Part shown: positions 1 through 64,000 of the stretch, one piece after another
Numbering within the stretch: position 1 is the first letter of the stretch
Layout of the letters: every line of letters begins with the position of its first letter
From: Candidatus Micrarchaeota archaeon
GTDB lineage: Archaea; Micrarchaeota; Micrarchaeia; Anstonellales; Bilamarchaeaceae
Reading direction: 5' to 3'
DNA: 64,000 nt
NCBI GenBank assembly: GCA_043821365.1
Contig: JBDRCX010000003.1
Location: 20,175 to 84,174 of the forward strand
Made by a program: the position numbers and the translations under genes
Notes under the pieces: generated by a model
What the model saw: only the letters and a program-made list of their open reading frames with translations
Told to the model about the DNA's origin: nothing
The model's database searches: none

Positions 1-2
1 CT

Positions 3-1079
3 GACCATATTGATCTTGCAGCTGCAAAATCTGTTGGTCTTGATGTATTCAATTGTCCGACTTATTGTTCTGTATCTGTTGCTGAACATGCACTTGCACT
101 TGGGTTCCGTGCTATCTATGGCCCTACAAAATTACCCTCTTTTGCATCTCAAACAGTTATATTTGATCATTTTTCAGATGGATTTGCCGAATCAGCTGTT
201 GCTCAGATTCTTATGCGTTCAAGACAGATGGAAGAGTCAATAACACGAGCAAAAGAATATGATTATGAGCGTGGTGATGCACCATGGAGAAACCACCAAC
301 TAACTGGAAGCACAGTTGCAATAATAGGTCATGATAGAAAAGTGTCTAATTTAGCTAGGATTTTGCGTCTGGGGTTTCAATGTAATTTAGTTGGTTTTGA
401 TTTTGACAGAAACCTAGAAGCATTTGGTGTCCTATCAAGACCACTCGAACTAGTCAGTCACTGTAATTATATTTTCAATTGTTCTGGTGAAGTTGATATT
501 GAAGGTACGAGGATTGATTCAAGATCACTTCCAAAACCAGAAAAAGAATTTACTGGAAGCAATGTTCTAGTTTTAGGGGCAGGGGGAATTGGTTCTATTA
601 TTGCAAGAATAAGCAAATTAGGTTTTGATTGTTCTACTGCTAGTTTGAGTAGAACTGAAAAAAATCCACTTAGTGCTATTGGAGTTAGATATACGTCTAG
701 AATAGAACCTCCACTTGTTGATTCAGATTTTATTTTTATTTGTCTTCCACTTAATGAAGATACAGTTGGCATACTTAGCCAAACCAGATTTGCTGTAATT
801 GGTAGACGTCCAGTTATAGTAAATGTAACAAGAGATGAAATAGTTGATAATCAGGCACTTTACATTGCACTTCAGGATGGTTTGGTACGTGCATATGGTA
901 CTGATGTTCTACCTGATGATAAGGTTCTTTGGGCACGGGGGAATCCAAAAGAACTTACTACAAGGTTTTTAGGACTTGGGAATGTGGTTGCAACTCCACA
1001 CGAAGCAGATTGTTCAAGACAATCTCTTCATAAACTTGTTTCTGAAGTTGAGCAAAGATTAACTAGACTTAATAGATGA
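3..1079 (+). CDS. D-isomer-specific 2-hydroxyacid dehydrogenase family protein, 5' end outside the window
   Basis: Frame 3 is open from nt 3 and runs into tracked ORF 213..1079. DHIDLAAAKSVGLDVFNCPTYCSVSVAEHALAL is a typical family segment. NAD fingerprint VLVLGAGGIGSIIA; VNVTRDEIVD and ATPHEA motifs. A degenerate extra copy of the Rossmann start (TVAIIGHDRKVSNLARIL) precedes the intact one. Confidence 0.7.
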   Translation, partial: DHIDLAAAKSVGLDVFNCPTYCSVSVAEHALALGFRAIYGPTKLPSFASQTVIFDHFSDGFAESAVAQILMRSRQMEESITRAKEYDYERGDAPWRNHQLTGSTVAIIGHDRKVSNLARILRLGFQCNLVGFDFDRNLEAFGVLSRPLELVSHCNYIFNCSGEVDIEGTRIDSRSLPKPEKEFTGSNVLVLGAGGIGSIIARISKLGFDCSTASLSRTEKNPLSAIGVRYTSRIEPPLVDSDFIFICLPLNEDTVGILSQTRFAVIGRRPVIVNVTRDEIVDNQALYIALQDGLVRAYGTDVLPDDKVLWARGNPKELTTRFLGLGNVVATPHEADCSRQSLHKLVSEVEQRLTRLNR

Positions 1080-3076
1080 TATTTATGGGCAAACCAAATA
1101 CAAGACCAGTTTTTAGAGAAGGAAGGCATGGGGAGCGTGCTGTTCATGTAGCTAGAATTAATGGTGTTGTTTTTGACAAAACAGATGTTGGCCAACGAAT
1201 TGCACATTATAGTAGAACACCCTTTGGTAACCCTAGGCCCATAATAGAGGGGCGTTTTGGTGATCCAACATGTTATCCTGGTTTAGGTCCCTATTCTGGT
1301 GTTGAAAGACATGAAGCTAGGGCACGTTTCTATCCACCAAATGTTCATTCTGGTTATGTGATGGGTGGTGATCCAACATTAAAAGAATGGTTACGTCAAG
1401 GTAGGAAAAACGTTGAGGATAAAATCCAGGTACCTGATGGGGTTGGAGTATATATAACTGCAGGTGTTGCCGGTGCATTGCGCTTAATAAGTGATGCAAC
1501 TTTATTTCCACTTGCTTTAGATTTTAATCAAGATCATCTTAATGCGCTTAGAACTAAATTAGATCGCGGTACATTCGATGCACAGGACCAAACCGAACTA
1601 AGTGCTCTTCTAAGGAGATTGCACCAAACCACTCCTGATAATGTTGTAGTTCCAGAATGGACATACCCTTCTCATCTTGCTGAAACCTATCGTGCACATG
1701 GACAAGTAAAAATATGTCCTATTGATAAAAATGGACAGGTTGATCTTGCTAAACTTAAAAAAACCATAGATAAAAATACACGAACAGTTCTATTTGCTAC
1801 TGTTGGAAATCCACTATCAGTTGCAATGGAACCAGAACGTTTTGATGAAATCCTAAGAATTGTAAGTGCAAAAATGAAGGAATATGGACACCCAATCATA
1901 TTAGTTGCTGATACTATTTACGAACCATTTAGGAGACCTGGATCAGTTCGTATCGATCCAATTCAAAGAGCACTTCGTTTGAATAGAGAATTAGATCCAC
2001 CTGCCATAGTGATACAAACTTCAAGTTTTTCAAAAATGATGGCAATCCCAGGTCAACGTGTGGGGTATTTCTGTCTTTATTGGGAAGAAAATTTATTTCC
2101 AAATGAAAGATTCAATCTTCTTAAAGCACTACAGCTTCTCTACAGTCCAACACTCTGTCCAGTATCCCAAAAAACACAGTGGGCTCTTGGTATGCTATAT
2201 AGTGGAATTAATGCAAATGTTCCGTTGGATGAAAAGTTTGTTCCAATTGCAGCTGCTCTATCTGCACTTAAAAGATTAAAAGACAGAAAATCATTAGATC
2301 CAGAAGCACCAGAAGGATTTTATTCTGTTAATACTGACGTATGTGTAACTGCATTTGCTGAGATGAGTGACGAACTTGTAGATGGGGATTATGGATTAAG
2401 AGCGTCATTTCGTGTACAGAAGTTTTTAGATTTATTGAAAGATGTAGTATTTCGTGGAAAACCACTTATCGAAATTAAGGAAGTTGGAGATAAGAAATTC
2501 TATAAATTAGTTGCAGATATCCCGGATCTTCCAGTTGCAACAGAAGACTCTGGTGGCATTCCTTACAATATAACTGGTATAAAACGTAGACTTTATGGTA
2601 CGGTATATCATTCAGATTGGTATGCAATTGCTCTTGCTTGTGGTATTCCTACTGAATGGAATAAATATGAGGACCACAAAACCTATATGAGAGAAACGGT
2701 ATTTTCTAGAACTATGGAATTTGTAAATGCACTTGATGAATTGAGATCCGAAGGAATTTACATTCATCCTGCTTACTATGTGGACGGCGATCCAAGCAAG
2801 GGACTTGATCCAAATAAGATAAATGCATTCTATGTACTTTGGGGAATTGATAAGCTCAGGAGATATGTTCCAGATGGACTTTCACAATCTGCTAGGTTAG
2901 TAGAAGAGTGCGTAAAAGTCGGTGGACCAATGATTGCAAATACTCCTGGAGAGCTTTTCTTACCACCAGAATATCGTAGTGATCAAACATCTTATCAAAG
3001 GCATGTTGCACTTTTAGACTCAGCACATAATAGATTAATGATTGAAACAATAAGAAGAGTGGCAAGACAATTATAA
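1076..3076 (+). CDS. PLP-dependent aminotransferase (class I/II fold), atypically long at 666 aa
   Basis: Fold-type I motifs in the right order: GNPLS, ADTIYEPF, SSFSKMMAIPGQRVGY (Schiff-base Lys). ATGA stop/start overlap with the upstream gene. Long N-terminal extension and a large insertion in the C-terminal domain. Confidence 0.6.
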   Translation: MIFMGKPNTRPVFREGRHGERAVHVARINGVVFDKTDVGQRIAHYSRTPFGNPRPIIEGRFGDPTCYPGLGPYSGVERHEARARFYPPNVHSGYVMGGDPTLKEWLRQGRKNVEDKIQVPDGVGVYITAGVAGALRLISDATLFPLALDFNQDHLNALRTKLDRGTFDAQDQTELSALLRRLHQTTPDNVVVPEWTYPSHLAETYRAHGQVKICPIDKNGQVDLAKLKKTIDKNTRTVLFATVGNPLSVAMEPERFDEILRIVSAKMKEYGHPIILVADTIYEPFRRPGSVRIDPIQRALRLNRELDPPAIVIQTSSFSKMMAIPGQRVGYFCLYWEENLFPNERFNLLKALQLLYSPTLCPVSQKTQWALGMLYSGINANVPLDEKFVPIAAALSALKRLKDRKSLDPEAPEGFYSVNTDVCVTAFAEMSDELVDGDYGLRASFRVQKFLDLLKDVVFRGKPLIEIKEVGDKKFYKLVADIPDLPVATEDSGGIPYNITGIKRRLYGTVYHSDWYAIALACGIPTEWNKYEDHKTYMRETVFSRTMEFVNALDELRSEGIYIHPAYYVDGDPSKGLDPNKINAFYVLWGIDKLRRYVPDGLSQSARLVEECVKVGGPMIANTPGELFLPPEYRSDQTSYQRHVALLDSAHNRLMIETIRRVARQL

Positions 3077-3090
3077 TAAAAATAAAAAAA

Positions 3091-3426
3091 TTATAATGTG
3101 TTCATTAACTCCTGTGTCTTGTAAGTCATAAACAGCATACCGAGACCAAATGTTACTAGACCAACCACGAATAGAATTGTTGCTCCTAATGGGTAACCAG
3201 CTGAACCTTTTTTCTTTGCTGCTTCTTCTACATCACAGAAGAATTTCCATAAGATGTATAGGTTTACAAGCGGAATAAAGCACAACACCAATTGAATAAT
3301 CGGATTATATGTTGCATTTGTAGATGCTTTAAATTCCTCGAACCATTTATACAAAAGATACAGTCCTACAAATGGTATTACCATCATAACTACTGCCATT
3401 ACAGGGCTTCTAGCCATTATTATCAC
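3091..3426 (-). CDS. small integral membrane protein, unknown function
   Basis: 111-aa ORF with about 3 hydrophobic helices and a charged loop (EEAAKKKG). No catalytic motif. Confidence 0.45.
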   Translation of the reverse strand: MIIMARSPVMAVVMMVIPFVGLYLLYKWFEEFKASTNATYNPIIQLVLCFIPLVNLYILWKFFCDVEEAAKKKGSAGYPLGATILFVVGLVTFGLGMLFMTYKTQELMNTL

Positions 3427-3526
3427 CTGGTTAGCACTCTATGATAAAATTTATTAATATTTCTAGATTGCAAAGAATGAGAAATAATAGAAAAATAAAA
3501 ATTTATCGAGCTGATCCTGCCATGTC

Positions 3527-3628
3527 CTTGAAGCCGAAGCGGTTTCAAGATAGTCAAAAAGTGCTACCTTGCACTTGTCGTACTTGAAACGTCGCGTTTC
3601 AAGACGCATCTGCACGATCAACGTGCAG
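3527..3628 (-). other. cluster of four stem-loops at and after the 3' end of the S7 gene (terminator or 3'UTR structure, or a small RNA)
   Basis: Hairpins at 3527-3549 (9 bp), 3561-3574 (4 bp followed by T5 on the minus strand), 3583-3603 (9 bp, CTTGAAACG/CGTTTCAAG) and 3610-3628 (7 bp; the S7 stop codon sits in the loop). Locally G+C-enriched. Confidence 0.5.
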
Positions 3629-4223
3629 AACGTGCCATACGTTCAGTTTCGTCTCTTTTCTTAATTGCATAACTTGCTTGCATGTCTCCCTTTGCTGTAG
3701 ACATGATTTCATCTGCAAGTGATTGTGAGAGAGATTTTGCTTTATTGAAAGAACTCATTAATGCAGCAAGAGCCATGTTTCTCAAAGCCATATCTAATCG
3801 TCTTGTTGCTGATACGTCAACTGCAATCTGATAGCTGACACCACCATGAGAAACTCTTGTAACATCTTCTCTTGGAGCAGCATTTTCCAATGCCTTTATA
3901 AGAACTTGAACTGGGTTTTCTTTTGTCTGTTCTTCAACTATTGCAAATGCATCTTCGACAACTTTCAATGCCTTGAGTTTTTTACCTTGCATTCTTCCTT
4001 TTGTTCTAATAACTTTACCAGAGGTTTTTTCACCTGTACCTCCTCTCATAAGTTTGTTTGCAAGTCTCTCAACAACATTTACTTGTGTTTTACCCAAAAC
4101 CTTTTTTGCGTTCCTACCAAATGTGTGTGGAACCATAATTGGGTTAAGAGATATGTTCTGAGCAAGGCTCATGTCCTTTATCACAATATCATTCAATGAA
4201 TATTTACCAAATAATTTATCCAT
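3618..4223 (-). CDS. rps7: 30S ribosomal protein S7 (uS7)
   Basis: 201 aa with typical uS7 sequence (KALENAAPREDVTRVSHGGVSYQIAVDVS). Directly downstream of S12, as in the conserved str cluster. Confidence 0.95.
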   Translation of the reverse strand: MDKLFGKYSLNDIVIKDMSLAQNISLNPIMVPHTFGRNAKKVLGKTQVNVVERLANKLMRGGTGEKTSGKVIRTKGRMQGKKLKALKVVEDAFAIVEEQTKENPVQVLIKALENAAPREDVTRVSHGGVSYQIAVDVSATRRLDMALRNMALAALMSSFNKAKSLSQSLADEIMSTAKGDMQASYAIKKRDETERMARSAR

Positions 4224-4227
4224 TCAA

Positions 4228-4710
4228 TCATCTCTTTGCTTTTTCTTTCTTGCCCTTTCTGAGCATCTGTAGGTCTGTGTTGTTTACTGCAACGACTTTG
4301 TATCTAACACCTGGAATAGAACCCATCTGCCCTCTTTGAGATCCACCAAGACCAGCAAGTAGGACTTCGTCGTGCTCATCAATAAATGTAATTGCCTTGT
4401 CTCTAACAGCGTGTGCAGTCACTACCTTTCCATTTTTAAGAAGCTGACACTTCACACATTTTATAAGTCCAGAGTGAGGCTGCTTTTGCTCAAGAACGAC
4501 TTTTTCAAGTACGATTGCTTTCGCCTGTGGAGCTCCTTCCAGAGGATCAAATTTTTCTTTTAATTTAAGCGTTCGTCTTTTCCATCTTTTGGAGAGCCAC
4601 TTGTGCTTTCTTCTGTTTCTTTTTAAGTTTCTACCTGCGAATTCACCATTACCCATATACACACCTGTTGGTGAATGACCTGATTTGTTCAGGGATCCAC
4701 CATTATCCAT
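4228..4710 (-). CDS. rps12: 30S ribosomal protein S12 (uS12)
   Basis: Typical uS12 core ([32 protein letters not shown]...[11 protein letters not shown]). The true start is probably the ATG at 4656 (M19), preceded by AGGTG. Confidence 0.95.
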
Positions 4711-4859
4711 TAATTTACCTGTAGTAATACGACTATAATTCTAACCTAGCATTTGATAATAGCTAGACTTATTAAGCCATGAACTATCATTGAAGCTTTG
4801 CTTCAAGACATTAAATGGTACTGAGAAGGATTTATAAAGTTTATGAAGTCCTTCTAGCA

Positions 4860-5012
4860 TCACTTTTTAGCTCTGATTTCTCTTCTTTTTGGTCTTAAGT
4901 ACTTAGACCCGCATTTTCTGCATTTATCAACTGTCTTTTTATTTCTCGTCTTGCACTTTTTGCATACGTTAATGCCAGCGAGTTTCAAGTCTGCTTCTGG
5001 AAATTTTCCCAT
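4860..5012 (-). CDS. rpl40e: 50S ribosomal protein L40e (50 aa, below the ORF-track cutoff)
   Basis: My translation of the minus strand is MGKFPEADLKLAGINVCKKCKTRNKKTVDKCRKCGSKYLRPKRREIRAKK*. It has the CxxC...CxxC zinc ribbon and basic tail typical of archaeal L40e. Confidence 0.85.
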   Translation of the reverse strand: MGKFPEADLKLAGINVCKKCKTRNKKTVDKCRKCGSKYLRPKRREIRAKK

Positions 5013-5085
5013 GTTTTTAACACCTAGAGTAGTATTAATAGGTTTAACCTATGCTTAGCATTGTTTTTAAATTTGCTGATCCAGT

Positions 5086-5538
5086 TTGTTATGCTATGGT
5101 GTGCTCATTATGATAGAAGAAAAATCATGTGGTCTGATCCTGTTTAGGGAAATAAATAAGATGCGTCTTTATCTATTACTTAATTATGAGGAAGGACATT
5201 GGGGGTTCCCCAAAGGTCATGTTGAAAAAAATGAAGATGAGATTGAAACTGCTCTTCGTGAAACAATGGAAGAGACAGGAATTACTGAAATAACTATTTT
5301 GCCTAATTTTCATGAATCACTTGTTTATCAATATAGGAAAAATGGCCAGAAATTCCATAAAACTGTCTATTTTTTTATAGGAAAGACAAAAACCGAAAGA
5401 ATTCTCCTTTCACATGAGCATGTTGGTTCGATGTGGTTATCCTATCAAATGGCACGGAAAAAACTCACATTTGATAATACTAAGACGATTCTTGATGCTG
5501 CTGATAACTTCCTTAGTAATCTAGTGGGTAATAAATAA
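5086..5538 (+). CDS. Nudix hydrolase
   Basis: Nudix box GHWGFPKGHVEKNEDEIETALRETMEETGI. Alternative start ATG at 5110. Confidence 0.85.
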   Translation: MLCYGVLIMIEEKSCGLILFREINKMRLYLLLNYEEGHWGFPKGHVEKNEDEIETALRETMEETGITEITILPNFHESLVYQYRKNGQKFHKTVYFFIGKTKTERILLSHEHVGSMWLSYQMARKKLTFDNTKTILDAADNFLSNLVGNK

Positions 5539-5553
5539 CCTATCCATCATATC

Positions 5554-6078
5554 ATGTATATGCGATTTGAACGCATTACATCCGAATCCTTCGTATTCGA
5601 TGCAGTAAAAGAAATTTACGAATCTTCTTTTCCTCCTGAAGAAAAAAGAGAACTTAACAAAGATCTTTTTGATAGGAAGAACTATTCTTTGTTAACTGCA
5701 ATTGAGGATGAACCAGTTGGTTTTATCTCTGTTTGGGATTTTGGTAATTTTGTTTTTATTGAACATTTTGCAGTTAAAAAACAACTTCGTGATCAAGGCA
5801 TTGGAACTAGAATGCTTAGTAAATTTTTAGACGATCATCCAGATGTAATACTTGAAATTGAAAGACCAAAAACAGAAGAACAGTATATGCGGATAAAATT
5901 CTATAAGCAAATAGGGTTTCATCTGAATAATTACCAGTATGTACAACCACCATATGGTCCTGAGAAACCACCTGTAAATATGTTCATAATGAGCTATCCA
6001 AAAGCATTATCTGACAACGAATTTTCAAATATAAAAAAGAGAATATATTCTACTGTTTATGGTATTGTTTCAAAATAA
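5554..6078 (+). CDS. GNAT-family N-acetyltransferase
   Basis: Acetyl-CoA binding motif IEHFAVKKQLRDQGIGTRML, and a size typical of GNAT. Confidence 0.75.
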   Translation: MYMRFERITSESFVFDAVKEIYESSFPPEEKRELNKDLFDRKNYSLLTAIEDEPVGFISVWDFGNFVFIEHFAVKKQLRDQGIGTRMLSKFLDDHPDVILEIERPKTEEQYMRIKFYKQIGFHLNNYQYVQPPYGPEKPPVNMFIMSYPKALSDNEFSNIKKRIYSTVYGIVSK

Positions 6079-6104
6079 ATAACACTAGAAATTATAAATG
6101 TCGG

Positions 6105-6485
6105 ATGTATTTACTTACTAGTGGTCTTGTGAAGTCTATTTTATTTATTTTTCTAATTATTGGAGCGGTCTTTGCTAACGCAGATCCATGCTGGGATCAG
6201 ACTAGACCGTGTGCACAATCTTGTTGTCCAAAAATAGGTGGAACATGGTCTGATTTTGAAGATGATTGTTTGATAGATGAAAATTATACTGATGAAGAAA
6301 CATTACAATTATTACAACAACATTGCCCCAATTGTTTCAATTCATATGCTATTTGTATTAACAATACAGAAATAGATTATTCTAGCATCCCCTCGCCAAC
6401 TACTAATTGTTGTGGACCAGCATTTATTTTTGCCAGTCTGGTTATATCCATTTTCTTCGTGAAAAATGCAGGGAGCAGGATTTGA
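6105..6485 (+). CDS. small Cys-rich secreted or membrane-anchored protein
   Basis: N-terminal hydrophobic signal, 10+ Cys, and a C-terminal hydrophobic anchor (GPAFIFASLVISIFFV). The last ~18 nt overlap tRNA-Leu on the opposite strand. Confidence 0.45.
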   Translation: MYLLTSGLVKSILFIFLIIGAVFANADPCWDQTRPCAQSCCPKIGGTWSDFEDDCLIDENYTDEETLQLLQQHCPNCFNSYAICINNTEIDYSSIPSPTTNCCGPAFIFASLVISIFFVKNAGSRI

Positions 6486-6552
6486 ACCTGCGCAGGTACT
6501 AAACCACAGCGTCCTAAGCGCTGCACATTTGACCAGACTCTGTCATCCCTGC
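6467..6552 (-). tRNA. tRNA-Leu (anticodon UAG), no intron
   Basis: Minus strand reads GCAGGGA..CAGCG-CTTAGGA-CGCTG..long variable arm..GCAGG-TTCAAAT-CCTGC-TCCCTGC-A. Full cloverleaf with 7-bp acceptor stem. Confidence 0.9.
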
Positions 6553-6692
6553 ATCGTGAAAATCAGCAGATTTTCGCGAATCTTAAACGGCGAACCGTTC
6601 AAGTACTAATTAAAATTTCCAAAGGAAATTTTGACTGCTTTAAAGTCCATAGGTTTCAAAGACTACTTAGAGTCTGAAGGACTTTGGGTACA
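6553..6692 (-). other. structured spacer between the mre11 stop and the tRNA-Leu 5' end
   Basis: Hairpins at 6558-6575 (7 bp), 6612-6632 (9 bp) and 6655-6678. Helix 6642-6648/6679-6685 encloses the last one. Confidence 0.4.
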
Positions 6693-7808
6693 TTACTGAC
6701 TAGTATCTTTTTTATTATGTTTCTCCAAGTATTCTAAAGTTTTTTCTGGTCCTTCTATCAACTTTTCAAACAAATCAGCACCGTCAAACATGGTTATTTT
6801 TTCCTCTGTTTTTTTCTTAAGTTCGCGAATTGCAACTTCTCTAATTGATAAATTCACATCTCTGGCATTTTTTATTCTTTCAATTTTTGCTGCTAAGTTT
6901 TCCTCATTTAATCTATTTTCAATGTAAACATTCTCATATCCGTCTAACCTGATATCCGAGTTATTTAATCCCTGTTTTAATTTCCCATCAATCTTTACTG
7001 CAATTATGGCATCCTTATGGTCCTTTCTTATACTATCAATGACTTCTCTTACTTTTTCTCTTATGTCCATTTCACTAGCTTCTTCAAATTTCAACTCTTC
7101 ATAGAAAAATTTCCTGGTTGGTACTTGTACAAATTCTGATTTTTTCGTTTGTGTGTCATATATATAATATCCTTTTGGTGCAGTTTCATCCTTTTTTAGT
7201 TGTGTTATTACTGTGCTTCCTGGGATCAAAAACCGTCCATCTAATTTTGTTATTGTTTCGTGTATGTGTCCATTTATTATCAAGTGAAAAGGAAGAGTTT
7301 CAAGATATTCTAAAGAAAGCTCTTCAGTTGCTCCAGGTGCAAGTTCTTTTATCGATTGATGGAGAATTAGAACTCTACATGCATCATCCTTTTTGGTGAA
7401 TTTTTGCATAACTGTTTTAAGTGCAGTTTCTGCATATTCTTCTGGAACACTTCCCATACCAAAAATCTGTATTTTTTCATTATCTTTTTCAAATAACTCT
7501 TCAGAACCATGCAATAGTCTCAATCTGGTTCCTGAAGCAAGTAATTGCACTGGGTTTACCATGTCTTTTGCACGTCTTTCATGATTGCCATGAATTGCAT
7601 AGATGGGTACATTTGTTTTATTGAAAATTTCCATTGCTCTTTTTATTGTTTCTAATTTTGGAATTTTAACGTCAAATATATCTCCTGCACAAATTATAAT
7701 ATCAGATTTTCCAGATGCATCTAAAATCACTCTTTCTGCTTGAATATAGCTATCCTCTTCGAATCTTGCATATCCTAAGTGCGGATCAGAAAAAATAGCT
7801 ATTTTCAT
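6693..7808 (-). CDS. mre11: Mre11/SbcD-type DNA repair exonuclease
   Basis: Calcineurin-like phosphoesterase motifs in order: FSDPHLG, CAGDIFD, IHGNHE, GHIHE. Confidence 0.85.
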   Translation of the reverse strand: MKIAIFSDPHLGYARFEEDSYIQAERVILDASGKSDIIICAGDIFDVKIPKLETIKRAMEIFNKTNVPIYAIHGNHERRAKDMVNPVQLLASGTRLRLLHGSEELFEKDNEKIQIFGMGSVPEEYAETALKTVMQKFTKKDDACRVLILHQSIKELAPGATEELSLEYLETLPFHLIINGHIHETITKLDGRFLIPGSTVITQLKKDETAPKGYYIYDTQTKKSEFVQVPTRKFFYEELKFEEASEMDIREKVREVIDSIRKDHKDAIIAVKIDGKLKQGLNNSDIRLDGYENVYIENRLNEENLAAKIERIKNARDVNLSIREVAIRELKKKTEEKITMFDGADLFEKLIEGPEKTLEYLEKHNKKDTSQ

Positions 7809-7840
7809 GTAAATAGAATAAATGTAAAAGAAAATAAAAA

Positions 7841-8746
7841 TTATACTACGATTGGTTCTCCAGGAACTCTTCTAAATAACTGTACGTCTCCTATGTGTTT
7901 GGCCCCAGTGACATACCTGGCCAATCTTTCAACACCAAAACCACCCCCGGCAGATGGAACTAGTCCTGTTTTAGCAAGTTCAAGGTATGGTTCATAGCGA
8001 GTTTTATCCAAACCATGTTTGTCTATTTTTTTTATTATTGTATCGTACTCATATTCTCGTTCAGCGCCAGATAATCCCTCGCAAAATCCTTCTGGGTAAA
8101 CCATATCATAATTGACATAATGGCCTGGTCTATCAGGATCCTCTTTATCGTAAAATTCCCTGCTATGGTCAAGCACCCAAAATGGTTGTTTTGTTTCAGT
8201 TGATGCCAAGTATTCCCAATCCTCTCCATATTTGTCTTTTAGTTCATAGGTTGTATATCTTTTGAAAGGCCCATCTATGGTTGAGAGGTGTCTATCTAAA
8301 AGATCCAACTCTTCTGAATGAAATGTTTTGGTATAATCAATTGCTCCCTTCAAGAAACCTTCCATTAGTCTAAAAACATCCTCTTTAGTTCCATGGGCAA
8401 TTTCAAAATCAACCTGTGAAAATTCAAACAAGTGTTTGCCGCTATCTCTGCGTTTAGGGTCTTCTAACCTTACGTTTGGAGATATTATGAACAATTTTTC
8501 TATTCCTTCTTTTATGGCAATCTGCTTATGCAAAATCATTGACTGAGTTAAGCTTAATCTCTGCCCGAGGTAGTCAATTTCCCCTGTTTTGATTACTGTA
8601 CTTCCTGGGTCAGGTCCAAGGGGGTCGGTTACTGAAGAAAGAATTATTGGCATAAGTTGGGTAAAATTATTTTTGTGGAAGTAATCACTAGTGTAACGCA
8701 ACAAACCAGATACAATCTTCAAATGGGTTTTTCTAATGTCTTTCAT
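7841..8746 (-). CDS. class II aminoacyl-tRNA-synthetase-core paralogue, probably archaeal-type asparagine synthetase A
   Basis: 301 aa with no anticodon-binding domain. Class II motif 2-like VRLEDPKRRDSGKHLFEFSQVDFE and motif 3 GGGFGVERLARY. Confidence 0.6.
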   Translation of the reverse strand: MKDIRKTHLKIVSGLLRYTSDYFHKNNFTQLMPIILSSVTDPLGPDPGSTVIKTGEIDYLGQRLSLTQSMILHKQIAIKEGIEKLFIISPNVRLEDPKRRDSGKHLFEFSQVDFEIAHGTKEDVFRLMEGFLKGAIDYTKTFHSEELDLLDRHLSTIDGPFKRYTTYELKDKYGEDWEYLASTETKQPFWVLDHSREFYDKEDPDRPGHYVNYDMVYPEGFCEGLSGAEREYEYDTIIKKIDKHGLDKTRYEPYLELAKTGLVPSAGGGFGVERLARYVTGAKHIGDVQLFRRVPGEPIVV

Positions 8747-8859
8747 AATTTCACCTATATGGTGAGTGTAAAATCTAGTATTTATATTTTATCCATTATT
8801 TTTTGTATAATTTACAAAAATCACAAGTTTTTTAAATATTTATTGGAAATTATCCAACT

Positions 8860-9312
8860 ATGGAAAAAAAGATAGACGAAACAGATATGGAACTACTTAA
8901 AATTCTAGAATCTAATGCAAAAGCCAGAATACATTCCATTGCCAGGAAAATAAATCTCCCAGCTTCAACTGTCCATCACAGGATAAAAAGACTTGAAGAA
9001 GAAGGCATTATAAGTTCTTGGACAATAAAAAAGAATTTTTCTTCTCTTGGCCTTACTATGAAAGCACACATACTCACGTTCGTTGATCTGACTATGTTAA
9101 CACAAATGAAAAGAACCCAAAAAGATATTGCAGATGATATCAAAAAAATAAATGGTGTAGAATCTGTTGACATTGTAACTGGAGATTCTGATCTTCTACT
9201 TACAGTTCGTTGTAAAGATATGAAAGAATTTCAAGATCTGTTGCTTAAGAAAATCCAATCAATAAAGGGAATTACAAAAACTAAGACTATGATCGTTGTG
9301 GCAGAGTGCTAG
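8860..9312 (+). CDS. Lrp/AsnC-family transcriptional regulator
   Basis: N-terminal HTH (DETDMELLKILESNAKARIHSIARKINLPASTVHHRIKRLEEEGII) plus a C-terminal RAM-type domain. Confidence 0.85.
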   Translation: MEKKIDETDMELLKILESNAKARIHSIARKINLPASTVHHRIKRLEEEGIISSWTIKKNFSSLGLTMKAHILTFVDLTMLTQMKRTQKDIADDIKKINGVESVDIVTGDSDLLLTVRCKDMKEFQDLLLKKIQSIKGITKTKTMIVVAEC

Positions 9313-9351
9313 AGATTTTAAAACATATGGTACTATATTCCCCTATTTCCA

Positions 9352-9469
9352 GGGCCCGTAGCTCAGCCAGGCTAGAGCGTTCGACTGATAAAAACTTTTT
9401 TGGAAAAAAAGTTTTACAAAAAACTTATCAGTGATCGAAAGGTCATGAGTTCAAATCCCATCGGGCCCA
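9352..9469 (+). tRNA. tRNA-Ile (anticodon GAU) with a ~43-nt intron 3' of the anticodon
   Basis: GGGCCCG..GCTC-AGCCAGGCTA-GAGC-G-TTCGA-CTGATAA[intron 9392-9434]TCGAA-AGGTC-ATGAG-TTCAAAT-CCCAT-CGGGCCC-A. The intron contains a hairpin at 9392-9415 and a segment complementary to the anticodon arm (BHB-compatible). Followed by T5. Confidence 0.85.
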
Positions 9470-9537
9470 TTTTTGTTAAATTCAAAGAACTGAGGTTCTT
9501 TGTAATCTCCCCTCATGGTACTAATATTACATTGGGT

Positions 9538-10260
9538 CTATCTACTAATGATATAAGCCATAATAATTCCAACAAGAATAATTTGGTGAGTTAAATATAT
9601 CGCCAGCGAATGTCTTCCTAAAATTGCCAGTCTATTTGCCCACGTATTTTTGAATTCAAATCTCTTATTTTTATAAATCAATTCACAAATAGCCATACCA
9701 GTCAAAACAACTCCAAACCAGGGTAATATTGGATAAAAGTCAAGTGCTTCATATTCTGGATAAATAAGCCCAAGCCAAAACAGTGACCTTGAATCTGTTT
9801 GATGCAAATTGAACCATATACCTACAACTATCAATACTATCCCAATCAACAAATTCCATTTTTTGAATCTAAAGAAAAGCGGTGCAATAAATGTGGAAAG
9901 CGCAATCATATGTATTATTCCAAAGCTAATGAAACCTTTGTGAGGGTAAATCCACGTAACTGCTGTTATTAAAATTGCAAAATTTGTCAGTTTAAACCCT
10001 CTCCACATGTGCTTTAGGTATCCATTTTTGTTTTTATTCTCACTCAAAACTAAAGATACACCAACCAAACCAACAAATAAAACTGCTATAACTCTCTGAA
10101 AAATTATCATTAATGGATTACTCATATCAAAATTCGCAAGTCCAAAATAATTAAGGTCAAATATGAAATGGTATATTATCATTAACACTATGGCTAGACC
10201 ACGTAATGCGTCTACTTCCAAAATTCGTTTATTCTCTTGCATATTCTGCTCTTTCAACAA
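9538..10260 (-). CDS. multi-pass membrane protein, DUF1624 / heparan-alpha-glucosaminide N-acetyltransferase-like
   Basis: RILEVDALRGLAIVLMIIYHF N-terminal signature and about 8 TM helices. Probable start at M7 (10242). Confidence 0.55.
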   Translation of the reverse strand: MLKEQNMQENKRILEVDALRGLAIVLMIIYHFIFDLNYFGLANFDMSNPLMIIFQRVIAVLFVGLVGVSLVLSENKNKNGYLKHMWRGFKLTNFAILITAVTWIYPHKGFISFGIIHMIALSTFIAPLFFRFKKWNLLIGIVLIVVGIWFNLHQTDSRSLFWLGLIYPEYEALDFYPILPWFGVVLTGMAICELIYKNKRFEFKNTWANRLAILGRHSLAIYLTHQIILVGIIMAYIISR

Positions 10261-11056
10261 TTTTCTTTGCCGTTGCTATTGGAATACCAGTTAATTCAAC
10301 TAGTTTATGTGGGTTCTCAGGTATGTCTGCTACCACAACTATTTCTCTTGATAATAACCTTCTCAATGTATCATTGTTCATATTCAAGACTGTGACTGGG
10401 TAGCACTTTGTTTTGTCTATTCTTTCTTCAAGGCTATTCTTTATTGGATATCTCCAACCAAGAAGCGGTATCTCCATACATTGTGCATAGGTAAGAACAT
10501 CCTGTGAGAATTTAGTATTGGTTACTAACCATGGGTTTACAAAATTTTCACAATACCCGTTTTTCACACCTTCTTTCAGATCCAAATATCTTGAATAAAC
10601 ATAAAGTATGCTTTGTACTCTGCATTTTGTTCCTGGTTGGTTGTGAAATTTACATTCTATCATGTGGGTTTCATTATTTTTCGATGCTACAACATCTATT
10701 TCATGTGTTATGCACTTTCCTCTTATTATATTTCTGAGACTTGTTTTGTAGCCTTGTATAGTTAGTAATTTTGATATAAAAGTCTCAAAGTCGTATCCTT
10801 CTGGTCCTATTTCAAACAATGCTCTTTTCAGATTGTATCTATGGGATAACGTCGGTTTTCTACTTTCTATTAAATTATAAAGCATTGCGTATATTTTTTT
10901 TGTTGTAATTCCATTGTACAATCGTGATTCCAAAATATCAAGCAATTCTTCTGCTTCTTTTTGTCGTAGTCCTGTTCGTTTTAATGCCTTTCTTACTTTC
11001 TTGGCACTGAACTTTTCTTTCTCGCCACTTTCCTTGACTACCCAAAATTCCTGCAA
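10229..11056 (-). CDS. ATP-cone domain fused to an Mrr/PD-(D/E)xK-type restriction-endonuclease-like domain
   Basis: ATP-cone-like N-terminus (WVVKESGEKEKFSAKKVRKALKRTGL...). Nuclease core FETFISKLLTIQGY...THEIDVVASKNNETHMIECKF (D...E-x-K). Confidence 0.65.
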   Translation of the reverse strand: MQEFWVVKESGEKEKFSAKKVRKALKRTGLRQKEAEELLDILESRLYNGITTKKIYAMLYNLIESRKPTLSHRYNLKRALFEIGPEGYDFETFISKLLTIQGYKTSLRNIIRGKCITHEIDVVASKNNETHMIECKFHNQPGTKCRVQSILYVYSRYLDLKEGVKNGYCENFVNPWLVTNTKFSQDVLTYAQCMEIPLLGWRYPIKNSLEERIDKTKCYPVTVLNMNNDTLRRLLSREIVVVADIPENPHKLVELTGIPIATAKKIVERAEYARE

Positions 11057-11091
11057 TTTAACACCAAAACATATGCGAAGCTAAGAGTTTT

Positions 11092-12177
11092 ATGTTTTTG
11101 TGCTTCATTCTAGTCATGGCGGGTTATTTTGATGGTGAGAATGAAAACCCCACCATAATTTGTGATGAAAAGATTCTTCTCCCAGATTATCTGCCAGATA
11201 TACTATCTCAAAGAGAAAAAGAGCTTCAATACATAGCAGATTGTACAAAGCCATTACTAAAACGGAACACCTCTCAAAATCTATTTATCTATGGTTCTTC
11301 GGGAACAGGCAAAACAACCTGTCTAAAATATTTGATTCGTGAATTGTCTGAACAATCTTCTGCCGTGCTTCCAGTTTATATTAACTGCTGGGAAAACCAA
11401 ACTCAGCTTTCAATTTACAATAGAATTGTTGAAGAGATGCGACTTCCAATTCCAAGGCGTGGTCTGGCACCTGATGAAATATTCGATAAGATCCTTCAGT
11501 TTGTTAAAAACTACAAAAAACCAATCCTGCTTATTCTTGATGAGATGGATGCCATACGTCGCGAAGAAATTTTATATGCTATTTCGAGATCAAATGAAAA
11601 AATGCTTACATTCGGAATAATCGGCATATCTAACAACAAATCATTACTCTCAAAACTTGATCAGAGAATCAAGAGTTCACTACGGTTTTCTGAAATGGAA
11701 TTCAAAGAATATGGCGAGGATCAATTGTTTTCGATTTTGCGTTTACGAGCTGAAAAAGCACTTCTACCAAATAGTTTTGATGAAAAACTTCTTAGGAAAA
11801 TTGCGCGTTCTGTTGAAGATGGTTCTGCAAGAGTTGCAATAGAAAGATTGTGGAAATCAGCTAAGCATGCAGAAAAACAAAGAAAAACAAAAATTATGAT
11901 ACAGGATTTAGAAGATATTCTGCTACTAACTCCTGATTTTAAAAAACAGGAACTAAATCTATCAAAAGAGGAAAAATGTATCCTGGAAATTCTTAAGAAT
12001 GGCCAATTAAGTTCCACCGAAATTTACGAAGATTTCTCCAAAAAATTCAATAAATCAAAACGTCAAATAAGAAACTATCTTGATTCACTAGAAAAGAAGC
12101 GTCTAATAGAATCAGAAGAAATTACATCTGATGTCATGCTTAAATTAAAGAAATTTAAATTGATTAATCGGAATTGA
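11092..12177 (+). CDS. cdc6: Orc1/Cdc6 AAA+ replication initiator family protein
   Basis: Walker A GSSGTGKT, Walker B LILDEMD, sensor-1 IGISNN, sensor-2 GSARVAIERL, and a C-terminal winged helix. Probable start at M9 (11116). Confidence 0.9.
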   Translation: MFLCFILVMAGYFDGENENPTIICDEKILLPDYLPDILSQREKELQYIADCTKPLLKRNTSQNLFIYGSSGTGKTTCLKYLIRELSEQSSAVLPVYINCWENQTQLSIYNRIVEEMRLPIPRRGLAPDEIFDKILQFVKNYKKPILLILDEMDAIRREEILYAISRSNEKMLTFGIIGISNNKSLLSKLDQRIKSSLRFSEMEFKEYGEDQLFSILRLRAEKALLPNSFDEKLLRKIARSVEDGSARVAIERLWKSAKHAEKQRKTKIMIQDLEDILLLTPDFKKQELNLSKEEKCILEILKNGQLSSTEIYEDFSKKFNKSKRQIRNYLDSLEKKRLIESEEITSDVMLKLKKFKLINRN

Positions 12178-12980
12178 TTAGAATGGATTTTGATGAAATT
12201 CAAGGAAAAAACGAACATGTGTATGTACAAAGCGGCCAGTTGTTCTCAGAGCAGTGCCAACTTCTAGAAAATTCGATCTCACTATCATTTCAAATCTGTT
12301 CTATCCTCTTTAATAAAAATCTAAATGAAAAACAAAAATACCTTCTTGCATTTTTTCACAGAAATATAATCTATTCATCTGCATCATATCAAATGATACG
12401 TATGGGCTTTCTTGATCCTGCAGGGAATAACATGAGAACCATATTTGAGACTATCATATGGCAGTATGCATATCTTACTGAGGATGAAGTATATTCAAAT
12501 TTCAAAGAAATTGAAGATCTAGAATCTCAAAAAATGAAATCAATTACTGATAAAAAATGGTCTAATACTCAGGAGAGGAAACTCGAAAACTACCGGAGAA
12601 AGTATAGTTTCCAGAAAATGATGAAAAAATTATATTCTAAAAAAACATTTGAACAATTTTTCTTTAATCAATATTGGGTTCTATGTCAAAAATCACATTC
12701 AAGCATATTTGGTCTTAACTATAATACACCTAATTTTGAGGGAACAACAACAATTGAAAAAAGGCCAAGTGAAATAAAAGACAATCTTATTGCCCTTTTG
12801 TATTTAGAAACAGAAAATCTTATTTGTTTCCTAAATTGTTTTTCTGATTACCTAACCCAACAACAAATAGACAAAATTCTAATCTTTATAAATAATGTAA
12901 ATTCAAAAATTCCTCCAGCATTAACTCTTGCTCCAGATACCAAAGAACTTAAGTTCAACTTAAGATTCAAAGAAGTGTAA
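12174..12980 (+). CDS. hypothetical protein, translationally coupled to orc1/cdc6
   Basis: 268-aa ORF overlapping the orc1 stop (ATG at 12183). No motif I recognise; host-like composition. Confidence 0.5.
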   Translation: MIRMDFDEIQGKNEHVYVQSGQLFSEQCQLLENSISLSFQICSILFNKNLNEKQKYLLAFFHRNIIYSSASYQMIRMGFLDPAGNNMRTIFETIIWQYAYLTEDEVYSNFKEIEDLESQKMKSITDKKWSNTQERKLENYRRKYSFQKMMKKLYSKKTFEQFFFNQYWVLCQKSHSSIFGLNYNTPNFEGTTTIEKRPSEIKDNLIALLYLETENLICFLNCFSDYLTQQQIDKILIFINNVNSKIPPALTLAPDTKELKFNLRFKEV

Positions 12981-13643
12981 TCAATCCATTCTTATCAGGA
13001 ATGTTGTTCGATAAAGTCTCTTTCCCTGGTCTCTTCCAACTAGTTTCTTAGTTATTACGGTCGTTATACCAAGATCAGATACAAGCCTTACGATTGGTTT
13101 TGATCTTCCAATATAAATATCAATTCCTTCGTCTTTTTCTTCAGTTTTTGTTAGAAAAGTAACATTTTCTAATTTGCTGATTAACATAATTGCAGTTTTT
13201 TCTATTTTTTTTCTATCCCCTCTAAGCTGGATTATGCCTTCATAATAACCACCACTAATACGTGAACAATCTTGGCAAATTGTTTTTTTCAGTTCAAGTG
13301 GTATTGAACGTTTTACCTTTGCACTGCTCGACATAATAAAAGTTGCATCCTGACTTTCAAAATCATATGTTGAAGATTCGATGTCACCTTTACACTTACC
13401 TAAAATATAATCACTTAATTTTCTCTTATTGTATGGTACCCATTCTCCGCGGAATTTTATTTTCTCACAACGCGTACAAGTTTCAAATTCTATTTTCTTC
13501 GGTATTTCTATCTTTATTGGATAGCAATCTGGACAAAATGCTTCTATGAATTCAATTTGATTATTAGTTCTCCCGCATTTGGGGCAAATAAGGTTCGACA
13601 TACATTTTAAACCATTGAGAATGATATTAAAAAACGATGACAT
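12981..13643 (-). CDS. NMD3-family (ribosome biogenesis/export factor-like) zinc protein
   Basis: Paired CxxC clusters at the N-terminus (CPKCGR...CPDCY, CTRCEK...) followed by an NMD3-like body. Short, at 220 aa. Confidence 0.55.
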   Translation of the reverse strand: MSSFFNIILNGLKCMSNLICPKCGRTNNQIEFIEAFCPDCYPIKIEIPKKIEFETCTRCEKIKFRGEWVPYNKRKLSDYILGKCKGDIESSTYDFESQDATFIMSSSAKVKRSIPLELKKTICQDCSRISGGYYEGIIQLRGDRKKIEKTAIMLISKLENVTFLTKTEEKDEGIDIYIGRSKPIVRLVSDLGITTVITKKLVGRDQGKRLYRTTFLIRMD

Positions 13644-13686
13644 TGAAATTCTGGAAAAATTTCAATAATAAAAATCAGGGATTTTT

Positions 13687-15447
13687 ATGACAAAGAACAT
13701 TAATCAAGCCATAAACTTGACATCTTATTTTATCACACTGCCAGAATCACGTTTTATCGTCAGTGGAATCGTTCTCATCGGATTTATCTTTGGTTTGCTC
13801 ATGAATTTAGATGATCCAAACATCATTGAAAGTGCTGTTATTGATGGGATGATGTTGCTTGTTGCCCCTGCACTTTTATCTTCTTTTGTTATCAAAGTTT
13901 TAGTTAGAAAAATGCCTTACCGTAGGATTGCCGCAACTGCTTTTGCTGGGGAGGTAGTTTATGCTACTGCGTATGTTTCGAGTATGCTACTTTCCAATAT
14001 TAATCAATTCTGGGCACAACTAGTGATTCTAATTGGAGCTGCTATTGTTTTTGTTTTTTGGTATGTAATTGCAAGATTTGTATTTATACTCAAATACCGT
14101 TCAATCCTGTTCTCCATAATCCAGCTTCTATTCTATCTGATATTTTTGTTGAGTGATCAGGCGCTCTATACTTCAAATGCACCATTTTGGGATATTGCAG
14201 CCAAATTCTACATATCTTCATTTGTTCTCTTGGGTGCAATAGTGATCTTCTTTTTTATAATAAATGCACCAATGAAGAAGAATCTTGGTTTAAGTAGTAC
14301 TGATGCCGCATCTTATTTGTTCAGTGCATGGTTATATCACAATAAAGATATGGAAAATGCATTTGATCAGGTTGGTGAGGATGCAAAAACTCTTCTAAGT
14401 CTAAGTGGATTTAAACGTAAAAATGATACTATTTTCTTTGTCACTCCATATGTGCATTATGGTCCATTTGGGAATCTTGGTGGTAGTGAGTTCTCGCATC
14501 TTATCGCTGATGCAATGGATAAAAAGTACAAATCAACTTCGTTTATTTTCCATGGTACTGTTACTCACGATCTAAATCCAGTTGCGACTACAGAAATTAA
14601 GAAAATATTGGATGTAGTGGACGAATCTATAAAATCAGCAATTTATAAAGATGCAAAAGTGTCCATCTCATTAGGTAAAGAGGCAGAATGCAAAGCTCAA
14701 GCACTTAGAATAAACAACTCTGCCATAGTGGGTCTAAGCCGCGCTCCAGAAGTTACTGAAGATATTAACCTTGGCCTTGGTATGGCATTGATGTTTGAAG
14801 CAGAAAAACACGTAGATAGGGCAATGATCATTGATCAGCATAATGCAGAGACTGGTGATATAACTAGTTTTGAACCAGGAAGTCCAATTGCTTTTGGTTA
14901 TATCCATGCAATTAAGGATGCCATTTCCAAAAAACCTAAATTCAAAAAACTCAATGTTGGTGTCGCTACACGTTCAATCGATTCAAACACAATAGGGAAA
15001 GCTGGCATTAAAGTTGCAATATTCTCGTCAATTCCAGAATATGTGATCGTGTTAATTGATTCAAATGGTGTTACACCTGGATTCAGAGATCAGATAGAAT
15101 CATCAATACTTGAACTTGGTAAAAAGCATAAAAGGAATTTTACAGTCGGTGTGTTCACCACAGATACTCACCAAACAAATATGGTGCGGGGGGTATTGAA
15201 TCCAGCCAAGGATCAAGAAACAACACTTGAACTTATATGTGAGGCGTGTATTGTTGCCATGAATGATATGCAAGAGGCAAAATTCTTTTCAGATACTCGT
15301 TGGTTTGATATTAGGGTCATCGGTGCAAAACAGTCAATTGAAGTCATATCAACAATAAATTCAATTGTTGCAATATCAAAAATTACATTACCATTAATCC
15401 TTTTGGGTGGGATACTACTTTTGATAGGTGTTGTATCGACGTTCTAG
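13687..15447 (+). CDS. large archaeal membrane protein (DUF2070-like)
   Basis: 586 aa. About 6 N-terminal TM helices, a soluble central domain and a C-terminal TM helix. The family call is from memory of this architecture. Confidence 0.45.
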   Translation: MTKNINQAINLTSYFITLPESRFIVSGIVLIGFIFGLLMNLDDPNIIESAVIDGMMLLVAPALLSSFVIKVLVRKMPYRRIAATAFAGEVVYATAYVSSMLLSNINQFWAQLVILIGAAIVFVFWYVIARFVFILKYRSILFSIIQLLFYLIFLLSDQALYTSNAPFWDIAAKFYISSFVLLGAIVIFFFIINAPMKKNLGLSSTDAASYLFSAWLYHNKDMENAFDQVGEDAKTLLSLSGFKRKNDTIFFVTPYVHYGPFGNLGGSEFSHLIADAMDKKYKSTSFIFHGTVTHDLNPVATTEIKKILDVVDESIKSAIYKDAKVSISLGKEAECKAQALRINNSAIVGLSRAPEVTEDINLGLGMALMFEAEKHVDRAMIIDQHNAETGDITSFEPGSPIAFGYIHAIKDAISKKPKFKKLNVGVATRSIDSNTIGKAGIKVAIFSSIPEYVIVLIDSNGVTPGFRDQIESSILELGKKHKRNFTVGVFTTDTHQTNMVRGVLNPAKDQETTLELICEACIVAMNDMQEAKFFSDTRWFDIRVIGAKQSIEVISTINSIVAISKITLPLILLGGILLLIGVVSTF

Positions 15448-16280
15448 GCTCCTATCATCATTCTTAATATGTCTCTTATACCCGGTGCAAATCCCATTAT
15501 TATAATTACTAATGCAATGTAATGTTTATCTTCTATTGATATTTTTTCTTTGTTTATTACATCTGCAGCTAAGAATGCTATTCCTGTTTTTATAAGGTAA
15601 AAGAACAAATATGTTCCACCTATTGCTCCTATTGCTGCTGAGAATACATGTTGTTCAAAATATCTAATACCAGATATTGTAGAAAAATAATCAATTACAA
15701 AAAATGTCGCAGCTCCATCAAGTGCCTGGCCAGCTACGACTGTGGCCAGTATTTCATTTTTGAAAAATTTCCACGCTATATAGGTTGGTATGGCTGCCAA
15801 AATCAATATTGGTATAGAGTAAATCCAATATTCCATGAATGGTATCAATATCAAGAAATGGGGGAGCCAGAGTGCCAATCCAACATACTTAACCAAGTCC
15901 ATTCTCTTCAATTTATTGAATACTGCGATGGATGCTAGAAGTATTGCTGCAGTCAATATATACACTCCTGGGGTTACTGTAACATATCCATAATCCCAAA
16001 GATGACTGTTAAGCACAAATTCATGTATTGGGGTTACTGGAGCAAAAACATTTGAATCAATTGAATCAGTTACAACTCTTACTGTTGATCCGAATAATAC
16101 GAAAGCCATAATTCCAAAAATAAAATTTTCATCAATTTTCAATTTTATTGTTTTGAACCATCTATGTATGAAAAAAATCGCTACCATTGCAATTACTGCG
16201 TATGTAATCGTATTCACTATATTGTATCCGCTATGATCCCAAATAGGCTTGATAAAGTATTCGTATATAAAGTTTTCCAC
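15444..16280 (-). CDS. multi-pass membrane protein (DUF63-like)
   Basis: 278 aa, 7-8 TM helices, N-terminus MENFIYEYFIKPIWDHSGYN. Confidence 0.45.
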   Translation of the reverse strand: MENFIYEYFIKPIWDHSGYNIVNTITYAVIAMVAIFFIHRWFKTIKLKIDENFIFGIMAFVLFGSTVRVVTDSIDSNVFAPVTPIHEFVLNSHLWDYGYVTVTPGVYILTAAILLASIAVFNKLKRMDLVKYVGLALWLPHFLILIPFMEYWIYSIPILILAAIPTYIAWKFFKNEILATVVAGQALDGAATFFVIDYFSTISGIRYFEQHVFSAAIGAIGGTYLFFYLIKTGIAFLAADVINKEKISIEDKHYIALVIIIMGFAPGIRDILRMMIGA

Positions 16281-16292
16281 CGTACCACTTCC

Positions 16293-16592
16293 ATGGATAG
16301 TAGACTGAAAAACATTATAAAATCAAGTGTGCGTTCATCAATTGAAAAATTATTAGATCAATCACGTGATTCATACCTACATAAAAACAAGGCCAGATCT
16401 ATTCGCTATGTAAAAATGGCGTTTGAATTATTAAAAAAGCACAAAATCAAATTGCCAAAACATCTAAGAAATAGTTTCTGCAGAAAATGTTATCTTATTT
16501 GGATTCCAGATAAAACAATAAAAATTCAATTTGATAAGAGAAGTAATTGTTTACGGGTACAATGTAATTGTGGGCATTCAAAAAGACTTTAA
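16293..16592 (+). CDS. rnp4: RNase P protein component 4 (Rpr2/Rpp21 family)
   Basis: Zinc ribbon FCRKCYLIWIPDKT...LRVQCNCGH plus a basic helical N-terminus. The track ORF starts at 16164, but that part overlaps the upstream gene; the ATG at 16293 is the plausible start. Confidence 0.7.
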   Translation: MDSRLKNIIKSSVRSSIEKLLDQSRDSYLHKNKARSIRYVKMAFELLKKHKIKLPKHLRNSFCRKCYLIWIPDKTIKIQFDKRSNCLRVQCNCGHSKRL

Positions 16593-16652
16593 TATACACG
16601 AATCCAAGTCCTTTTTAAATCCCATTTGGTAATATTTTTGTAAGGTAATTCT

Positions 16653-17639
16653 ATGGATTTTTGTCCTCATATTAAACCATACTTAAATCAAGTAGAAGAA
16701 ACTATCGAATCTGAACTTTCAAAGGAAGATCAGAATACTTATGGTATGCTTGCTCCATTTATCAAAAGAGGAGGGAAACGTATCCGTCCAGCATTAATAT
16801 TTCTGTCAGCTGGTGCCACTGGTGGAAAATATGAAGATGTTTTACAACCATCAATTATACTCGAGTTATTTCATAATTTTACTCTAATACATGATGATAT
16901 AGAAGACAATTCTCAATTTAGAAGAGGAGAACCAGCAATACACATATCTCATGGTCTTCCAATTGCATTAAACTCTGGTGATGCACTATATACTTTTCTT
17001 TGGAAAAAAATCGTATTTCTTGATATCAAACCATCAAAATTACTCAAACTTCAAAGATTGTATGCAACTTCTTTCAAAAGAGTTGTGGATGGGCAAGGTG
17101 CTGAGCTTTCCTGGATACAATCAGGTAAATTTGATGTAACTGAACTAGAATATATAACTATGATAAATGGAAAAACATCCGCACTGATAAGTCTTGCCTG
17201 CGAAGTTGGTGCATTGGTGGGTGATGCACCAAAAAAGATCAGAACTGCATTGAATGTTTATGGTGAGAAAATAGGCGCTGCTTTCCAAATACAGGATGAC
17301 ATCCTGAATCTTACTGGGAATTTTGATAGTTATAAGAAAGAGATTGGTGGGGATATAACAGAAGGAAAAAGAACACTGATAGTTGTCCATTGTCTAAATA
17401 AGGCTAATGGTCAAGACAAATCACGGCTAATCGAAATTCTATCTTCACATTCAGCTAATCAGAACGATGTTTCTGAAGCAATTTCAATTCTGAAAAAGTA
17501 TGGATCAATAGAATATGCAAGAAAATATGCACAGAATTTAGTTGATCAGGCAAAGAAGAAACTCAATGTTCTTCCTGACTCAATTGATAAAACAGCAATG
17601 ATTAATTTGGCTGAATATGTGGTTAATCGTGAATCTTAA
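16653..17639 (+). CDS. trans-polyprenyl (geranylgeranyl) diphosphate synthase
   Basis: First and second Asp-rich motifs: LIHDDIED and FQIQDDILN. Confidence 0.85.
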   Translation: MDFCPHIKPYLNQVEETIESELSKEDQNTYGMLAPFIKRGGKRIRPALIFLSAGATGGKYEDVLQPSIILELFHNFTLIHDDIEDNSQFRRGEPAIHISHGLPIALNSGDALYTFLWKKIVFLDIKPSKLLKLQRLYATSFKRVVDGQGAELSWIQSGKFDVTELEYITMINGKTSALISLACEVGALVGDAPKKIRTALNVYGEKIGAAFQIQDDILNLTGNFDSYKKEIGGDITEGKRTLIVVHCLNKANGQDKSRLIEILSSHSANQNDVSEAISILKKYGSIEYARKYAQNLVDQAKKKLNVLPDSIDKTAMINLAEYVVNRES

Positions 17640-17709
17640 TTATCTTCTCTCTCGTATCCTCGTCGTTTGAATTCAATGAAAAAGTATTTAAATTAGAGTT
17701 ACAAAATTA

Positions 17710-19815
17710 TTGTCGATGACCTCCCTCAAATCAGTAGCGTTCCTACTGTTATTTTCAAGTTTGTTTTTCGCTCTTAACTTGTCACCTTATTTTTTGACAA
17801 CTGAGGCGAATGTTACTGTTACTTACACTAATTTTTCTATGGATGGCAATAATTATTCCATAGTGAAATTAAATTCCATCAAGACATTTCTTCTGAAAAA
17901 CGATACAATCATCACAGATCAAACTGAGTTTGATTCCACACTTTATTCTTACTACATGCAACTTTATTATCCTACAGAAGCTGAAATCGATGAACTTATG
18001 GATGCAATAACAACATTCAATGATAGTAGAAATGATGGATATGATTTCAAGAATAAAGAGGAATATGTCTGTCGTGATGATGTTTTGCTTTCAAATGGAA
18101 AAATCTCTGTTTTTAATGAGCCAGTCATATGCAAGGATACTGAATCTTGCACCAACAATGCAATGTTATTATTTAGTGTATACGGGCAGGGCCTTGGACT
18201 TGGATCGATATCTGTTATTATTGATCCTCTTATGAACTTTACTCCATCAAGCCTCAAAATGGATTCGCTTCTTGAAAACTATACTGCTAAGCTTGATGAT
18301 CTAGATGAAGATAATCTTATTTCAACACTTGATTACATAGCAACAACATCACCAGAAATAGAAACATTATCTGAAATGATTGAATATACTATATTCCGTA
18401 CTCCAAAATTGAATAGCAGCACTGACAGGAAAGCATGCGAATACAAGTGCTGGGCAATTTGTCCCTCATTTGATCTTGACCAGGATGCAGCAGAGGACAT
18501 AGCATCACTATCAGATGCATTGGCAGATAAAGTGGCTCCTTTGGATGATTTTGATTCTAATGCTGCTGCAATGTACAATCTCACTATGACGAGGGTGAAT
18601 TATGCACTCAACACTGCAATTGCTGAAAATTATACTAATCAATTCAAACCACTAAATAGTTCTGGGAATAAAACAATGGCAGCTGCAAAAGACATTTTGA
18701 AACATGTTCTAAATTCTACACTTACATTAAAACTCAACCAATTACAAGCACTACACACTTCGATTCCCAATTCAATATCTCAAAGAAACTTCTCCAATCT
18801 TAGTAGTGATTTCTTCAACTACCAAAAACTTGTTATTGAAGTTTCAAATCTTACAAATATTTCTGTTGATCAGTACAACAAAACATTAACTGCCAAAAAC
18901 CAAGAAAATTCCTTGATAATGTTACTTGAAACAAAAGATCTTGATCCAATTACTGTTTCTTCACTTGAAGTTTTGAAAGCACAAACAACTGATCTTAACA
19001 CTCAATTCAGAGATGGATTAACTTTAGATGAATTGGCAGCTTTAGAAAGCAATTATACAAAAATAACTGAAAGTGCTCAGGATCTATTACGTTCTGAAGG
19101 GGAGAGTCCAACAAAGAAAGCAACATCTATGTTTAGGGGGCTTGCAAGAAGAGTCAATGTTGGGATTGCTGCTTTGGCAGACAGTACCAATTTTATGCCA
19201 CGCTCTGAGATTCCAAGTAACCAAATGGTGCTTGCTGGGTTTTCATTAGTTATTTTCCTTTCTTTTGCTTCATTAATCGTCTTAGTTTTCCTTTATTTAT
19301 TTGCACTTAATAATTTCAAAGTTCCAAAAACACCTCAGATAATGGCAGTAGCCATGTTCTCGATCTTAATCATTCTGTTTATGTTCAGTGCATTTTTGTT
19401 TATATTTTTAGATAAGACAGCAACAAGTGCAACCCTAACTGAGTTTGTGGCTGACTTTGGTCCAAAACAATCTACTGCAATACTGGTAGATCTTAGAAAT
19501 ACTACTCTATCTGATGCTCAAGCTATGCAAGATTGCGCAAACAAATTCGCTGATCTTCTTTCAGACCAAAACAAAACATGGACAATTTATTCAGTTTCAT
19601 CTACCTTCTGTACTGTTTATTATCATTCTGGGACCAATTCAAGTTCCACACCAACTGCATGCGAATCCAATGCATCTATCTCAGATTCATCATTTGTACT
19701 TGGTTATTCAGATATAATAGATACTAACTTCTCAATTATTTATGAAAATAAAGCAGAAATCTCTGCAGATGGAGATTATTATGAGTCCTGCCCGTTAGTT
19801 GCTATGTTTGGTTGA
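17710..19815 (+). CDS. large secreted or membrane-anchored glycoprotein, unknown function
   Basis: Signal sequence, dozens of N-x-S/T sequons, and two or more TM helices near residues 510-570. ATG at 17716. Confidence 0.55.
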   Translation: MSMTSLKSVAFLLLFSSLFFALNLSPYFLTTEANVTVTYTNFSMDGNNYSIVKLNSIKTFLLKNDTIITDQTEFDSTLYSYYMQLYYPTEAEIDELMDAITTFNDSRNDGYDFKNKEEYVCRDDVLLSNGKISVFNEPVICKDTESCTNNAMLLFSVYGQGLGLGSISVIIDPLMNFTPSSLKMDSLLENYTAKLDDLDEDNLISTLDYIATTSPEIETLSEMIEYTIFRTPKLNSSTDRKACEYKCWAICPSFDLDQDAAEDIASLSDALADKVAPLDDFDSNAAAMYNLTMTRVNYALNTAIAENYTNQFKPLNSSGNKTMAAAKDILKHVLNSTLTLKLNQLQALHTSIPNSISQRNFSNLSSDFFNYQKLVIEVSNLTNISVDQYNKTLTAKNQENSLIMLLETKDLDPITVSSLEVLKAQTTDLNTQFRDGLTLDELAALESNYTKITESAQDLLRSEGESPTKKATSMFRGLARRVNVGIAALADSTNFMPRSEIPSNQMVLAGFSLVIFLSFASLIVLVFLYLFALNNFKVPKTPQIMAVAMFSILIILFMFSAFLFIFLDKTATSATLTEFVADFGPKQSTAILVDLRNTTLSDAQAMQDCANKFADLLSDQNKTWTIYSVSSTFCTVYYHSGTNSSSTPTACESNASISDSSFVLGYSDIIDTNFSIIYENKAEISADGDYYESCPLVAMFG

Positions 19816-19819
19816 TTAT

Positions 19820-20383
19820 ATGAAAAAGAGTAAGAAAAATTCTACTAAAAAAGTTGTCAAAAAGGTTCTTGATAAACCTACAATGGATGTTAAGCCAGAA
19901 GTGGTTAAGTCTCAAGATAAAGGCGGTAAACTTAAGCTAGTAGCTGTGGCAATTCTGTTTTTAATCTCTGTTTATCTAGCTCTTTATTTTATCACTGGGT
20001 CACAATTCATACCTGGAACTGAAATTACACAAGATGAATTCAAGGATGTTTTTTCTTCTGCTGATACTGTGTATATTGTCATGGATGTTAGACAAATAGT
20101 AGATGCAACTACTTCTAATGGTGTTCTCCAATGTGGTGTTGATTTTGCTGCCAGTAATGGAATGGGTGGAAAAACTGTTATTCCTTTGTCTATATCTGAT
20201 GATGGCTGTATTATTCAATCTGGTGCAACTCCAACAAATGATTGCATTTCAATGCTTAAGGGTGGCTCTACTATCTATGTCAAAGGTGGAACTGAGCAAA
20301 CTAAATATTATTCAAATGGAATGGTAGTTAGTGTTAGTGGTAATTATACATTAGGTACTTGTGGAATTAAAGTATTAAACTGA
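19820..20383 (+). CDS. membrane-anchored extracellular protein, unknown function
   Basis: Lys-rich N-terminus and a single TM helix (LVAVAILFLISVYLALYFI). The track ORF starts at TTG 19799, overlapping the upstream gene. Confidence 0.5.
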   Translation: MKKSKKNSTKKVVKKVLDKPTMDVKPEVVKSQDKGGKLKLVAVAILFLISVYLALYFITGSQFIPGTEITQDEFKDVFSSADTVYIVMDVRQIVDATTSNGVLQCGVDFAASNGMGGKTVIPLSISDDGCIIQSGATPTNDCISMLKGGSTIYVKGGTEQTKYYSNGMVVSVSGNYTLGTCGIKVLN

Positions 20384-21586
20384 TTACCTACTTCGATATC
20401 TTAGAAAAGCTCCTATCCCACCAAAACCAGTTAGGAACTGTGCGCCTTCAACAGTGTTTGTTGAGATGATTTCAACTGGTATTTCCATCTGTTTTGCAAG
20501 TGCATCAAGATCATCTATTAATAGTTCTTTTGACTGAAGCTTCATTTGTCCATTACAAGTCTTGCACTTTATTGTATCTTCAGGATCTTTTGATGCTTTT
20601 TTTTCTTCTATATTACATGCCGGGCAAGTGTATATCCCAGTTAAATAAGTAAGTCCTTCTGATAGTAAAACTTTTTCTGCCTGTTTGGTCATTATGGTTT
20701 CTCGAACCTGTCGTTCACCATATGTTGCAAGCCCATCACTTACAACGTCCCTTATGAATCTATCAACTAATATCTTTTCTTTAATTGCTTCTTGCTGTGC
20801 CAGTATACCATCACTTTTTGATAATACTTCTCTGACACCATACTCATCAGTATATCCAGTGTCAACAACTCCCAATACTTTTAATTGGTAGTTAAAAGGA
20901 CTCATTTTCATGAAGAATTCTTTTGTTGGTCCGGGTCCACCCACTATAATTCCTTTTACTCGGTTGAGGAATCCTGAATCCATAGCATTTCCAACTCGCT
21001 TATAGTAAACTTCAATTTGTTCCTCTATCAATCTTTCATATCTACGAGCGCTCTGGCCTCCCTTTCTAATCTTAGCATGTGCAGTTGAATTAAGTTTTTT
21101 TATGACAGTTATATTTGTTCCTTTAACAATTGCTATGGTTGCTTCTCTTCCATCCATAACTACTATTCCATAGGAATCAGTTGATCCCATCATACTTTGA
21201 AGTGGCTCAAGGAAAAATTTACTATCACACCTATAGGCTCCAATGTTGAGTGGCTCAGGTGGCTCTATTGTGAATAATTGTATGTCATTTTTAGCTGCAT
21301 TGTCAGATACATTCCCTGCAAATACTGCAACTCCATTTTCTGGAGTTTTTTTATAAATTTTAAGATGATTTATGATTCTTTCAAGTGCTCCTAGGACATT
21401 TAGTTTGGTTGACTTTGATTTTATGTTGCTTGCCTGGCTCATTTCTTCCCTTAATTTACCGTTCATTTCATGCACTGCAGATCCTGAAGGAATGTAAACT
21501 GATATAAGTTCAGTTCCACTACCGTGAAACTGTTCCAAAACACGCAATTGTTTACGTAAACGATACATTTTTTCAGAGTCAGCCAT
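20384..21586 (-). CDS. prf1: peptide chain release factor aRF1
   Basis: NIKS motif (ASNIKSKST), GGQ motif (RKGGQSARRY) and a CxxC...CxxC mini-domain in the C-terminal domain. Confidence 0.95.
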   Translation of the reverse strand: MADSEKMYRLRKQLRVLEQFHGSGTELISVYIPSGSAVHEMNGKLREEMSQASNIKSKSTKLNVLGALERIINHLKIYKKTPENGVAVFAGNVSDNAAKNDIQLFTIEPPEPLNIGAYRCDSKFFLEPLQSMMGSTDSYGIVVMDGREATIAIVKGTNITVIKKLNSTAHAKIRKGGQSARRYERLIEEQIEVYYKRVGNAMDSGFLNRVKGIIVGGPGPTKEFFMKMSPFNYQLKVLGVVDTGYTDEYGVREVLSKSDGILAQQEAIKEKILVDRFIRDVVSDGLATYGERQVRETIMTKQAEKVLLSEGLTYLTGIYTCPACNIEEKKASKDPEDTIKCKTCNGQMKLQSKELLIDDLDALAKQMEIPVEIISTNTVEGAQFLTGFGGIGAFLRYRSR

Positions 21587-21672
21587 TTCGAAACCACATC
21601 TGTCTACATATGAGGTTTCGGCTTCCTTCCTGAGATATACTCAGAAAGATACCAATACCCCGTCAATCAATA

Positions 21673-22128
21673 CTATTGTTTTAATTTTTCTTTGAAATCA
21701 GAAAGTTTTGCTAACAAATCTTGGTCATTTAAAGCTAAAATCTGTATTGCCAAAAGTGCAGCATTCTTTCCCATTCCAATACCAACACATGCAACTGGAA
21801 CATTTGGTGGCATCTGTGCTATTGAAAAAAGGGCATCCATACCATTTAGTGCTGCATTAACAGGAACTCCAATAACTGGTTTTGTCGTCCTTGATGCTAC
21901 CATTCCAGGTAAAGCTGCACTTAGACCTGCAATTGCAATAAATACTCTCGCAGTTGATTCAGAAATCAATGCCTCTACTTTATCTGGATTACGATGTGCT
22001 GACGCTACTTCGTATCTTGCAGATACTCCAAATGCAGTAAAAACATCAAGAGCCTGTTTTGCAATTTCCTCATCACTTTTACTTCCAGATAAAATCAGTA
22101 CTTTTTCCATACAATCATTCTCCCTCAA
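21673..22128 (-). CDS. purE: PurE (AIR carboxylase / N5-CAIR mutase family)
   Basis: [23 protein letters not shown] and [13 protein letters not shown] motifs. Probable start at 22110. Confidence 0.85.
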
Positions 22129-22153
22129 AATAATTAAAAAGAATAGGTAAAAG

Positions 22154-22756
22154 TTAATCTATTATGTCAACTCTGCCATCTTCAAAATAATATTTCATTG
22201 CAATAAGTTTCAACTTTCCTTCTTTCTCCAATTGTCGAACTACCTCACTTCTACCTCGAATTTCTTCAAGAACCACCTTCGTATTTATGCACACTGCTTT
22301 TTCGATATCTTTCTCACCCATATGGACAGGTAATTTTAGCTTATCAATTATTGACTGGATGTTTGGTGGACAGACTCCTCCATGACATGCAGCTGTTATT
22401 GCACCACATTTTTCGTGACCCAAAACTACTAATAGTTGAGTGTGTAAGTGATCAACTCCATATTCAATAGAACCTAATGTAATCGTGTCAACTATATTTC
22501 CTGCTGTGATTATTGTGAATACTTCCCCTATATTCAAATCAAATATATATTCAGGAACTACTCGTGAATCACTGCACGAAACTATAGTTACAAATGGTTT
22601 TTGACCATCTTTGGTTGCTTCTCTGGCTGCCTTATGATCCTTTGGAGATATGTCTCCGGATGCAAATCTTTTATTGCCCTTTATCAATTTTTCTAATGCT
22701 TCTTCTCCATCCATTAAATCACCTAAGCATCCCCAAATAAAATTAGTCTTTAACAT
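22154..22756 (-). CDS. beta-class carbonic anhydrase
   Basis: LIKGNKRF, zinc/dyad motif CSDSRVVPE and second ligand pair GHEKCGA. Confidence 0.85.
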
Positions 22757-22905
22757 TTATATTGTTGTCTTTCTTCAACCATATTAATTAAATTTTTAAA
22801 ACCATCCGAATACATATAAAATCAGTTAAGTTTAGAAGGGGTTAGAGGTAATTTAAGCATTTTAGATGTCTTTTTAAACTCTTCTTACCATATATTATAA
22901 CATAG

Positions 22906-24096
22906 GTGAAAATTATGGCTGGTTCAATTGTAGCTAGATGTCCAGAAGCTTTAGAAAAAGTTAGAAAACACCAAAAATTGACTGTTCCTGAATCTATTAG
23001 TGTATTAGCTGAAGGTTTTATGAGATTCCAACAAAGAACAACTCCTTCTTCTATGAATGGCGTAAGTTTTTTGAGAGTTGCTGGGCAGGCGGCATGCTTG
23101 GATGAACCATTACCAAGAAGTGAAATAAAACGATTACTTGAAAAAATAAAACCAGGAGGAGTTTTCTTAATTTTTGGGCATGGCCATATTGCAAAATGTG
23201 GTGCTGTTGCTGCAAAACAAGCAGCTCTTGGTTTACCCGAAGGAGAACATCTTCATGAACCAGAGGTCGTTCTGAAACTATTAGACAGTCTCCCCAAGGA
23301 TGTTCGCGGCCTAGAGTCACCAGATGCAGAATTGGTTAATGCAAGATATCAGGCAACCAGGGTGTTTGAAGATCCTGAATTAAGAGAAATAATCGATAAA
23401 AAGAATCTAACTGTTGCTTATGCTGTTTGTTCAGATATTACTCCATTTACCTATCATCTACTTAATCGTACCTGGAACCAGGATAAGATTTTTGAAAGAC
23501 ATCCAAAACTAATTGCATTAAGATTACAAATGCCAAAAGCATTGGGTAAGGTAATCGATGCTAATAGAGAAGGGCTTGATTCTCATTATGCTCATGCTGC
23601 ATTTTTGTATGATCCACTTGACATGAGAACTGTTTTGGATCCGTTTACCTCTGCATTGGATGTTGGTGGAATTTGTTGCGTTGATGCAAGAGTAACTCCA
23701 AATGTGCCTGATAGCCCAAAATATCTTTTTAGAATACCTCCAAATCAATCATTCATGGTAACAATGGCAATAAATGGCGGTGCACAATTAAGCACTGAAA
23801 ATCTAGGTTCATTGATTTATTCTTATGGGCATGTTGCTGGTATAAATAGCCTTAATCAGCATGGTGAACCAGGTTCAGGACACACAGTTGTTTTGACATC
23901 TGGGTCAGATCTTGACCGTGCTTTAGCAGTAAGGATGGCTCTTGTTCAGCATGAAGTTGTTAACCAAGCCACATCGCATGGAGAGAATATATCTATGGCA
24001 GTTTTTGATGGAGAAAAACTACGTTTATGGAATCCAAATCATGGAATTGATATGGTAATCCCATACACTCCACAGATCAATATTCTTTCTATTTAA
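22906..24096 (+). CDS. internally duplicated, divergent beta-carbonic-anhydrase-like protein
   Basis: C-half: ICCVDARVTP / SFMVTMAINGG / LGSLIYSYGHV, but SGSD replaces HxxC. N-half: LAEGFMRFQQ, ACLDEP (degenerate CxDxR), GHGHIAKCGAVAA (HxxC intact). GTG start; ATG at 22915. Confidence 0.45.
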   Translation: MKIMAGSIVARCPEALEKVRKHQKLTVPESISVLAEGFMRFQQRTTPSSMNGVSFLRVAGQAACLDEPLPRSEIKRLLEKIKPGGVFLIFGHGHIAKCGAVAAKQAALGLPEGEHLHEPEVVLKLLDSLPKDVRGLESPDAELVNARYQATRVFEDPELREIIDKKNLTVAYAVCSDITPFTYHLLNRTWNQDKIFERHPKLIALRLQMPKALGKVIDANREGLDSHYAHAAFLYDPLDMRTVLDPFTSALDVGGICCVDARVTPNVPDSPKYLFRIPPNQSFMVTMAINGGAQLSTENLGSLIYSYGHVAGINSLNQHGEPGSGHTVVLTSGSDLDRALAVRMALVQHEVVNQATSHGENISMAVFDGEKLRLWNPNHGIDMVIPYTPQINILSI

Positions 24097-25047
24097 TTAT
24101 TCTAAAAATTCTACAGTATCTACCTGCCCATCTCCATTCTCGTCAAATCCTTCAACTACTCTAGTTTCTTGAATCTTATCTATGTTCTTGATCATTGCAA
24201 GTACTGCTGCCCTTGTTCCATGTTGGTTTAGACCTCCAATAACTAAAACTTTTCTTGAGCTGGCAAAAGGACTTTTAATAAGTTCAATCACTCCTATATT
24301 TCCGCTATAGGCTTTTCCTGCATTGGTACTATACACCTCAGCATTATCCCTGGTGAATCTAATTGGCAATTTATTATTAATCTCAGCAACTAATGTGTTT
24401 ACTTTTGGTCCACCCGCGAGTATGAGGTTTTTCTTTTTATCGAGTTCAGTGATTTGTGTGTCTAATTTGTAGATTGGAAAGATCGGTGCAGCATATCTTC
24501 CAAATAACATGGAAAGTTCTAACATACCAAATTCACTTGCTCTCGCTCTATGTTTTCCATGTGGTTCTGGTGATCCAACAACCATAAGCCCACTGAAAAC
24601 ACCTTCTTCGAAAAAGGGTTTTAGGATCGGTGGTGTATCTTTCAATGGTGGTGTAGAATCTCTCCAGCCATTATCATCTACAACCATAGCAAAACTCTGA
24701 GCTTTGGCAATGTATTTTTTTGCTATTCCGCCATTTTTCTCTTCATAATCTACAAATCCTATCATTCCAGCTTTTTCAAGTACTTTAATGTGGTAGTAAG
24801 TTATTTGAGGTTGAAGACCAATTTCACGTGCAATCTCAATTGCATATGCAGGTCTTCTACTAAGATATTTCAGGATCTTGAGACGTTCTCCTGAAATTGC
24901 TTTCAGTTGTTCTATTCTCATACAACCAATTGCTTTTCCATCATCGTTTATTAGCATCATTTCAGCATACCTCAGACCCTTACAATTTTTTTTGAATACT
25001 AATAAAAATATTTTAATAGTAGTATTAAAAAGGCTATCTATTATCAT
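24097..25047 (-). CDS. ArsR-type winged-HTH protein with a large uncharacterised C-terminal domain
   Basis: ERLKILKYLSRRPAYAIEIAREIGLQPQITYYHIKVLEKAGMIGF, then about 200 aa with no motif I recognise. Confidence 0.5.
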   Translation of the reverse strand: MIIDSLFNTTIKIFLLVFKKNCKGLRYAEMMLINDDGKAIGCMRIEQLKAISGERLKILKYLSRRPAYAIEIAREIGLQPQITYYHIKVLEKAGMIGFVDYEEKNGGIAKKYIAKAQSFAMVVDDNGWRDSTPPLKDTPPILKPFFEEGVFSGLMVVGSPEPHGKHRARASEFGMLELSMLFGRYAAPIFPIYKLDTQITELDKKKNLILAGGPKVNTLVAEINNKLPIRFTRDNAEVYSTNAGKAYSGNIGVIELIKSPFASSRKVLVIGGLNQHGTRAAVLAMIKNIDKIQETRVVEGFDENGDGQVDTVEFLE

Positions 25048-25055
25048 TCTTTTCT

Positions 25056-26777
25056 ATGTGTGGCATTATTGGCTATGTTGGTTACCAGAAAGCAGATGAA
25101 GTTCTTATTTCTGGCTTGGAACGTTTGGAATATCGTGGTTATGATTCTGCAGGTATATGTGTTTGTGATAAAAAATTACAAGTACATAAAGTTGTTGGAA
25201 GAGTTGAAAATCTAAAAACAATTGATTTCACTGGAAATATTGGTATTGCTCATACAAGATGGGCAACACATGGGAAACCAACTGTTGAAAATGCACACCC
25301 TCATATGAGTGCTAATGGCAAAATTGCAGTAGTCCATAATGGTATTGTTGAGAATTATTTATCATTAAAGGAAGAATTGAGAGGAGTGACTTTTAAGAGT
25401 GAGACAGACACAGAAATAATTGCTCATTTGATAGAAAAATTTTATTCTGGTGATCTTAAGGATGCAGTTCTAAAAGTAATTAACAAAATGCAAGGATCCT
25501 ATGCAATTTGTGTTTTAATGGAAGGTCATGATGAACTCATTTTTGCCCGAAACGGCAGTCCATTGATATTAGGGGTTGGGAGCAATGAAAATTTTGTTGC
25601 ATCAGATGTTGCTGCATTTGTCGAACACACAAAAAAAGTAATCTATCTTGATGATCTTGAAATGGGTGTTCTACACAATGATGGTTTTGAAATTTTCGAT
25701 AATACTGGTAAAAAAATATCAAAAGAAGTTTCTATTGTTGATTGGGATTTAGCACAAGCTCAAAAAAGCGGCCATCCACATTTTATGTTAAAGGAGATTC
25801 TTGAGCAACCAACTGTGGTTGAAGAAACACTAAAGGTCAATATCGATCTAGATTTTAGTGCAAAAAGAATATTTATGGTTGCATGTGGGACTGCTTCCTA
25901 TGCTGGTTTTGTGGGCAAGTATTTAATAGAAAAAATTGCCCGCATCCCGGTTGAATGGATGCCAGCATCTGAATTTCGTTATTCTGATCCCATCATTGGT
26001 AATGATGATCTTATGTTTGTAATATCACAAAGTGGGGAAACTGCCGACACTCTTGCTGCCCTAAGACTTGCAAAAGAGAAAGGTGCACGTGTTGTTAGTA
26101 TAGTCAATGTTGTTAACAGTACTATCGCGCGAGAATCTGATTCAGTTATTTATACCCGTGCTGGTCCTGAAATAGGTGTTGCAAGTACAAAAGCATATCT
26201 GGCACAATTGGTGATTCTTTATAAAATAGCTGAGAAAATGGGAGGAAAAAAACTAGGTTTGGACAAACTCCCATCAGCTATCAAAGAAATTCTTTCGAAT
26301 AGAGAGAAAATAAAAGAAATTGCAAAAAAATATTTCTTATGCCACAATCTCCTTTTCATAGGCCGCGGTATCAATTATCCAATTGCTATTGAGGGTTCAC
26401 ACAAACTAAAAGAAATCAGTTATATCCATGCAGAAGCTTATGCTGCAGGTGAATTAAAGCACGGTGCTATTGCATTGGTTACTGAGGACACACCAACTAT
26501 AGTAATTGCTACGGATAGCAAGATTAAGGAAAAACTTTTCAATAATATCCAGGAAGTAAAAGCAAGAAACGGGAAGACAATTGCAATTGCCAGCAATGGT
26601 GATGAATTAATAAAAAAATACTCTGATGATGTTTTCTATGTTCCTAAAGTTGATGAAATACTAACCCCAATTCTAACTATTATCCCACTTCAACTTTTTG
26701 CATATTATATTGCTGATATGAGGGAATGTGATATAGATAAACCAAGAAATTTAGCAAAATCAGTTACTGTGGAGTAA
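25056..26777 (+). CDS. glmS: glutamine--fructose-6-phosphate aminotransferase
   Basis: N-terminal MCGIIGY nucleophile, two SIS domains, C-terminal KPRNLAKSVTVE. Confidence 0.95.
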   Translation: MCGIIGYVGYQKADEVLISGLERLEYRGYDSAGICVCDKKLQVHKVVGRVENLKTIDFTGNIGIAHTRWATHGKPTVENAHPHMSANGKIAVVHNGIVENYLSLKEELRGVTFKSETDTEIIAHLIEKFYSGDLKDAVLKVINKMQGSYAICVLMEGHDELIFARNGSPLILGVGSNENFVASDVAAFVEHTKKVIYLDDLEMGVLHNDGFEIFDNTGKKISKEVSIVDWDLAQAQKSGHPHFMLKEILEQPTVVEETLKVNIDLDFSAKRIFMVACGTASYAGFVGKYLIEKIARIPVEWMPASEFRYSDPIIGNDDLMFVISQSGETADTLAALRLAKEKGARVVSIVNVVNSTIARESDSVIYTRAGPEIGVASTKAYLAQLVILYKIAEKMGGKKLGLDKLPSAIKEILSNREKIKEIAKKYFLCHNLLFIGRGINYPIAIEGSHKLKEISYIHAEAYAAGELKHGAIALVTEDTPTIVIATDSKIKEKLFNNIQEVKARNGKTIAIASNGDELIKKYSDDVFYVPKVDEILTPILTIIPLQLFAYYIADMRECDIDKPRNLAKSVTVE

Positions 26778-28466
26778 TTATCTTCTTGGTTTTCTTTTTC
26801 TTATCTTAACCCAAATTTGCCATAATAAAATAACTATCACTATTATAGCACCAACGAGCACAAATGGACTAACACCAGTTGAATTTACTGTTATTTTTTT
26901 AGTTGCTTCAATGAATCCAATCTTATTAACTGCAATTGTATATTCTCCTGGTTCGTTTATTGTTATGTTTAGGGTTTTATCCACAAAATAACTTTGTCCA
27001 TTCACACTTATGTTAATTCTATCTACTGGTTCTCCATTTTCAAGGTCATTCACAAATACAGTGAATGGAGTTCCCTCTACTACGTCTGATGTTGTAGTAA
27101 TAACAAAACTATTCAAAGGTATTGTTGAATCGTAATTTATCGCAATTGTTGTGTACGTTGTTCCACTCTCTTGTCCATAATCATCAACCACTAAACATGA
27201 TATTGTATTAAGACCAAATATCAAATTTTTAGTTGGGTCAACATATTGATTCCAACCATCTTGTGTTGTGTTAGTGTAATCCCATTCGCCACCGTTTATG
27301 CTCATAAGCACATATGCATTACTTCCTTCTGCAACATACTTTCCACCAACTACTAATTCTTTCTGTCCAATTAATTCAGCTTCAAGTGGATTTGTTATCG
27401 AACATGCTCTTTCAGTGCTATATGCATGTACAGAACCATCCTGGGCACCAAACATGATTTTATTTTGATAGAATAACGGATCACCTACTGCACCACCTAT
27501 AACTGTTTTCCAGACAATTTCTCCATTGTCCTTTGCAATTGCATAAATGCTTTTGTCTGTACTTCCAACAAAAATAACTTCTCGCCCACCCATAAATCCT
27601 GTTTCAGGCATTGTTTGTACTGCTAATTGTGTTTGGGCAGACCATTTCATTTCGCCGTTTCCTGCATCGACAGCATAAACATTACCATCATTACCGCCAA
27701 AATAAATTATACCATTGCTTATATGTGGGGTACTCATTATCCAATTTCTTAGTACTACCTCCCAGACTACTAATCCATTGTTTGCAACATAGGCGTGCAT
27801 TTTATTGTCTAATGCACCAACATAAACCACTCCGCTTTCTATTACTGGTCTAGATGTCCAAAAAGTTCCACCATCAAGTTTTACCTTCCACAAAATAACT
27901 CCATTTTCATTCATTTTTACAAGTTCGTTTTCTTTCCCATAAATAACATAATCTGATCCTGCAGCTGGCAATCCGACAATAGATTCATTAAAGCTGCTTA
28001 TTTTTTTGATACTAAAACTCTTATCAATAACGTAAATTCCATTACTTGCAGTAACAAAAATTTCATCACTGTTTGCACTCATACCATACACATATGTTGC
28101 ATTTTGGGACGTTAGATCAATTGTCAATGATACTACTCCATTATTTCCAATCTTCTTTATCTTCCCGGTTGTTGTTGATACAAAAACCGAGTTTTCAAAA
28201 ATAAGCATATCTGTTGGTTTTTTTTCTAATGTTGTTTGCCATTTTTTCAATCCACTATTGGGGTCTATGGCATATAGTTTTCCGTCATCAGATGCACTGA
28301 CTATCATATTTTGGTATGCAACTGGTTTTAGGCTAATTTCACCGCCAGTACTATACTCCCATACTAGTGAAGCATAGGAAAACGAAAGAAGCAAGATAAA
28401 TAGAAAAGCTTTCCTCATTGGATTTGAATATCCAAATGCTGAAGAATTCTTATGAAAATTTTTCAT
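26778..28466 (-). CDS. PQQ-like beta-propeller repeat surface protein with C-terminal TM anchor
   Basis: Signal peptide; repeated Y-A-(I/V)-D...G...W blades (LYAIDPNSGLKKW, VYAVDAGNGEMKW, IYAIAKDNGEIVW); C-terminal TM helix plus RKRKPRR. Confidence 0.65.
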   Translation of the reverse strand: MKNFHKNSSAFGYSNPMRKAFLFILLLSFSYASLVWEYSTGGEISLKPVAYQNMIVSASDDGKLYAIDPNSGLKKWQTTLEKKPTDMLIFENSVFVSTTTGKIKKIGNNGVVSLTIDLTSQNATYVYGMSANSDEIFVTASNGIYVIDKSFSIKKISSFNESIVGLPAAGSDYVIYGKENELVKMNENGVILWKVKLDGGTFWTSRPVIESGVVYVGALDNKMHAYVANNGLVVWEVVLRNWIMSTPHISNGIIYFGGNDGNVYAVDAGNGEMKWSAQTQLAVQTMPETGFMGGREVIFVGSTDKSIYAIAKDNGEIVWKTVIGGAVGDPLFYQNKIMFGAQDGSVHAYSTERACSITNPLEAELIGQKELVVGGKYVAEGSNAYVLMSINGGEWDYTNTTQDGWNQYVDPTKNLIFGLNTISCLVVDDYGQESGTTYTTIAINYDSTIPLNSFVITTTSDVVEGTPFTVFVNDLENGEPVDRINISVNGQSYFVDKTLNITINEPGEYTIAVNKIGFIEATKKITVNSTGVSPFVLVGAIIVIVILLWQIWVKIRKRKPRR

Positions 28467-28470
28467 AATG

Positions 28471-28941
28471 TCATCCTTTTAACAATGAGTCGTGCTTTCC
28501 TTCATTTACCTCCTTTATAACTTCTCTTGCATTTTTGTTATCAATTGTCACGCCCATACTAACGCATGTACCAAGAACCTCTTTAAGTGTTTCCTTTAAG
28601 TCCTTGCCCAAAGAATTTCTTTTAGACTTTGAAACAACAACTAATCTTTCCAAAGCAACATTGCCAGCTGGTGCATCTTTTGATCCAGCGCCCTTTTCAA
28701 TGCCAGCTTCTTTTTTTATGATCTCTGCGGTTGGTGGGCTGCCAACTTCAACTGTAAATTCCTTTGTTTTTGGATCAACACTTACCTTTACCGGTACTTT
28801 CATACCTTCAAAATCTTTTGTTGCTTCGTTTATCTTCGAAACTACTTGACCAATATTAACTCCCATGGGTGCTAATGCCGGTGCCAAAGGTGGACCAGCC
28901 GAAGCTTTGCCACCGTCTACTATAATATCTATCGTTTTCAT
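28471..28941 (-). CDS. rpl11: 50S ribosomal protein L11 (uL11)
   Basis: GGKASAGPPLAPALAPMGVNIGQVV and the remaining uL11 sequence. Confidence 0.95.
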   Translation of the reverse strand: MKTIDIIVDGGKASAGPPLAPALAPMGVNIGQVVSKINEATKDFEGMKVPVKVSVDPKTKEFTVEVGSPPTAEIIKKEAGIEKGAGSKDAPAGNVALERLVVVSKSKRNSLGKDLKETLKEVLGTCVSMGVTIDNKNAREVIKEVNEGKHDSLLKG

Positions 28942-29068
28942 TCAAAAACCTCTATTACCTATCTTTTGTAATTATTCGTAGAAGAATGGATTCAATTGGT
29001 CTGGTTTGTTTTTTAAATTTAACTTGTTTGGTTTACTAAGAGTTTTGATGAAACTTTTAGTAAAAGTT

Positions 29069-29776
29069 TCAACCCCATCCTTCCATTTTGATTCTTTTTG
29101 TATCAACTTTAAGTTCAATAAGAAATTCTTTCATACTTTTAATCATACCCATCGATCCACACATCCACCAGTCAGTGTTTTTTGGATCTTGAATGTATTT
29201 TGTTATTAATTCTTTGTTTATTCTCCCCTTTTCTCCGTTCCATTCTGATTCTTCTCTTGTTAATGTTATAATTATTTTTATTTTTGGATTTAATTTTTGT
29301 ATTCTTTCAAATTCTTCCTGGTAAATTATTGTTTCTTTGGTTCTAGTACTATATAGTAAAACAAAATTTCCATCTAGTTTTTTCCCTGCAATATCTCTAA
29401 GTATGCTTAGCATCGGGGCAACCCCTGTTCCAGATGCTATCAACCCTACATTTTTTTGTTCATTATATTGAAAATGACCCAATGGCCCCTCAATACCAAT
29501 ATCTGTTCCAATCATTAATTTTTCTAGTTTGCTGGTCATGGCTCCATTAACCATCTTTATGCAAAATTCCAAATAATCTGCACTCGGAGATGAGGCTATT
29601 GAATATGGTTTTTTTATTATTGTATTTCCTTGTTCATCAAAAATATGTATGTATACAAATTGCCCTGGTTTAAACTCTAATTTTTTTTCTATGGGTTCCA
29701 TTCTGTATATATTAACACTGTCAGTTGACTTTTCTATGCTTGTTATTTTGTATTTAATAATTGACAGATGGTTCAC
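29069..29776 (-). CDS. ferredoxin-NADP reductase-like FAD/NAD(P)-binding oxidoreductase
   Basis: FAD motif KPYSIAS, NAD(P) motif IASGTGVAPMLS, C-terminal CGS. Confidence 0.7.
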   Translation of the reverse strand: MNHLSIIKYKITSIEKSTDSVNIYRMEPIEKKLEFKPGQFVYIHIFDEQGNTIIKKPYSIASSPSADYLEFCIKMVNGAMTSKLEKLMIGTDIGIEGPLGHFQYNEQKNVGLIASGTGVAPMLSILRDIAGKKLDGNFVLLYSTRTKETIIYQEEFERIQKLNPKIKIIITLTREESEWNGEKGRINKELITKYIQDPKNTDWWMCGSMGMIKSMKEFLIELKVDTKRIKMEGWG

Positions 29777-29830
29777 CTAAGAGATCTAAGTTCCGATATG
29801 AATTAAAAGATAGGTTGCTTTGAATTTATT

Positions 29831-31267
29831 ATGTTCTCTATAAAAAATTTCTCACTTTTATTTTTGATTGTAAGTGTCTTTCTACTGTTTGGTTGTTTTT
29901 TTCCAAACACGCCTTCAGATAATGGACTACCTTCGAATCATCTAACAAATCAATCTAAGAATAATACTATGAAACCGCCACTACCCAATACTAGTATTAA
30001 ATCTAATATTGTTGATGTAAATATTCCATCGTCAAGTGGTAATGGGACAATTGCAGTTCGTCTTCAAATACCAAACAAAACTAGATATTCTGATGGTGCA
30101 CCAGTTGTCATATGGATTTCTGGTGGCTATGATGGTGGCGGACTCAATCATGGTTTTGCTTCAGAATTAGACGATACAGCAGTAATTACATTTCTTTTTC
30201 CTGGTATAGAGGATCCATGGGCAGGAATTAAGTCTGATGGTGTTTATGATTATCGTGGTGAGAATTGTATTATCTCACTTAAAGATGTAATTCTCTATGC
30301 AGCTGGAGAAAAAACAGACAATCTTAACCGTACTATTGATGAAATTTCAAACATTGATATTCTTCATAATAATATTGGGTTAGTTGGTTCATCAAATGGT
30401 GGCAACATAATAGTTGCTCTACCTGCGTTTTATGGTGATGAACTTGTTGGTCATTTGCGCTATGTTATCCAATGGGAAACACCAGTTTCAAGTCAAATAG
30501 CGAATCGTGATTTTGGTAGAGTCTGGCTTAAACCAGCAACTGGACAAGGTGATTATTTCAATCCACGTTATTCTGGTTATGGCCCACTTATTCTTGGTTC
30601 AAATTATAGTGATCTTACTTACAATCCGAGTTATTCATATTACACTATATTCCATGATGGTAATGGTGATGGTCAATATACTACTGTCTCAGTAGCTGGT
30701 AAAGACCTTCCTGATCTTGATGGAAACGGAAAACTTGAACTTAATGAAGATTTCCCACTTGATTACTATCCTGGTGGAGAGAATGGTACAATCCTCTTCT
30801 ATTCCCGTCCAGTAACTTATGCAATGGAAGAAATGAATATCTTCAATGGTTCTTGGCCTTCAAATATTGCAACACCAGAGCAAGCAGATGAGTATTGGGA
30901 TTTGAGAGAGTCAGTTGTTCTATATGATGATGCAATTGCAAATATGCCAGATCTTGAAGCCATGGTTTTAGCAGGCGAAGTTGATCATGTTCAATCCTCA
31001 TATGATAAGTTCAATATCCAACAAGCTTTTGGTGGATTAATGAAAGCAAATGTATCCTGGGTTCAAATAAATCCAAGTAGTAGCTATCTTACTTCAATTA
31101 ACCCGCTTTACAGCAATAGGAATGATCTTCCAGATAATCAGCCATTCACATCGCCGACAAATTGGAAGAATTTCTCATCATACACCATTCCTGCTGATGT
31201 TTTCAAAGGATTTTATCAATCTGCATCAGTCTGGCAGATGGCTGATAGAGCGCATAATAACAATTAA
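29831..31267 (+). CDS. secreted/lipobox-type protein with an alpha/beta-hydrolase-like nucleophile elbow
   Basis: Signal ending LLFGC; GLVGSSNGG (GxSxG-like). Confidence 0.4.
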   Translation: MFSIKNFSLLFLIVSVFLLFGCFFPNTPSDNGLPSNHLTNQSKNNTMKPPLPNTSIKSNIVDVNIPSSSGNGTIAVRLQIPNKTRYSDGAPVVIWISGGYDGGGLNHGFASELDDTAVITFLFPGIEDPWAGIKSDGVYDYRGENCIISLKDVILYAAGEKTDNLNRTIDEISNIDILHNNIGLVGSSNGGNIIVALPAFYGDELVGHLRYVIQWETPVSSQIANRDFGRVWLKPATGQGDYFNPRYSGYGPLILGSNYSDLTYNPSYSYYTIFHDGNGDGQYTTVSVAGKDLPDLDGNGKLELNEDFPLDYYPGGENGTILFYSRPVTYAMEEMNIFNGSWPSNIATPEQADEYWDLRESVVLYDDAIANMPDLEAMVLAGEVDHVQSSYDKFNIQQAFGGLMKANVSWVQINPSSSYLTSINPLYSNRNDLPDNQPFTSPTNWKNFSSYTIPADVFKGFYQSASVWQMADRAHNNN

Positions 31268-31316
31268 GTGGTGAAATTCTGTTTAGGCTAAGCCTAATAA
31301 ATTATGCGTTCATATT

Positions 31317-32060
31317 TTGATTATGCATGATAAATTAGCAAGATCATTCAAGTATGCTTGGGAATTTTATCTAAAAAGATGGGGTATTATTGTTGCTTTT
31401 TCAATCCCATTCATTGTTGCATTTCTAATTCCAACACTTGTTCCAGCACCAACATACCTAGCCCTTGGTGCTGTTTTCCTAAGAACCGGGAGTCTTCCCG
31501 ATCTAACTCTTTTCGACATAGTAATTACAGCACTAGCATACGCATTATCTGTTTTCATAATCGCAGACACCATAGTCAATATCAATATAGTTGTACGATC
31601 AAAAAGAACACTAACATCTATTCAATACGAAGTTGTTCATGCATTGGGAACCTACGGTACAAGGATATTCTACATATATACAATGGTACTATTGCTGATG
31701 TTTATTTTCCAACTTTTGACCTATGATAATCCTCTTCAAACTTGGATATACCCACTTGCATCATTTATACTGTCATTCTTACTATTCTTTATTCCACCTG
31801 CAGTTGTAATTGATAATTCAGATACTCCAACTGCAATAAAACGTTCAATTAAGATGGCAATGAAGAATCCACATTTCATTTTAGTGTGGGCAGTTGCATC
31901 TCTGATATTATTATCTGTGGTTAAGATATTCGCTGATCTTATATTTTCAGATCCATTTTCAGGATACTTTGTATTATTGGTGAATTCATTACTGATACTT
32001 CCCTATCTTACAATCTTACAAACTCAAATGTACATGGAGAAATATCCACTAGCAAGGTAA
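31317..32060 (+). CDS. multi-pass membrane protein, unknown function
   Basis: About 6 TM helices; ATG at 31323. Confidence 0.5.
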   Translation: MIMHDKLARSFKYAWEFYLKRWGIIVAFSIPFIVAFLIPTLVPAPTYLALGAVFLRTGSLPDLTLFDIVITALAYALSVFIIADTIVNINIVVRSKRTLTSIQYEVVHALGTYGTRIFYIYTMVLLLMFIFQLLTYDNPLQTWIYPLASFILSFLLFFIPPAVVIDNSDTPTAIKRSIKMAMKNPHFILVWAVASLILLSVVKIFADLIFSDPFSGYFVLLVNSLLILPYLTILQTQMYMEKYPLAR

Positions 32061-32064
32061 TTCA

Positions 32065-33054
32065 ATGCCAAAAAATCAGACAGAGTCCAGAAAAAAAGAC
32101 CATGTTGATCTAGTTGTTGATGATGGAGCACAATATGCAAAAACAACTGGATTCGAACGTATGGATTTTGTCCATAATGCATTGCCAGAAATATCTCTTC
32201 AATCAGTTGATCTTTCAACAAAGTTCTTCAATAAAAAAATCAAATATCCAATTCTAATAACTGGAATGACTGGTGGGTATTCTGATGCTGAAAAAATCAA
32301 TAGACAACTAGCAGCAGCTGCACAGAAATACGGTCTTGCATTTGGTGTTGGTTCACAAAGAGCAATGATCGAAAAACCAGAATTAGCAAAAACATATAAA
32401 GTTCGTGATGTTGCTCCAGATATTCCATTACTCTCCAATATCGGTGCATTTCAACTTAAGAAATATTCAACCAAACAAATTGAATCATTGGTTCAAGATA
32501 TCGAGGCAGATGCTCTTGCAATCCATCTTAATGCACTTCAAGAGGTTATCCAACCAGAAGGCGATACTGATTTTACTGGAATTTTAGCTGCAATAGAGAA
32601 AACATGTGACGGATTGTCAGTTCCTATTATTGTTAAGGAAACTGGTGCAGGCCTTAGTCAGGATGTTGCAATTGCATTGAAAAAAGCAGGTGTGAAATAT
32701 TTGGATGTTGCAGGAGCAGGTGGAACATCCTGGAGTGTTGTTGAATATCTTCGTGGTGGTGGTGTTCCTGGTTTTGAAAACTGGGGGATTCCAACTGCTG
32801 AATCAATAATCCAATGTAAGGGAGTTCTGCCAATAGTTGCTACTGGTGGAATCAGAACTGGTGTTGATGGTACAAAAGCAATAGCTCTTGGTGCAGATAT
32901 GTGTGGTGCAGCCTACCCATTCATCAAATCATTAAAGAAAAACAAACTAAATCAATTTATAGAGATTTTTGAGAAGCAAATGGCAATATCAGCTTATCTT
33001 ACTGGTTCTAAAACTATTTCTGATCTAAAAAAGGCCAAACTTCGATTTTTGTAA
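32065..33054 (+). CDS. fni: type 2 (FMN-dependent) isopentenyl-diphosphate isomerase
   Basis: KKDHVDL N-terminus, ITGMTGG, VGSQRA, KETGAG and AGAGGTSW motifs. Confidence 0.85.
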   Translation: MPKNQTESRKKDHVDLVVDDGAQYAKTTGFERMDFVHNALPEISLQSVDLSTKFFNKKIKYPILITGMTGGYSDAEKINRQLAAAAQKYGLAFGVGSQRAMIEKPELAKTYKVRDVAPDIPLLSNIGAFQLKKYSTKQIESLVQDIEADALAIHLNALQEVIQPEGDTDFTGILAAIEKTCDGLSVPIIVKETGAGLSQDVAIALKKAGVKYLDVAGAGGTSWSVVEYLRGGGVPGFENWGIPTAESIIQCKGVLPIVATGGIRTGVDGTKAIALGADMCGAAYPFIKSLKKNKLNQFIEIFEKQMAISAYLTGSKTISDLKKAKLRFL

Positions 33055-33168
33055 CACTTATTTAAAAACTTACTACCATATTCTAACATTCAATGTACCT
33101 TAGTGGCTAAACTCTTAGATTTAGTGCTAAAAGTAGTATTTAAATAATGTTATAAACAGTGTATATAC

Positions 33169-34788
33169 ATGCAAAGAGTAGAAAAAATGCTAGCTCAGCG
33201 ATCGCATTGGCCTCCTCAGCTTCAAGCATCAGCTAGAAGGTGGGCTGATTGTTATGCCAAGTTCGGTGGCCAAGATGCATTTTCCCATCCACTCCGTGTT
33301 CTTGACCGTGCAATAGACCATGATATGGTTGAACTGCATAAAATTGGGGATAGGCGGGTAGATCCTAAACAACTTAATCTTAAACTAGCGAACATCATAC
33401 TCGGACATATATTTAGACATGGAAGAAATAATCGGAGAGATTTCCCATCAGAAGACTTTGAAAGAAGCCAGCTGACCATGAGTGGATTTGAAATTTTTGA
33501 TGCATTAAGGGAGAATGATCTTAGTGCAATGTCACGGGCTAGATATGGTGAACTTTTAGAAACTCCATCGCTCGGCACATTAGCAAGATGTATTGATGTT
33601 GCACAATATGGGCCAGATGGACTTACTTCTGAAGGTGAACTTGCTAACTTAGATCCAAATATTTTCTACCGATTCAGTCCATATACAGGTAAAAGTGAAT
33701 ATGAACATATAGCTCGCGTTGCAAGAATGGTTTATGCACCTCTATGTGATCTTTTCAGTTATAGAAAATTAGCTGGAGATTTGATGCAAATGTCCTATTA
33801 CCATCTTGATCGTGGGATTTATGATGATGTAAATCTGTATTTAAAACTTCTAGAAACTAAAATTGCTGCAACTCAGAGACTTATGGAGGCAGTACTTCTC
33901 CAATTAAAAGAGAGACTGGATAGTGCTGGTTATAGGTATGATATAATCTTTAGAGAACAAAAACATCCTGGGAAAGTTATGGAGAAGGTTGACAGGTATT
34001 CGCGTGGTGATGGCCTTTCAACCGAAACACATATTGAATCGCTTAGTGATCTTGTTGCTTTTACTGTTGTTTTACACTCAAAAAAAGATGGTAATGGTGG
34101 TAAGGTTATTACACAAAATGATCTTGATGATTTTGAATTTGTAGCAAAATCTATAGTTGAAATCGTATCGGGATTGAAAAAATTACGTAATAATAATTAC
34201 AGCGCTAGTCTTTTTACTGATAGAATCACTAATCCTAAAGAAAGTGGATACCAGTCCTATCATGTTGACATGGCATTTGAAGACCATAGTTTAGTTGGGC
34301 TTGAAGCAATAGTACGAAATACCATAATGCATACATATGCCGAACGAGGTGGTGCAGCCCATCATCTATTCAAAGGAGGGGCTGGATTAACAAAAACAGT
34401 TGAAAAAGCTTACAGGAATATCAAAGATGCAATTGCAGGGGGTCAAAATCCAAATGACACTGACCGATCAGTTTCTTATCAAAGAATTCAATTTGTTGTT
34501 CCAGGTTCTGAACCATATCTGCGCATTGTTCCGGGAGGTGCATCAGTTGGAGAAGCTCTTATTTGCGGTGGCATCAGCCTATTTGATAGACTTTCCATTG
34601 ATCCACCAAGATCAATTTTTGATCAAATTCGTGGTACTTCAGAATTACGTTTAGTTACGTCTGGTTATCCTCTTGTTGCTAATGAACAAATTCTAAGAGA
34701 GCTTCAAATGATGGCAATTAATCCATCTACTGCACGTGAAATTCATGGTTTAATAAGAGAACTAAGACTTACTCCTAGATCTCCTTGA
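33169..34788 (+). CDS. RelA/SpoT homologue: degenerate HD region + (p)ppGpp-synthetase domain + TGS domain
   Basis: REQKHPGKVMEKVDRY (RxKxxxSxxxK-like), SDLVAFTVVL, KESGYQSYHVDM (GYxSxH), LEAIVRNTIMHTYAERGGAAHHLFKGG (EIQIRT..MH..AE.G.AAHW.YK-like), TGS-like IQFVVPGSEPYLRIVPGGASVGEAL. The N-terminus keeps HPLRV but lacks the HD dyad. Confidence 0.7.
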   Translation: MQRVEKMLAQRSHWPPQLQASARRWADCYAKFGGQDAFSHPLRVLDRAIDHDMVELHKIGDRRVDPKQLNLKLANIILGHIFRHGRNNRRDFPSEDFERSQLTMSGFEIFDALRENDLSAMSRARYGELLETPSLGTLARCIDVAQYGPDGLTSEGELANLDPNIFYRFSPYTGKSEYEHIARVARMVYAPLCDLFSYRKLAGDLMQMSYYHLDRGIYDDVNLYLKLLETKIAATQRLMEAVLLQLKERLDSAGYRYDIIFREQKHPGKVMEKVDRYSRGDGLSTETHIESLSDLVAFTVVLHSKKDGNGGKVITQNDLDDFEFVAKSIVEIVSGLKKLRNNNYSASLFTDRITNPKESGYQSYHVDMAFEDHSLVGLEAIVRNTIMHTYAERGGAAHHLFKGGAGLTKTVEKAYRNIKDAIAGGQNPNDTDRSVSYQRIQFVVPGSEPYLRIVPGGASVGEALICGGISLFDRLSIDPPRSIFDQIRGTSELRLVTSGYPLVANEQILRELQMMAINPSTAREIHGLIRELRLTPRSP

Positions 34789-35308
34789 ATTCAGTAAGTC
34801 TAGTTATAACATTCAAAACCATGTTTGTATTTGTTTTTTCTACACCAGAAACTGCAAGTATCTTTTTTACTGTTGAACTGAGTTCACCGCGTGTTTTACA
34901 CATAACAACTGCAATTGCATCATATCCACCAGTTGTATCCCATACTGCTGCCACATGTGGTATTTTTGCCACCTTTCCTTCTATCTGCAGTAAATCCTTT
35001 CCTGAGATGCTTATATCTACAACTGCCATAAATTCAAAGCCTAGTTTGTTGTAATCCAGTTTAGCCCCATACCCAGTTATGTATTCTGATTCTTCGAGAG
35101 ATTTTACTCTTTCTATTATTGCAGTTGTTGACATTCCAATATCCTTTGCAAGTTTTCGATAGGAACGTTTTGAATTTTTTACTAATTCCCCAAGTAGTCT
35201 TTTGTCCATTTCGTCCAGTTTTCTTGTAATATTTTTCATATAAACCAAACATTTGTATGTAATATTTATATATTTATTGGACATTTGTTTGGTTAAAAAC
35301 CATTTCAC
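34775..35308 (-). CDS. Lrp/AsnC-family transcriptional regulator
   Basis: LDEMDKRLLGELVKNSKRSYRKLAKDIGMSTTAIIERVKSLEESEYI. Probable start at 35239. Its 3' end overlaps the RSH gene by 14 nt (convergent). Confidence 0.8.
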   Translation of the reverse strand: MKWFLTKQMSNKYINITYKCLVYMKNITRKLDEMDKRLLGELVKNSKRSYRKLAKDIGMSTTAIIERVKSLEESEYITGYGAKLDYNKLGFEFMAVVDISISGKDLLQIEGKVAKIPHVAAVWDTTGGYDAIAVVMCKTRGELSSTVKKILAVSGVEKTNTNMVLNVITRLTEFKEI

Positions 35309-35381
35309 AAGCTTTTTAATCTTTGTTTTCTTATTTTAACAAATATTTGGGAGTTTTTAGTTTAATTTGGGAGGTTTTATT

Positions 35382-36725
35382 ATGGAATTTAAAGAAGTTA
35401 CTGACGAAGAAATATTGGAAAGAGTTGCGAAAGACAATGTAAAATTTGTGAATCTGCAATTCACTGATCTTTTTGGTGTTGTTAAGAATGTTACAATTAC
35501 TTCTGAACATCTTGAAGATTCACTCGAAAGTGGAACCTGGTTTGATGGCTCTTCAATCGAAGGGTTTGCAAGAATCCATGAAAGCGACATGTTTTTGAAA
35601 CCAGATAAAGACACGTATGTTTCAATCCCATGGTTACATTCTGCTGATGGTAATACTGCGAGGTTGATTTGTGATATATATAACGCAGATGGAAAGCCGT
35701 TTGAGGGAGCTCCAAGAACAATTCTAAAAAAAGTATTAGCAGAAGCAAAAGAACTTGGATATGAATATAATACTGGACCAGAACTAGAATTTTTTCTTTT
35801 CAAAAAAGAGAATTGTAAATTGCAACCACTTCCACATGATAAGGGTGGCTATTTTGATTTAAGTATGGATCATGCCTATGAAATAAGAAGAGACATGGCC
35901 ATAGCATTAGGAAAATTTGGTATAGCTGTTGAAGCACTTCATCATGAAGTTGCGGTTGGTCAGCATGAGATTGATTTTAGATATGGTGATGCTCTAAAAA
36001 CTGCTGATAATGCAACAACAATGCGATATGTAGTGAAAGCTGTTGCAGAAAAACATGGTTTACATGCTACTTTTATGCCAAAGCCAATTACGGGTATAAA
36101 TGGCAGTGGTATGCACATCCATCAGAGTCTTTTCAAAGATGATGTCAATCTATTCTTTGATGGGTCTGATTCTCATAACATGTCTTCACTTGCAAAAAAT
36201 TTCATTGCCGGACAATTGAAACATATTCGTGGTATGTGTGCGATAACTTCACCCACAGTCAATTCATACAAAAGGCTTACTCCGGGGTATGAAGCCCCAG
36301 TTTATTTAAGCTGGGCAAGAACAAATCGTTCTGCATTAATTCGTGTGCCTGCCATCAAGAAAGATAAGCCAAAAGCTGCTCGTATTGAATTACGTTGCCC
36401 AGATCCATCCTGCAATATTTATCTTGCATTTGCAATAATGTTAAAGGCTGGCCTGGATGGAATAAAGAATAAACTTGAACCACCAGTACCTGTAGAAGAA
36501 GATCTTTATGAGTTTGATGATAATAAACTTTCAAAACTCAATATTGCACAACTTCCCTATTCTTTATTTGAGGCAACAAAAGAAATGAAAAAGAGTGAGC
36601 TTGTAAAAGATGTTCTGGGAGAAACAACTTTCAACAAGTATATTCATGCAAAGATTTCTGAATGGGATGAGTACAGATTACAAGTTACCGAGTGGGAGCT
36701 TGATCGCTATCTGGAAAGTTATTGA
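35382..36725 (+). CDS. glnA: glutamine synthetase type I
   Basis: Typical GS sequence (FTDLFGV..., GSGMHIHQSL, NSYKRL, RIELRCPD). The ATG at 35382 is preceded by GGGAGG. The track start at 35367 is TTG. Confidence 0.95.
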   Translation: MEFKEVTDEEILERVAKDNVKFVNLQFTDLFGVVKNVTITSEHLEDSLESGTWFDGSSIEGFARIHESDMFLKPDKDTYVSIPWLHSADGNTARLICDIYNADGKPFEGAPRTILKKVLAEAKELGYEYNTGPELEFFLFKKENCKLQPLPHDKGGYFDLSMDHAYEIRRDMAIALGKFGIAVEALHHEVAVGQHEIDFRYGDALKTADNATTMRYVVKAVAEKHGLHATFMPKPITGINGSGMHIHQSLFKDDVNLFFDGSDSHNMSSLAKNFIAGQLKHIRGMCAITSPTVNSYKRLTPGYEAPVYLSWARTNRSALIRVPAIKKDKPKAARIELRCPDPSCNIYLAFAIMLKAGLDGIKNKLEPPVPVEEDLYEFDDNKLSKLNIAQLPYSLFEATKEMKKSELVKDVLGETTFNKYIHAKISEWDEYRLQVTEWELDRYLESY

Positions 36726-37610
36726 AATAGTTCAGTGGTGAAATATCTCTCTCCATTATCTGGAAGTAGGGAAATCACTATTCCTTTTATTTTTTTCGCA
36801 GTTTGAATTGCAGCCCACATTGATGCCCCACTACTAATGCCAACCAATATACCTTCTTTTTTTGCTAAATTTCTTGCAGTTTCAAAAGCATCATTGTCAC
36901 TAACATAGATTATTTCATCTACTTCTTTTCTATTGAATATTTTTGGAACAATTGATGTTTGCATATTTTTTAACCCCTGAATCTTATGGTTTGGGTATGG
37001 TTCTGCTGCAATAATTTTAATTTCTGGATTTTTTTCTCTTAGTAATTTTCCAACTCCCATAACTGTTCCTCCAGTTCCAATACCAGAAACAAATGCCCTT
37101 ATTTCACCGTCAGTCTGTTCCCATATTTCATTTGCTGTTTGTGCATAATGTGCCAATGGGTTGTTTTCATTGGAATATTGATCTGGCATAAAATATTTTT
37201 CTGGATTTTTTTCTAATTTTTTATTTGCAAGATTTATGGCCCCATCAATCCCAAGTTCTGCTGGTGTTAATGTTATCTTTGCACCAAATGCAGTCATTGC
37301 TTTTCTTCGTTCCAAACTTGCATTTTCTGGCATAACTATTTCAATTTGGTACCCTCTCACTGCACCAATCATGGCAAGAGCTATACCAGTATTTCCAGAT
37401 GATGCTTCAATTACAATTCGATTTTTTATCAAATCCAATTTTTCTGCAGCTTCAATCATTTTCTGAACAGGACGATCTTTTATGCTGCCACCAGGATTTC
37501 TACCTTCTAATTTTGCGTATAATTCGTTTTCACTTAATCTATTTATTCTAACTAACGGAGTCCATCCTATTGTCTCCAGTATGTTAGCAGGCCAACCACC
37601 TATTTTTCAT
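36719..37610 (-). CDS. cysK: cysteine synthase / O-acetylserine sulfhydrylase family, with an apparent frameshift at the start
   Basis: GGSIKDRP, SSGNTGIALA and GIGTGGT motifs. The conserved N-terminus (NILETIGWTPLVRINRL...GGSIKDRPVQ) lies upstream of the first in-frame ATG (37459). The only upstream ATG (37610) is one base out of frame across an A5 run. Confidence 0.75.
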
Positions 37611-37696
37611 TTTTACACCTCATAAAAATTCTGATTTTTATTAAGTAAAAATGTACGACATTTTTACACCTCATAAATTTTTATTAAATAAAAATG
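37608..37696 (-). promoter_or_regulatory. tandemly duplicated cysK leader (A/T box + GAGGTG + ATG) with a palindromic switch
   Basis: Exact 19-bp repeat CATTTTTACACCTCATAAA at 37608-37626 and 37659-37677. Perfect palindrome GTAAAAATG-N5-CATTTTTAC at 37645-37667. The upstream copy opens a 6-codon ORF (MSYIFT*). Confidence 0.5.
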
Positions 37697-37850
37697 AAAT
37701 TTTGAAGTTTATAAACTAATGTAACAATTTTGTTTTGGTTAGATGAAACTTGCTTCGCAAGTTTGAGGATTCGGGAGGGGTATTATGCTTTGTGATGTTA
37801 ATAAAATAAAAGGGATGTGTGAAACCGTAGGTTTCACAAACAAACAAAAA

Positions 37851-37976
37851 CGGGCCCAGAGGGATTTGAACCCTCGACCTGCGGATTCCACCTTTTACCA
37901 AAAAGTGGAGCCAAAAGTGGCTCTCCATTTGATAAAATTAAAAGTCCGACGCTCTACCAAGCTGAGCTCTGGGCCC
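37851..37976 (-). tRNA. tRNA-Lys (anticodon UUU) with a ~52-nt intron 3' of the anticodon
   Basis: Minus strand reads GGGCCCA-GA-GCTC-AGCTTGGTA-GAGC-G-TCGGA-CTTTTAA[intron]TCCGC-AGGTC-GAGGG-TTCAAAT-CCCTC-TGGGCCC-G. The intron carries two hairpins (GAGCC/GGCTC and CCACTTTTT-GGT-AAAAGGTGG). Confidence 0.85.
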
Positions 37977-38099
37977 TGATTTGTATGGTAAATTATTTAC
38001 ATTCGTTTTAAAAACACCACTTGTGTCAACGCTTTTAAAAGCATTGACGCCTATTTACATAACTTCGGGTTTGATTTGAACTGTAGTAGTCTAAATCAT

Positions 38100-38358
38100 C
38101 TCGATTCGCCGGGTTGGCAGATCGGTTATGCATCCGCCTGCAACCGCTTTTATGAGGTTTTGTCTTTAGACAGAATCAATGATAAGCTGAAAGCGGAATA
38201 GAGGGGTTCAATGTACCTTTTTAGGAAAACGTTCTTGAACGAAACATCGTTCAAGATGCGTATGGAACGTCTTGACGTTCCATGACGAGGTACACCCAAA
38301 AACTGGGTTGCTATGTCGAATAAGAAGGTAGCGAACAATTCCTCTACCCGGCTCTCTC
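38100..38358 (-). ncRNA. ~250-nt highly structured RNA, possibly a reduced RNase P RNA (identity uncertain)
   Basis: G+C-rich island with no plausible ORF. Terminal helix GCCGGGT (38346-38352) / ACCCGGC (38108-38114). Three-way junction TGTACCT/AGGTACA (38212-38218/38288-38294) holds perfect hairpins 38233-38256 and 38262-38283. GAGGAAUUGU near the 5' end can pair with ACAAAACCUC near the 3' end (P4-like). It sits next to tRNA-Lys, and an Rpr2 protein is encoded in the window. Confidence 0.45.
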
Positions 38359-38365
38359 TTTTTAG

Positions 38366-39421
38366 TTAGTTTGTGTTTTGTATCGAGGTAAAAGCCTTTC
38401 TATGCTTTTTGGTAGTTAACCAAAACTCTTTTTTATGTAAGAACTTTCCTAAATACACTAATCCTAACATTACTGGAACTTCCCAAAACAATCCCATTGT
38501 TGTTCCTAGGGCAGCTTGTGAACTTAAACCAAAAAGAGTTATGGATGTAGCAATAGCGATTTCGAAATGGCTGGAAGAACCTATTATTACAGAAATTATT
38601 GCTTCTTTATATTTAAGTTTAAACAGTTTTGTCATGAAAATATTTATGGCAACAATGATCACAAAACCAAGCAATAATGGAACAGATACAAGTAGCATTT
38701 TTCCTGGATTTTTGAGTAGAACATCCCCATTTAAAGTAAATAAAACTATTAGTGTAAAAAGTAGTGCAAGAATTGAGATTTTACCAACAATTGGTTTGTA
38801 TGTTGTTTCAAACCAATCTAATCCTTTTTTAGCAACAAGTACTTTTTTCGAGATATGCCCCATAATCAACGGTAATCCTATGAAAACAAGTACTGAAAGT
38901 AATAATGCAGTTACATCTAGGGGTATCCCCTGTATTCCTGTAAGGAGTACAACAACAGGAGCATACAAAAACATAATTGTTAATGTGTTAATGCTTGTAG
39001 TTATCACATTTTGCTCTTGGTTTCCTTTTGCTAAACTTCCCCACACAATTACCATGGCAGTACAGGGACTTGAACCCAACAGTATCAAAGCAATAATTAA
39101 CTGATCGTAACCTTTCAAAAAAATATTTGCTAGAATAACCGTAATAATTGGAGCAATAATCCAATTAGATAAAAGTGTTAATAATATTGGTTTGGGTGCT
39201 TTTATTAGTTTTTTTACTTCTTTAATTTGAAAGTTCAAAAGAGCTGGGTACATCATTAGAAATAAACAAATTCCAATTGGAATAGAAACATTTCCAATTT
39301 GCCAACTATTTAACAAAACGCTTAATCCTGGGATATATTGAGAAAAAAGGATACCAATCAACATACAGGTAAAAACCCATACATACAAGTATTTTTCAAA
39401 ATTATTTAATACCTTTTTCAT
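38366..39421 (-). CDS. acr3: ACR3-family arsenite efflux permease
   Basis: 10-TM BART-superfamily topology with LLGSSPCTAMVIVWG (ACR3 Cys motif). Confidence 0.8.
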   Translation of the reverse strand: MKKVLNNFEKYLYVWVFTCMLIGILFSQYIPGLSVLLNSWQIGNVSIPIGICLFLMMYPALLNFQIKEVKKLIKAPKPILLTLLSNWIIAPIITVILANIFLKGYDQLIIALILLGSSPCTAMVIVWGSLAKGNQEQNVITTSINTLTIMFLYAPVVVLLTGIQGIPLDVTALLLSVLVFIGLPLIMGHISKKVLVAKKGLDWFETTYKPIVGKISILALLFTLIVLFTLNGDVLLKNPGKMLLVSVPLLLGFVIIVAINIFMTKLFKLKYKEAIISVIIGSSSHFEIAIATSITLFGLSSQAALGTTMGLFWEVPVMLGLVYLGKFLHKKEFWLTTKKHRKAFTSIQNTN

Positions 39422-39519
39422 ACTTTAACCTTTCTATCTAATTCCTTATGAATATCCTAAGATCCAAAGAATGCATCAAATATTGAAATGTGTATTCTGC
39501 TTTTTTCTGTATTGTTTAA

Positions 39520-39730
39520 TCTGGGCATGGATGTCCTTCCGACCTATCCAAAGCAATTCTCCAAGAATATACTTATAATGGGGGTGGTGAGAAAATTATT
39601 CTGTGGTATGTTGATCGTTAACTGTCCTTTATAAAAGCTATCCGCTGAAATGTTGAAAAAGCCTCCAAATCACCTGGCGTCAAAGTAAACAAACACACTA
39701 TTTTCTCTATGGCGTCTACCCGGCTAATAT
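39520..39730 (-). other. G+C-enriched non-coding island upstream of acr3 (candidate leader or small RNA)
   Basis: No ORF. GGAUAGGUCGGAAGGACAUCC (39529-39549, minus) has a GGAA tetraloop context. GAGAAAAU/AUUUUCUC long-range pair (39700-39707 with 39589-39596). Shares the 10-mer CTACCCGGCT (39716-39725) with the 5' end of the 38.1-38.36 kb RNA. Confidence 0.3.
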
Positions 39731-39764
39731 TTATTTATTCCATTCTTATTCTCTTTGTGATATT

Positions 39765-40538
39765 ATGAAATTACTTGCGTCTATCCTAATTATCTTTTTA
39801 ATGTTTAATCTTATTTTTGCTTCTTCTCAAGGACAAAATTATGGGCAAAACCAACAACTTAATAACTCAAATCAACAGTCCGGCACCAATCCGAGTGCTC
39901 AGGTAGAAAACCAAACAATGGCTCAAGTTCAAAACCAGTCTAATATTCAAAATCAAGCTTCCAACCAAACCAAGAACCAACAACAGTTTGCAAATCAATC
40001 TCAAGGTATTTCTGCACAGGTTCAACAGATAGTTGAACAAAGAAAAAATGGTTCAATTGTAATGCCCCAAGGTATTTTAGTTAGAATTGAAGCACAAAAT
40101 CATGTGATGAATGTTGGCAATGAGACCTCACTTCAAATAACTGAAAAACTCCAACTAAACTTGACTGTCAATGGTAAAAATAAGTCATTCATAGTTGAAC
40201 CAGGACTTAATCAGGTAAATATGACTGATGGAAATGTATCAATTACAACAAATGAAACTTTGGACATTTTAAATGGTTCATTATCAGTTAACGGCAAAAA
40301 TGTTGGTCTAATGCCTTCTGATATTCCAGCATTAGTTCACTCTAAAGAACTAAAATCAGTGTATCTAAAAAGCGAACCAGGCGGAGTTGTCTATCATATT
40401 AATGCAACTAAAAAGGCTAAAGTTTTGTTCTTTTTTGATGCAGATATGGATGTGGAAATTCAACTTGATGCAACTAATGGTGAGTTGTTAAAAGAGAACA
40501 AACCATGGTGGGCATTTCTAGCCAGCACCCAAGATTAA
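39765..40538 (+). CDS. secreted protein with a Gln/Asn-rich low-complexity N-terminal region
   Basis: Signal peptide, then ~80 aa of Q/N-rich sequence (QGQNYGQNQQLNNSNQQ...), then a globular C-terminal part with N-glycosylation sequons. Confidence 0.55.
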   Translation: MKLLASILIIFLMFNLIFASSQGQNYGQNQQLNNSNQQSGTNPSAQVENQTMAQVQNQSNIQNQASNQTKNQQQFANQSQGISAQVQQIVEQRKNGSIVMPQGILVRIEAQNHVMNVGNETSLQITEKLQLNLTVNGKNKSFIVEPGLNQVNMTDGNVSITTNETLDILNGSLSVNGKNVGLMPSDIPALVHSKELKSVYLKSEPGGVVYHINATKKAKVLFFFDADMDVEIQLDATNGELLKENKPWWAFLASTQD

Positions 40539-40578
40539 AACCATATTCTTTATTTATGTATCTATCTAAACTTCTATT

Positions 40579-40845
40579 ATGGCCGGTATTCGAAGATTGA
40601 TATTAGATGTGGTTATCCCATCAACAATGCCCTCAAGTGAATTGGCAGTTAAATTAGCCAAACTTGGTGGCGTGGATGGAGTTGATATAATAACTCAGGA
40701 AGTTGAACATAGAGTTGATAAGATTAAAGTAACAATAGAAGGAGACGACATTAATTTTGAGTCAGTAAAAGTCGTACTTGATAAATTGGGTGCTTCACTT
40801 CAAGGTGTTGACCGCATCAGCTGCGGCAAGAGGTTAGTAAATTAA
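40579..40845 (+). CDS. DUF211-family small protein
   Basis: 88 aa; IRRLILDVVIPS...VDGVDIITQEVEHRVDKIKVTIEGDDINFESV resembles the archaeal DUF211 pattern. 1-nt overlap with the next gene. Confidence 0.5.
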   Translation: MAGIRRLILDVVIPSTMPSSELAVKLAKLGGVDGVDIITQEVEHRVDKIKVTIEGDDINFESVKVVLDKLGASLQGVDRISCGKRLVN

Positions 40846-41438
40846 TGCTTGGATTTTTTAAGAAACACCATGAAAAATTTCATTATTACGATAGGATAAC
40901 TGGCATGACTAAAATCATGCGCCGTTATTTTGTAATGAATTCGTTTGATGGGGCTTTAACTATTTTTGGACTTTTAATTGGATCTTTTACAGCAAATGTT
41001 ACTGATCCAACATTAGTCATAAGCATAGGTATAGGTACTGCAATTGCAATTGGATGTTCTGGACTTACTGGTGCTTTTGTAGCAGAAACTGCAGAACGGG
41101 CTAGCGAATTAAAAAAACTAGAGCGGGCATTACAAAGAAAATTAGATAATACAGACTACAAATCTGCACATGATTTCGCAAGTTTGATCACTGCTATTGT
41201 GAATGGTCTGATACCTGTTCTATCTGCGTTAGTTCTACTTTTTCCTTTCTTTTTTATGTCAATTCCAGAAGCCTATTACGTTTCATTTGGTAGTGCTTTG
41301 GTTATATTTTTTGGGTTGGGGGTTTTCCTTGGTAAATTCTCTTCAAAAGATCTTTTCATATCTGGTATGAAATTACTATTATCTGGTATTGGATGTATGG
41401 CTTTGATATTGTTCATTGAAGGCTTAAAAGGCGGTTAA
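40845..41438 (+). CDS. VIT1/CCC1-like integral membrane protein
   Basis: Soluble helical insert between TM blocks, Gly-rich TM helices (IGIGTAIAIGCSGLTGAFVAE). Family call tentative. Confidence 0.4.
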   Translation: MLGFFKKHHEKFHYYDRITGMTKIMRRYFVMNSFDGALTIFGLLIGSFTANVTDPTLVISIGIGTAIAIGCSGLTGAFVAETAERASELKKLERALQRKLDNTDYKSAHDFASLITAIVNGLIPVLSALVLLFPFFFMSIPEAYYVSFGSALVIFFGLGVFLGKFSSKDLFISGMKLLLSGIGCMALILFIEGLKGG

Positions 41439-41456
41439 TTATATTTACCAAATAAA

Positions 41457-41699
41457 CTAACTACTACACCTATAATCAATGCAACCTAGTCCTTCTCTAC
41501 AATCCTCTTCATAAATACAATATTCTCCTTCTGCAGATTTGATTGATTCAGCTGTCATAAAATTTATTCTATCAGTTTGATTTTGAATATTTTTGCTTGT
41601 TTCTTTAGCTGATCCCATTAGTTGGTTTGCTGCAATTGCAACAACTGCCAGAACAACAACAATCAAAATCAACATTTCAGCTGATAACTGTCCTTTCAT
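41457..41699 (-). CDS. archaeal type IV pilin-like protein with class III signal peptide
   Basis: MKGQLSAEMLILIVVVLAVVAIA (KGQ/LSxE prepilin peptidase site plus hydrophobic helix). Cys-rich C-terminus. Confidence 0.7.
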   Translation of the reverse strand: MKGQLSAEMLILIVVVLAVVAIAANQLMGSAKETSKNIQNQTDRINFMTAESIKSAEGEYCIYEEDCREGLGCIDYRCSS

Positions 41700-41702
41700 A
41701 CC

Positions 41703-41795
41703 TATCCCCTTCGAATAGAATAAACAAGCTGGCGAGAGGTGTGGGGACAGTTATGTCCGATCTGTTCCCGCCAAGCCTGCCCATTCCATCCCCTA
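41703..41795 (-). promoter_or_regulatory. G+C-rich structured leader immediately upstream of the pilin start codon
   Basis: Nested helices 41725-41734/41769-41779 and 41743-41750/41762-41769. An unpaired CACCUCU lies between them. AGGGGAU boxes sit at both ends, one directly before the ATG. Confidence 0.35.
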
Positions 41796-41957
41796 ATAAG
41801 AGCATAAAATTTGATTATTTATATTTTTTGTAATTTTTTATATGTTAATCCACACCAAATCAATCTATTTATTGTTATTTCCCACTTAACTATCTTCATT
41901 TTCCATCAGTTTAAGCATTTCCTTCACAATTAAATAATTTCTTTACTTGAAATAAAC

Positions 41958-42371
41958 ATGAAATCAAAAACAGTGTATCTAACTTTTAAAACTGATAAAA
42001 AAATAGATATAATCAGAATAACTGACAAAATCAACCAGGCAATAACTGAGAGTGAAGTAAAAGAAGGACTTGTTTTGATAAATCCAATGCACATAACTGC
42101 AGCAGTGATAGTAAATGATAATGAATCTGGATTACATAGCGATTATTTGAAAGTTTTAGAAAGATTAGTTCCCTACAAAGAAGATTATCGCCATAATGAT
42201 ACTGGTGAAGATAATGCTGCTGCTCATATATGGCGCCAGTTAATCGGTCACCAGGTGGTGATGCCAATAACAAACGGAAGATTAGATCTTGGAACTTGGG
42301 AACAAATTTTTTATTTTGAATTTGATGGCCAAAGAAGCAAGAGAGTATTGGTAAAAGTTATGGGTGATTAG
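41958..42371 (+). CDS. YjbQ/UPF0047-family protein
   Basis: [19 protein letters not shown]...DNAAAHI...[18 protein letters not shown] family signature. Confidence 0.75.
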
Positions 42372-43135
42372 TAGGGTTCTTCGAGTGGTTCTGCTTTTGT
42401 TAAATTTGCCTTCCATCCATTTTTCTTCAACCATCTTCTCTTTTCCTTGTGATCTGGTATTATCTTTTCTACAAGTCCCCAGAATCGTGGGCCGTGACTC
42501 AAATATTTAGTGTGTGCAAGTTCGTGTACTATCACATACTCTAAAATATCTGATGGCATTAGGAGTAAACGAAAATTAAGTGTAATTCCTCCATGAGTAG
42601 AACAACTTCCCCATCTACTAACAGAATCTTTTATTTTCACGCTGGATATTTTTGATTGAAAATATTTCTGATTTAGTGTGTTTATTTTATCCATAAGTTC
42701 TGGCATTACTACTTCTGATATTTTTTTCATTACTAATTTTGATGTGGTATTTTTGTCTGTATTATCACCTGCATAGACTTCTACTTTCCTTCCAGTTATT
42801 CTCACTCTGGATCTTCTGGATTCTATAAAGCACATTTGAAACTCATTACCCAAAACAATAATTGTTTCTCCATCTTCGAACTCCAACCGTTTTCCAATAT
42901 CAACATTCCATCTTCCATTTTCTATTGATCTTATCGCTCTTTTTCTAAGATTCGATTTTATCTTTTCTCGTTCGTGAACAGGCCATCTTGACGGGAGACT
43001 TATTATTATGGTATTATCCCTAAGTCGTGCTGTAGCATTTTTATTATTGCAAACTACTTCTTGCACTGTAAAAATCTTCCCATTAATTTCTATTGCTTCC
43101 ACAAAATTTCTAATAAAAGAAACTATTTTAATCAT
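42368..43135 (-). CDS. YgjP/DUF45-type zinc metallopeptidase-like protein
   Basis: [16 protein letters not shown] (HExxH...H) near the C-terminus; size and layout of the DUF45 family. Confidence 0.7.
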
Positions 43136-43171
43136 AAGGTACTTATCAGTCTATCCCATGCAGAGGTTTAT

Positions 43172-44335
43172 ATGTGTCCATTCCATGCTATAAGAAAAAA
43201 TGAAGGGCTTAGGCGCCTTTTATTTATAAATTTTCTATACAGTTTCATGGTGGCAGCTTTGACTGTTCTGGTTCCTCTTTATCTTATAGAAAATAATGTT
43301 GATCTTGCACATATTGGTCTGCTACTTGCCATAGCACCACTTACTTTCATGATTGTTCGCATTAATTTTGCTAGTTTTGCTGATGAACTAGGTACAAAAA
43401 TAATAGATATAATATATTCCTTATCAAGTTTCTTCTCAATTCTCCTCTATCTTGTTGCATCAAATACTCTTTTACTTGCACTTGCAATTTTCGGAGAGAG
43501 TATACGAAATTCTGCTTTCTGGGCAGTAGTAAGAACTGAGATAATTTATGATACTGGGAATCCTCAGGGTGCACTTGCATTCTTCTCAGGTGTACGTCAA
43601 TTTGCTGATGCACTTGGAAGAGTTTCAATTGGGTTTATACTTGCTTTTTTTGCTTTTCAAAATTCATTTCTATTACTTTCATTAATCTCTCTAGTAATGC
43701 TTTATCTTGCACTGAAATCTACTAACGACAATCACAGACCATTACAATCAGTGAACTATCGCCAGGATGTTTTAAGCAAAATAACAAAAAAACATCCAAA
43801 AACATTCTGGCAGGCATCTTTACTTCTTGGTCTAGTTGTGCTGCCAACAAATATGCTTCTAGGCTATTTAATTCCTGTTTATACCCGTTCTAATCTTGGT
43901 TTTGATTATGGGCAAATTGGTACACTTGTTGCACTTTTTTCATTTGTGTCAGCTGCAGTTTCAATTCTTTCGATTAGGTGGAAAATAAACATAAACTGGT
44001 TACTTCTTGTAATACTATTTACTGCTCCATTGTTGGTGTTTTTCCAATTCTTCGGGACTCTTGTTGTTATCCCGGTAATACTTGCGGCAATAGGGGCTGG
44101 ATGTGGCAACCTAGTCTATGAACACATACTTCTTGATCAGATCTACAGAAGTAAATCAGTTTCTACTGATATTGGAGTTATTAATGTACCATTAAAACTT
44201 ATGGAAATAATCTTCCTATCTATGAGTGGTTTTGTTATTGCAGCATTTGGTTATACCCCATTATTTGTTATTTTGTCTATGAGTGCATTGCTATTTGTTG
44301 TATTTTGTAGAAGTTTCCTTAAACTCCACCACTAA
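43172..44335 (+). CDS. MFS-type transporter
   Basis: About 12 TM helices in two halves. The ATG at 43172 is preceded by AGAGGT. The track ORF start at 43061 overlaps the upstream gene. Confidence 0.6.
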   Translation: MCPFHAIRKNEGLRRLLFINFLYSFMVAALTVLVPLYLIENNVDLAHIGLLLAIAPLTFMIVRINFASFADELGTKIIDIIYSLSSFFSILLYLVASNTLLLALAIFGESIRNSAFWAVVRTEIIYDTGNPQGALAFFSGVRQFADALGRVSIGFILAFFAFQNSFLLLSLISLVMLYLALKSTNDNHRPLQSVNYRQDVLSKITKKHPKTFWQASLLLGLVVLPTNMLLGYLIPVYTRSNLGFDYGQIGTLVALFSFVSAAVSILSIRWKININWLLLVILFTAPLLVFFQFFGTLVVIPVILAAIGAGCGNLVYEHILLDQIYRSKSVSTDIGVINVPLKLMEIIFLSMSGFVIAAFGYTPLFVILSMSALLFVVFCRSFLKLHH

Positions 44336-44375
44336 TTTATGAAAAATATTTAAAGATAGCTATCTAATACAAATT

Positions 44376-44756
44376 GTGAAAATTCCACAATCAGCAATAA
44401 CCATAGGTATTTTGCTTGTAGTTCTAGTTGTAAGTTACATGCTACTTAGCTCTGCACCCAAAGGACATTATCCGAATTTTGCAAGCTGTCTAACAGAAAA
44501 AGGTGTAAAATTCTATGGTGCTTTTTGGTGTACTCACTGTGAGGAGCAAAAGACACTCTTTGGTGATAGTTGGAGTCTTATTAATTATACAGAATGTTCT
44601 ACTCCTGATGGAAGCGGTCAAACTCAAGTATGCAAAGATGCAGGTATTAAGTCATACCCAACATGGGAATTCTCTGATGGAAGCAGACGTGTTGGGGCAT
44701 TACCTCTGGAAGAACTAAGTAATAAAACTGGCTGTGCTATTGATCCACAAGAATAA
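44376..44756 (+). CDS. membrane-anchored thioredoxin-like protein (resembles VKOR-associated Trx domains)
   Basis: N-terminal TM helix plus FYGAFWCTHCEEQKTLFG (CxxC) and a second Cys pair. GTG start. Confidence 0.6.
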   Translation: MKIPQSAITIGILLVVLVVSYMLLSSAPKGHYPNFASCLTEKGVKFYGAFWCTHCEEQKTLFGDSWSLINYTECSTPDGSGQTQVCKDAGIKSYPTWEFSDGSRRVGALPLEELSNKTGCAIDPQE

Positions 44757-44792
44757 AGTCTTATTCTTAAAAGCTGTAAGTGTAATGGGATT

Positions 44793-46172
44793 ATGAAATT
44801 AACATTTAACGGAGCAGCCCAGATGGTTACTGGATCCTGTTATCTGTTGGAAGCAGCAGGACAAAAGATACTAATTGATTGTGGTATGTTCCAAGGTACC
44901 AAAGACATAACACGATTGAATTACGAACCATTCAGATTCAATCCAAAAGAAATTTCTTATCTATTACTTACGCATGCACATATAGATCATTCAGGTCTTA
45001 TTCCAAAACTAGTCAAAGAGGGGTTTAGAGGTAAAATAATTGCAACACCACCCACGGTTGATCTTGCAAAAATTATGTTGGAAGATTCAGCTCATGTTAA
45101 TGAAGATGATACATTTTTAGAAAATAAAAGACGTCTTAGGTTGGGTCTTGCACCAAGAAATCCATTATACACTCTTGATGATGTAAATACAGCATCAAAT
45201 CTTTTCAAATCTCTTGGTTATGATAAATCTTATACAATAAATAAAACATTCCGAATGATCTTTCGAAATGCTGGACATATATTTGGATCTGCCATAATAG
45301 AACTCTGGGTTACTGAAAATAACAAAACAACAAAAATTGTGTTCTCTGGTGATCTTGGTCAATGGAATACTCCAATTGTTAGTAATCCAACTCTAATTGA
45401 AGAAGCTGATTTTGTACTTGTAGAATCAACCTATGGAGACAGAACTCATGGGGTATCTGGTATACGCGGTGATCTTCTATTGAATGTGGTTAAGGAAACA
45501 TTCAATTCCAATGGCAAATTAATGATTCCTTCTTTTGCAGTTGAAAGAACCCAAGAACTACTCTTCTATCTTCATCAGGAAATTCGTGATGGTAAATTTC
45601 CATCTCAAAAAATATTCCTCGATAGTCCTTTGGCCATAGCAGTTACTGAAATTTTCAAAAAACACTTGAGTTATGCTTCACCTGAATTAAAAAAAGAGTT
45701 TTCAAATCCATTTTCCTTCAAGCAATTACAATATCTAAAAACTGCAAAGGAATCTCGTAGGATGAATGATTATGGTCAGCCGTGTATTATAATTGCCGGA
45801 AGTGGGATGTGTACTGCCGGAAGAATAAGACATCATCTCAAACACAATCTTTGGAACTCTAAAAACACTCTTCTTTTTGTTGGTTATCAAGCAGAAGGAA
45901 CGTTAGGGCGTGTAATTCTTGACGGTGCAGAAGTTGTGAGGATGATGGGGATTGAGGTTGCAGTAGAAGCAAAAGTAAAAAAAATCGATAGTTTTTCTTC
46001 TCATGCAGATGCAACAGAACTTGTCAAGTGGGTTGGTGGTTTCAAAAACAATCCAAAAATATTTGTTGTTCATGGTGAAGTTGCATCTACCCAAGCACTT
46101 AGTACTAATCTGAAAAATAAAGGATTTAGAACTCACATTCCCAAATTTGGTAGCACAGTTGAACTCAAATAA
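44793..46172 (+). CDS. metallo-beta-lactamase / beta-CASP family ribonuclease
   Basis: THAHIDHSG, ESTYGDR, and C-terminal SSHAD/VHGE motifs. Confidence 0.8.
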   Translation: MKLTFNGAAQMVTGSCYLLEAAGQKILIDCGMFQGTKDITRLNYEPFRFNPKEISYLLLTHAHIDHSGLIPKLVKEGFRGKIIATPPTVDLAKIMLEDSAHVNEDDTFLENKRRLRLGLAPRNPLYTLDDVNTASNLFKSLGYDKSYTINKTFRMIFRNAGHIFGSAIIELWVTENNKTTKIVFSGDLGQWNTPIVSNPTLIEEADFVLVESTYGDRTHGVSGIRGDLLLNVVKETFNSNGKLMIPSFAVERTQELLFYLHQEIRDGKFPSQKIFLDSPLAIAVTEIFKKHLSYASPELKKEFSNPFSFKQLQYLKTAKESRRMNDYGQPCIIIAGSGMCTAGRIRHHLKHNLWNSKNTLLFVGYQAEGTLGRVILDGAEVVRMMGIEVAVEAKVKKIDSFSSHADATELVKWVGGFKNNPKIFVVHGEVASTQALSTNLKNKGFRTHIPKFGSTVELK

Positions 46173-46194
46173 TCCGAGTTTTGGACAAAATAAC

Positions 46195-47394
46195 CTACCT
46201 TATCAATTCCAATTCTTTTCCAATTATTGTTATTTTATCAATTGCAAATTCCAAATCTTCTTTTGAATGATCTGCAGATATCATAGTCCTTATTCTTGCC
46301 TTTCCTTTTGCAACCATCGGGAAAACAATTGGTAATGCGTAAACTCCTTCTTCCCAGAGTCTCTGACTCATTTTCGATGCTTTGCCTTCGTCATAGGTCA
46401 TCACTGGCGTAATTGGAGTTTCGCTTATTCCGGTATCAAAACCAAGTTCCTTGAGTCTTTTCTTGAACATTTTGGTGTTTCTCCAGAGTTTTTTAACAAG
46501 TTTATCGCTTTTTTCCAAAAGTTCAAGCGCAGCAATGCTTGCTGCAACTGTTGCAGGAGGGTGAGAACCAGTTAATAGCCAGGTTCTTGATTTGTTTAAT
46601 AGGTAATTTTTCATTGTTTTAGTACCTGCGATGTAGCCTCCCATAGTTCCAAATCCTTTTGAGAAAGTTCCCATGTCCATATCCACTTTTCCTTCAACTT
46701 TGAAATGGTTGACTATCCCTCTGCCATTTTCACCAAGCACTCCGTCACCATGTGCATCATCTACGTAGACACATGCGCCATATTGCTCTGTTAATTTCAC
46801 TATTTGGTCTAATGGTGCAATGTCCCCATCCATGGAGAAAACACCATCAGTAATTACTACAATTCTTTTTGGGTTTTTAGCTTGTGCTTCTTTTAATCGT
46901 GTTTCTAATTCTCCCATGTCTCTGTGTTTGAAAATCATTCTTTCTGCTTTAGTTAATCTTACACCATCAATAATTGATCCATGATTCAATTCATCAGAAA
47001 TGACAATATCTCCTTCTCTTAGTAATGCAGGTATTGCACCACTATTTGCAGTAAAACCAGAATTGTAATATAATGCATCTTCAGTATGCTTGAACTTTGC
47101 AATTGTTTCTTCTAATTTTATATGGAGATCCATGCTTCCTGCTATTGGTCTTACACTTCCTGAACCTGCACCATATTTTCTTATTGCTTCAATTGCAGCT
47201 TTTTTTAGTAATCTGTTAGTTGAAAGACCAAGATAATTATTTGAACAAAGCATCACAACATCTCTACCTGCTATTTTGGATTTTGCAGATGATGGTCCTT
47301 CTAATGTTTTTGGATTCCAAAGTAAATTTTTTTGTTCCAAGACTTCTAATTCTGCTCTTAAATCATTTTGAAGTTGTTCGTTCATAGAAAACAC
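46195..47394 (-). CDS. kbl: 2-amino-3-ketobutyrate CoA ligase (glycine C-acetyltransferase)
   Basis: Alpha-oxoamine synthase motifs (SNNYLGL, DDAHG, GTFSKGFG). Divergently paired with a threonine dehydrogenase. Confidence 0.8.
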   Translation of the reverse strand: MFSMNEQLQNDLRAELEVLEQKNLLWNPKTLEGPSSAKSKIAGRDVVMLCSNNYLGLSTNRLLKKAAIEAIRKYGAGSGSVRPIAGSMDLHIKLEETIAKFKHTEDALYYNSGFTANSGAIPALLREGDIVISDELNHGSIIDGVRLTKAERMIFKHRDMGELETRLKEAQAKNPKRIVVITDGVFSMDGDIAPLDQIVKLTEQYGACVYVDDAHGDGVLGENGRGIVNHFKVEGKVDMDMGTFSKGFGTMGGYIAGTKTMKNYLLNKSRTWLLTGSHPPATVAASIAALELLEKSDKLVKKLWRNTKMFKKRLKELGFDTGISETPITPVMTYDEGKASKMSQRLWEEGVYALPIVFPMVAKGKARIRTMISADHSKEDLEFAIDKITIIGKELELIR

Positions 47395-47540
47395 CGAGAG
47401 GAACTCTTAGATAAAATATTAAAAGCTACACCCAATTCTATATATTCTGTCCCAAATTCGTTTATAGTCGAATTTTCATGCGTCAGTTTGCATGATTTTA
47501 AATGCTTTTTGTGCTATCTCTTAACAACCGAGGCGAAACT

Positions 47541-48464
47541 ATGAAAATTTTAGTAACCGGAGCTGCAGGACAGATCGGGTCTGAGCTCTTGCCAACACTT
47601 AGTAAAAAATATGGTGAGGATAATGTCATTTCGCTTGATCTAAGACCATTAGATAGCAAACATCATGAAGTTGGAGATGCTACTGATAAATCATTTTTAG
47701 AATCTATTATCAAAAAATACAGCATAACAGAGATCTACCACCTAGTTGGTATATTATCTGCAAAAGGCGAACAAAACCCAGATCTTGCCTACAATGTAAA
47801 TATGAATTCACTAAAAAACATTTTAGATATTGCAAAAGAATTGAAGATGAAAATATTCTGGCCAAGTTCTATTGCTGCATTTGGACCCACCACTCCAAAG
47901 GATAATACTCCTCAAAGGACAGTGCTTGAACCTGGTACTATGTATGGTATCACAAAAGTTGCAGGCGAACTTTTAGCAAGTTATTATTTTCACAAATATG
48001 GAGTTGATGTAAGAAGCCTTCGTTATCCCGGAGTAATTGGGTGGAAAGCACCACCTGGGGGCGGAACAACTGATTATGCGGTGAATATTTTCCACGAAGC
48101 ATTAAAAGAAAAGAAATTTTCTTGTTTTTTAAAACCAGGAACCTACTTGCCAATGATGCATATAGAAGATGCTGTGCGTGCTACCATTGAACTTATGGGA
48201 GCAGATGGTTCTAAACTTTCTGTTAGGACAAGTTATAATATTTCTGCAATAAGCTTTTCTCCTGATGAGGTTGCTGCAGAGATCAAAAAACACATTCCAG
48301 AATTTGAAATTACCTATGCTCCTGATTTCAGACAACAAATAGCAGAATCATGGCCAAATTCAATTGATGATTCTTCAGCAAGAAAAGATTGGAACTGGAA
48401 GCATCATTATGATCTTCCGAAATTAGTTGAAAACATGATAACTAATTTGAAAGGTCATAGGTAG
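47541..48464 (+). CDS. tdh: L-threonine 3-dehydrogenase of the NAD-dependent epimerase (extended SDR) type
   Basis: MKILVTGAAGQIGSEL, YGITK catalytic motif, adjacency to kbl. The ATG at 47541 is preceded by GAGGCGA. Confidence 0.75.
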   Translation: MKILVTGAAGQIGSELLPTLSKKYGEDNVISLDLRPLDSKHHEVGDATDKSFLESIIKKYSITEIYHLVGILSAKGEQNPDLAYNVNMNSLKNILDIAKELKMKIFWPSSIAAFGPTTPKDNTPQRTVLEPGTMYGITKVAGELLASYYFHKYGVDVRSLRYPGVIGWKAPPGGGTTDYAVNIFHEALKEKKFSCFLKPGTYLPMMHIEDAVRATIELMGADGSKLSVRTSYNISAISFSPDEVAAEIKKHIPEFEITYAPDFRQQIAESWPNSIDDSSARKDWNWKHHYDLPKLVENMITNLKGHR

Positions 48465-48885
48465 TTTGTGTTGTTCTTCCACCTTTTTTCTCAATTCCAT
48501 CATACCAGAAATCATATCTTATTGTTATGTGTAATTTTCCGCCAGCTAATGAATTGGAAGAAACCTCATAACAAAGATTCATGGTTTTCTGAGCTCCAGG
48601 TGCCAACTGTTCACCAACAAGTCCTCTATAACAATTGGAGTTTATTGGCATGACTCTATTTAGTTGGGTACCATTTGCCAATACGATGCTTGCACTTGAA
48701 AGAAAGACATTCGTATTCTGTTCACCAGTATTCATAACATCTAATGGAATAGTTGTCATCTGACCGTTATCTGTCATAGTACTCAAACTCATCTGTATCT
48801 TATCATTTTGATTAAAAACTCCACAACATCCAAAAAGTAATACTCCCAGAATAAGAATTGCGAATTTTTTGAGTAACATAATCAT
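48442..48885 (-). CDS. small lipobox-type secreted protein
   Basis: Signal ending LLFGCCG; beta-rich body; no catalytic motif. Confidence 0.45.
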   Translation of the reverse strand: MIMLLKKFAILILGVLLFGCCGVFNQNDKIQMSLSTMTDNGQMTTIPLDVMNTGEQNTNVFLSSASIVLANGTQLNRVMPINSNCYRGLVGEQLAPGAQKTMNLCYEVSSNSLAGGKLHITIRYDFWYDGIEKKGGRTTQTTYDLSN

Positions 48886-48918
48886 TATCTTTCAGGAAAA
48901 TTTATATCTTTGTCTGAT

Positions 48919-49941
48919 TTATGCTTTTCTTATCATATTCTCGTATTTTGAGTCTTTTCTTTTCAAAAGAACAATGTGAGATTGCTGGTCTTCATCAATT
49001 ATTTCATATTTAGCTAAATGTTCAATAAGTTTTTCACTCCAAGCACGCACATACTCTGGATATGCCATAAAAGGGACTCCCAGTCGTTTTCTTGAAAAAC
49101 CAAGTGCCATGTAGGATTTTACTTCAACAAAATCAACCTTTGATTTTTCAATTAATTCAGCATATTCTGGGAGGTTTTTATCCTCGTCATTAAGGGTTTT
49201 TATTAATGTAAGTCTAATTACTCTTCTACAAGGTAATTTTGAAACCAGTTTAAGTGTTTTGTTTAATCTTTCCCATCCATCTTTGTAGACACTCCTATTT
49301 ATTTCTTTGAATTTTTTTTCATTAGATGCTGCCAATGAAATGTATAATTGGGTTGGAAGTGCGTTTTTCTTTTTTAATTCTAATATTCTGTCAGGTTCTT
49401 GTCCATTTGTTACTATGAAAATACTTTTCACTTCTTTATTTTCTCTTAGTTGTTTTACCATCTCTGCTAGTTTTGGATAGATTGTTGGTTCCCCGCTTAA
49501 TGAAATTGCCCAATGGGATGGAAATCTTTTGAACCCTTCATCAAATTTCTGTCTATCTGCTCCATCTGCTCCTCCAATACCAGATAATAATCGTTTTCTT
49601 TGTTTTACTGTCTCAGCTATAATTAGGTCTGGCTCATCAACTTCAGTTTCACTAAATTTTGTTTTCTTCATCCATTCCATTGGTCTCCAGCAGAATGTGC
49701 ATGCTTCATTACACCAGGCTAATACAGGAGACATTTGTGCACATCTATGACAGTCAATTCCATAGAATTTTACTTTATAGCATCCCCTATGGCCTTTTAT
49801 TGATTTTTTATTCCATAAACAGATTTGAACTCCGCTGTGGTTGCCAACTATACCATAGTTTTTTTCATATTTCTTTCTAACAGCTTCGTTAAATGTAATT
49901 TTACCTTTAGAATAATTATCTTCTATTCTTTTTTCTTTCAT
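48919..49941 (-). CDS. taw1: radical SAM tRNA 4-demethylwyosine synthase (Taw1/TYW1 family)
   Basis: CNEACTFCWRP radical-SAM cluster plus an upstream Cys cluster (CYKVKFYGIDCHRCAQ). ATGA overlap with the lpd stop. Confidence 0.75.
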   Translation of the reverse strand: MKEKRIEDNYSKGKITFNEAVRKKYEKNYGIVGNHSGVQICLWNKKSIKGHRGCYKVKFYGIDCHRCAQMSPVLAWCNEACTFCWRPMEWMKKTKFSETEVDEPDLIIAETVKQRKRLLSGIGGADGADRQKFDEGFKRFPSHWAISLSGEPTIYPKLAEMVKQLRENKEVKSIFIVTNGQEPDRILELKKKNALPTQLYISLAASNEKKFKEINRSVYKDGWERLNKTLKLVSKLPCRRVIRLTLIKTLNDEDKNLPEYAELIEKSKVDFVEVKSYMALGFSRKRLGVPFMAYPEYVRAWSEKLIEHLAKYEIIDEDQQSHIVLLKRKDSKYENMIRKA

Positions 49942-51326
49942 CGTTTCCCTTTGTATAAATGAATTGCTTTGTCTAATCCATCTTCTGCAGCTTCAGCTAA
50001 AGATTCTGACATAGTGGGATGAGTATGTATTGTTATGGCCAAATCCTCTAAGGTTGCACCCATTTCAATTGCAAGTGCAGCCTCAGCTATTATCCCTTCA
50101 GCACCAACTCCAATCACATGAACTCCCTGTACAATTTTGTTTGTGTCTGCTACAATTTTTACAAAGCCTTCTGTTTTACCAATTGCCTTTGCTCTGCCTG
50201 ATGATGTTAATGGCATTTTTCCTATTTTTGGATTTTCAACTTCATTTTCTTTCAATCCAACTGTTGCTATCTCTGGTTCAGAAAAAACTACAGATGGGAT
50301 TACAATATTATCATAAGCACTTTTTAGGCCTGCAATGACTTCTGCAGCAACTTTTCCTTGCCTAAATGCTTTGTGTGCTAATTGCGGTCCAGTAACAACA
50401 TCCCCAATTGCAAATATTTTTTCATCTGTTGTTTTCATTTTATTATCAACAATGATAAGATTATTTCCAACCTTTACTTTTGTTTTATCTAGTCTTAATT
50501 CACTATAATCTGGGACTCTCCCCACTGTAATAAGAAGTTTGTCAAACTCTATCTGTTTTTCTTCTTTCAGAGTTTTTACTAGTGCCACATTTCCTTCAAC
50601 CTTTTCTATATTGCTTTCAAAAATAATTTCACAACCAATCTCTTTCATTTTTTTAGTTAGAACATCACTTATTTCATGATCCATATTTTTCAGAAGTCTT
50701 GTTCCTCTGTAAACAACAGTTACTTTAGAACCTAATTTTGCAAATAAACATGCCATTTCAACTGCAATGTACCCTCCACCAACTACAATTAGGTTTTTTG
50801 GCAATTCTTTCAATGAAAAAATATCATCAGAATTTAGTATTTTTTTATGATCAACTTTCAAATTAGGTAATTCCTTTGTTTTTGTTCCAGTTGCAATTAT
50901 AGCATTTTTGAATTCAATTTCCCTTAAACCTGATTCTGTTTGAACTGAAAGCTTATCTGATGATTCAAAAAATGCATTCCCCTTTATTATTTCAATTCCG
51001 TTGAGCTTACAGAGTTTTTCTATTCCTTCTCTTAATCTAGCTACTTTTTCATCTTTCCAATTTTGCATTTTTTCAAAGTTTAGAGTTAGGTTACTTATAA
51101 TGCCCATTAGTTCAGCTTTTTCTGCCTCATACTTTACATTTGAAGCATGTATCAATGCTTTTGATGGGATGCACCCAACATTTGTACAGCAGCCACCAAC
51201 CTTATTTTTTTCAATTAGTACAACTTCAAGTCCAAGCTGGGCTGCCCTTATGGCTGCCGTATACCCACCTGGACCTGCACCAATAACTGCGAGATCCACG
51301 CGTGTTGTTAATTCTCCCATAACCAT
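49938..51326 (-). CDS. lpdA: dihydrolipoyl dehydrogenase (E3)
   Basis: GAGPGGY, redox-active GGCCTNVGCIPSK, C-terminal HTHPTMSE. Confidence 0.9.
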   Translation of the reverse strand: MVMGELTTRVDLAVIGAGPGGYTAAIRAAQLGLEVVLIEKNKVGGCCTNVGCIPSKALIHASNVKYEAEKAELMGIISNLTLNFEKMQNWKDEKVARLREGIEKLCKLNGIEIIKGNAFFESSDKLSVQTESGLREIEFKNAIIATGTKTKELPNLKVDHKKILNSDDIFSLKELPKNLIVVGGGYIAVEMACLFAKLGSKVTVVYRGTRLLKNMDHEISDVLTKKMKEIGCEIIFESNIEKVEGNVALVKTLKEEKQIEFDKLLITVGRVPDYSELRLDKTKVKVGNNLIIVDNKMKTTDEKIFAIGDVVTGPQLAHKAFRQGKVAAEVIAGLKSAYDNIVIPSVVFSEPEIATVGLKENEVENPKIGKMPLTSSGRAKAIGKTEGFVKIVADTNKIVQGVHVIGVGAEGIIAEAALAIEMGATLEDLAITIHTHPTMSESLAEAAEDGLDKAIHLYKGKR

Positions 51327-51400
51327 TTTTGTTCACCTGCACTTTTTTGGAAAAAAAGCGCCCAAAAAACTTTTGTTTAACTTGAAGTATTGAGTCCTTT

Positions 51401-52576
51401 TCATATCATATCTACTAACATCAGATCAGGATCTTCAAGATGCTTCATAACTTCATTCATAAACTCTGTTGCTTTTGCCCCATCATTTACCCTATGATCA
51501 AAACATAATGAAATCCCCATAACTTTTCTTGCTTTTATCTTTTCTTTTATCACTAATGGCATGTCTTTTATTCTATGAACTCCCATGATTGCAACTTCAG
51601 GCGGATTGATTATTGGTGTTGAATACATGCCACCAACACTACCAACATTTGTTATGGTAAAAGTTCCACCTTTTATTTCTTCTAATTTTATTTTTCTTTC
51701 TCTTGCAGCTACTGCCAAATGCTCTATCTCTTGTGCAATTTCCACTATTGATTTTTTGTCTATATTCTTGATTACTGGAACCATTAGTCCATCTGGAGTT
51801 TCAACTGCAATTCCAATGTTAAGTTGCTTTTTTACTATTATTTTTTCATTATCAAAATGTGCATTGAACTCAGGAAATTTGTGGAGTGCTATCCCACATG
51901 CCTTTACAATAAAAGGCAAATAGGTTAATTTTACTCCTCTTGCTTCAATTACTTTTTTTTCTTTTTCCCTTAATTCAGTTAATTTTGTTACATCAACATA
52001 GTCCATTCCACATGCATGTGGTATGTGTGTTTTTGAATAAAGCATTCTTTCAGATATGACTTTTCTCATATGACTTAATTCGATTATTATATCTCCTTCT
52101 TCAGTTTTTAGTTCTGGAGTTTTTTCAATTACTTTTGGTACACTGGTTGGTCCATTTCTTACATCATCTTCGGTTATTCTTCCTGCTGTTCCTGTTCCAT
52201 GTATTTCGCTAAGATTGACTCCAAGTTCTCTTGCTAGTTTTCTTACTGATGGAGTTGCCAGAGCATGTTCAGCATGTGTTTCTGTAATTGGTTGGGTTTC
52301 AGTTCTAATTATCTCTTCTTTAAGCTCGATCTTCTCTCCTTGTTCCCCAACAACTACTAAAACCTGACCAACTTTTATTCCATCTCCTTCTTTGAAATTT
52401 AATTTTAGTATTGTTCCAGTAAATGGTGATGGTAACTCAACCACTGCTTTGTCAGTTTCGACCTCGGCTAGAATTTGATCTGCTTTAACAGAATCCCCTT
52501 CCTTTACTCTCCATTTTACCAATACACCTTCATGTATTCCTTCGCCAACATCAGGAAATCTAAATTCAGATGCCAT
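51401..52576 (-). CDS. dihydrolipoamide acyltransferase (E2) of a 2-oxoacid dehydrogenase complex
   Basis: Lipoyl domain (EVETDKAVVELPSP), subunit-binding domain (ATPSVRKLARELGV), catalytic DHRVNDGA. Confidence 0.9.
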   Translation of the reverse strand: MASEFRFPDVGEGIHEGVLVKWRVKEGDSVKADQILAEVETDKAVVELPSPFTGTILKLNFKEGDGIKVGQVLVVVGEQGEKIELKEEIIRTETQPITETHAEHALATPSVRKLARELGVNLSEIHGTGTAGRITEDDVRNGPTSVPKVIEKTPELKTEEGDIIIELSHMRKVISERMLYSKTHIPHACGMDYVDVTKLTELREKEKKVIEARGVKLTYLPFIVKACGIALHKFPEFNAHFDNEKIIVKKQLNIGIAVETPDGLMVPVIKNIDKKSIVEIAQEIEHLAVAARERKIKLEEIKGGTFTITNVGSVGGMYSTPIINPPEVAIMGVHRIKDMPLVIKEKIKARKVMGISLCFDHRVNDGAKATEFMNEVMKHLEDPDLMLVDMI

Positions 52577-52586
52577 AATAACAACC

Positions 52587-53570
52587 TTAAAATTTGACAG
52601 TTTCTAAAATTCCTTTTATTATTCTTTTTTTATCAGGAAAATAATAGTCCTCTTGTTTTGGGTATGGTATTTGTATATCCCAACCAGTTACTCTTTTTAT
52701 TGGTGCTTCTAAACTTAGAAAAGAATTTTCCATAATTCTTGTTGCTATCTCAGCTCCAAAACCCATTGTCTTACTTGCTTCATGGACAATTATCGCTCTT
52801 CCTGTTTTTTTCACTGATTTTGTTATTGTTTCCCAATCGCATGGTGCAAGTGTTCTGAGGTCAACATGTTCTACTGAAATTCCTTGTTTTTCAATTTCTT
52901 CAACTGCATCTTTGCTAACAAAAGTCATTGCTCCCCATGATATTAATGTTATATCTTTTCCTTCTTTGATTATATTTGCTTTACCGATTTCAATGGAATA
53001 TTCCTCTTCTGGTACTTCTTCTTTGAATGCTCGGTAAAGTCTTTTTGGTTCGAAAAATAATACTGTGTCTTCATCTTTGAGTGCAGATGCAAGAAGTCCT
53101 TTTGCATCATATGGTGATGATGGATAAACTACTTTCAAACCAGGTATGTGTAAGTAGATAGCCTCCAAACTTTCTCCATGGTGTTCTAGTGCCCTTATTC
53201 CTCCACTACATGGCAATCGTATTGTCATTGGTACAGTAATCTGCCCTCTAGTTCGATTTCTTAATCTTGCTGCATGTTGGACAATCTGGTGATATGCATT
53301 ATATTCAAAACCTTGAAATTGGATTTCAGGAACTGGTCTAAGTCCCATTGCAGCCATACCTATTGCAACTCCTATAATTCCTGATTCTGATAGTGGAGTA
53401 TCAATTACTCTTTCTCTACCAAATTTAGTGTAAAGTCCGTCTGTTACTCTAAAAACTCCCCCATCAACTCCAACATCTTCCCCGAGTACAACTATGTTTT
53501 TGTCTCTTTCCATCTCTTGCTTTAAGCACATGTTAATAGCGTCAACCATATTCATTTTCATTGGAAACAC
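52587..53570 (-). CDS. 2-oxoacid dehydrogenase E1 component beta subunit
   Basis: Typical E1-beta sequence (VLGEDVGVDGGVFRVT, DTPLSESGI...). Confidence 0.9.
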   Translation of the reverse strand: MFPMKMNMVDAINMCLKQEMERDKNIVVLGEDVGVDGGVFRVTDGLYTKFGRERVIDTPLSESGIIGVAIGMAAMGLRPVPEIQFQGFEYNAYHQIVQHAARLRNRTRGQITVPMTIRLPCSGGIRALEHHGESLEAIYLHIPGLKVVYPSSPYDAKGLLASALKDEDTVLFFEPKRLYRAFKEEVPEEEYSIEIGKANIIKEGKDITLISWGAMTFVSKDAVEEIEKQGISVEHVDLRTLAPCDWETITKSVKKTGRAIIVHEASKTMGFGAEIATRIMENSFLSLEAPIKRVTGWDIQIPYPKQEDYYFPDKKRIIKGILETVKF

Positions 53571-54616
53571 TCCCCCATTTGCTCTTGCAAGTCTTTAGTC
53601 ATTTTTGAATATAAAAATTTGAACATGTCCTTTGGATCCTGTTTGAATGATTCTGCTTTTACAACTGCATCCTCAACTATTTTTACTGCCCAATCACCAA
53701 CTTCTTTTTCATGTTGTTCATTCCACAATCCTTTTTTGTTCATGTAAAGTTTTAGTCTTTTGATTGGGTCTCTGTCTCTCCAATATGCTAGGTCAGTTTC
53801 TGGCCTATACTTTTTTGGATCATCTGCTGTTGTGTGCGCTCCCATTCTGTACGTTATTGCTTCAATTAAAATCGGACCTTTTCCGTTTTTTGCATTTTCA
53901 ATTGATTCTTTCACTGTTTTGTAAACAGAAACAACATCATTACCATCTATTTGGATTCCTTTGAAACCATAAGCAAGTGCTTTTTGGGCAATAGTTTCTG
54001 ATTTAGTTTGCCATTTTCTTGGAACTGATATTGCCCATTGATTATTTGATATTAGAAAAACACAAGGTGCATTTAGTACGCCTGCAAAGTTTAATGCATC
54101 GTGGAAATCCCCTTCACTTGTTGATCCGTCTCCACCGCATACAACTACTGCTGCTTTTTCACCTTTCATTTTTAGTGCATGCGCAGCACCAACTGCGTGA
54201 GTGTACTGTGTTCCTATTGGTATGGCATGCGGAAATGATTTTACATTTTTATCTAATTTTAAACCATCTTCAATTCCCATCCAACCAATGTTTATTGTTT
54301 CCAACGGTACTCCTCGTATGTAATAGCCAAAACTTTCTCTATAAGTTGGAAAAAACCAATCATCCTTTTCCATTGCAAGTGTAATTCCAACTGAAATTGC
54401 TTCCTGGCCTTCAAGTGGAGGGTAAGTGTACATTCTTCCGGTTCTTTGCAATGCTATACATTTTTTATCCCATATTCTAGCAAGATACATTAATCGATAC
54501 ATTTTGTCTAATAATTCGTTTGATAGTTTAGGATCAAGACTTTCATCACTATTACCTTCTTTATCTATAATTTGTAAGTAGTCGACACTACCTTCAAATA
54601 CTTTTTGAATAGACAT
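53558..54616 (-). CDS. 2-oxoacid dehydrogenase E1 component alpha subunit (TPP-binding)
   Basis: TPP motif CGGDGSTSEGDFHDALNFAGVLNAPCVFLISNNQWAIS. Confidence 0.9.
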   Translation of the reverse strand: MSIQKVFEGSVDYLQIIDKEGNSDESLDPKLSNELLDKMYRLMYLARIWDKKCIALQRTGRMYTYPPLEGQEAISVGITLAMEKDDWFFPTYRESFGYYIRGVPLETINIGWMGIEDGLKLDKNVKSFPHAIPIGTQYTHAVGAAHALKMKGEKAAVVVCGGDGSTSEGDFHDALNFAGVLNAPCVFLISNNQWAISVPRKWQTKSETIAQKALAYGFKGIQIDGNDVVSVYKTVKESIENAKNGKGPILIEAITYRMGAHTTADDPKKYRPETDLAYWRDRDPIKRLKLYMNKKGLWNEQHEKEVGDWAVKIVEDAVVKAESFKQDPKDMFKFLYSKMTKDLQEQMGECFQ

Positions 54617-54734
54617 AGTAAACTAACAGAAGTAAATTTAATAAAGGAATTTTTATGTGGCTTGTTTGGTTTTTATAAATAAAAAATGGGACAATTGAAT
54701 TTTGTTCAATGGTCCAACATTTTATCAGAATAAA

Positions 54735-55102
54735 ATGGGGTCACTGAGAATTTCACTCGCATCGCTCGTGAAAAAATCGCCGAGCGATCGGCGAAGATTT
54801 GAATTTCTGAAGCTTTTTTTACTTGGTTTTTGCCAAGCTTTTTCCAAAAAAGCTTGCTCAGATCACCGCCTTTTCCGCCCACCTTTTGGTAAAAGGTGGA
54901 TCAAAACTTGTTGTTGATTTTCGCTGCGCGAAAATAAGCGTACTCAAAACCGCGTAGCGGTTTTCAACCGTAAGTTTTTGATCCAAACTTTTTTCCAAAA
55001 AGTTTGGCCCGAAGGCGATAGTCTACCAGGTTAGCCCATGACCCCATGAACGTAAGTGAATGGGGCATTCAAGAAATAACAGTTTCTTGTACATGACCCC
55101 AT
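54735..55102. ncRNA. hairpin-dense G+C-elevated element: candidate structured RNA(s), unassigned
   Basis: Exact long-range complement ATGGGGTCA (54735-54743) / TGACCCCAT (55039-55047). At least 8 local stem-loops of 5-11 bp, one enclosed three-way junction, and four ATGGGG(T)CA(T) boxes. Hairpins are near-identical to the tRNA-intron hairpins. The only ORF (54702..54917) looks spurious. Confidence 0.4.
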
Positions 55103-55162
55103 GCAATATGTTAGGAGGTTAGTTATGCTAACTTATTTAAACTTAGGCAACATTCTAATTTT

Positions 55163-57862
55163 ATGAAATTTACATATCTTGCTTTGGTATTGTTATTGTT
55201 GTCAACTGCCTATGCTGTTAATGTTTCGTTATGTCAGAAAATAGACACTCCTGGTGAATATGTTGTTAATGAGTCACTCTCAGGTGTATCTCCATATGTG
55301 CCACCACCATTTGATGTGGATGTTTGTATATGGATTAATGTATCTAATGTTGATTTCGATTGCAATGGTTCTACTATGACTGGTCCGGATGATTATATTG
55401 CAGTTGTTATTTATAGTCAATCGGAACAACTATCTAATGTTACAATTAGAAATTGTGATATTTCTGATTATGATTATGCATCTCATTCATATAATTCAAC
55501 TGTCACTTATATCAATAATAATGTGAGTAGTGTTATTTCGGGTGGATTCTATTCAGAATATTCCAACTCAACATATATTGATAATCGTGTTAATGACGCA
55601 GTAGGGTATGGTTTTTACTCTGACACCTCTGAGGTTACTTACTTAGATAATAGTGTTAACGATACTGGGATAACCGGTTTTTATCTTCTAGCTTCAAATT
55701 CAACATTTACTGGAAACAATGCGAGTTACTGTGGAAATCATGGATTCTATACCTATGGTTATACCTCAACATTTTTCAACAACACTGCAAAAAATAATGC
55801 TGAATACGGTTTCTATCTTCAAAATTCAACTACTACTGCCATAAATAATACTGCGCATGATAATGACAATTCTGGTTTTAGGTCTGAAGATTCTATTTCA
55901 CTCTTTAGCTATAATGACGCATATTCTAATGATATAGGTTTTATTACTGTATATTCTAATTCTACTTTCATAAACAACACTGCTTTTAACAATATTAATG
56001 GTTTTGATTCTCGTTATTCTAATTCTACTTTCATAAACAACACTGCTTTTAACAATTCTAATTTTGGGTTTAATCCGTCTGGTTTCTATTCTATAGGATC
56101 AAATGATTCGTTTACGAATAACTTTGCTTATGATAACTCTGGCTATGGTTTCAGATTAGTTGACTCCAATTCTATATATTTACTAACAGACAATTTCGCT
56201 AATGGTTCTGAATATGGTTTCGTAATAACAAATTCAAATGCAACATTTACAAATAATAATGCCAATAATAATGATTATGGTTTCTTTATCTCTACTTCCT
56301 CGAATGCAACATTAACAGATTGTGTTGCATATGCCAATAACATTAATGGAATGCGGATTTACAATCCATTTTACACAACTATAACCAATTCTTGGTTCTA
56401 TTACAACAATCTATCATTCGGTGCAACTACATCTGGAGCAACTTGGCCACTTGAAATAATCAATAGTAAGTTTGGTTATTCCAGTGTGAATATTTCCATA
56501 AATGACGATTTTAATTCTTCATATTATATAAACGAAACTACTTCACCAGGATCTCCACCTACGGGATATTCATCATTTAGAAATAAATACATCGCATTGT
56601 ATGACTTGGATCTTGGCAATTCTGTACTAGATCTTCTTCAATTCCATTGGTCAGATTCAGAAACAAATGGTTATAATGAATCTTCAATGACTTTATTTGC
56701 ATGGAATGGCACCAGTTGGATTCTTGTTCCTGATCAATCACTTGATACTGCTTCAAACACACTTAATGTGACTAATTTCACTTCCATCAATGATCCAAAT
56801 GTTCTTGGTCTATTTGCTAATACAACATCATCTGGTGGAAACAACAATGGTGGCCAATCAGATCCAGAACTTTCTATTGAATTTGAAACTGATTGTTTCA
56901 ATCATACAATAATTGTAACAAGCGGTAATGATCCAGTAGAAAATGCTAAAGTTGTAGTCAATGGAGATACAATAGGTTATACGGATGAAAACGGTGAAAT
57001 AGAATTTGAAGGATGCACTGATTCAGTAATAATCCGTGCAACTAAAAGCGGTTATGATTCAGCATTATATAAGGAAGATTTAGACTGTGATTGCAGCCAA
57101 GGAGGCCAAGAACCTGAATGCACTACTGACCAGAACTGTGCATATAATCAAGAGTGTACAGACAATGTCTGTGAAGACATTGATTGTTCCTGCGGAACAA
57201 TCCAAGATCATGAATGTGTTTCCTATGAATGCTGTTCAGATTCAGAATGTTCTACAGGCTATTCATGTGTGTCAAATAACTGTGAACAAACTCCAGAAGA
57301 TGAATGTTCAACTGATGCAGACTGTGCTGAAACACAATACTGCTCAAACGGAAGCTGTCTTGATGTAACAGGAACATGTGGTTATGTTGCAAACCATGCA
57401 TTCGTAGCATATGAATGCGGAACTGATGCAAACTGCCCAACCTGTCCAAATGGTCTTTGCATCAACAATGAATGTGTTGCAAATGATCTTACTTGTGAAG
57501 ATGGTTTAGTTGGAAGCACAGCAAATTGTGCAGCAACAGAAGATAATGCTCCTTGTGCAAACTGTGAATATGAAGTAACAACTCCAGATGGTCAAACTCT
57601 AACAGGAACAACAGATGAAAATGGTAACTTTAATCTACCATTAAACCTTGTTGGTACCTACACAGTTTCACTCATTAAAGGTGGAGTTGAAGTATCTTCA
57701 ACTGAAGTAACCTCAAGTCAAACTACAGTTGTTGACGATGATAATCCACCAGTTGTTGGTTCTGATCCAATGCAGTTTATTTTCTTAGCAGTGATTTTGT
57801 TGCTAATAGCTGCAATAGTGATATACTGGTATAGTACAAGGGGAAAGAGTAAGTACAAGTAA
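55163..57862 (+). CDS. large surface protein: parallel beta-helix (PbH1-like) repeats + Cys-rich modules + C-terminal TM anchor
   Basis: Signal peptide. About 15 repeats of ~21 aa (..GF....SNSTF.NN.A.NN..). Cys-rich CxxDxxC modules (CTTDQNCAYNQECTDNVC, CSTDADCAETQYCSNGSC). C-terminal TM helix plus RGKSKYK. Confidence 0.7.
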   Translation: MKFTYLALVLLLLSTAYAVNVSLCQKIDTPGEYVVNESLSGVSPYVPPPFDVDVCIWINVSNVDFDCNGSTMTGPDDYIAVVIYSQSEQLSNVTIRNCDISDYDYASHSYNSTVTYINNNVSSVISGGFYSEYSNSTYIDNRVNDAVGYGFYSDTSEVTYLDNSVNDTGITGFYLLASNSTFTGNNASYCGNHGFYTYGYTSTFFNNTAKNNAEYGFYLQNSTTTAINNTAHDNDNSGFRSEDSISLFSYNDAYSNDIGFITVYSNSTFINNTAFNNINGFDSRYSNSTFINNTAFNNSNFGFNPSGFYSIGSNDSFTNNFAYDNSGYGFRLVDSNSIYLLTDNFANGSEYGFVITNSNATFTNNNANNNDYGFFISTSSNATLTDCVAYANNINGMRIYNPFYTTITNSWFYYNNLSFGATTSGATWPLEIINSKFGYSSVNISINDDFNSSYYINETTSPGSPPTGYSSFRNKYIALYDLDLGNSVLDLLQFHWSDSETNGYNESSMTLFAWNGTSWILVPDQSLDTASNTLNVTNFTSINDPNVLGLFANTTSSGGNNNGGQSDPELSIEFETDCFNHTIIVTSGNDPVENAKVVVNGDTIGYTDENGEIEFEGCTDSVIIRATKSGYDSALYKEDLDCDCSQGGQEPECTTDQNCAYNQECTDNVCEDIDCSCGTIQDHECVSYECCSDSECSTGYSCVSNNCEQTPEDECSTDADCAETQYCSNGSCLDVTGTCGYVANHAFVAYECGTDANCPTCPNGLCINNECVANDLTCEDGLVGSTANCAATEDNAPCANCEYEVTTPDGQTLTGTTDENGNFNLPLNLVGTYTVSLIKGGVEVSSTEVTSSQTTVVDDDNPPVVGSDPMQFIFLAVILLLIAAIVIYWYSTRGKSKYK
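55952..56056 (+). repeat. exact 42-bp direct repeat (period 63 bp) inside the beta-helix repeat region
   Basis: TATTCTAATTCTACTTTCATAAACAACACTGCTTTTAACAAT occurs at 55952-55993 and 56015-56056. Confidence 0.9.
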
Positions 57863-57875
57863 TTTTTTGTCATTG

Positions 57876-57893
57876 ATGGGGCGATAGCCCCAT
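57876..57893. terminator. perfect hairpin between convergent genes (bidirectional terminator candidate)
   Basis: ATGGGGC-GATA-GCCCCAT, preceded by T6. It lies between the surface-protein stop (57862) and the PEPCK stop (57898). Confidence 0.5.
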
Positions 57894-57897
57894 ATCT

Positions 57898-59394
57898 CTA
57901 TAGTTTTATTTTTTTATTTAATTTTTTAAATTTCTTCAACCACATTACTCTCTCTAATTTAAGTTCAGCATTCAGTTTTTCATATTCTTCTTTTGTATAA
58001 TACTTTTTCCAATCAAATTTCGCTAAATCAATCCCGTTTGCTTTTTCTGGCACTAAATATCCCCAAAATTCATCTTTCTTCCATTTTATGCATCCTCTAG
58101 CAACATCAACAATAAGGGCAGATGAATCATGGACTGTTATGTTCACACCTTTCTTTCGTCCCCCCCCAAAATGCCCTGTATTAAGCAAATAACACTCAAT
58201 TTTGCCTTTTTTTATCATTTTATGAAATCTATTACCTTCCTCATGTTCAGGACCAACAATGAATGGATTTGTGCCAACGACCCTAACTGACTTTCCAGCA
58301 TGTTCAGGATCGCCAGCAGAAGTTTCAATTGATTCTCCAAGCATAAAAAACGCAGCAGCTTGCTCTGAATTGAGTTTAGCTATTGGTGGGACAATGGTAT
58401 TCCTTCTTGTAATAAAAATGATAATATTCACTTTTTTCAGATCAATAGACTCATCCCAATAGTGCCCAAGTTCTTTTCTAATTACAACTGCGCGACCATT
58501 TGAAGTAATTGAAGAATCATGAAACTTAATTTTTCCTTTAGTTACTTTCACATTCTCTAGAATCGCTCTTTTACTTGTAACTGCTTTGTAAAGCAGTGGT
58601 TCTGTTTTTCTATCTAAATTCTCTGTTTTCATATAAAAATTATCTTCTGTACCAGTACATGATCCATCTTGCCAAAGAAAAACAACATCATCCTGTCTTA
58701 TTACTACTTTTTCACCTTTTTTCTCATTCAACCAGTGGTGGTGACAAGTTAGAGTTGTTTTTCCAGTTGCACTAAGTCCAAATAATAAAATGCCTCTCTC
58801 GATTAGTCTATTTTTCTTATTCCGAACAAATATATCCTTACATCCAGCATGCAGTCCCAATCCGCCATGCTTCTTTGCATAATACATACCCAAGCGTAAA
58901 CCCGCTTTTTTCATTTCTCCAGAATAATCAGATCCCAAAGCTATTGTTATGTAAGATTTAGGATAAACAAGAATTTTCCTTTCAGGCCATTCAGGTACAA
59001 ACAAAACCTGTATATTTGGTTTTCTTTTTTTAGGTGGAAATAACATCTCATGCCACATATGGATGACTCTTGCATATTTTTTTGTTATAAAAGACCTGCA
59101 TGCAAGTTTGTGTTTTGGGTCTAAACACATTGTTCTATCAACCTGAACCAATTCCTTTCCTTTCAAATACTTTACAACTTTTTCTAAAGTTTTTTGTTGT
59201 TCTTTTGTTGGTTTATCATAAATAATCTCAGTGAATTTTGCACTTCTACTTCTTACTTTTGTTATGTATGATGGACTGCCAAATTCTGTTATTCTCTCGT
59301 CTCTTTTTGCTAATCTTCTCAATTCTTTAGAACTAGGGTTATCAATTACTTTGGCATTTGAAACTATTTCTTTGAGTGCACGTTCAATTAACAT
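57898..59394 (-). CDS. pckA: phosphoenolpyruvate carboxykinase (ATP-type)
   Basis: Kinase-1a P-loop FGLSATGKTTLT in the expected position; overall length and layout of ATP-PEPCK. Confidence 0.65.
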   Translation of the reverse strand: MLIERALKEIVSNAKVIDNPSSKELRRLAKRDERITEFGSPSYITKVRSRSAKFTEIIYDKPTKEQQKTLEKVVKYLKGKELVQVDRTMCLDPKHKLACRSFITKKYARVIHMWHEMLFPPKKRKPNIQVLFVPEWPERKILVYPKSYITIALGSDYSGEMKKAGLRLGMYYAKKHGGLGLHAGCKDIFVRNKKNRLIERGILLFGLSATGKTTLTCHHHWLNEKKGEKVVIRQDDVVFLWQDGSCTGTEDNFYMKTENLDRKTEPLLYKAVTSKRAILENVKVTKGKIKFHDSSITSNGRAVVIRKELGHYWDESIDLKKVNIIIFITRRNTIVPPIAKLNSEQAAAFFMLGESIETSAGDPEHAGKSVRVVGTNPFIVGPEHEEGNRFHKMIKKGKIECYLLNTGHFGGGRKKGVNITVHDSSALIVDVARGCIKWKKDEFWGYLVPEKANGIDLAKFDWKKYYTKEEYEKLNAELKLERVMWLKKFKKLNKKIKL

Positions 59395-59444
59395 ACTTCA
59401 CATTCTACCTGCTTAATTATAAATTTTCTTCACATAGCAATTTT

Positions 59445-59897
59445 ATGCATATCAATCCTGGTGCAATTCTGTTTGTACTATTTAGCATGGCATTTTTTCT
59501 CGTCGGAATCTACATGGTGTTCAGTGAAGTTTTAATTCAAAAAACATGGCAACAAATTCATGCTAATGTTGAATCATCCTATGTAGAATCAGATTATGAT
59601 CCTGATGGTTCATATTATTGGCCAGTTATTGAATATTCCTATCGTTATAATGGCAAAAATTATGAAGGTAGTTGTTGCCAGAATAGCTTTTTTGATAATG
59701 ACGAAGCAGAAGAATTTGTCACTAATACTATTGGTAACGAAAGAATCGAGATATATATCAATCCAAATAACCCATCTGAATCAAGACTAAAAGATGATCT
59801 ACACCCATTTAATATTGCAAATATGGTTGTTTTGGCAATAGGTGCATTATTAACTATTTCGAGTCTTGTACATCTCTATGGCCAATCTGAATTCTAA
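59445..59897 (+). CDS. two-TM membrane protein (DUF3592-like)
   Basis: TM helix, then a beta-rich loop (PVIEYSYRYNGKNYEG), then a TM helix. ATG at 59445; the track start at 59376 overlaps pckA. Confidence 0.45.
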   Translation: MHINPGAILFVLFSMAFFLVGIYMVFSEVLIQKTWQQIHANVESSYVESDYDPDGSYYWPVIEYSYRYNGKNYEGSCCQNSFFDNDEAEEFVTNTIGNERIEIYINPNNPSESRLKDDLHPFNIANMVVLAIGALLTISSLVHLYGQSEF

Positions 59898-60811
59898 TCA
59901 ACAAAGTCAAGCCATTTGAGGTATTTTTCATCCCTTCCTTTTACTATGTCGAAAAATTTGTTTCTTATTTTACACGTAATTTTTCCAGGGTGTTTTCCAT
60001 TTCCAAGTGGTCTTCTATCAACATTAAGCACTGGGGTTATTTCTGCTGCAGTTCCACATAAAAACAATTCATCTGCAGTGTAAAGTTCATCTCTTAAAAT
60101 TGATCGTTCTTTTACATTGATTCCTAATCCTCTTGCAATTTTTATCACTGTGTTTCTTGTTACACCTGCCAGTACACCATCATGAAGTGGTGGGGTCAAC
60201 AATTCATCATCCCTATAAATGAATAAATTCTCACCAGTTCCTTCAGATACATGGCCATCTTGTGAAAGCATAATCGCTTCATCATATCCTGCATTAATTG
60301 CATCAACTTTAGCAAGAGCAGAATTCAGGTAATTTGCACTTGCTTTTACATGTGGGGAAAGTATGTTTGAACTTACTCTTCTCCAACTTGAAATAGTACA
60401 TCCAATGCCCCTTTCTGCTTTTTTACCAAAATATTTTGAAAAATCAACTGGTATTATTGCTAATGAGAATGGCTTATCCAACATATTTATACCAATTGAA
60501 GAATAGCCAATATAAGAAATGGGTCGTATGTAACAATTTTTTACTTTATTTTTCTTTACTAATTCTTTTGTTATTTTGCAAAGATAATCTAGTTTATAAT
60601 TAATCTTGAATTGGTAGGCCTTTGCCCCTTTGAAAAATCTCTTATAGTGATCTGTCATTCTAAAAATTGCAGGGCCGTCTGCTGTTTCATAACATCGCAT
60701 CCCTTCAAATATGGCAGTTCCATAGTGGAGTCCATGGGTTAAAATGTGAATGTTGGCATCTTTCCAATTTACGAATTTTCCATTCATCCATATTTTGCTG
60801 AGTGGTTTCAT
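59894..60811 (-). CDS. ilvE: branched-chain amino acid aminotransferase
   Basis: Fold-type IV PLP enzyme with typical IlvE sequence (HGLHYGTAIFEGMRCY, SEGTGENLF, GVTR). Confidence 0.85.
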   Translation of the reverse strand: MKPLSKIWMNGKFVNWKDANIHILTHGLHYGTAIFEGMRCYETADGPAIFRMTDHYKRFFKGAKAYQFKINYKLDYLCKITKELVKKNKVKNCYIRPISYIGYSSIGINMLDKPFSLAIIPVDFSKYFGKKAERGIGCTISSWRRVSSNILSPHVKASANYLNSALAKVDAINAGYDEAIMLSQDGHVSEGTGENLFIYRDDELLTPPLHDGVLAGVTRNTVIKIARGLGINVKERSILRDELYTADELFLCGTAAEITPVLNVDRRPLGNGKHPGKITCKIRNKFFDIVKGRDEKYLKWLDFVD

Positions 60812-60862
60812 GCATTTGCTAATCTCTCATTATTTTTAATTATTGTGGATCAATCTTTATTT

Positions 60863-61093
60863 ATGAAACCAATTGTTTACTCTACAACAGAATGTCCATG
60901 GTGTGTTAAAGTTAAGGAGTTTTTCAAAGAAAATAATGTTGAATATGAGGAGAGAAACGCTCAGGAAAATCCTAAATACGCAGAAGAACTATTTCAGAAA
61001 AGCGGTGGTTATGCAGTTCCAGTTACTGATGTTGGTGGAACAATAATAATTGGGTTTAATGTAAACAAATTGAAAGAAGCACTAAAACTTTAA
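60863..61093 (+). CDS. glutaredoxin-like small redox protein (CPWC)
   Basis: 76 aa; VYSTTECPWCVKVKEFF...VPVTDVGG..IIGF. The track ORF start at 60746 is inside ilvE. Confidence 0.75.
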   Translation: MKPIVYSTTECPWCVKVKEFFKENNVEYEERNAQENPKYAEELFQKSGGYAVPVTDVGGTIIIGFNVNKLKEALKL

Positions 61094-62847
61094 CGATCAT
61101 AATAGAAGTATTCTCCAGCTGCTCTTTGTTCACTATCAAGTTGGCTGTTTGGTTTGTTTATTCTTGGTCTTCCACTATCTTTGTCTCTTCTCATTGTTAT
61201 TCCAGTAACTTTCAGGAAACTATTCATCCCATCTTTTTTGCTGAATGGTTTTGATGCATGGCCATTTATTGAGCTTTTACCATCAAACACAATCAATCTA
61301 TTTGCAATTGCATCAACAAAAACTATGTCGTGGTCAACAACAAATGCACTTTTTTCATTTTCACTAATTACTTTTCTAAGTAATCCTGCAAATTCAAACC
61401 GTTGTTCAATATCCAAGAATGCACTTGGCTCGTCAAAAAGATAAATATCTGCTTTCTGACTTAATGCAAGTGAAAGTGCGACTCTTTGGAGTTCTCCACC
61501 GGATAGTTCTGTTAGTTTTTTCTCAAACAACATCCCAACGTTTAATCTTCTCTTACAGTCCTCCAAAACTGATAGATCAAGGCTTTTTCCTACAAATAAT
61601 TCATTAACATAAATATCTTCTGCTGTTATGTACTGAGGTTTATACGAAACTTTAAGTGAAATTTTTTCTCCTTTATCTGCTTTTTCAAGTCCAACTAACA
61701 TTTTTACAAAAAGTGATTTTCCAAGTGCATTTTTTCCAACCAGTCCCAATATCTCTCCTTTTCTAATTTCTCCAGACTCACTTGAAAAGTCAAAACCAGT
61801 GAACTTTTTCTTTAAACCTTCGTATTTGAGTAATGTCGGGGTTCTTACTTCACCTTCACTATGTCTACTAAACTCAATTTCATGATTTCTAAATCTAACA
61901 TTTTCATCTTTCAAATATCCTGCAATATATTCGTTTATGCCAGTTCTTACATTTTTAACTCCTGAAACAACACCGTAAACATTTTCATCCCCATAAATCA
62001 CATAAACATAACTACTAACATAATCAAGAATAGTCAGGTCATGTTCAGCCATCATAACTCTTTTTTTCTCTGATAACTCTTTGATGATAACTCCGACTCT
62101 TAATCTCTCCTCAATATCCAGAAAATTAGTTACTTCATCAAAATAATAAACATCTGCATCCTTCATACATGCAACTGCAATTGATACTTTCTGTAATTCT
62201 CCCCCTGAAAGTTGCCCAATTTCTCTGTTCAAAATATCATGTATTTTGAATTTTTCAACAATTTTATCTATCTCTTTTTTATTTACTGTCCCTAATAATT
62301 CCAATACTGTTCCTTTGAAGGCACCTCTTACTCTGTCAATATGCTGTGGTTTTACACTAACCTTAATCTTATCTTTTGTTGTTATGAAATATCTTCTCAT
62401 TTCTAATGATAGTTTTTCTAGTATTTCTCCTTCAATAAATTCTTTATCAAACACTGCAAAATTCGGTGAGATTTGCCTGGTCAAAAGTTTTATCGCACTT
62501 GTTTTTCCAATACCATTCTTTCCTATTATTGAAACTGCTCCACCAAGTGGTAGCGGTAAACCATAGAGTCTGAATGTGTTTATCCCATACTGGTATATTG
62601 GTTCTGAAAGCTCCTGTGCAAGGTTTACAATTGCAATGCAGTCTACAGGGCATTTTTTTACACAAAGACCACATCCAATACATATGGATTCAGCTATTGT
62701 TGGGAAGTCTGTTTCTTTTTCTACTACTATACATTCATCCCCCATTCTATTAGGGGGGCATACCTTCGTGCATACGTAGCCACATTTCTTCCTTGTGCAT
62801 ATGTCTCTGTCTATTACTGCTACTCTAGTTACCATAATGCTCCTCAT
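61090..62847 (-). CDS. ABCE1 / RNase L inhibitor (ribosome recycling ATPase)
   Basis: N-terminal 2x[4Fe-4S] domain (CIGCGLCVKKCP) and two ABC cassettes (GKNGIGKTS / GKNALGKS, LSGGELQ twice). Confidence 0.95.
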   Translation of the reverse strand: MRSIMVTRVAVIDRDICTRKKCGYVCTKVCPPNRMGDECIVVEKETDFPTIAESICIGCGLCVKKCPVDCIAIVNLAQELSEPIYQYGINTFRLYGLPLPLGGAVSIIGKNGIGKTSAIKLLTRQISPNFAVFDKEFIEGEILEKLSLEMRRYFITTKDKIKVSVKPQHIDRVRGAFKGTVLELLGTVNKKEIDKIVEKFKIHDILNREIGQLSGGELQKVSIAVACMKDADVYYFDEVTNFLDIEERLRVGVIIKELSEKKRVMMAEHDLTILDYVSSYVYVIYGDENVYGVVSGVKNVRTGINEYIAGYLKDENVRFRNHEIEFSRHSEGEVRTPTLLKYEGLKKKFTGFDFSSESGEIRKGEILGLVGKNALGKSLFVKMLVGLEKADKGEKISLKVSYKPQYITAEDIYVNELFVGKSLDLSVLEDCKRRLNVGMLFEKKLTELSGGELQRVALSLALSQKADIYLFDEPSAFLDIEQRFEFAGLLRKVISENEKSAFVVDHDIVFVDAIANRLIVFDGKSSINGHASKPFSKKDGMNSFLKVTGITMRRDKDSGRPRINKPNSQLDSEQRAAGEYFYYDR

Positions 62848-63027
62848 ATATTTTCTGTATACTTATATTTTCCATCACTTTTCTTATCAACACACAGACT
62901 CATACTAACACTGTGTGGGTCCAAGAATGTATTTTAGATCATATTTATGTTATTACTTTTATGGCTAGAAATTATAAAGTTTCTTTGCTTAGAATAATTA
63001 GCGGAATATATGTATTTGGGTGAATTT

Positions 63028-63264
63028 ATGTCTAAATCCGTAATAGTTTATGTGGCAGATTGGTGCCCCTGGTGCCATAGGGTTACTGATTTTCTTAAAA
63101 AACACAAAATAAAATTCAAGGAATGCGACGTGGATGATGAAAAATATGCAGAAGAATGCATGAAAAAAAGCGGTCAAACAAGCATTCCAGTAATTGATAT
63201 TGATGGTAAAATTCTTGTTGGGTTTGATGAATCAAAAATAAAGGAATTTCTAAAACTCAAATAA
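63028..63264 (+). CDS. glutaredoxin-like small redox protein (CPWC), paralogue of 60863..61093
   Basis: VYVADWCPWCHRVTDFL...IPVIDIDGKILVGF. Confidence 0.75.
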   Translation: MSKSVIVYVADWCPWCHRVTDFLKKHKIKFKECDVDDEKYAEECMKKSGQTSIPVIDIDGKILVGFDESKIKEFLKLK

Positions 63265-64000
63265 TTAGTATTTCTTTGATTTTTTGTGCTGATGGCTAGG
63301 TTTTCTAGTGTAAGTTCTTCTTCTTGTGGTTGGCACATCTGAACTTCTTTTGTATGGGTCATGTCCCTGTCTCATCCATGCAAAATCAGGATGGCTCTCA
63401 TCCATTCTTTCATCTAATGTTTGTTTTCTTTTTACAAAATTAATTGCTTTGCCTTCCTGTCCCATCCTTCCAGTTCTACCTATTCTGTGTAGGTGAACTT
63501 CTTCATTTTGTGCTTTATCATAATTAACAATCAATCCAAGATTGTCAATATGCAGTCCACGTGCAGCAACATTTGTGGCAACCAAAACATCTATTCTACC
63601 TTCTTTGAAGTCCTGTATTGTTTTGTTTCTCCTTGATTGGGACATATCTCCTTGCAATGCTCCTGATTTTATTCCCCTTCTCCAAAGTCTTTCCTGGAGT
63701 TTCGCAGTGCCCATTTTCGTTTCTCTAAAAATCAGTGTTTTCACTCCCTTATGTGAGCTTAATATGTCAATTAGTTTTGAGAACTTATCAATATCAGTTA
63801 TCTCAACATGTTCTTCCTTTATTGTGTCTGCAGCTTTTATCTCGCCAATCTCTATGATTTTTGGTTTTTTGACATATTTTGCTGCGATACGCATAATGCT
63901 ATCATCTAATGTTGCTGATAATAGCATACTAAGTCTTTGTTGAGGTAATTGATCCAGAATTTCAGTAACTTCGTCTAAAAATCCCATATCAAGCATTTGG
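63265..64000 (-). CDS. DEAD-box RNA helicase, N-terminal part outside the window
   Basis: MLDMGF (just after the DEAD box), LSAT, ARGLHI and HRIGRTGR motifs; basic C-terminal tail. The frame stays open to the window edge. Confidence 0.9.
   Translation of the reverse strand, partial: QMLDMGFLDEVTEILDQLPQQRLSMLLSATLDDSIMRIAAKYVKKPKIIEIGEIKAADTIKEEHVEITDIDKFSKLIDILSSHKGVKTLIFRETKMGTAKLQERLWRRGIKSGALQGDMSQSRRNKTIQDFKEGRIDVLVATNVAARGLHIDNLGLIVNYDKAQNEEVHLHRIGRTGRMGQEGKAINFVKRKQTLDERMDESHPDFAWMRQGHDPYKRSSDVPTTRRRTYTRKPSHQHKKSKKY

Follow-up and report, generated by a model that had tools for sequence, protein, structure and literature searches.

Signalling through (p)ppGpp is usually assigned to bacteria and plastids. 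The window, which is the whole 64,000-nt stretch of Micrarchaeota DNA that was analysed, carries a gene that had been predicted to encode a long RelA/SpoT homologue (RSH), and the locus raises the questions of whether an archaeon owns such an enzyme, whether the gene is native or foreign, and what the protein may do. According to the literature, no archaeon has been described as containing (p)ppGpp, and archaeal RSH enzymes are rare (PMC10249747); the reference survey of the family reported no long RSH in archaea (PMC3153485). RelA/SpoT genes were recorded in other DPANN phyla by a comparative-genomics paper (PMC8407392). Some members of the family described here have already been labelled as RelA/SpoT-type by automated pipelines.

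Judged by its sequence and its structural model, the gene encodes a genuine but strongly diverged, shortened relative of bacterial Rel/RelA. Pfam analysis of the protein revealed a PF04607 (RelA_SpoT) match at residues 264–403 with 41.5 bits (E 1.8e-10), well over the gathering score of 27 bits, and this was the sole PF04607 match in the whole genome. Profile–profile comparison using hhalign aligned the family profile to the bacterial long-RSH alignment over Rel 164–490 with 99.9% probability (E 2.9e-32), and the best PDB match of the profile was E. coli RelA (E 1.1e-16). The AlphaFold model had a pLDDT of 86.6; its top Foldseek matches were Rel/SpoT/RelA throughout (E 1e-11), and B. subtilis Rel (6yxa) could be aligned to it along the full length (557 columns). 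The proposal of a RelA/SpoT homologue was thus confirmed by the domain search, the profile comparison and the fold. Searches against Pfam and NCBIfam gave no HD, HD_4, TGS or ACT match on the protein, and the flanking domains were therefore assigned by fold and profile–profile comparison. The resulting architecture consists of a degenerate HD domain, a three-helix bundle, the synthetase (SYNTH) domain, a TGS-like beta-grasp domain and two helices, with no ZFD or ACT. Approximately 250 residues precede SYNTH and 125 follow it, and both parts are folded and conserved. Fold and domain order match residues ~1–550 of bacterial Rel without the ribosome-anchoring ZFD and ACT/RRM; a long-RSH-type protein combining a degenerate hydrolase domain, a synthetase and a TGS-like domain is indeed encoded in this archaeon, as had been claimed.

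Table 1. Positions of the RSH gene, its domains and its neighbours in the window
Feature	Residues	Position	Strand	Basis or remark
fni, FMN-dependent type-2 IPP isomerase-like, conserved upstream neighbour		32065..33054	+	
TATA-like box tatttaaata, ~25 nt 5' of ATG		33137..33146	+	sequence reading
RSH gene, truncated long RelA/SpoT homologue		33169..34788	+	539 aa plus stop
Degenerate HD (pseudo-hydrolase) domain	1–178	33169..33702	+	fold, motif register
Central three-helix bundle linking HD and SYNTH	179–252	33703..33924	+	aligned to Rel 164–240
SYNTH (RelA_SpoT) domain	253–412	33925..34404	+	Pfam 264–403, invariant columns
Linker helix, poorly conserved	413–435	34405..34473	+	model, conservation
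TGS-like beta-grasp domain	436–500	34474..34668	+	hhalign register, model
Two C-terminal helices	501–539	34669..34785	+	model, hhalign
Lrp/AsnC-family regulator, convergent with RSH		34775..35239	-	
Glutamine synthetase GlnA, divergent from Lrp/AsnC gene, conserved neighbourhood		35367..36725	+	

All the synthetase motifs named in the original prediction could be located, namely REQKHPGKVMEK (residues 262–273), SDLVAFTVV (293–301), GYQSYHVDM (360–368) and EAIVRNTIMHTYAERGGAAHHLFKGG (379–404). The landmarks of the domain are R262, K265, K269, K273, D294, T299, the G-loop P356–H365, E379, I381, R383 and AAH at 396–398. Among 29 homologues, D294, E379, R262/K265/K273 and the acceptor G-loop were invariant, and when the comparison was widened to 67 sequences of the larger divergent clade, the catalytic residues were still kept. 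The G-loop (PKxNGYQSxH) reads PKESGYQSYH in this protein, with P356, K357, G360, Y361, S363 and H365 conserved. The roles of individual residues were transferred from the SaRelP–AMPCPP structure, in which Arg78 and Arg112 stack on the adenine, Lys80/Lys88/Arg91 and Ser84 contact the phosphates, and Asp107 and Glu174 hold Mg2+ (PMC5794853). The SaRelP spacing fits R262/T299, K265/K273, K269 and D294/E379, respectively.

Several positions of this pocket depart from the canonical state. Position 299 is Thr in 19/23 core members versus Arg in 54 of 55 canonical sequences, and position 381, within E-x-Q-x-R-T, is Ile in 20/23 core members versus Gln in all 61 canonical ones. K269 stands where the alpha-phosphate Ser sits, and LFTD replaces the RXKD/EXDD motif. 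Both the Gly and the Arg of the DxxGxR motif had been considered changed. The Arg to Thr replacement is unusual, but the Gly is not a departure, since Ala is also found in canonical long RSHs (A267 is nearly invariant). The accompanying suggestion of a possible functional difference was upheld, in that donor binding or product may differ with the altered Arg of D-x-x-[G/A]-x-R; given the family-wide replacement of Arg and Gln, the donor, the acceptor or the rate may differ from those of the classical enzymes.

The N-terminal region was assigned as a pseudo-HD domain by fold and motif register. Foldseek aligned ~400–430 columns of the model to Rel HD+SYNTH crystal structures with TM values of 0.6–0.73 (normalised on the target), while hhalign with the N-terminal 182 residues alone gave a weak match in the same register (probability 0.3% with alignment A1; 11.9%, E 0.0025, with the wide alignment A2). 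In this register, H40 corresponds to HP..V, H80 to LLHD and LLARxxDxA to KLADRLHN of Rel. HPLRV is retained at residues 40–44, and the reported lack of the HD dyad was borne out, as the aligned position reads H80–I81. Of the canonical metal ligands, three out of four are still in place (H40, H80 and D143), while the dyad Asp and the ED pair are missing. An H51–D52 pair is present, but D52 varies within the family and the pair is not a conserved dyad. In the divergent clade, nearly every aligned sequence likewise lacks the dyad Asp and the ED pair, and a single one reads HD. RelA-type [hS] members show the same loss of hydrolase motifs, and membership among the long RSHs is still compatible with it.

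Conservation of the pseudo-HD domain (entropy 1.49) was comparable to that of SYNTH (1.44), with 36 columns at ≥90% in each; the pseudo-HD domain is conserved as strongly as SYNTH, which indicates that both halves are under selection. Its invariant or near-invariant polar residues are H40, R43, D65, H80, R114, N116, D117, R140, D143, E155 and E157. The three-helix bundle linking HD and SYNTH is a hallmark of long RSHs. In this protein it is alignable by sequence, with the motif YAPLCDLFSYRKLAGDL corresponding to IYAPLAxRLG of Rel, and the model places helices at 176–195, 199–213, 215–227 and 229–252.

The assignment of the C-terminal beta-grasp as TGS-like is based on fold and weak profile similarity. 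The AlphaFold model has strands at 437–443, 450–455, 475–478 and 492–497 and a helix at 460–466, and both the full-length hhalign alignment and the 6yxa alignment pass through the region. Ubiquitin/UBX-type structures were also matched in Foldseek. The TGS segment of the original prediction stands in part: a beta-grasp lies in the right place, but it has no Pfam TGS match, and hhalign with the region by itself was weak, in the expected register (E 0.0015, probability 17%). A deletion of ~9 residues is present where bacterial TGS has DFAYxIHxxVG. The C-terminal helices align to the first post-TGS helix of bacterial Rel, and the protein ends ~40 residues past the beta-grasp, with no ZFD or ACT/RRM. 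Because the protein has lost the TGS helix with its conserved His and has no ZFD/RRM, it is probably not under the control of ribosome-bound deacylated tRNA. Control would instead be exerted through the conserved pseudo-HD and TGS-like domains and through transcription from the gene's own promoter.

The protein most likely works as a monofunctional alarmone synthetase whose ATP pocket has been remodelled, its product being putative; the synthetase-only (RelA-like) reading offered earlier is likewise considered probable. As an active pyrophosphokinase, the protein would use ATP as donor and place its beta,gamma-pyrophosphate on the 3'-OH of GDP/GTP or a close analogue, and the resulting product would be a (p)ppGpp-type alarmone. 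The ATP pocket would be remodelled by the exchange of the adenine-stacking Arg for Thr, the alpha-phosphate Ser for Lys and Gln for Ile.

Removal of the product in this genome could be carried out by a separate small alarmone hydrolase (HD_4) of 140 aa, which is encoded elsewhere in the genome. A RelA_SpoT domain was present in 85/301 sampled genomes of Micrarchaeota, and SYNTH and HD_4 co-occur across the phylum with an odds ratio of 7.1, not corrected for phylogeny. Ten sampled genomes had the strongest family-profile matches (E 1e-127 or better; some of them diverged versions and not close orthologues), and HD_4 was recognisable in one of them, the genome studied here, while no HD_4 protein was found in the other nine. 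A regular pairing of this type of RSH with a small alarmone hydrolase was considered and held only partly, with co-occurrence across the phylum yet HD_4 in 1/10 of the strongest-match genomes. Accumulation of an alarmone without a hydrolase would be unusual, and this counts against the preferred explanation.

The same distribution bears on two other readings of the enzyme. Some toxSAS enzymes pyrophosphorylate the tRNA CCA end. The protein could be an active enzyme whose remodelled nucleotide pocket, as the proposed cause, leads away from (p)ppGpp, for instance to (pp)pApp, to a product made with a non-ATP donor, or to pyrophosphorylation of a different 3'-OH like that of tRNA CCA. The substitutions at T299 (19/23), I381 (20/23), K269 and LFTD fit such a product, as does the general lack of an HD_4 hydrolase in genomes with strong orthologues, and RSH enzymes with other products are known (bioRxiv 10.1101/2021.04.30.441581). 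However, the altered residues are mainly on the donor side and the acceptor G-loop is canonical, including the stacking Tyr Y361 and H365; a toxin-like product is further opposed by the stable housekeeping synteny and the lack of an antitoxin-like partner. We regard this reading as unlikely.

A bifunctional enzyme is a still poorer prospect. It would require a non-canonical N-terminal hydrolase with a metal site formed from H40, H80, D143 and either D65 or D117. The retention of three of four canonical metal ligands, the many invariant polar residues in a pseudo-HD domain as conserved as SYNTH, and the nine strong-match genomes without a separate HD_4 protein are compatible with it. However, nearly all members of the divergent clade lack the dyad Asp and ED pair that Rel needs for hydrolysis, neither HD nor HD_4 was matched in Pfam, and the conservation is accounted for equally well if the domain is allosteric or regulatory, like the pseudo-hydrolase domain of RelA. 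A self-standing hydrolytic activity of this kind is considered very unlikely.

The genomic context of the putative synthetase is conserved. Eleven of 16 Micrarchaeota loci share the gene order L11, FAD/NAD oxidoreductase, membrane protein, fni, RSH, AsnC (convergent) and GlnA, with RSH proteins 38–52% identical to the one studied here, and positional orthology reaches more divergent Micrarchaeota subgroups. A (g)tttaaa(t/a)a box lies ~19–32 nt (mostly 19–26) 5' of the predicted start in 10/12 orthologous loci. Palindromes at 33100–33131 were not found in the orthologous upstream regions, where the TATA-like box alone is conserved. Read from the sequence, this box would imply a private promoter and a leaderless or near-leaderless RSH mRNA. 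The 14-nt convergent overlap of the RSH and Lrp/AsnC genes was confirmed at 34775..34788; the likely start of the latter is the ATG at 35239 (MKNITRKLDEMDKRLL...), giving ~154 aa as in the orthologues, and the convergent abutting or overlapping layout is retained in orthologous loci. Across the compared Micrarchaeota loci, RSH proteins share 38–58% identity versus 60–88% for the neighbours. Tandem RSH paralogues occur in some genomes.

The gene had been described as compositionally foreign and, by implication, recently acquired by horizontal transfer. Its GC content is 0.383 compared with a genome ORF mean of 0.357 ± 0.024 (z 1.1), its GC3 is 0.208 versus a genome mean of 0.247 (z -1.05), and its synonymous codon usage has a z of -0.49 against the genome. 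GC3 and synonymous codon usage are thus typical of the genome, which contradicts a foreign composition. The described richness in G+C, Arg, Ala, Gly, His and Pro could be reproduced as a modest excess of G+C, Arg (z 1.85) and His (z 1.08), but not for Ala, Gly and Pro, all with z below 0.35; the G+C excess of the gene is due to its Arg content.

All named relatives of the family belong to Micrarchaeota, and no bacterial sequence was closer to the family than ~E 1e-6. A maximum likelihood tree was constructed on the three-helix bundle and SYNTH, unrooted and without a SAS outgroup. In this tree the core family is monophyletic (support 97/89), and a branch of length 0.8 with support of 100/99 parts the family from canonical long RSHs, both bacterial and those of the Micrarchaeota family f18. 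The latter family carries a canonical Rel with ACT_4, nested among bacterial sequences. Being unrooted, the tree does not tell a clade from a grade for the divergent Micrarchaeota groups and is silent on the origin of the family.

These results also bear on the possibility that a bacterial alarmone synthetase entered the archaeal genome recently by horizontal transfer and has kept a foreign composition. Almost all bacteria have long RSHs, while none was reported for archaea (PMC3153485), the GC content is slightly over the genome mean, and the nested f18 Rel indicates that transfers into Micrarchaeota happen. Against this, GC3 lies under the genome mean, codon usage is typical and Arg accounts for the G+C excess; the gene order is kept at 11 of 16 Micrarchaeota loci, every named relative is from Micrarchaeota, and the closest bacterial sequence (~E 1e-6) and the strongly supported branch keep the gene apart from canonical long RSHs. 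Native codon usage, a promoter shared with orthologues, synteny and the Micrarchaeota relatives place the gene in a well-sampled, vertically inherited archaeal clade, an outcome that the original prediction itself had named as speaking against horizontal acquisition, and make a recent transfer highly improbable; a chimeric assembly is excluded by the conserved synteny. The gene is an old, vertically inherited resident and not a recent foreign import. An ultimate bacterial origin of the family is plausible and would be ancient.

That the protein is a regulatory pseudoenzyme without catalysis, or a defence toxin of toxSAS/CapRel type, is scarcely credible, since the fast evolution noted above, the tandem paralogues and a single weak PADLOC match are outweighed by the invariant Mg2+ ligands, phosphate-binding residues and G-loop and by a fixed position among ribosomal and central-metabolism genes. 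That PADLOC match (PDC-S33, E 0.0013) was not significant, and with the housekeeping neighbourhood fixed a role as toxin or in defence was set aside; the RSH loci examined had neither mobile elements nor an antitoxin around them.

The protein is probably best described as belonging to a family of truncated long RSHs that is specific to Micrarchaeota, inherited vertically and evolving fast, and as a putative synthetase-only enzyme of (p)ppGpp type with a remodelled ATP pocket. It provides a concrete, defined candidate for asking whether any archaeon makes (p)ppGpp-type alarmones, and the family-wide active-site substitutions can serve as a natural experiment in how RSH enzymes recognise the donor nucleotide. 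More speculatively, Micrarchaeota may have kept vertically, over much of the phylum, a lineage of long-RSH descendants that runs a native archaeal alarmone system; the remodelled donor pocket and the strongly conserved non-canonical HD domain of the present subfamily would then point to a different product or donor, or to a dyad-less self-contained synthetase/hydrolase. This broader picture is possible but doubtful, and, if true, it would give archaea their first native nucleotide alarmone pathway.

Four groups of known enzymes come closest to the protein. RelP and RelQ (6fgk, 5ded) share with it the fold of SYNTH and the residues for catalysis (profile E 1e-5 to 1e-3; Foldseek ~2e-3), but these SAS enzymes are single-domain tetramers of ~200 aa without the HD-fold, three-helix bundle and beta-grasp found here. 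Bifunctional bacterial Rel, taken as its N-terminal region with TGS and helical domain (B. subtilis 6yxa, RelSeq 1vj7, T. thermophilus 6s2t), shares the domain order and fold, the catalytic Asp and Glu, the R/K cluster and the G-loop, at just 12–18% identity. Unlike bacterial Rel, the Micrarchaeota protein lacks the dyad Asp, the ED pair, the His-bearing TGS helix segment, ZFD and ACT/RRM, and it has Thr for the adenine-stacking Arg, Ile for Gln and Lys for the alpha-phosphate Ser.

The monofunctional [hS] E. coli RelA (5iqr, 5kpv) resembles it in carrying a folded degenerate hydrolase before an active-looking synthetase. RelA is, however, a 744-aa protein with the full TGS, AH, ZFD and RRM that bind the ribosome and deacylated tRNA, whereas the C-terminal half is missing here, and RelA carries EXDD where this protein has LFTD. 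RelA is a duplicate of Rel from gamma/beta-proteobacteria and shares no descent with the clade of the present gene. The CTD-less Micrarchaeota RSH paralogues or orthologues of 450–480 aa (for example L033 with 471 and 481 aa; P0044; P0051) differ from the present protein in keeping the canonical residues where it has T299 (there Arg/Lys) and I381 (there Gln), in having a TGS-like tail in only 1/31, and in sharing just 22–27% identity with it. They nevertheless show the same pseudo-HD pattern H...H...D without the dyad Asp, occupy the same slot between fni and AsnC/GlnA, and fall on the same side of the deep tree split.

The RelA/SpoT homologue (RSH) of the window is of the long-RSH type, and its translation contained all of the peptide motifs quoted in the original prediction. 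The Pfam RelA_SpoT profile matched residues 264–403 at 41.5 bits (E = 1.8e-10), above its gathering score of 27, while the NCBIfam spoT_relA model matched at E = 4.8e-13, far under its full-length cut-off. A PDB search using the single sequence matched RelSeq and E. coli RelA weakly (E about 1e-3). The profile of 29 homologues (A1) matched RelA at 1.1e-16 and RelSeq at 4.7e-15, and small alarmone synthetases (SAS) at merely 1e-5 to 1e-3. Alignment of A1 with 21 bacterial long RSHs (A3) using hhalign (probability 99.9%, E = 2.9e-32) placed family positions 179–537 in register with Rel 164–490, spanning the three-helix bundle between HD and SYNTH, SYNTH itself, the TGS region, and the helix immediately following TGS. 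The AlphaFold2 model built from A1 was confident (pLDDT 86.6, pTM 0.80), and its top Foldseek matches in the PDB were exclusively long RSHs. These included B. subtilis Rel 6yxa (HD, SYNTH, TGS, AH construct; E = 1e-11, 557 aligned columns, TM 0.50), full-length SpoT 7qpr, ribosome-bound RelA 5iqr, and the HD+SYNTH crystal structures of S. aureus, T. thermophilus, S. equisimilis, M. tuberculosis, and B. subtilis Rel (400–430 columns; TM up to 0.73, normalised on the target). SAS structures ranked below them (E about 2e-3), and the C-terminal part of the model matched ubiquitin/UBX-type beta-grasp folds. No counterparts of the ZFD and ACT/RRM domains were found by hhalign or in the AlphaFold2/Foldseek architecture, and the protein is without ribosome-binding C-terminal domains. 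The predicted long-RSH-type synthetase with a degenerate hydrolase domain was thus borne out by Pfam, profile, and fold matches.

Features of the RSH gene, its protein and the compared loci (window positions unless a locus, L, genome, G, or contig, C, is named; G000, target genome; residues are those of the RSH)
Feature	Position	Strand	Details
RSH ORF	33169..34788	+	539 aa; coordinates as originally predicted
Degenerate HD	residues 1-178
Three-helix bundle	residues 179-252
SYNTH	residues 253-412
Linker helix	residues 413-435
TGS-like beta-grasp	residues 436-500
Two helices	residues 501-539
Palindromes	33100-33131		TTAGTGGCTAA and TTTAGTGCTAAA
478-aa protein	29831-31267	+
PALP (cysteine synthase-like) ORF	36719-37459	-	246 aa
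tRNA	9352-9469	+	118 nt
tRNA	37851-37976	-	126 nt
Small alarmone hydrolase	G000 C6:568403-568825 (L002 1483..1905)	+	140 aa; HD_4 43.8 bits; HP, HD, D..N motifs
Canonical f18 Rel	L038-L041 (G274, G093, G168, G051), e.g. L039 97..2055	-	648-652 aa; HD_4, RelA_SpoT, TGS, ACT_4
Tandem RSH paralogues	L033 3831..5246, 5394..6839; L016 4660..5970 + 6001..7590; G275 C32 about 5137-7983; G180 C48		436-481 aa
HD_4 protein	L045 553..1710	-	385 aa
eRF1 gene with intein	L044 360..3092	-	LAGLIDADG endonuclease domain

Of 1.84 billion representatives searched exhaustively, 153 matched at E = 0.001 or better and only 17 at 1e-30 or better, and typical bacterial long RSHs of 700–750 aa appeared only at about 1e-6 and weaker. 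The named close homologues were all from Candidatus Micrarchaeota/Micrarchaeia MAGs, a phylum (Microcaldota) assigned by NCBI to the DPANN kingdom Nanobdellati. The maximum likelihood tree of the three-helix bundle and SYNTH (77 sequences, LG+C20) was unrooted, and its bootstrap was not fully converged. It separated the canonical long RSHs, by a branch of length 0.8 with 100/99 support, from a divergent clade comprising the monophyletic core family of the target (97/89), a 450–480-aa group, and a third group. Canonical Rel proteins were also observed in another Micrarchaeota family, f18; they have an AT-rich native composition and were nested among bacterial long RSHs (96/80). This nesting indicates a separate transfer, and hence at least two separate origins of RSH genes in the phylum. 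Among 301 genomes sampled across the phylum, A1 matched in 51, including 19 of the 22 of the target's genus, Pfam RelA_SpoT in 85, and HD_4 in 60.

Active-site residues were placed using the hhalign register and a clade-wise tally, with roles taken from the SaRelP-AMPCPP structure (PMC5794853). The target keeps R262 (SaRelP Arg78, adenine stacking), K265 and K273 (Lys80 and Lys88, phosphate contacts), and D294 and E379 (Asp107 and Glu174, Mg2+). The G-loop (P356-K357-x-x-G360-Y361-Q-S363-x-H365), R383, and the AAH motif (396–398) are likewise retained, and this catalytic set was invariant or almost so in A1. Mg2+-dependent pyrophosphoryl transfer to the 3'-OH of a purine nucleotide is therefore probably kept, as judged from these residues. 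Other positions differed. T299 replaces the second adenine-stacking Arg, being Thr in 19/23 core members, Arg or Lys in 30/31 of the 450–480-aa subgroup, and Arg in 54/55 canonical RSHs, and I381 replaces Gln (Ile in 20/23 core members versus Gln in 61/61). The subfamily also has K269 instead of the alpha-phosphate-contacting Ser, N384 instead of Thr, and LFTD at the RXKD/EXDD position. Of the two changes claimed for the DxxGxR motif, the Arg replacement (by Thr) was confirmed, whereas the supposed Gly loss was not distinctive, since canonical long RSHs carry Ala there too. The donor pocket thus appears remodelled, and the affinity for, or choice of, donor may differ.

The N-terminal domain gave no Pfam hit, and hhalign of this region alone was weak (E = 0.0025). 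The sequence by itself is no proof of HD identity; the fold match and three motifs in order and register support it. These are H40 of HPLRV (the first His of the HD pattern), H80 (the His of LLHD), and LLARxxDxA, corresponding to KLADRLHNM of HD domains and read as KLADYAVTHN in the 450–480-aa relatives. The dyad Asp position is occupied by I81, and almost every aligned sequence of the divergent clade lacked both the dyad Asp and the ED pair, with HD read in one sequence only. The H51-D52 pair was not conserved in A1. The domain was conserved as much as SYNTH (mean column entropy 1.49 vs 1.44; 36 columns conserved at 90% or more in each) and is therefore functional; a regulatory pseudo-hydrolase like that of RelA is the simplest reading, and a rebuilt catalytic site a less likely one.

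The full-length profile alignment passed through the C-terminal tail and the predicted model contained a beta-grasp there, while Pfam TGS did not match it. The bacterial DFAYxIHxxVG segment, presumably holding the His that reads the tRNA CCA end, was deleted. Mean identity was 36% in the tail versus 53% in the catalytic half. The tail HMM matched 20/23 core members, 2/13 of the third subgroup, and 1/31 of the 450–480-aa subgroup; this spread suggests that the ancestor of the divergent clade had the tail and that the short forms have lost it.

The gene had been considered compositionally foreign and horizontally acquired, which was contradicted by GC3, codon usage, a shared promoter, and conserved synteny. 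Its G+C content was 0.383 against 0.357 ± 0.024 for 919 ORFs of the genome (z 1.1), with high GC1 (z 1.56) and low GC3 (0.208 vs 0.247, z −1.05). Synonymous codon choice lay at the 29th percentile of mean log-likelihood under genome usage (z −0.49), and Arg alone stood out among the amino acids (z 1.85). Given the low GC3, typical synonymous codons, and Arg excess, the G+C excess is an effect of protein composition and no sign of transfer. About 25 nt upstream of the ATG there is a TATA-like box, and similar boxes occurred in 10/12 orthologous loci, roughly 19–32 nt before the predicted start. Two related palindromes lie upstream of the box; they were not found in the upstream regions of 11 orthologous loci, where the TATA-like box alone was conserved.

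The genome comprises 1.2 Mb in 6 contigs (87% complete, about 36% G+C), the window being C3:20175-84174. Neighbouring genes have archaeal housekeeping roles and encode ribosomal protein L11, an FAD/NAD oxidoreductase, a type-2 IPP isomerase-like FMN enzyme, an Lrp/AsnC regulator, glutamine synthetase, and a PALP enzyme. Among 16 Micrarchaeota loci from distinct genomes (L018–L033), fni and RSH followed by a convergent AsnC were kept in 11, with GlnA beyond AsnC in nine of these; L11, FAD/NAD, and membrane-protein genes preceded fni wherever the contig extended that far. Within the syntenic loci, RSH was 38–52% identical to the target, and the neighbours were more conserved (e.g. fni 66–74%, L11 70–81%). 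In the closest relative (58% identity), the same genes occurred nearby in rearranged order, without AsnC or GlnA adjoining RSH. The same slot was occupied by two paralogues of 471 and 481 aa in L033, by third-subgroup proteins in L044 and L045, and by a tandem 436-aa paralogue with the orthologue in L016 and L017. Such highly divergent tandem paralogues without the TGS tail were seen in the fni to AsnC/GlnA slot of other Micrarchaeota. The locus is therefore old and vertically inherited, with duplication and rapid divergence. The pairing with convergent Lrp/AsnC and glnA could equally be inherited synteny or a regulatory tie. A chimeric contig is excluded by the conserved synteny.

Several other features of these loci were observed. 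Between the FAD/NAD oxidoreductase and a 247-aa membrane protein, the window carries a gene for a predicted secreted or lipoprotein-like protein without a Pfam hit, absent there from the orthologous loci examined. The PALP ORF, matched by its Pfam profile from position 52 on, apparently misses its N-terminus within the ATG-bounded ORF, which may reflect a frameshift or an upstream start. Rfam detected three tRNAs, two of which (118 and 126 nt) were missed by ARAGORN; this suggests introns and fits an archaeal genome. The intein-containing eRF1 gene of L044 adjoins the membrane-protein, fni, RSH block.

The only HD_4 protein of the target genome was a small alarmone hydrolase, whose best PDB relatives were small (p)ppApp and (p)ppGpp hydrolases, Mesh1, and Rel HD domains. 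Its gene begins 6 nt after that of tyrosyl-tRNA synthetase (TyrRS), in convergent orientation to a glutamine amidotransferase (guaA-like) gene. SYNTH and HD_4 co-occurred in the phylum sample: both were present in 38 genomes and neither in 194; 47 had SYNTH alone and 22 had HD_4 alone (odds ratio 7.1, uncorrected for phylogeny). Among the ten genomes with the strongest family-profile matches (E = 1e-127 or better), some merely 32–46% identical to the target by tblastn, the target genome alone had HD_4. The lack of HD_4 in the other nine may reflect MAG incompleteness (83–94%), or the product may be turned over there by other hydrolases or by the N-terminal domain. In L045, the L11 and FAD/NAD oxidoreductase genes flank an HD_4 gene, which is four genes away from that of a 664-aa divergent RSH and may supply this genome with a local hydrolase partner.

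Full-text literature searches turned up no account of this Micrarchaeota family. Homologues were annotated as 'hypothetical protein' or 'ppGpp synthetase/RelA/SpoT-type nucleotidyltransferase', and one as 'bifunctional (p)ppGpp synthetase/hydrolase'. Archaea were reported to contain only a few SAS and small alarmone hydrolase (SAH) genes and no long RSHs (Atkinson et al. 2011, PMC3153485), and RelA/SpoT genes of Diapherotrites, Woesearchaeota, Pacearchaeota, and Nanoarchaeota were described as bacterial acquisitions in a comparative-genomics study of DPANN, with Micrarchaeota not listed (PMC8407392). The gene described here makes archaeal alarmone signalling testable. Its protein would be an active RelA-like monofunctional pyrophosphokinase, with a (p)ppGpp-type alarmone as the predicted product. 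It would be controlled at the level of transcription or by its pseudo-HD and TGS-like domains, both conserved, and not through the bacterial sensor of ribosome and deacylated tRNA.

What the first reader, a model, noticed from the sequence alone, without database searches (positions are those of the whole stretch)
54735..55102. Hairpin-dense ~370-nt element with tRNA-intron-like modules between the dehydrogenase operon and the surface-protein gene
Seen directly: inside the 546-bp divergent intergenic region, a stretch visibly richer in G+C than its flanks is almost entirely self-complementary. (i) ATGGGGTCA (54735-54743) is the exact reverse complement of TGACCCCAT (55039-55047), closing a ~313-nt unit. 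The same box recurs at 55060-55065 and 55094-55102, giving four boxes in alternating orientation. (ii) Local stem-loops lie at 54777-54794 (7 bp, GCGA loop), 54822-54837, 54834-54856 (10 bp), 54879-54899 (9 bp), 54917-54935 (8 bp), 54946-54964 (8 bp), 54983-55007 (11 bp) and 55042-55065. GGATCAAAACTT (54898-54909) pairs with AAGTTTTTGATCC (54972-54984) and encloses two of these hairpins as a three-way junction. (iii) Several arms have two mutually exclusive partners: 54846-54856 can pair with 54834-54843 or 54809-54820, and CGAGCGAT (54781-54788) can pair with ATCGCTCG (54761-54768) or sit inside the 54777-54794 hairpin. (iv) CCACCTTTTGGTAAAAGGTGG (54879-54899) is 20/21 identical to the hairpin in the tRNA-Lys intron as transcribed (37888-37908). 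Hairpins 54983-55007 and 54834-54856 are near-copies, in reverse complement, of the tRNA-Ile intron hairpin (9392-9415). Inference: this is either one large structured RNA, a cluster of small RNAs, or a nest of intron-derived or mobile hairpin modules. Its size and closing helix resemble an archaeal SRP RNA, but I could not find the helix-8 signature. The repeated boxes could instead be protein-binding sites (regulator or origin-type).
Basis: partly seen in the sequence, partly recalled or inferred. Interest (0 to 1): 0.7.

Follow-up and report, generated by a model that had tools for sequence, protein, structure and literature searches.

The report
Hidden proline tRNA with three introns
The hairpin-rich stretch is a proline tRNA gene on the opposite strand, split by three archaeal introns that make up three quarters of its length. 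This kind of gene is already known from the same group of tiny archaea (Micrarchaeota), so it is a good catch but not a new type of RNA.

Summary
It is not a large novel RNA. On the minus strand, 55045-54736 is a 310-nt tRNA-Pro(CGG) gene made of four exon pieces (38, 15, 6 and 14 nt). Three introns interrupt it: 136 nt at position 37/38, 53 nt at 53/54 and 48 nt at 59/60. The spliced 73 nt form a tRNA-Pro(CGG) cloverleaf. Each junction has the 3-nt bulge / 4-bp helix / 3-nt bulge motif cut by the archaeal splicing endonuclease. Forty-four orthologues in Micrarchaeota genomes and metagenomes keep the exons, with compensatory stem changes. Their inserts range from none to three, and one relative has the same three. 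The ATGGGGTCA/TGACCCCAT boxes are the acceptor-stem strands. The two extra boxes at 55060-55102 belong to a 5' leader hairpin that looks like an internally deleted copy of the tRNA, found in 7 relatives. ARMAN-2 (Micrarchaeota) is already reported to have a tRNA-Pro with introns at 53/54 and 59/60. Verdict: a new member of a known kind, at the long end of the size range. Splicing was not shown experimentally.

The parts
55134..55141 (-). TATA-like box (TTTAAATA on the minus strand). It is the candidate promoter of the pre-tRNA, and may be shared with the divergent 899-aa gene, whose ATG at 55163 lies 27 nt from the box centre.
   Evidence: Read directly. All 7 relatives with the leader hairpin have an A/T-rich box starting about 36-42 nt upstream of the upstream GGGG copy (in L019 the better match lies further upstream, with a weaker one close to the copy). 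The window's tRNA-Ile and tRNA-Lys have TTTTAAAA at -37..-30. This is inference; no transcript data.
55061..55100 (-). 5' leader hairpin ('minihelix'): GGGGTCATG (a copy of tRNA positions 1-9), a 7-bp hairpin CAAGAAA/TTTCTTG, then TGCCCCA.
   Evidence: Folds at -15.4 kcal/mol. The same arrangement is found in L041, L045, L036, L051, L019 and L048. In relatives its 3' half aligns with the tRNA T-loop-to-3'-end, with deletions.
55046..55060 (-). Leader spacer TTCACTTACGTTCAT between the minihelix and the tRNA 5' end.
   Evidence: Conserved as TTC(A/G)..TA(C/T)G(C/T)TCA in L045, L036 and L041, less closely in L051.
55008..55045 (-). Exon 1: tRNA positions 1-37 (acceptor 5' strand, D arm, anticodon stem 5' strand, anticodon CGG, G37).
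   Evidence: Matches the intron-less tRNA-Pro(CGG) of L010, which Rfam and ARAGORN both call.
54872..55007 (-). Intron 1, 136 nt, at the canonical position 37/38.
   Evidence: Splice-motif check: central helix TTCG/CGGA 4/4, bulges GGC and AAA, outer helix 7 bp (anticodon stem), inner helix weak. The architecture is shared with L041 and L001, with 10 pairs keeping a change on both sides.
54857..54871 (-). Exon 2: positions 38-53 (AGGCGGTGATCTGAG).
54804..54856 (-). Intron 2, 53 nt, at position 53/54.
   Evidence: Strict bulge-helix-bulge motif: central helix TCTG/CAGA 4/4, bulges AGC and AAT, outer helix 3 bp, inner helix 10 bp. L041 has a 30-nt intron at the same site with the same central helix and 3' bulge.
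54798..54803 (-). Exon 3: positions 54-59 (TTCAAA, most of the T loop).
54750..54797 (-). Intron 3, 48 nt, at position 59/60.
   Evidence: Central helix TTCA/TGAA 4/4, bulges AAT and ATT. The 5-bp outer helix is the T stem and forms only once intron 2 is removed. 46/48 nt identical in L041. Introns at the same site occur in L011 and L029.
54736..54749 (-). Exon 4: positions 60-73 (TCTCAGTGACCCCA). No encoded CCA.
54681..54735 (-). 3' trailer: TTTT directly after A73, then a 27-nt hairpin (54715-54689, GGACCATTGAA..TTCAATTGTCC) followed by T6 (54686-54681). Probable transcription stop.
   Evidence: Read directly. Equivalent hairpins with compensatory changes lie downstream of the gene in L001 and L041. 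The terminator role is inferred.

Best explanation
The element is the gene for tRNA-Pro(CGG) of a Micrarchaeota (DPANN) archaeon. It is read from the minus strand (55045 to 54736, 310 nt) and is interrupted by three bulge-helix-bulge (BHB) introns at positions 37/38 (136 nt), 53/54 (53 nt) and 59/60 (48 nt). Shown here: the four exon pieces join into a canonical 73-nt cloverleaf, every junction carries the splice motif, and relatives conserve only the exons. Inferred mechanism: transcription starts near 55110 from the TATA-like box at 55141-55134. The 5' end of the transcript is a stable hairpin that is a decayed, internally deleted copy of the tRNA. The intron hairpins compact each insert so that the two splice sites sit 4 bp apart in 3-nt bulges. 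The archaeal splicing endonuclease (the broad-specificity epsilon-2 type described in Micrarchaeota) cuts there, and an RNA ligase joins the exons. Introns 2 and 3 use overlapping T-loop nucleotides, and the full intron-3 motif forms only after intron 2 is gone, so splicing is probably stepwise. RNase P removes the roughly 65-nt leader, and CCA is added afterwards.
For: (1) ARAGORN calls the in-silico spliced 73 nt tRNA-Pro(cgg), with a full cloverleaf.
(2) The two ends of the element match the intron-less tRNA-Pro(CGG) of L010, which both Rfam and ARAGORN detect.
(3) 45 orthologous genes, including the window, splice in silico to sequences 62-73/73 identical to L010. Their inserts range from none (L010, L020, L052) to three (window, L041), at sites 15/16, 37/38, 53/54 and 59/60.
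(4) The cloverleaf holds on the 18 distinct spliced sequences: 94.7% of cells paired, 7 pairs with changes on both sides, 0 of 500 shuffles as high, and all slid registers much worse.
(5) The splice-motif rule check gives 4/4 central-helix pairs and 3-nt bulges at all three window introns. Introns 2 and 3 have the strict form, and L041 repeats it at the same sites.
(6) The window's spliced sequence is identical to L001's, although the neighbouring E1-alpha proteins are only 76% identical and the introns diverge. This argues for purifying selection on the exons.
(7) Literature: ARMAN-2 (Ca. Micrarchaeum acidiphilum) has a pre-tRNA-Pro(GGG) with strict-BHB introns at 53/54 and 59/60. Its tRNA-Pro(CGG) has a D stem with one Watson-Crick pair, as seen here. 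Its epsilon-2 endonuclease cuts strict and relaxed motifs in vitro (PMC3239211). Up to three introns per archaeal tRNA, and stepwise motif formation, are described in PMC8450103.
(8) The window encodes an RNase P Rpp21 subunit at 16164-16592, so leader removal by RNase P is plausible.
Against: There are no RNA data, so splicing, its order, the transcript ends and the fate of the leader are all inferred. The helix on the intron side of the intron-1 motif is weak (one pair, then two mismatches), so that motif is relaxed rather than strict. The endonuclease type of this organism could not be checked: no EndA or RtcB gene lies in the window. I cannot tell from 64 kb whether a second tRNA-Pro(CGG) copy exists, so an inactive copy is not strictly excluded. 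Standard detectors do not find the gene, so the call rests on my manual exon model plus comparison with relatives.
Confidence: 0.93

Rival explanations
1. It is a disabled tRNA gene: a tRNA-Pro(CGG) wrecked by successive insertions of hairpin modules and no longer spliced into a working tRNA.
For: Hairpin modules are shared with other introns. Relatives show nested hairpin-pair insertions and partial tRNA duplicates. tRNA-Pro(UGG) could in principle read CCG by wobble (general knowledge), so loss might be tolerated. No detector calls the gene.
Against: The exons carry no damaging change and are identical to L001's spliced sequence. Differences from other relatives are compensatory. All three inserts sit exactly where a 4/4 central helix with 3-nt bulges forms, and L041 repeats this. 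Random insertions would not do that.
Confidence: 0.04
2. The 55-nt piece between the two CATGGGGTCATG repeats (55100-55046) is a fourth intron at position 3/4. In that case the upstream copy would provide the true 5' end of the tRNA.
For: The TATA-like box is spaced from the upstream GGGG copy roughly as in ordinary tRNA genes. In the window and in L045 the palindromic CATG gives a 4/4 central helix with GGG bulges (hand check on the sequences). The minimum-energy fold pairs the upstream copy with the 3' acceptor strand.
Against: The same hand check gives only 3/4 (L036), 2/4 (L051, L048) and 1/4 (L041, L019) central-helix pairs. The flanking helices are absent or displaced even in the window. 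The closest relative, L041, fails. Either route gives the same mature tRNA, so nothing requires an intron here.
Confidence: 0.05
3. It is one large structured non-coding RNA of about 370 nt (SRP-like, RNase-P-like or novel), or a cluster of small RNAs.
For: Very low folding energy on both strands, and G+C above the flanks.
Against: No Rfam family matches above noise on either strand. Only the 73 exon nucleotides are conserved across 45 loci, and the rest is missing in L010, L020 and L052. The low energy is explained by intron hairpins plus the tRNA stems.
Confidence: 0.01
4. The repeated ATGGGGTCAT boxes are protein-binding sites (a regulator operator or origin recognition boxes) in a divergent intergenic region.
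For: Four boxes in alternating orientation between divergent genes.
Against: Two boxes are the two strands of the tRNA acceptor stem, and they change together with it in relatives: GGGGCCA/TGGCCCC and GGGGTCG/CGACCCC. The other two belong to the leader hairpin, which copies that stem. The stretch between the boxes is not A/T-rich. The only Cdc6/Orc1-like gene is at 11092-12177.
Confidence: 0.01

Closest known systems
Pre-tRNA-Pro(GGG) of Candidatus Micrarchaeum acidiphilum ARMAN-2, with two T-loop introns at 53/54 and 59/60 (Fujishima et al. 2011, PMC3239211, Fig. 1C)
   Same: Same phylum and same amino-acid family. Introns at the same two adjacent T-loop positions, both with strict hBHBh' motifs. 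The aberrant D stem with a single Watson-Crick pair, reported for ARMAN-2 tRNA-Pro(CGG), is also present here.
   Different: Different anticodon (CGG). There is a third, 136-nt intron at 37/38. Introns total 237 nt, 76% of the gene. A structured leader hairpin is present. The sizes of the ARMAN-2 introns were not compared.
Three-intron tRNA genes of Thermoproteales (Sugahara et al. 2007/2008, cited in PMC4033280; PMC8450103)
   Same: Up to three BHB introns per gene, one canonical plus non-canonical sites. Adjacent introns have to be removed stepwise before the next motif can form.
   Different: Different phylum and a different endonuclease architecture ((alpha-beta)2 rather than epsilon-2). 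Typical intron length there is 12-25 nt (PMC4090602), against 48-136 nt here.
Intron transposition among tRNA genes in Thermoproteales (Fujishima et al. 2010, cited in PMC4033280)
   Same: Similar intron sequence in different tRNA species of one genome. The 5' module of intron 1 resembles the tRNA-Ile intron (32/37). Its 3' hairpin resembles the tRNA-Lys intron hairpin at the equivalent position (21/22).
   Different: Only modules are shared, not whole introns. The Lys-type hairpin has its loop flipped. The sequences are A/T-run-rich hairpins, so some convergence cannot be excluded.
Long functional archaeal tRNA introns, such as the tRNA-Trp intron carrying a box C/D small RNA (PMC4090602)
   Same: A long intron at 37/38 whose structure is conserved.
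   Different: No RUGAUGA box C is visible in the window's introns (sequences; not searched systematically), and there is no Rfam snoRNA match above noise. No evidence of a second function.
Archaeal SRP RNA
   Same: Similar overall size, a closing helix and a raised G+C content.
   Different: No match to any Rfam SRP or RNase P model even at E<=10. The closing helix is a 7-bp tRNA acceptor stem.

Membership tests
Archaeal tRNA gene with BHB introns | Removing the proposed introns gives a canonical cloverleaf tRNA with the conserved residues | tested here: met
   ARAGORN calls the 73-nt spliced product tRNA-Pro(cgg). U8, A14, G18G19 and the T loop TTCAAAT are present. The cloverleaf is 94.7% paired, with 7 doubly changed pairs across 18 distinct orthologues.
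Archaeal tRNA gene with BHB introns | A bulge-helix-bulge motif (3-nt bulge, 4-bp helix, 3-nt bulge, cleavage after the second bulge nucleotide) at each exon-intron pair | tested here: met
   Intron 1: TTCG/CGGA 4/4, bulges GGC and AAA, outer helix 7 bp, inner helix weak (relaxed form). Intron 2: TCTG/CAGA 4/4, AGC and AAT, outer 3 bp, inner 10 bp (strict). Intron 3: TTCA/TGAA 4/4, AAT and ATT, outer 5 bp after intron 2 is removed, inner 3 bp.
Archaeal tRNA gene with BHB introns | Introns lie at positions already documented for archaeal tRNAs | tested here: met
   37/38 is the canonical site. 53/54 and 59/60 are reported in ARMAN-2 tRNA-Pro(GGG) and tRNA-Cys (PMC3239211).
Archaeal tRNA gene with BHB introns | Orthologous genes keep the exons while the inserts vary or are absent | tested here: met
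   45 loci have inserts of 0-146 nt at 37/38, with 53/54, 59/60 and 15/16 introns only in some. Exon identity to L010 is 62-73/73.
Archaeal tRNA gene with BHB introns | The host encodes a splicing endonuclease able to cut non-canonical sites (epsilon-2 or (alpha-beta)2 type) and an RtcB-type ligase | not testable with these tools
   No EndA or RtcB domain was found among the 61 window ORFs of at least 110 aa, and the rest of the genome is not available. The epsilon-2 enzyme is known from ARMAN-1/2 (PMC3239211).
Archaeal tRNA gene with BHB introns | A spliced mature tRNA and excised (often circular) introns are seen in RNA | not testable with these tools
   No transcript data are available.
Archaeal SRP RNA / RNase P RNA | A match to the family covariance model (helix 8 motifs, or the P4 and conserved regions) | tested here: not met
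   No hit at gathering score in the window. No SRP or RNase P hit at E<=10 in 54500-55300 on either strand.
MITE or other small mobile element | Terminal inverted repeats with a target-site duplication, and several copies in the genome | tested here: not met
   The exact box occurs only at this locus in the window. Blast of the introns and the leader against the window finds no full or large copies. No transposase or integrase in the window. Only 64 kb could be searched.
Box C/D small RNA hosted in a tRNA intron | C (RUGAUGA) and D (CUGA) boxes with about 12-nt guides | tested here: inconclusive
   By eye there is no TGATGA in the window's introns (sequences). I did not run a systematic box search. 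The only snoRNA-type Rfam match is noise outside the gene (20.7 bits against a threshold of 55).

The most novel reading that the evidence does not exclude
The non-exon parts may not be inert. (a) The 5' leader hairpin copies the tRNA's acceptor stem and changes with it in relatives: GGGGCCA/TGGCCCC in L048 and GGGGTCG/CGACCCC in L019. It could be a working cis-element of long multi-intron pre-tRNAs, for example a 5'-end cap against exonucleases, or a folding switch that can pair either with itself or with the true acceptor strands. (b) The 136-146-nt intron 1 keeps its four-hairpin architecture through compensatory changes. It could persist after excision as a stable circular RNA with a role of its own.
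Probability: 0.12. Interest if true: 0.5.

Novelty: new member of a known kind. Interest (0 to 1): 0.3.

Why it matters
First, annotation. A tRNA that Rfam and ARAGORN both miss would be scored as absent from this genome. In reduced DPANN genomes, a count of missing tRNAs feeds into completeness estimates and into claims of host dependence.

Second, this gene is an extreme example of a disrupted tRNA. It has the maximum reported number of introns (three), and 76% of the gene is intron. The canonical intron is 136 nt (146 nt in two relatives), above the 11-129 nt range given for archaea in a 2014 review (PMC4090602).

Third, the 45-locus series shows one orthologous gene with anything from no intron to three. 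It includes nested hairpin insertions and modules shared with other tRNAs' introns. That is useful material for studying how BHB introns are gained and grow. None of this changes the current picture of archaeal tRNA splicing.

Tried and rejected
- Rfam at gathering score on the whole window, and at E<=10 on 54500-55300, both strands: only noise.
- ARAGORN, default and with anticodon-loop introns up to 300-400 nt, does not find the gene because of the two T-loop introns.
- Exact look-up of the neighbouring E1-alpha protein in the contig collection: not on record.
- First metagenome scan with the window-specific 30-mer: no match. The degenerate pattern then gave 35 loci.
- A fourth intron at 3/4 for the upstream repeat: considered and rejected, because the central helix is not kept in relatives (hand check sequences).
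- Leader-trailer pairing that might allow endonuclease trimming of the 5' end: examined by eye, no complementarity found.
- C/D boxes in the introns: none seen by eye in the window. Some relatives have TGATGA in intron 1, but the window has TGATCC at the equivalent place.
- MAFFT alignment of the seven leader hairpins was too poor to build a covariance model, so no model search was run.
- My first automated gene extraction failed through an over-strict regular expression and was redone.
- Literature searches for a leader minihelix in archaeal pre-tRNAs, or for RNase P in Micrarchaeota, found nothing specific.
- The Pfam scan of all 61 ORFs found no endonuclease, ligase, integrase or transposase.

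Full report
**Observation.** Every box and stem-loop is at the stated coordinates. The exact 9-mer ATGGGGTCA and its complement occur three times here and nowhere else in the window; one-mismatch matches elsewhere are at chance level. The 378-nt stretch folds far better than dinucleotide shuffles on both strands: -139.6 against -91.5 +/- 5.5 kcal/mol (z -8.8), and -140.7 (z -8.2). G+C rises to 0.40-0.47 against 0.23-0.29 in the immediate flanks. No Rfam family reaches threshold in the window except three tRNAs elsewhere. A permissive scan of 54500-55300 gives only noise.

**How the identity emerged.** The flanking genes are a 2-oxoacid dehydrogenase operon (E1-alpha, E1-beta, E2, E3) and a beta-helix surface protein. 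Loci encoding close E1-alpha relatives all come from Micrarchaeota genomes. In L010 those two ends are contiguous and form a 73-nt intron-less tRNA-Pro(CGG), found by both Rfam and ARAGORN. Reading the window's minus strand against that tRNA gives this layout:

| Piece | Coordinates (minus strand) | Length | tRNA position |
|---|---|---|---|
| Exon 1 | 55045-55008 | 38 nt | 1-37 |
| Intron 1 | 55007-54872 | 136 nt | at 37/38 |
| Exon 2 | 54871-54857 | 15 nt | 38-53 |
| Intron 2 | 54856-54804 | 53 nt | at 53/54 |
| Exon 3 | 54803-54798 | 6 nt | 54-59 |
| Intron 3 | 54797-54750 | 48 nt | at 59/60 |
| Exon 4 | 54749-54736 | 14 nt | 60-73 |

ARAGORN calls the joined exons tRNA-Pro(cgg) with a full cloverleaf. 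It finds nothing in the unspliced gene.

**Tests of the intron model.**
- *Splice motif.* I applied the bulge-helix-bulge rule: a 4-bp central helix flanked by two 3-nt bulges, with cleavage after the second bulge nucleotide. All three window introns have a 4/4 central helix and 3-nt bulges.
  - Intron 2 is strict: TCTG/CAGA, a 3-bp outer helix and a 10-bp inner helix.
  - Intron 3 is strict once intron 2 is removed: TTCA/TGAA, with the T stem as the 5-bp outer helix.
  - Intron 1 has TTCG/CGGA and the anticodon stem as outer helix, but a weak inner helix, so it is the relaxed form.
- *Relatives.* A metagenome scan with a degenerate exon-1 pattern added 35 loci. In all, 45 orthologous genes including the window could be spliced in silico. 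Exon identity to L010 is 62-73/73. Inserts range from none (L010, L020, L052), through a single 33-146-nt intron at 37/38 (most loci), to two introns (L011, L029, L013) and three (window, L041).
- *Closest relative.* L041 has the same three sites with matching central helices. Its intron 3 is 46/48 identical, while intron 2 differs in length (30 against 53 nt).
- *Cloverleaf covariation.* On the 18 distinct spliced sequences the cloverleaf is 94.7% paired, with 7 pairs changed on both sides. None of 500 shuffles reached that, and all slid registers were far worse.
- *Selection on exons.* The window's spliced sequence is identical to L001's, although the neighbouring E1-alpha proteins are only 76% identical and the introns have diverged.

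- The 'closing helix' boxes 54735-43 and 55039-47 are the 3' and 5' strands of the acceptor stem.
- Hairpins 54983-55007, 54946-64, 54917-35 and 54879-99, and the 54898-909 / 54972-84 helix, are the internal structure of intron 1. That structure is kept in L041 and L001, with 10 pairs retaining a change on both sides.
- Hairpins 54834-56 and 54822-37 are local folds of intron 2. The alternative partner 54810-19 forms the 10-bp helix beside the intron-2 splice motif.
- The 54777-94 hairpin and its alternative pairing both lie in intron 3.
- So the 'mutually exclusive partners' are local hairpins competing with splice-site helices. In addition, the motifs of introns 2 and 3 share T-loop nucleotides 55-57. 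This fits the stepwise removal described for closely spaced archaeal introns (PMC8450103).

**Resemblance to the other introns in the window.** It is real. Intron 1 begins with a module that is 32/37 identical to the tRNA-Ile intron. It ends with a hairpin 21/22 identical to the reverse complement of the last hairpin of the tRNA-Lys intron. In the forward sense that match is 22/28 including flank, with the 3-nt loop flipped. Compared with the short introns of L026 and L051, intron 1 of the window, L001 and L041 looks like the same intron with a two-hairpin block inserted in its terminal loop and an extra 3' hairpin. This matches the module sharing reported as intron transposition in Thermoproteales (cited in PMC4033280). 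Because these are A/T-run hairpins, some convergence cannot be excluded.

**The upstream boxes (55060-55102).** They belong to a 40-nt hairpin at 55100-55061. It consists of GGGGTCATG (a copy of tRNA positions 1-9), a 7-bp stem-loop, then TGCCCCA. A 15-nt spacer follows, and then the tRNA.
- Seven loci including the window have this arrangement, out of 45 that had enough upstream sequence to check.
- In L048 and L019 both strands of the hairpin's outer stem equal that genome's own acceptor stem.
- In L036, L051, L048 and L041 the 3' half aligns with the tRNA T-loop-to-3'-end, with internal deletions.
- A TATA-like box lies about 36-42 nt upstream of the upstream GGGG copy in the loci that have the hairpin (L019 is ambiguous).
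- I therefore read it as an internally deleted copy of the tRNA that now forms the 5' end of a leader of about 65 nt.
- A fourth intron at 3/4 was considered, because the palindromic CATG gives a perfect central helix in the window and in L045. The helix is not kept in L041, L019, L051 or L048, so I give that reading low weight.
- The window encodes an RNase P Rpp21 subunit, so ordinary leader removal is plausible.
- Whether the hairpin does anything is unknown.

**Comparison with what is known.** Fujishima et al. 2011 (PMC3239211) studied ARMAN-2, a Micrarchaeota member. They report that 56% of its tRNA genes are disrupted, that a pre-tRNA-Pro(GGG) has strict-BHB introns at 53/54 and 59/60, and that its tRNA-Pro(CGG) has a D stem with one Watson-Crick pair. 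They also report an epsilon-2 endonuclease that cuts strict and relaxed motifs. The window gene shows the same two T-loop sites and the same odd D stem (G10-U, G11-C, C12/A, U13-G). Three introns is the reported maximum (PMC3239211, PMC8450103). Reported archaeal intron lengths are 11-129 nt with medians of 12-25 nt (PMC4090602). Intron 1 (136 nt here, 146 nt in L001 and L041) and the total intron load of 237 nt are therefore at or slightly beyond the known range.

**Limits.** Nothing here shows RNA. The endonuclease and ligase genes are not in the window. The presence of a second tRNA-Pro(CGG) copy cannot be checked. The promoter, terminator and splicing order are inferred from sequence and from relatives.

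**Verdict.** It is a new member of a known kind, of modest interest.

Noticed in passing
window 55061-55100 (-); L041, L045, L036, L051, L019, L048 just upstream of their tRNA-Pro(CGG): A leader hairpin that copies the tRNA's acceptor stem is present in 7 of the 45 loci that could be checked. In L048 and L019 both of its strands carry the same substitutions as that genome's real acceptor stem. This means recent or repeated duplication, gene conversion, or selection for cross-pairing.
   Followed up: partly
L033 (minus strand, inside intron 1), L019 (inside intron 1), L005 about 230-330: A two-hairpin block of about 58 nt (for example CATGTTCGA..TCGAACATA + GCACC + CATTGTTCGG..CCGAACAATAG) is inserted in intron 1 of L033; L021 has the same intron without it. 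A related block sits in a different intron background in L019, and downstream of the gene in L005. It is a candidate small mobile hairpin-pair module.
   Followed up: no
L005 about 210-395; L045 about 3690-3835: Some 115-185 nt downstream of the intact tRNA lies a partial second copy, made of the 3' half of an L002-type intron 1 plus the tRNA 3' end and its trailer. It could be a recombination or integration scar.
   Followed up: no
L010 about 2128-2165; L044 downstream of the tRNA (two tandem copies): A conserved small element of the form GGGGG-AGAAG-hairpin-CAACAACCCCA followed by a T run, with compensatory changes in the hairpin. It could be a terminator or a small RNA. There is no Rfam hit in L010 at gathering score.
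   Followed up: no
window 54681-54715 (-): A hairpin GGACCATTGAA..TTCAATTGTCC followed by T6 lies about 20 nt after the tRNA and about 65 nt before the E1-alpha start codon. L001 and L041 keep it with compensatory changes. It is a probable terminator, or possibly an operator of the dehydrogenase operon.
   Followed up: partly
window 9352-9469 (+) and 37851-37976 (-): tRNA-Ile(GAU) and tRNA-Lys(UUU) carry canonical introns of about 43 and 50 nt. Default ARAGORN misses both. In intron mode it calls the Lys gene 'tRNA-Stop(tta)' because it misplaces the intron.
   Followed up: partly
window 41725-41795: A 70-nt G+C-rich island (0.60) in an otherwise A/T-rich intergenic region, upstream of a small pilin-like ORF on the minus strand. 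No Rfam match at E<=1.
   Followed up: partly
window 11092-12177 (+), 16164-16592 (+), 44793-46172 (+): A Cdc6/Orc1-like AAA+ protein, an RNase P Rpp21 subunit and a beta-CASP ribonuclease are encoded in the window. No integrase, transposase, EndA or RtcB was found.
   Followed up: yes
L013 631-857; L030 and L022: L013 has an extra 74-nt intron in the D loop (15/16). L030 and L022 (the same sequence) appear to carry a T-loop insert of more than 200 nt, which I did not resolve.
   Followed up: no
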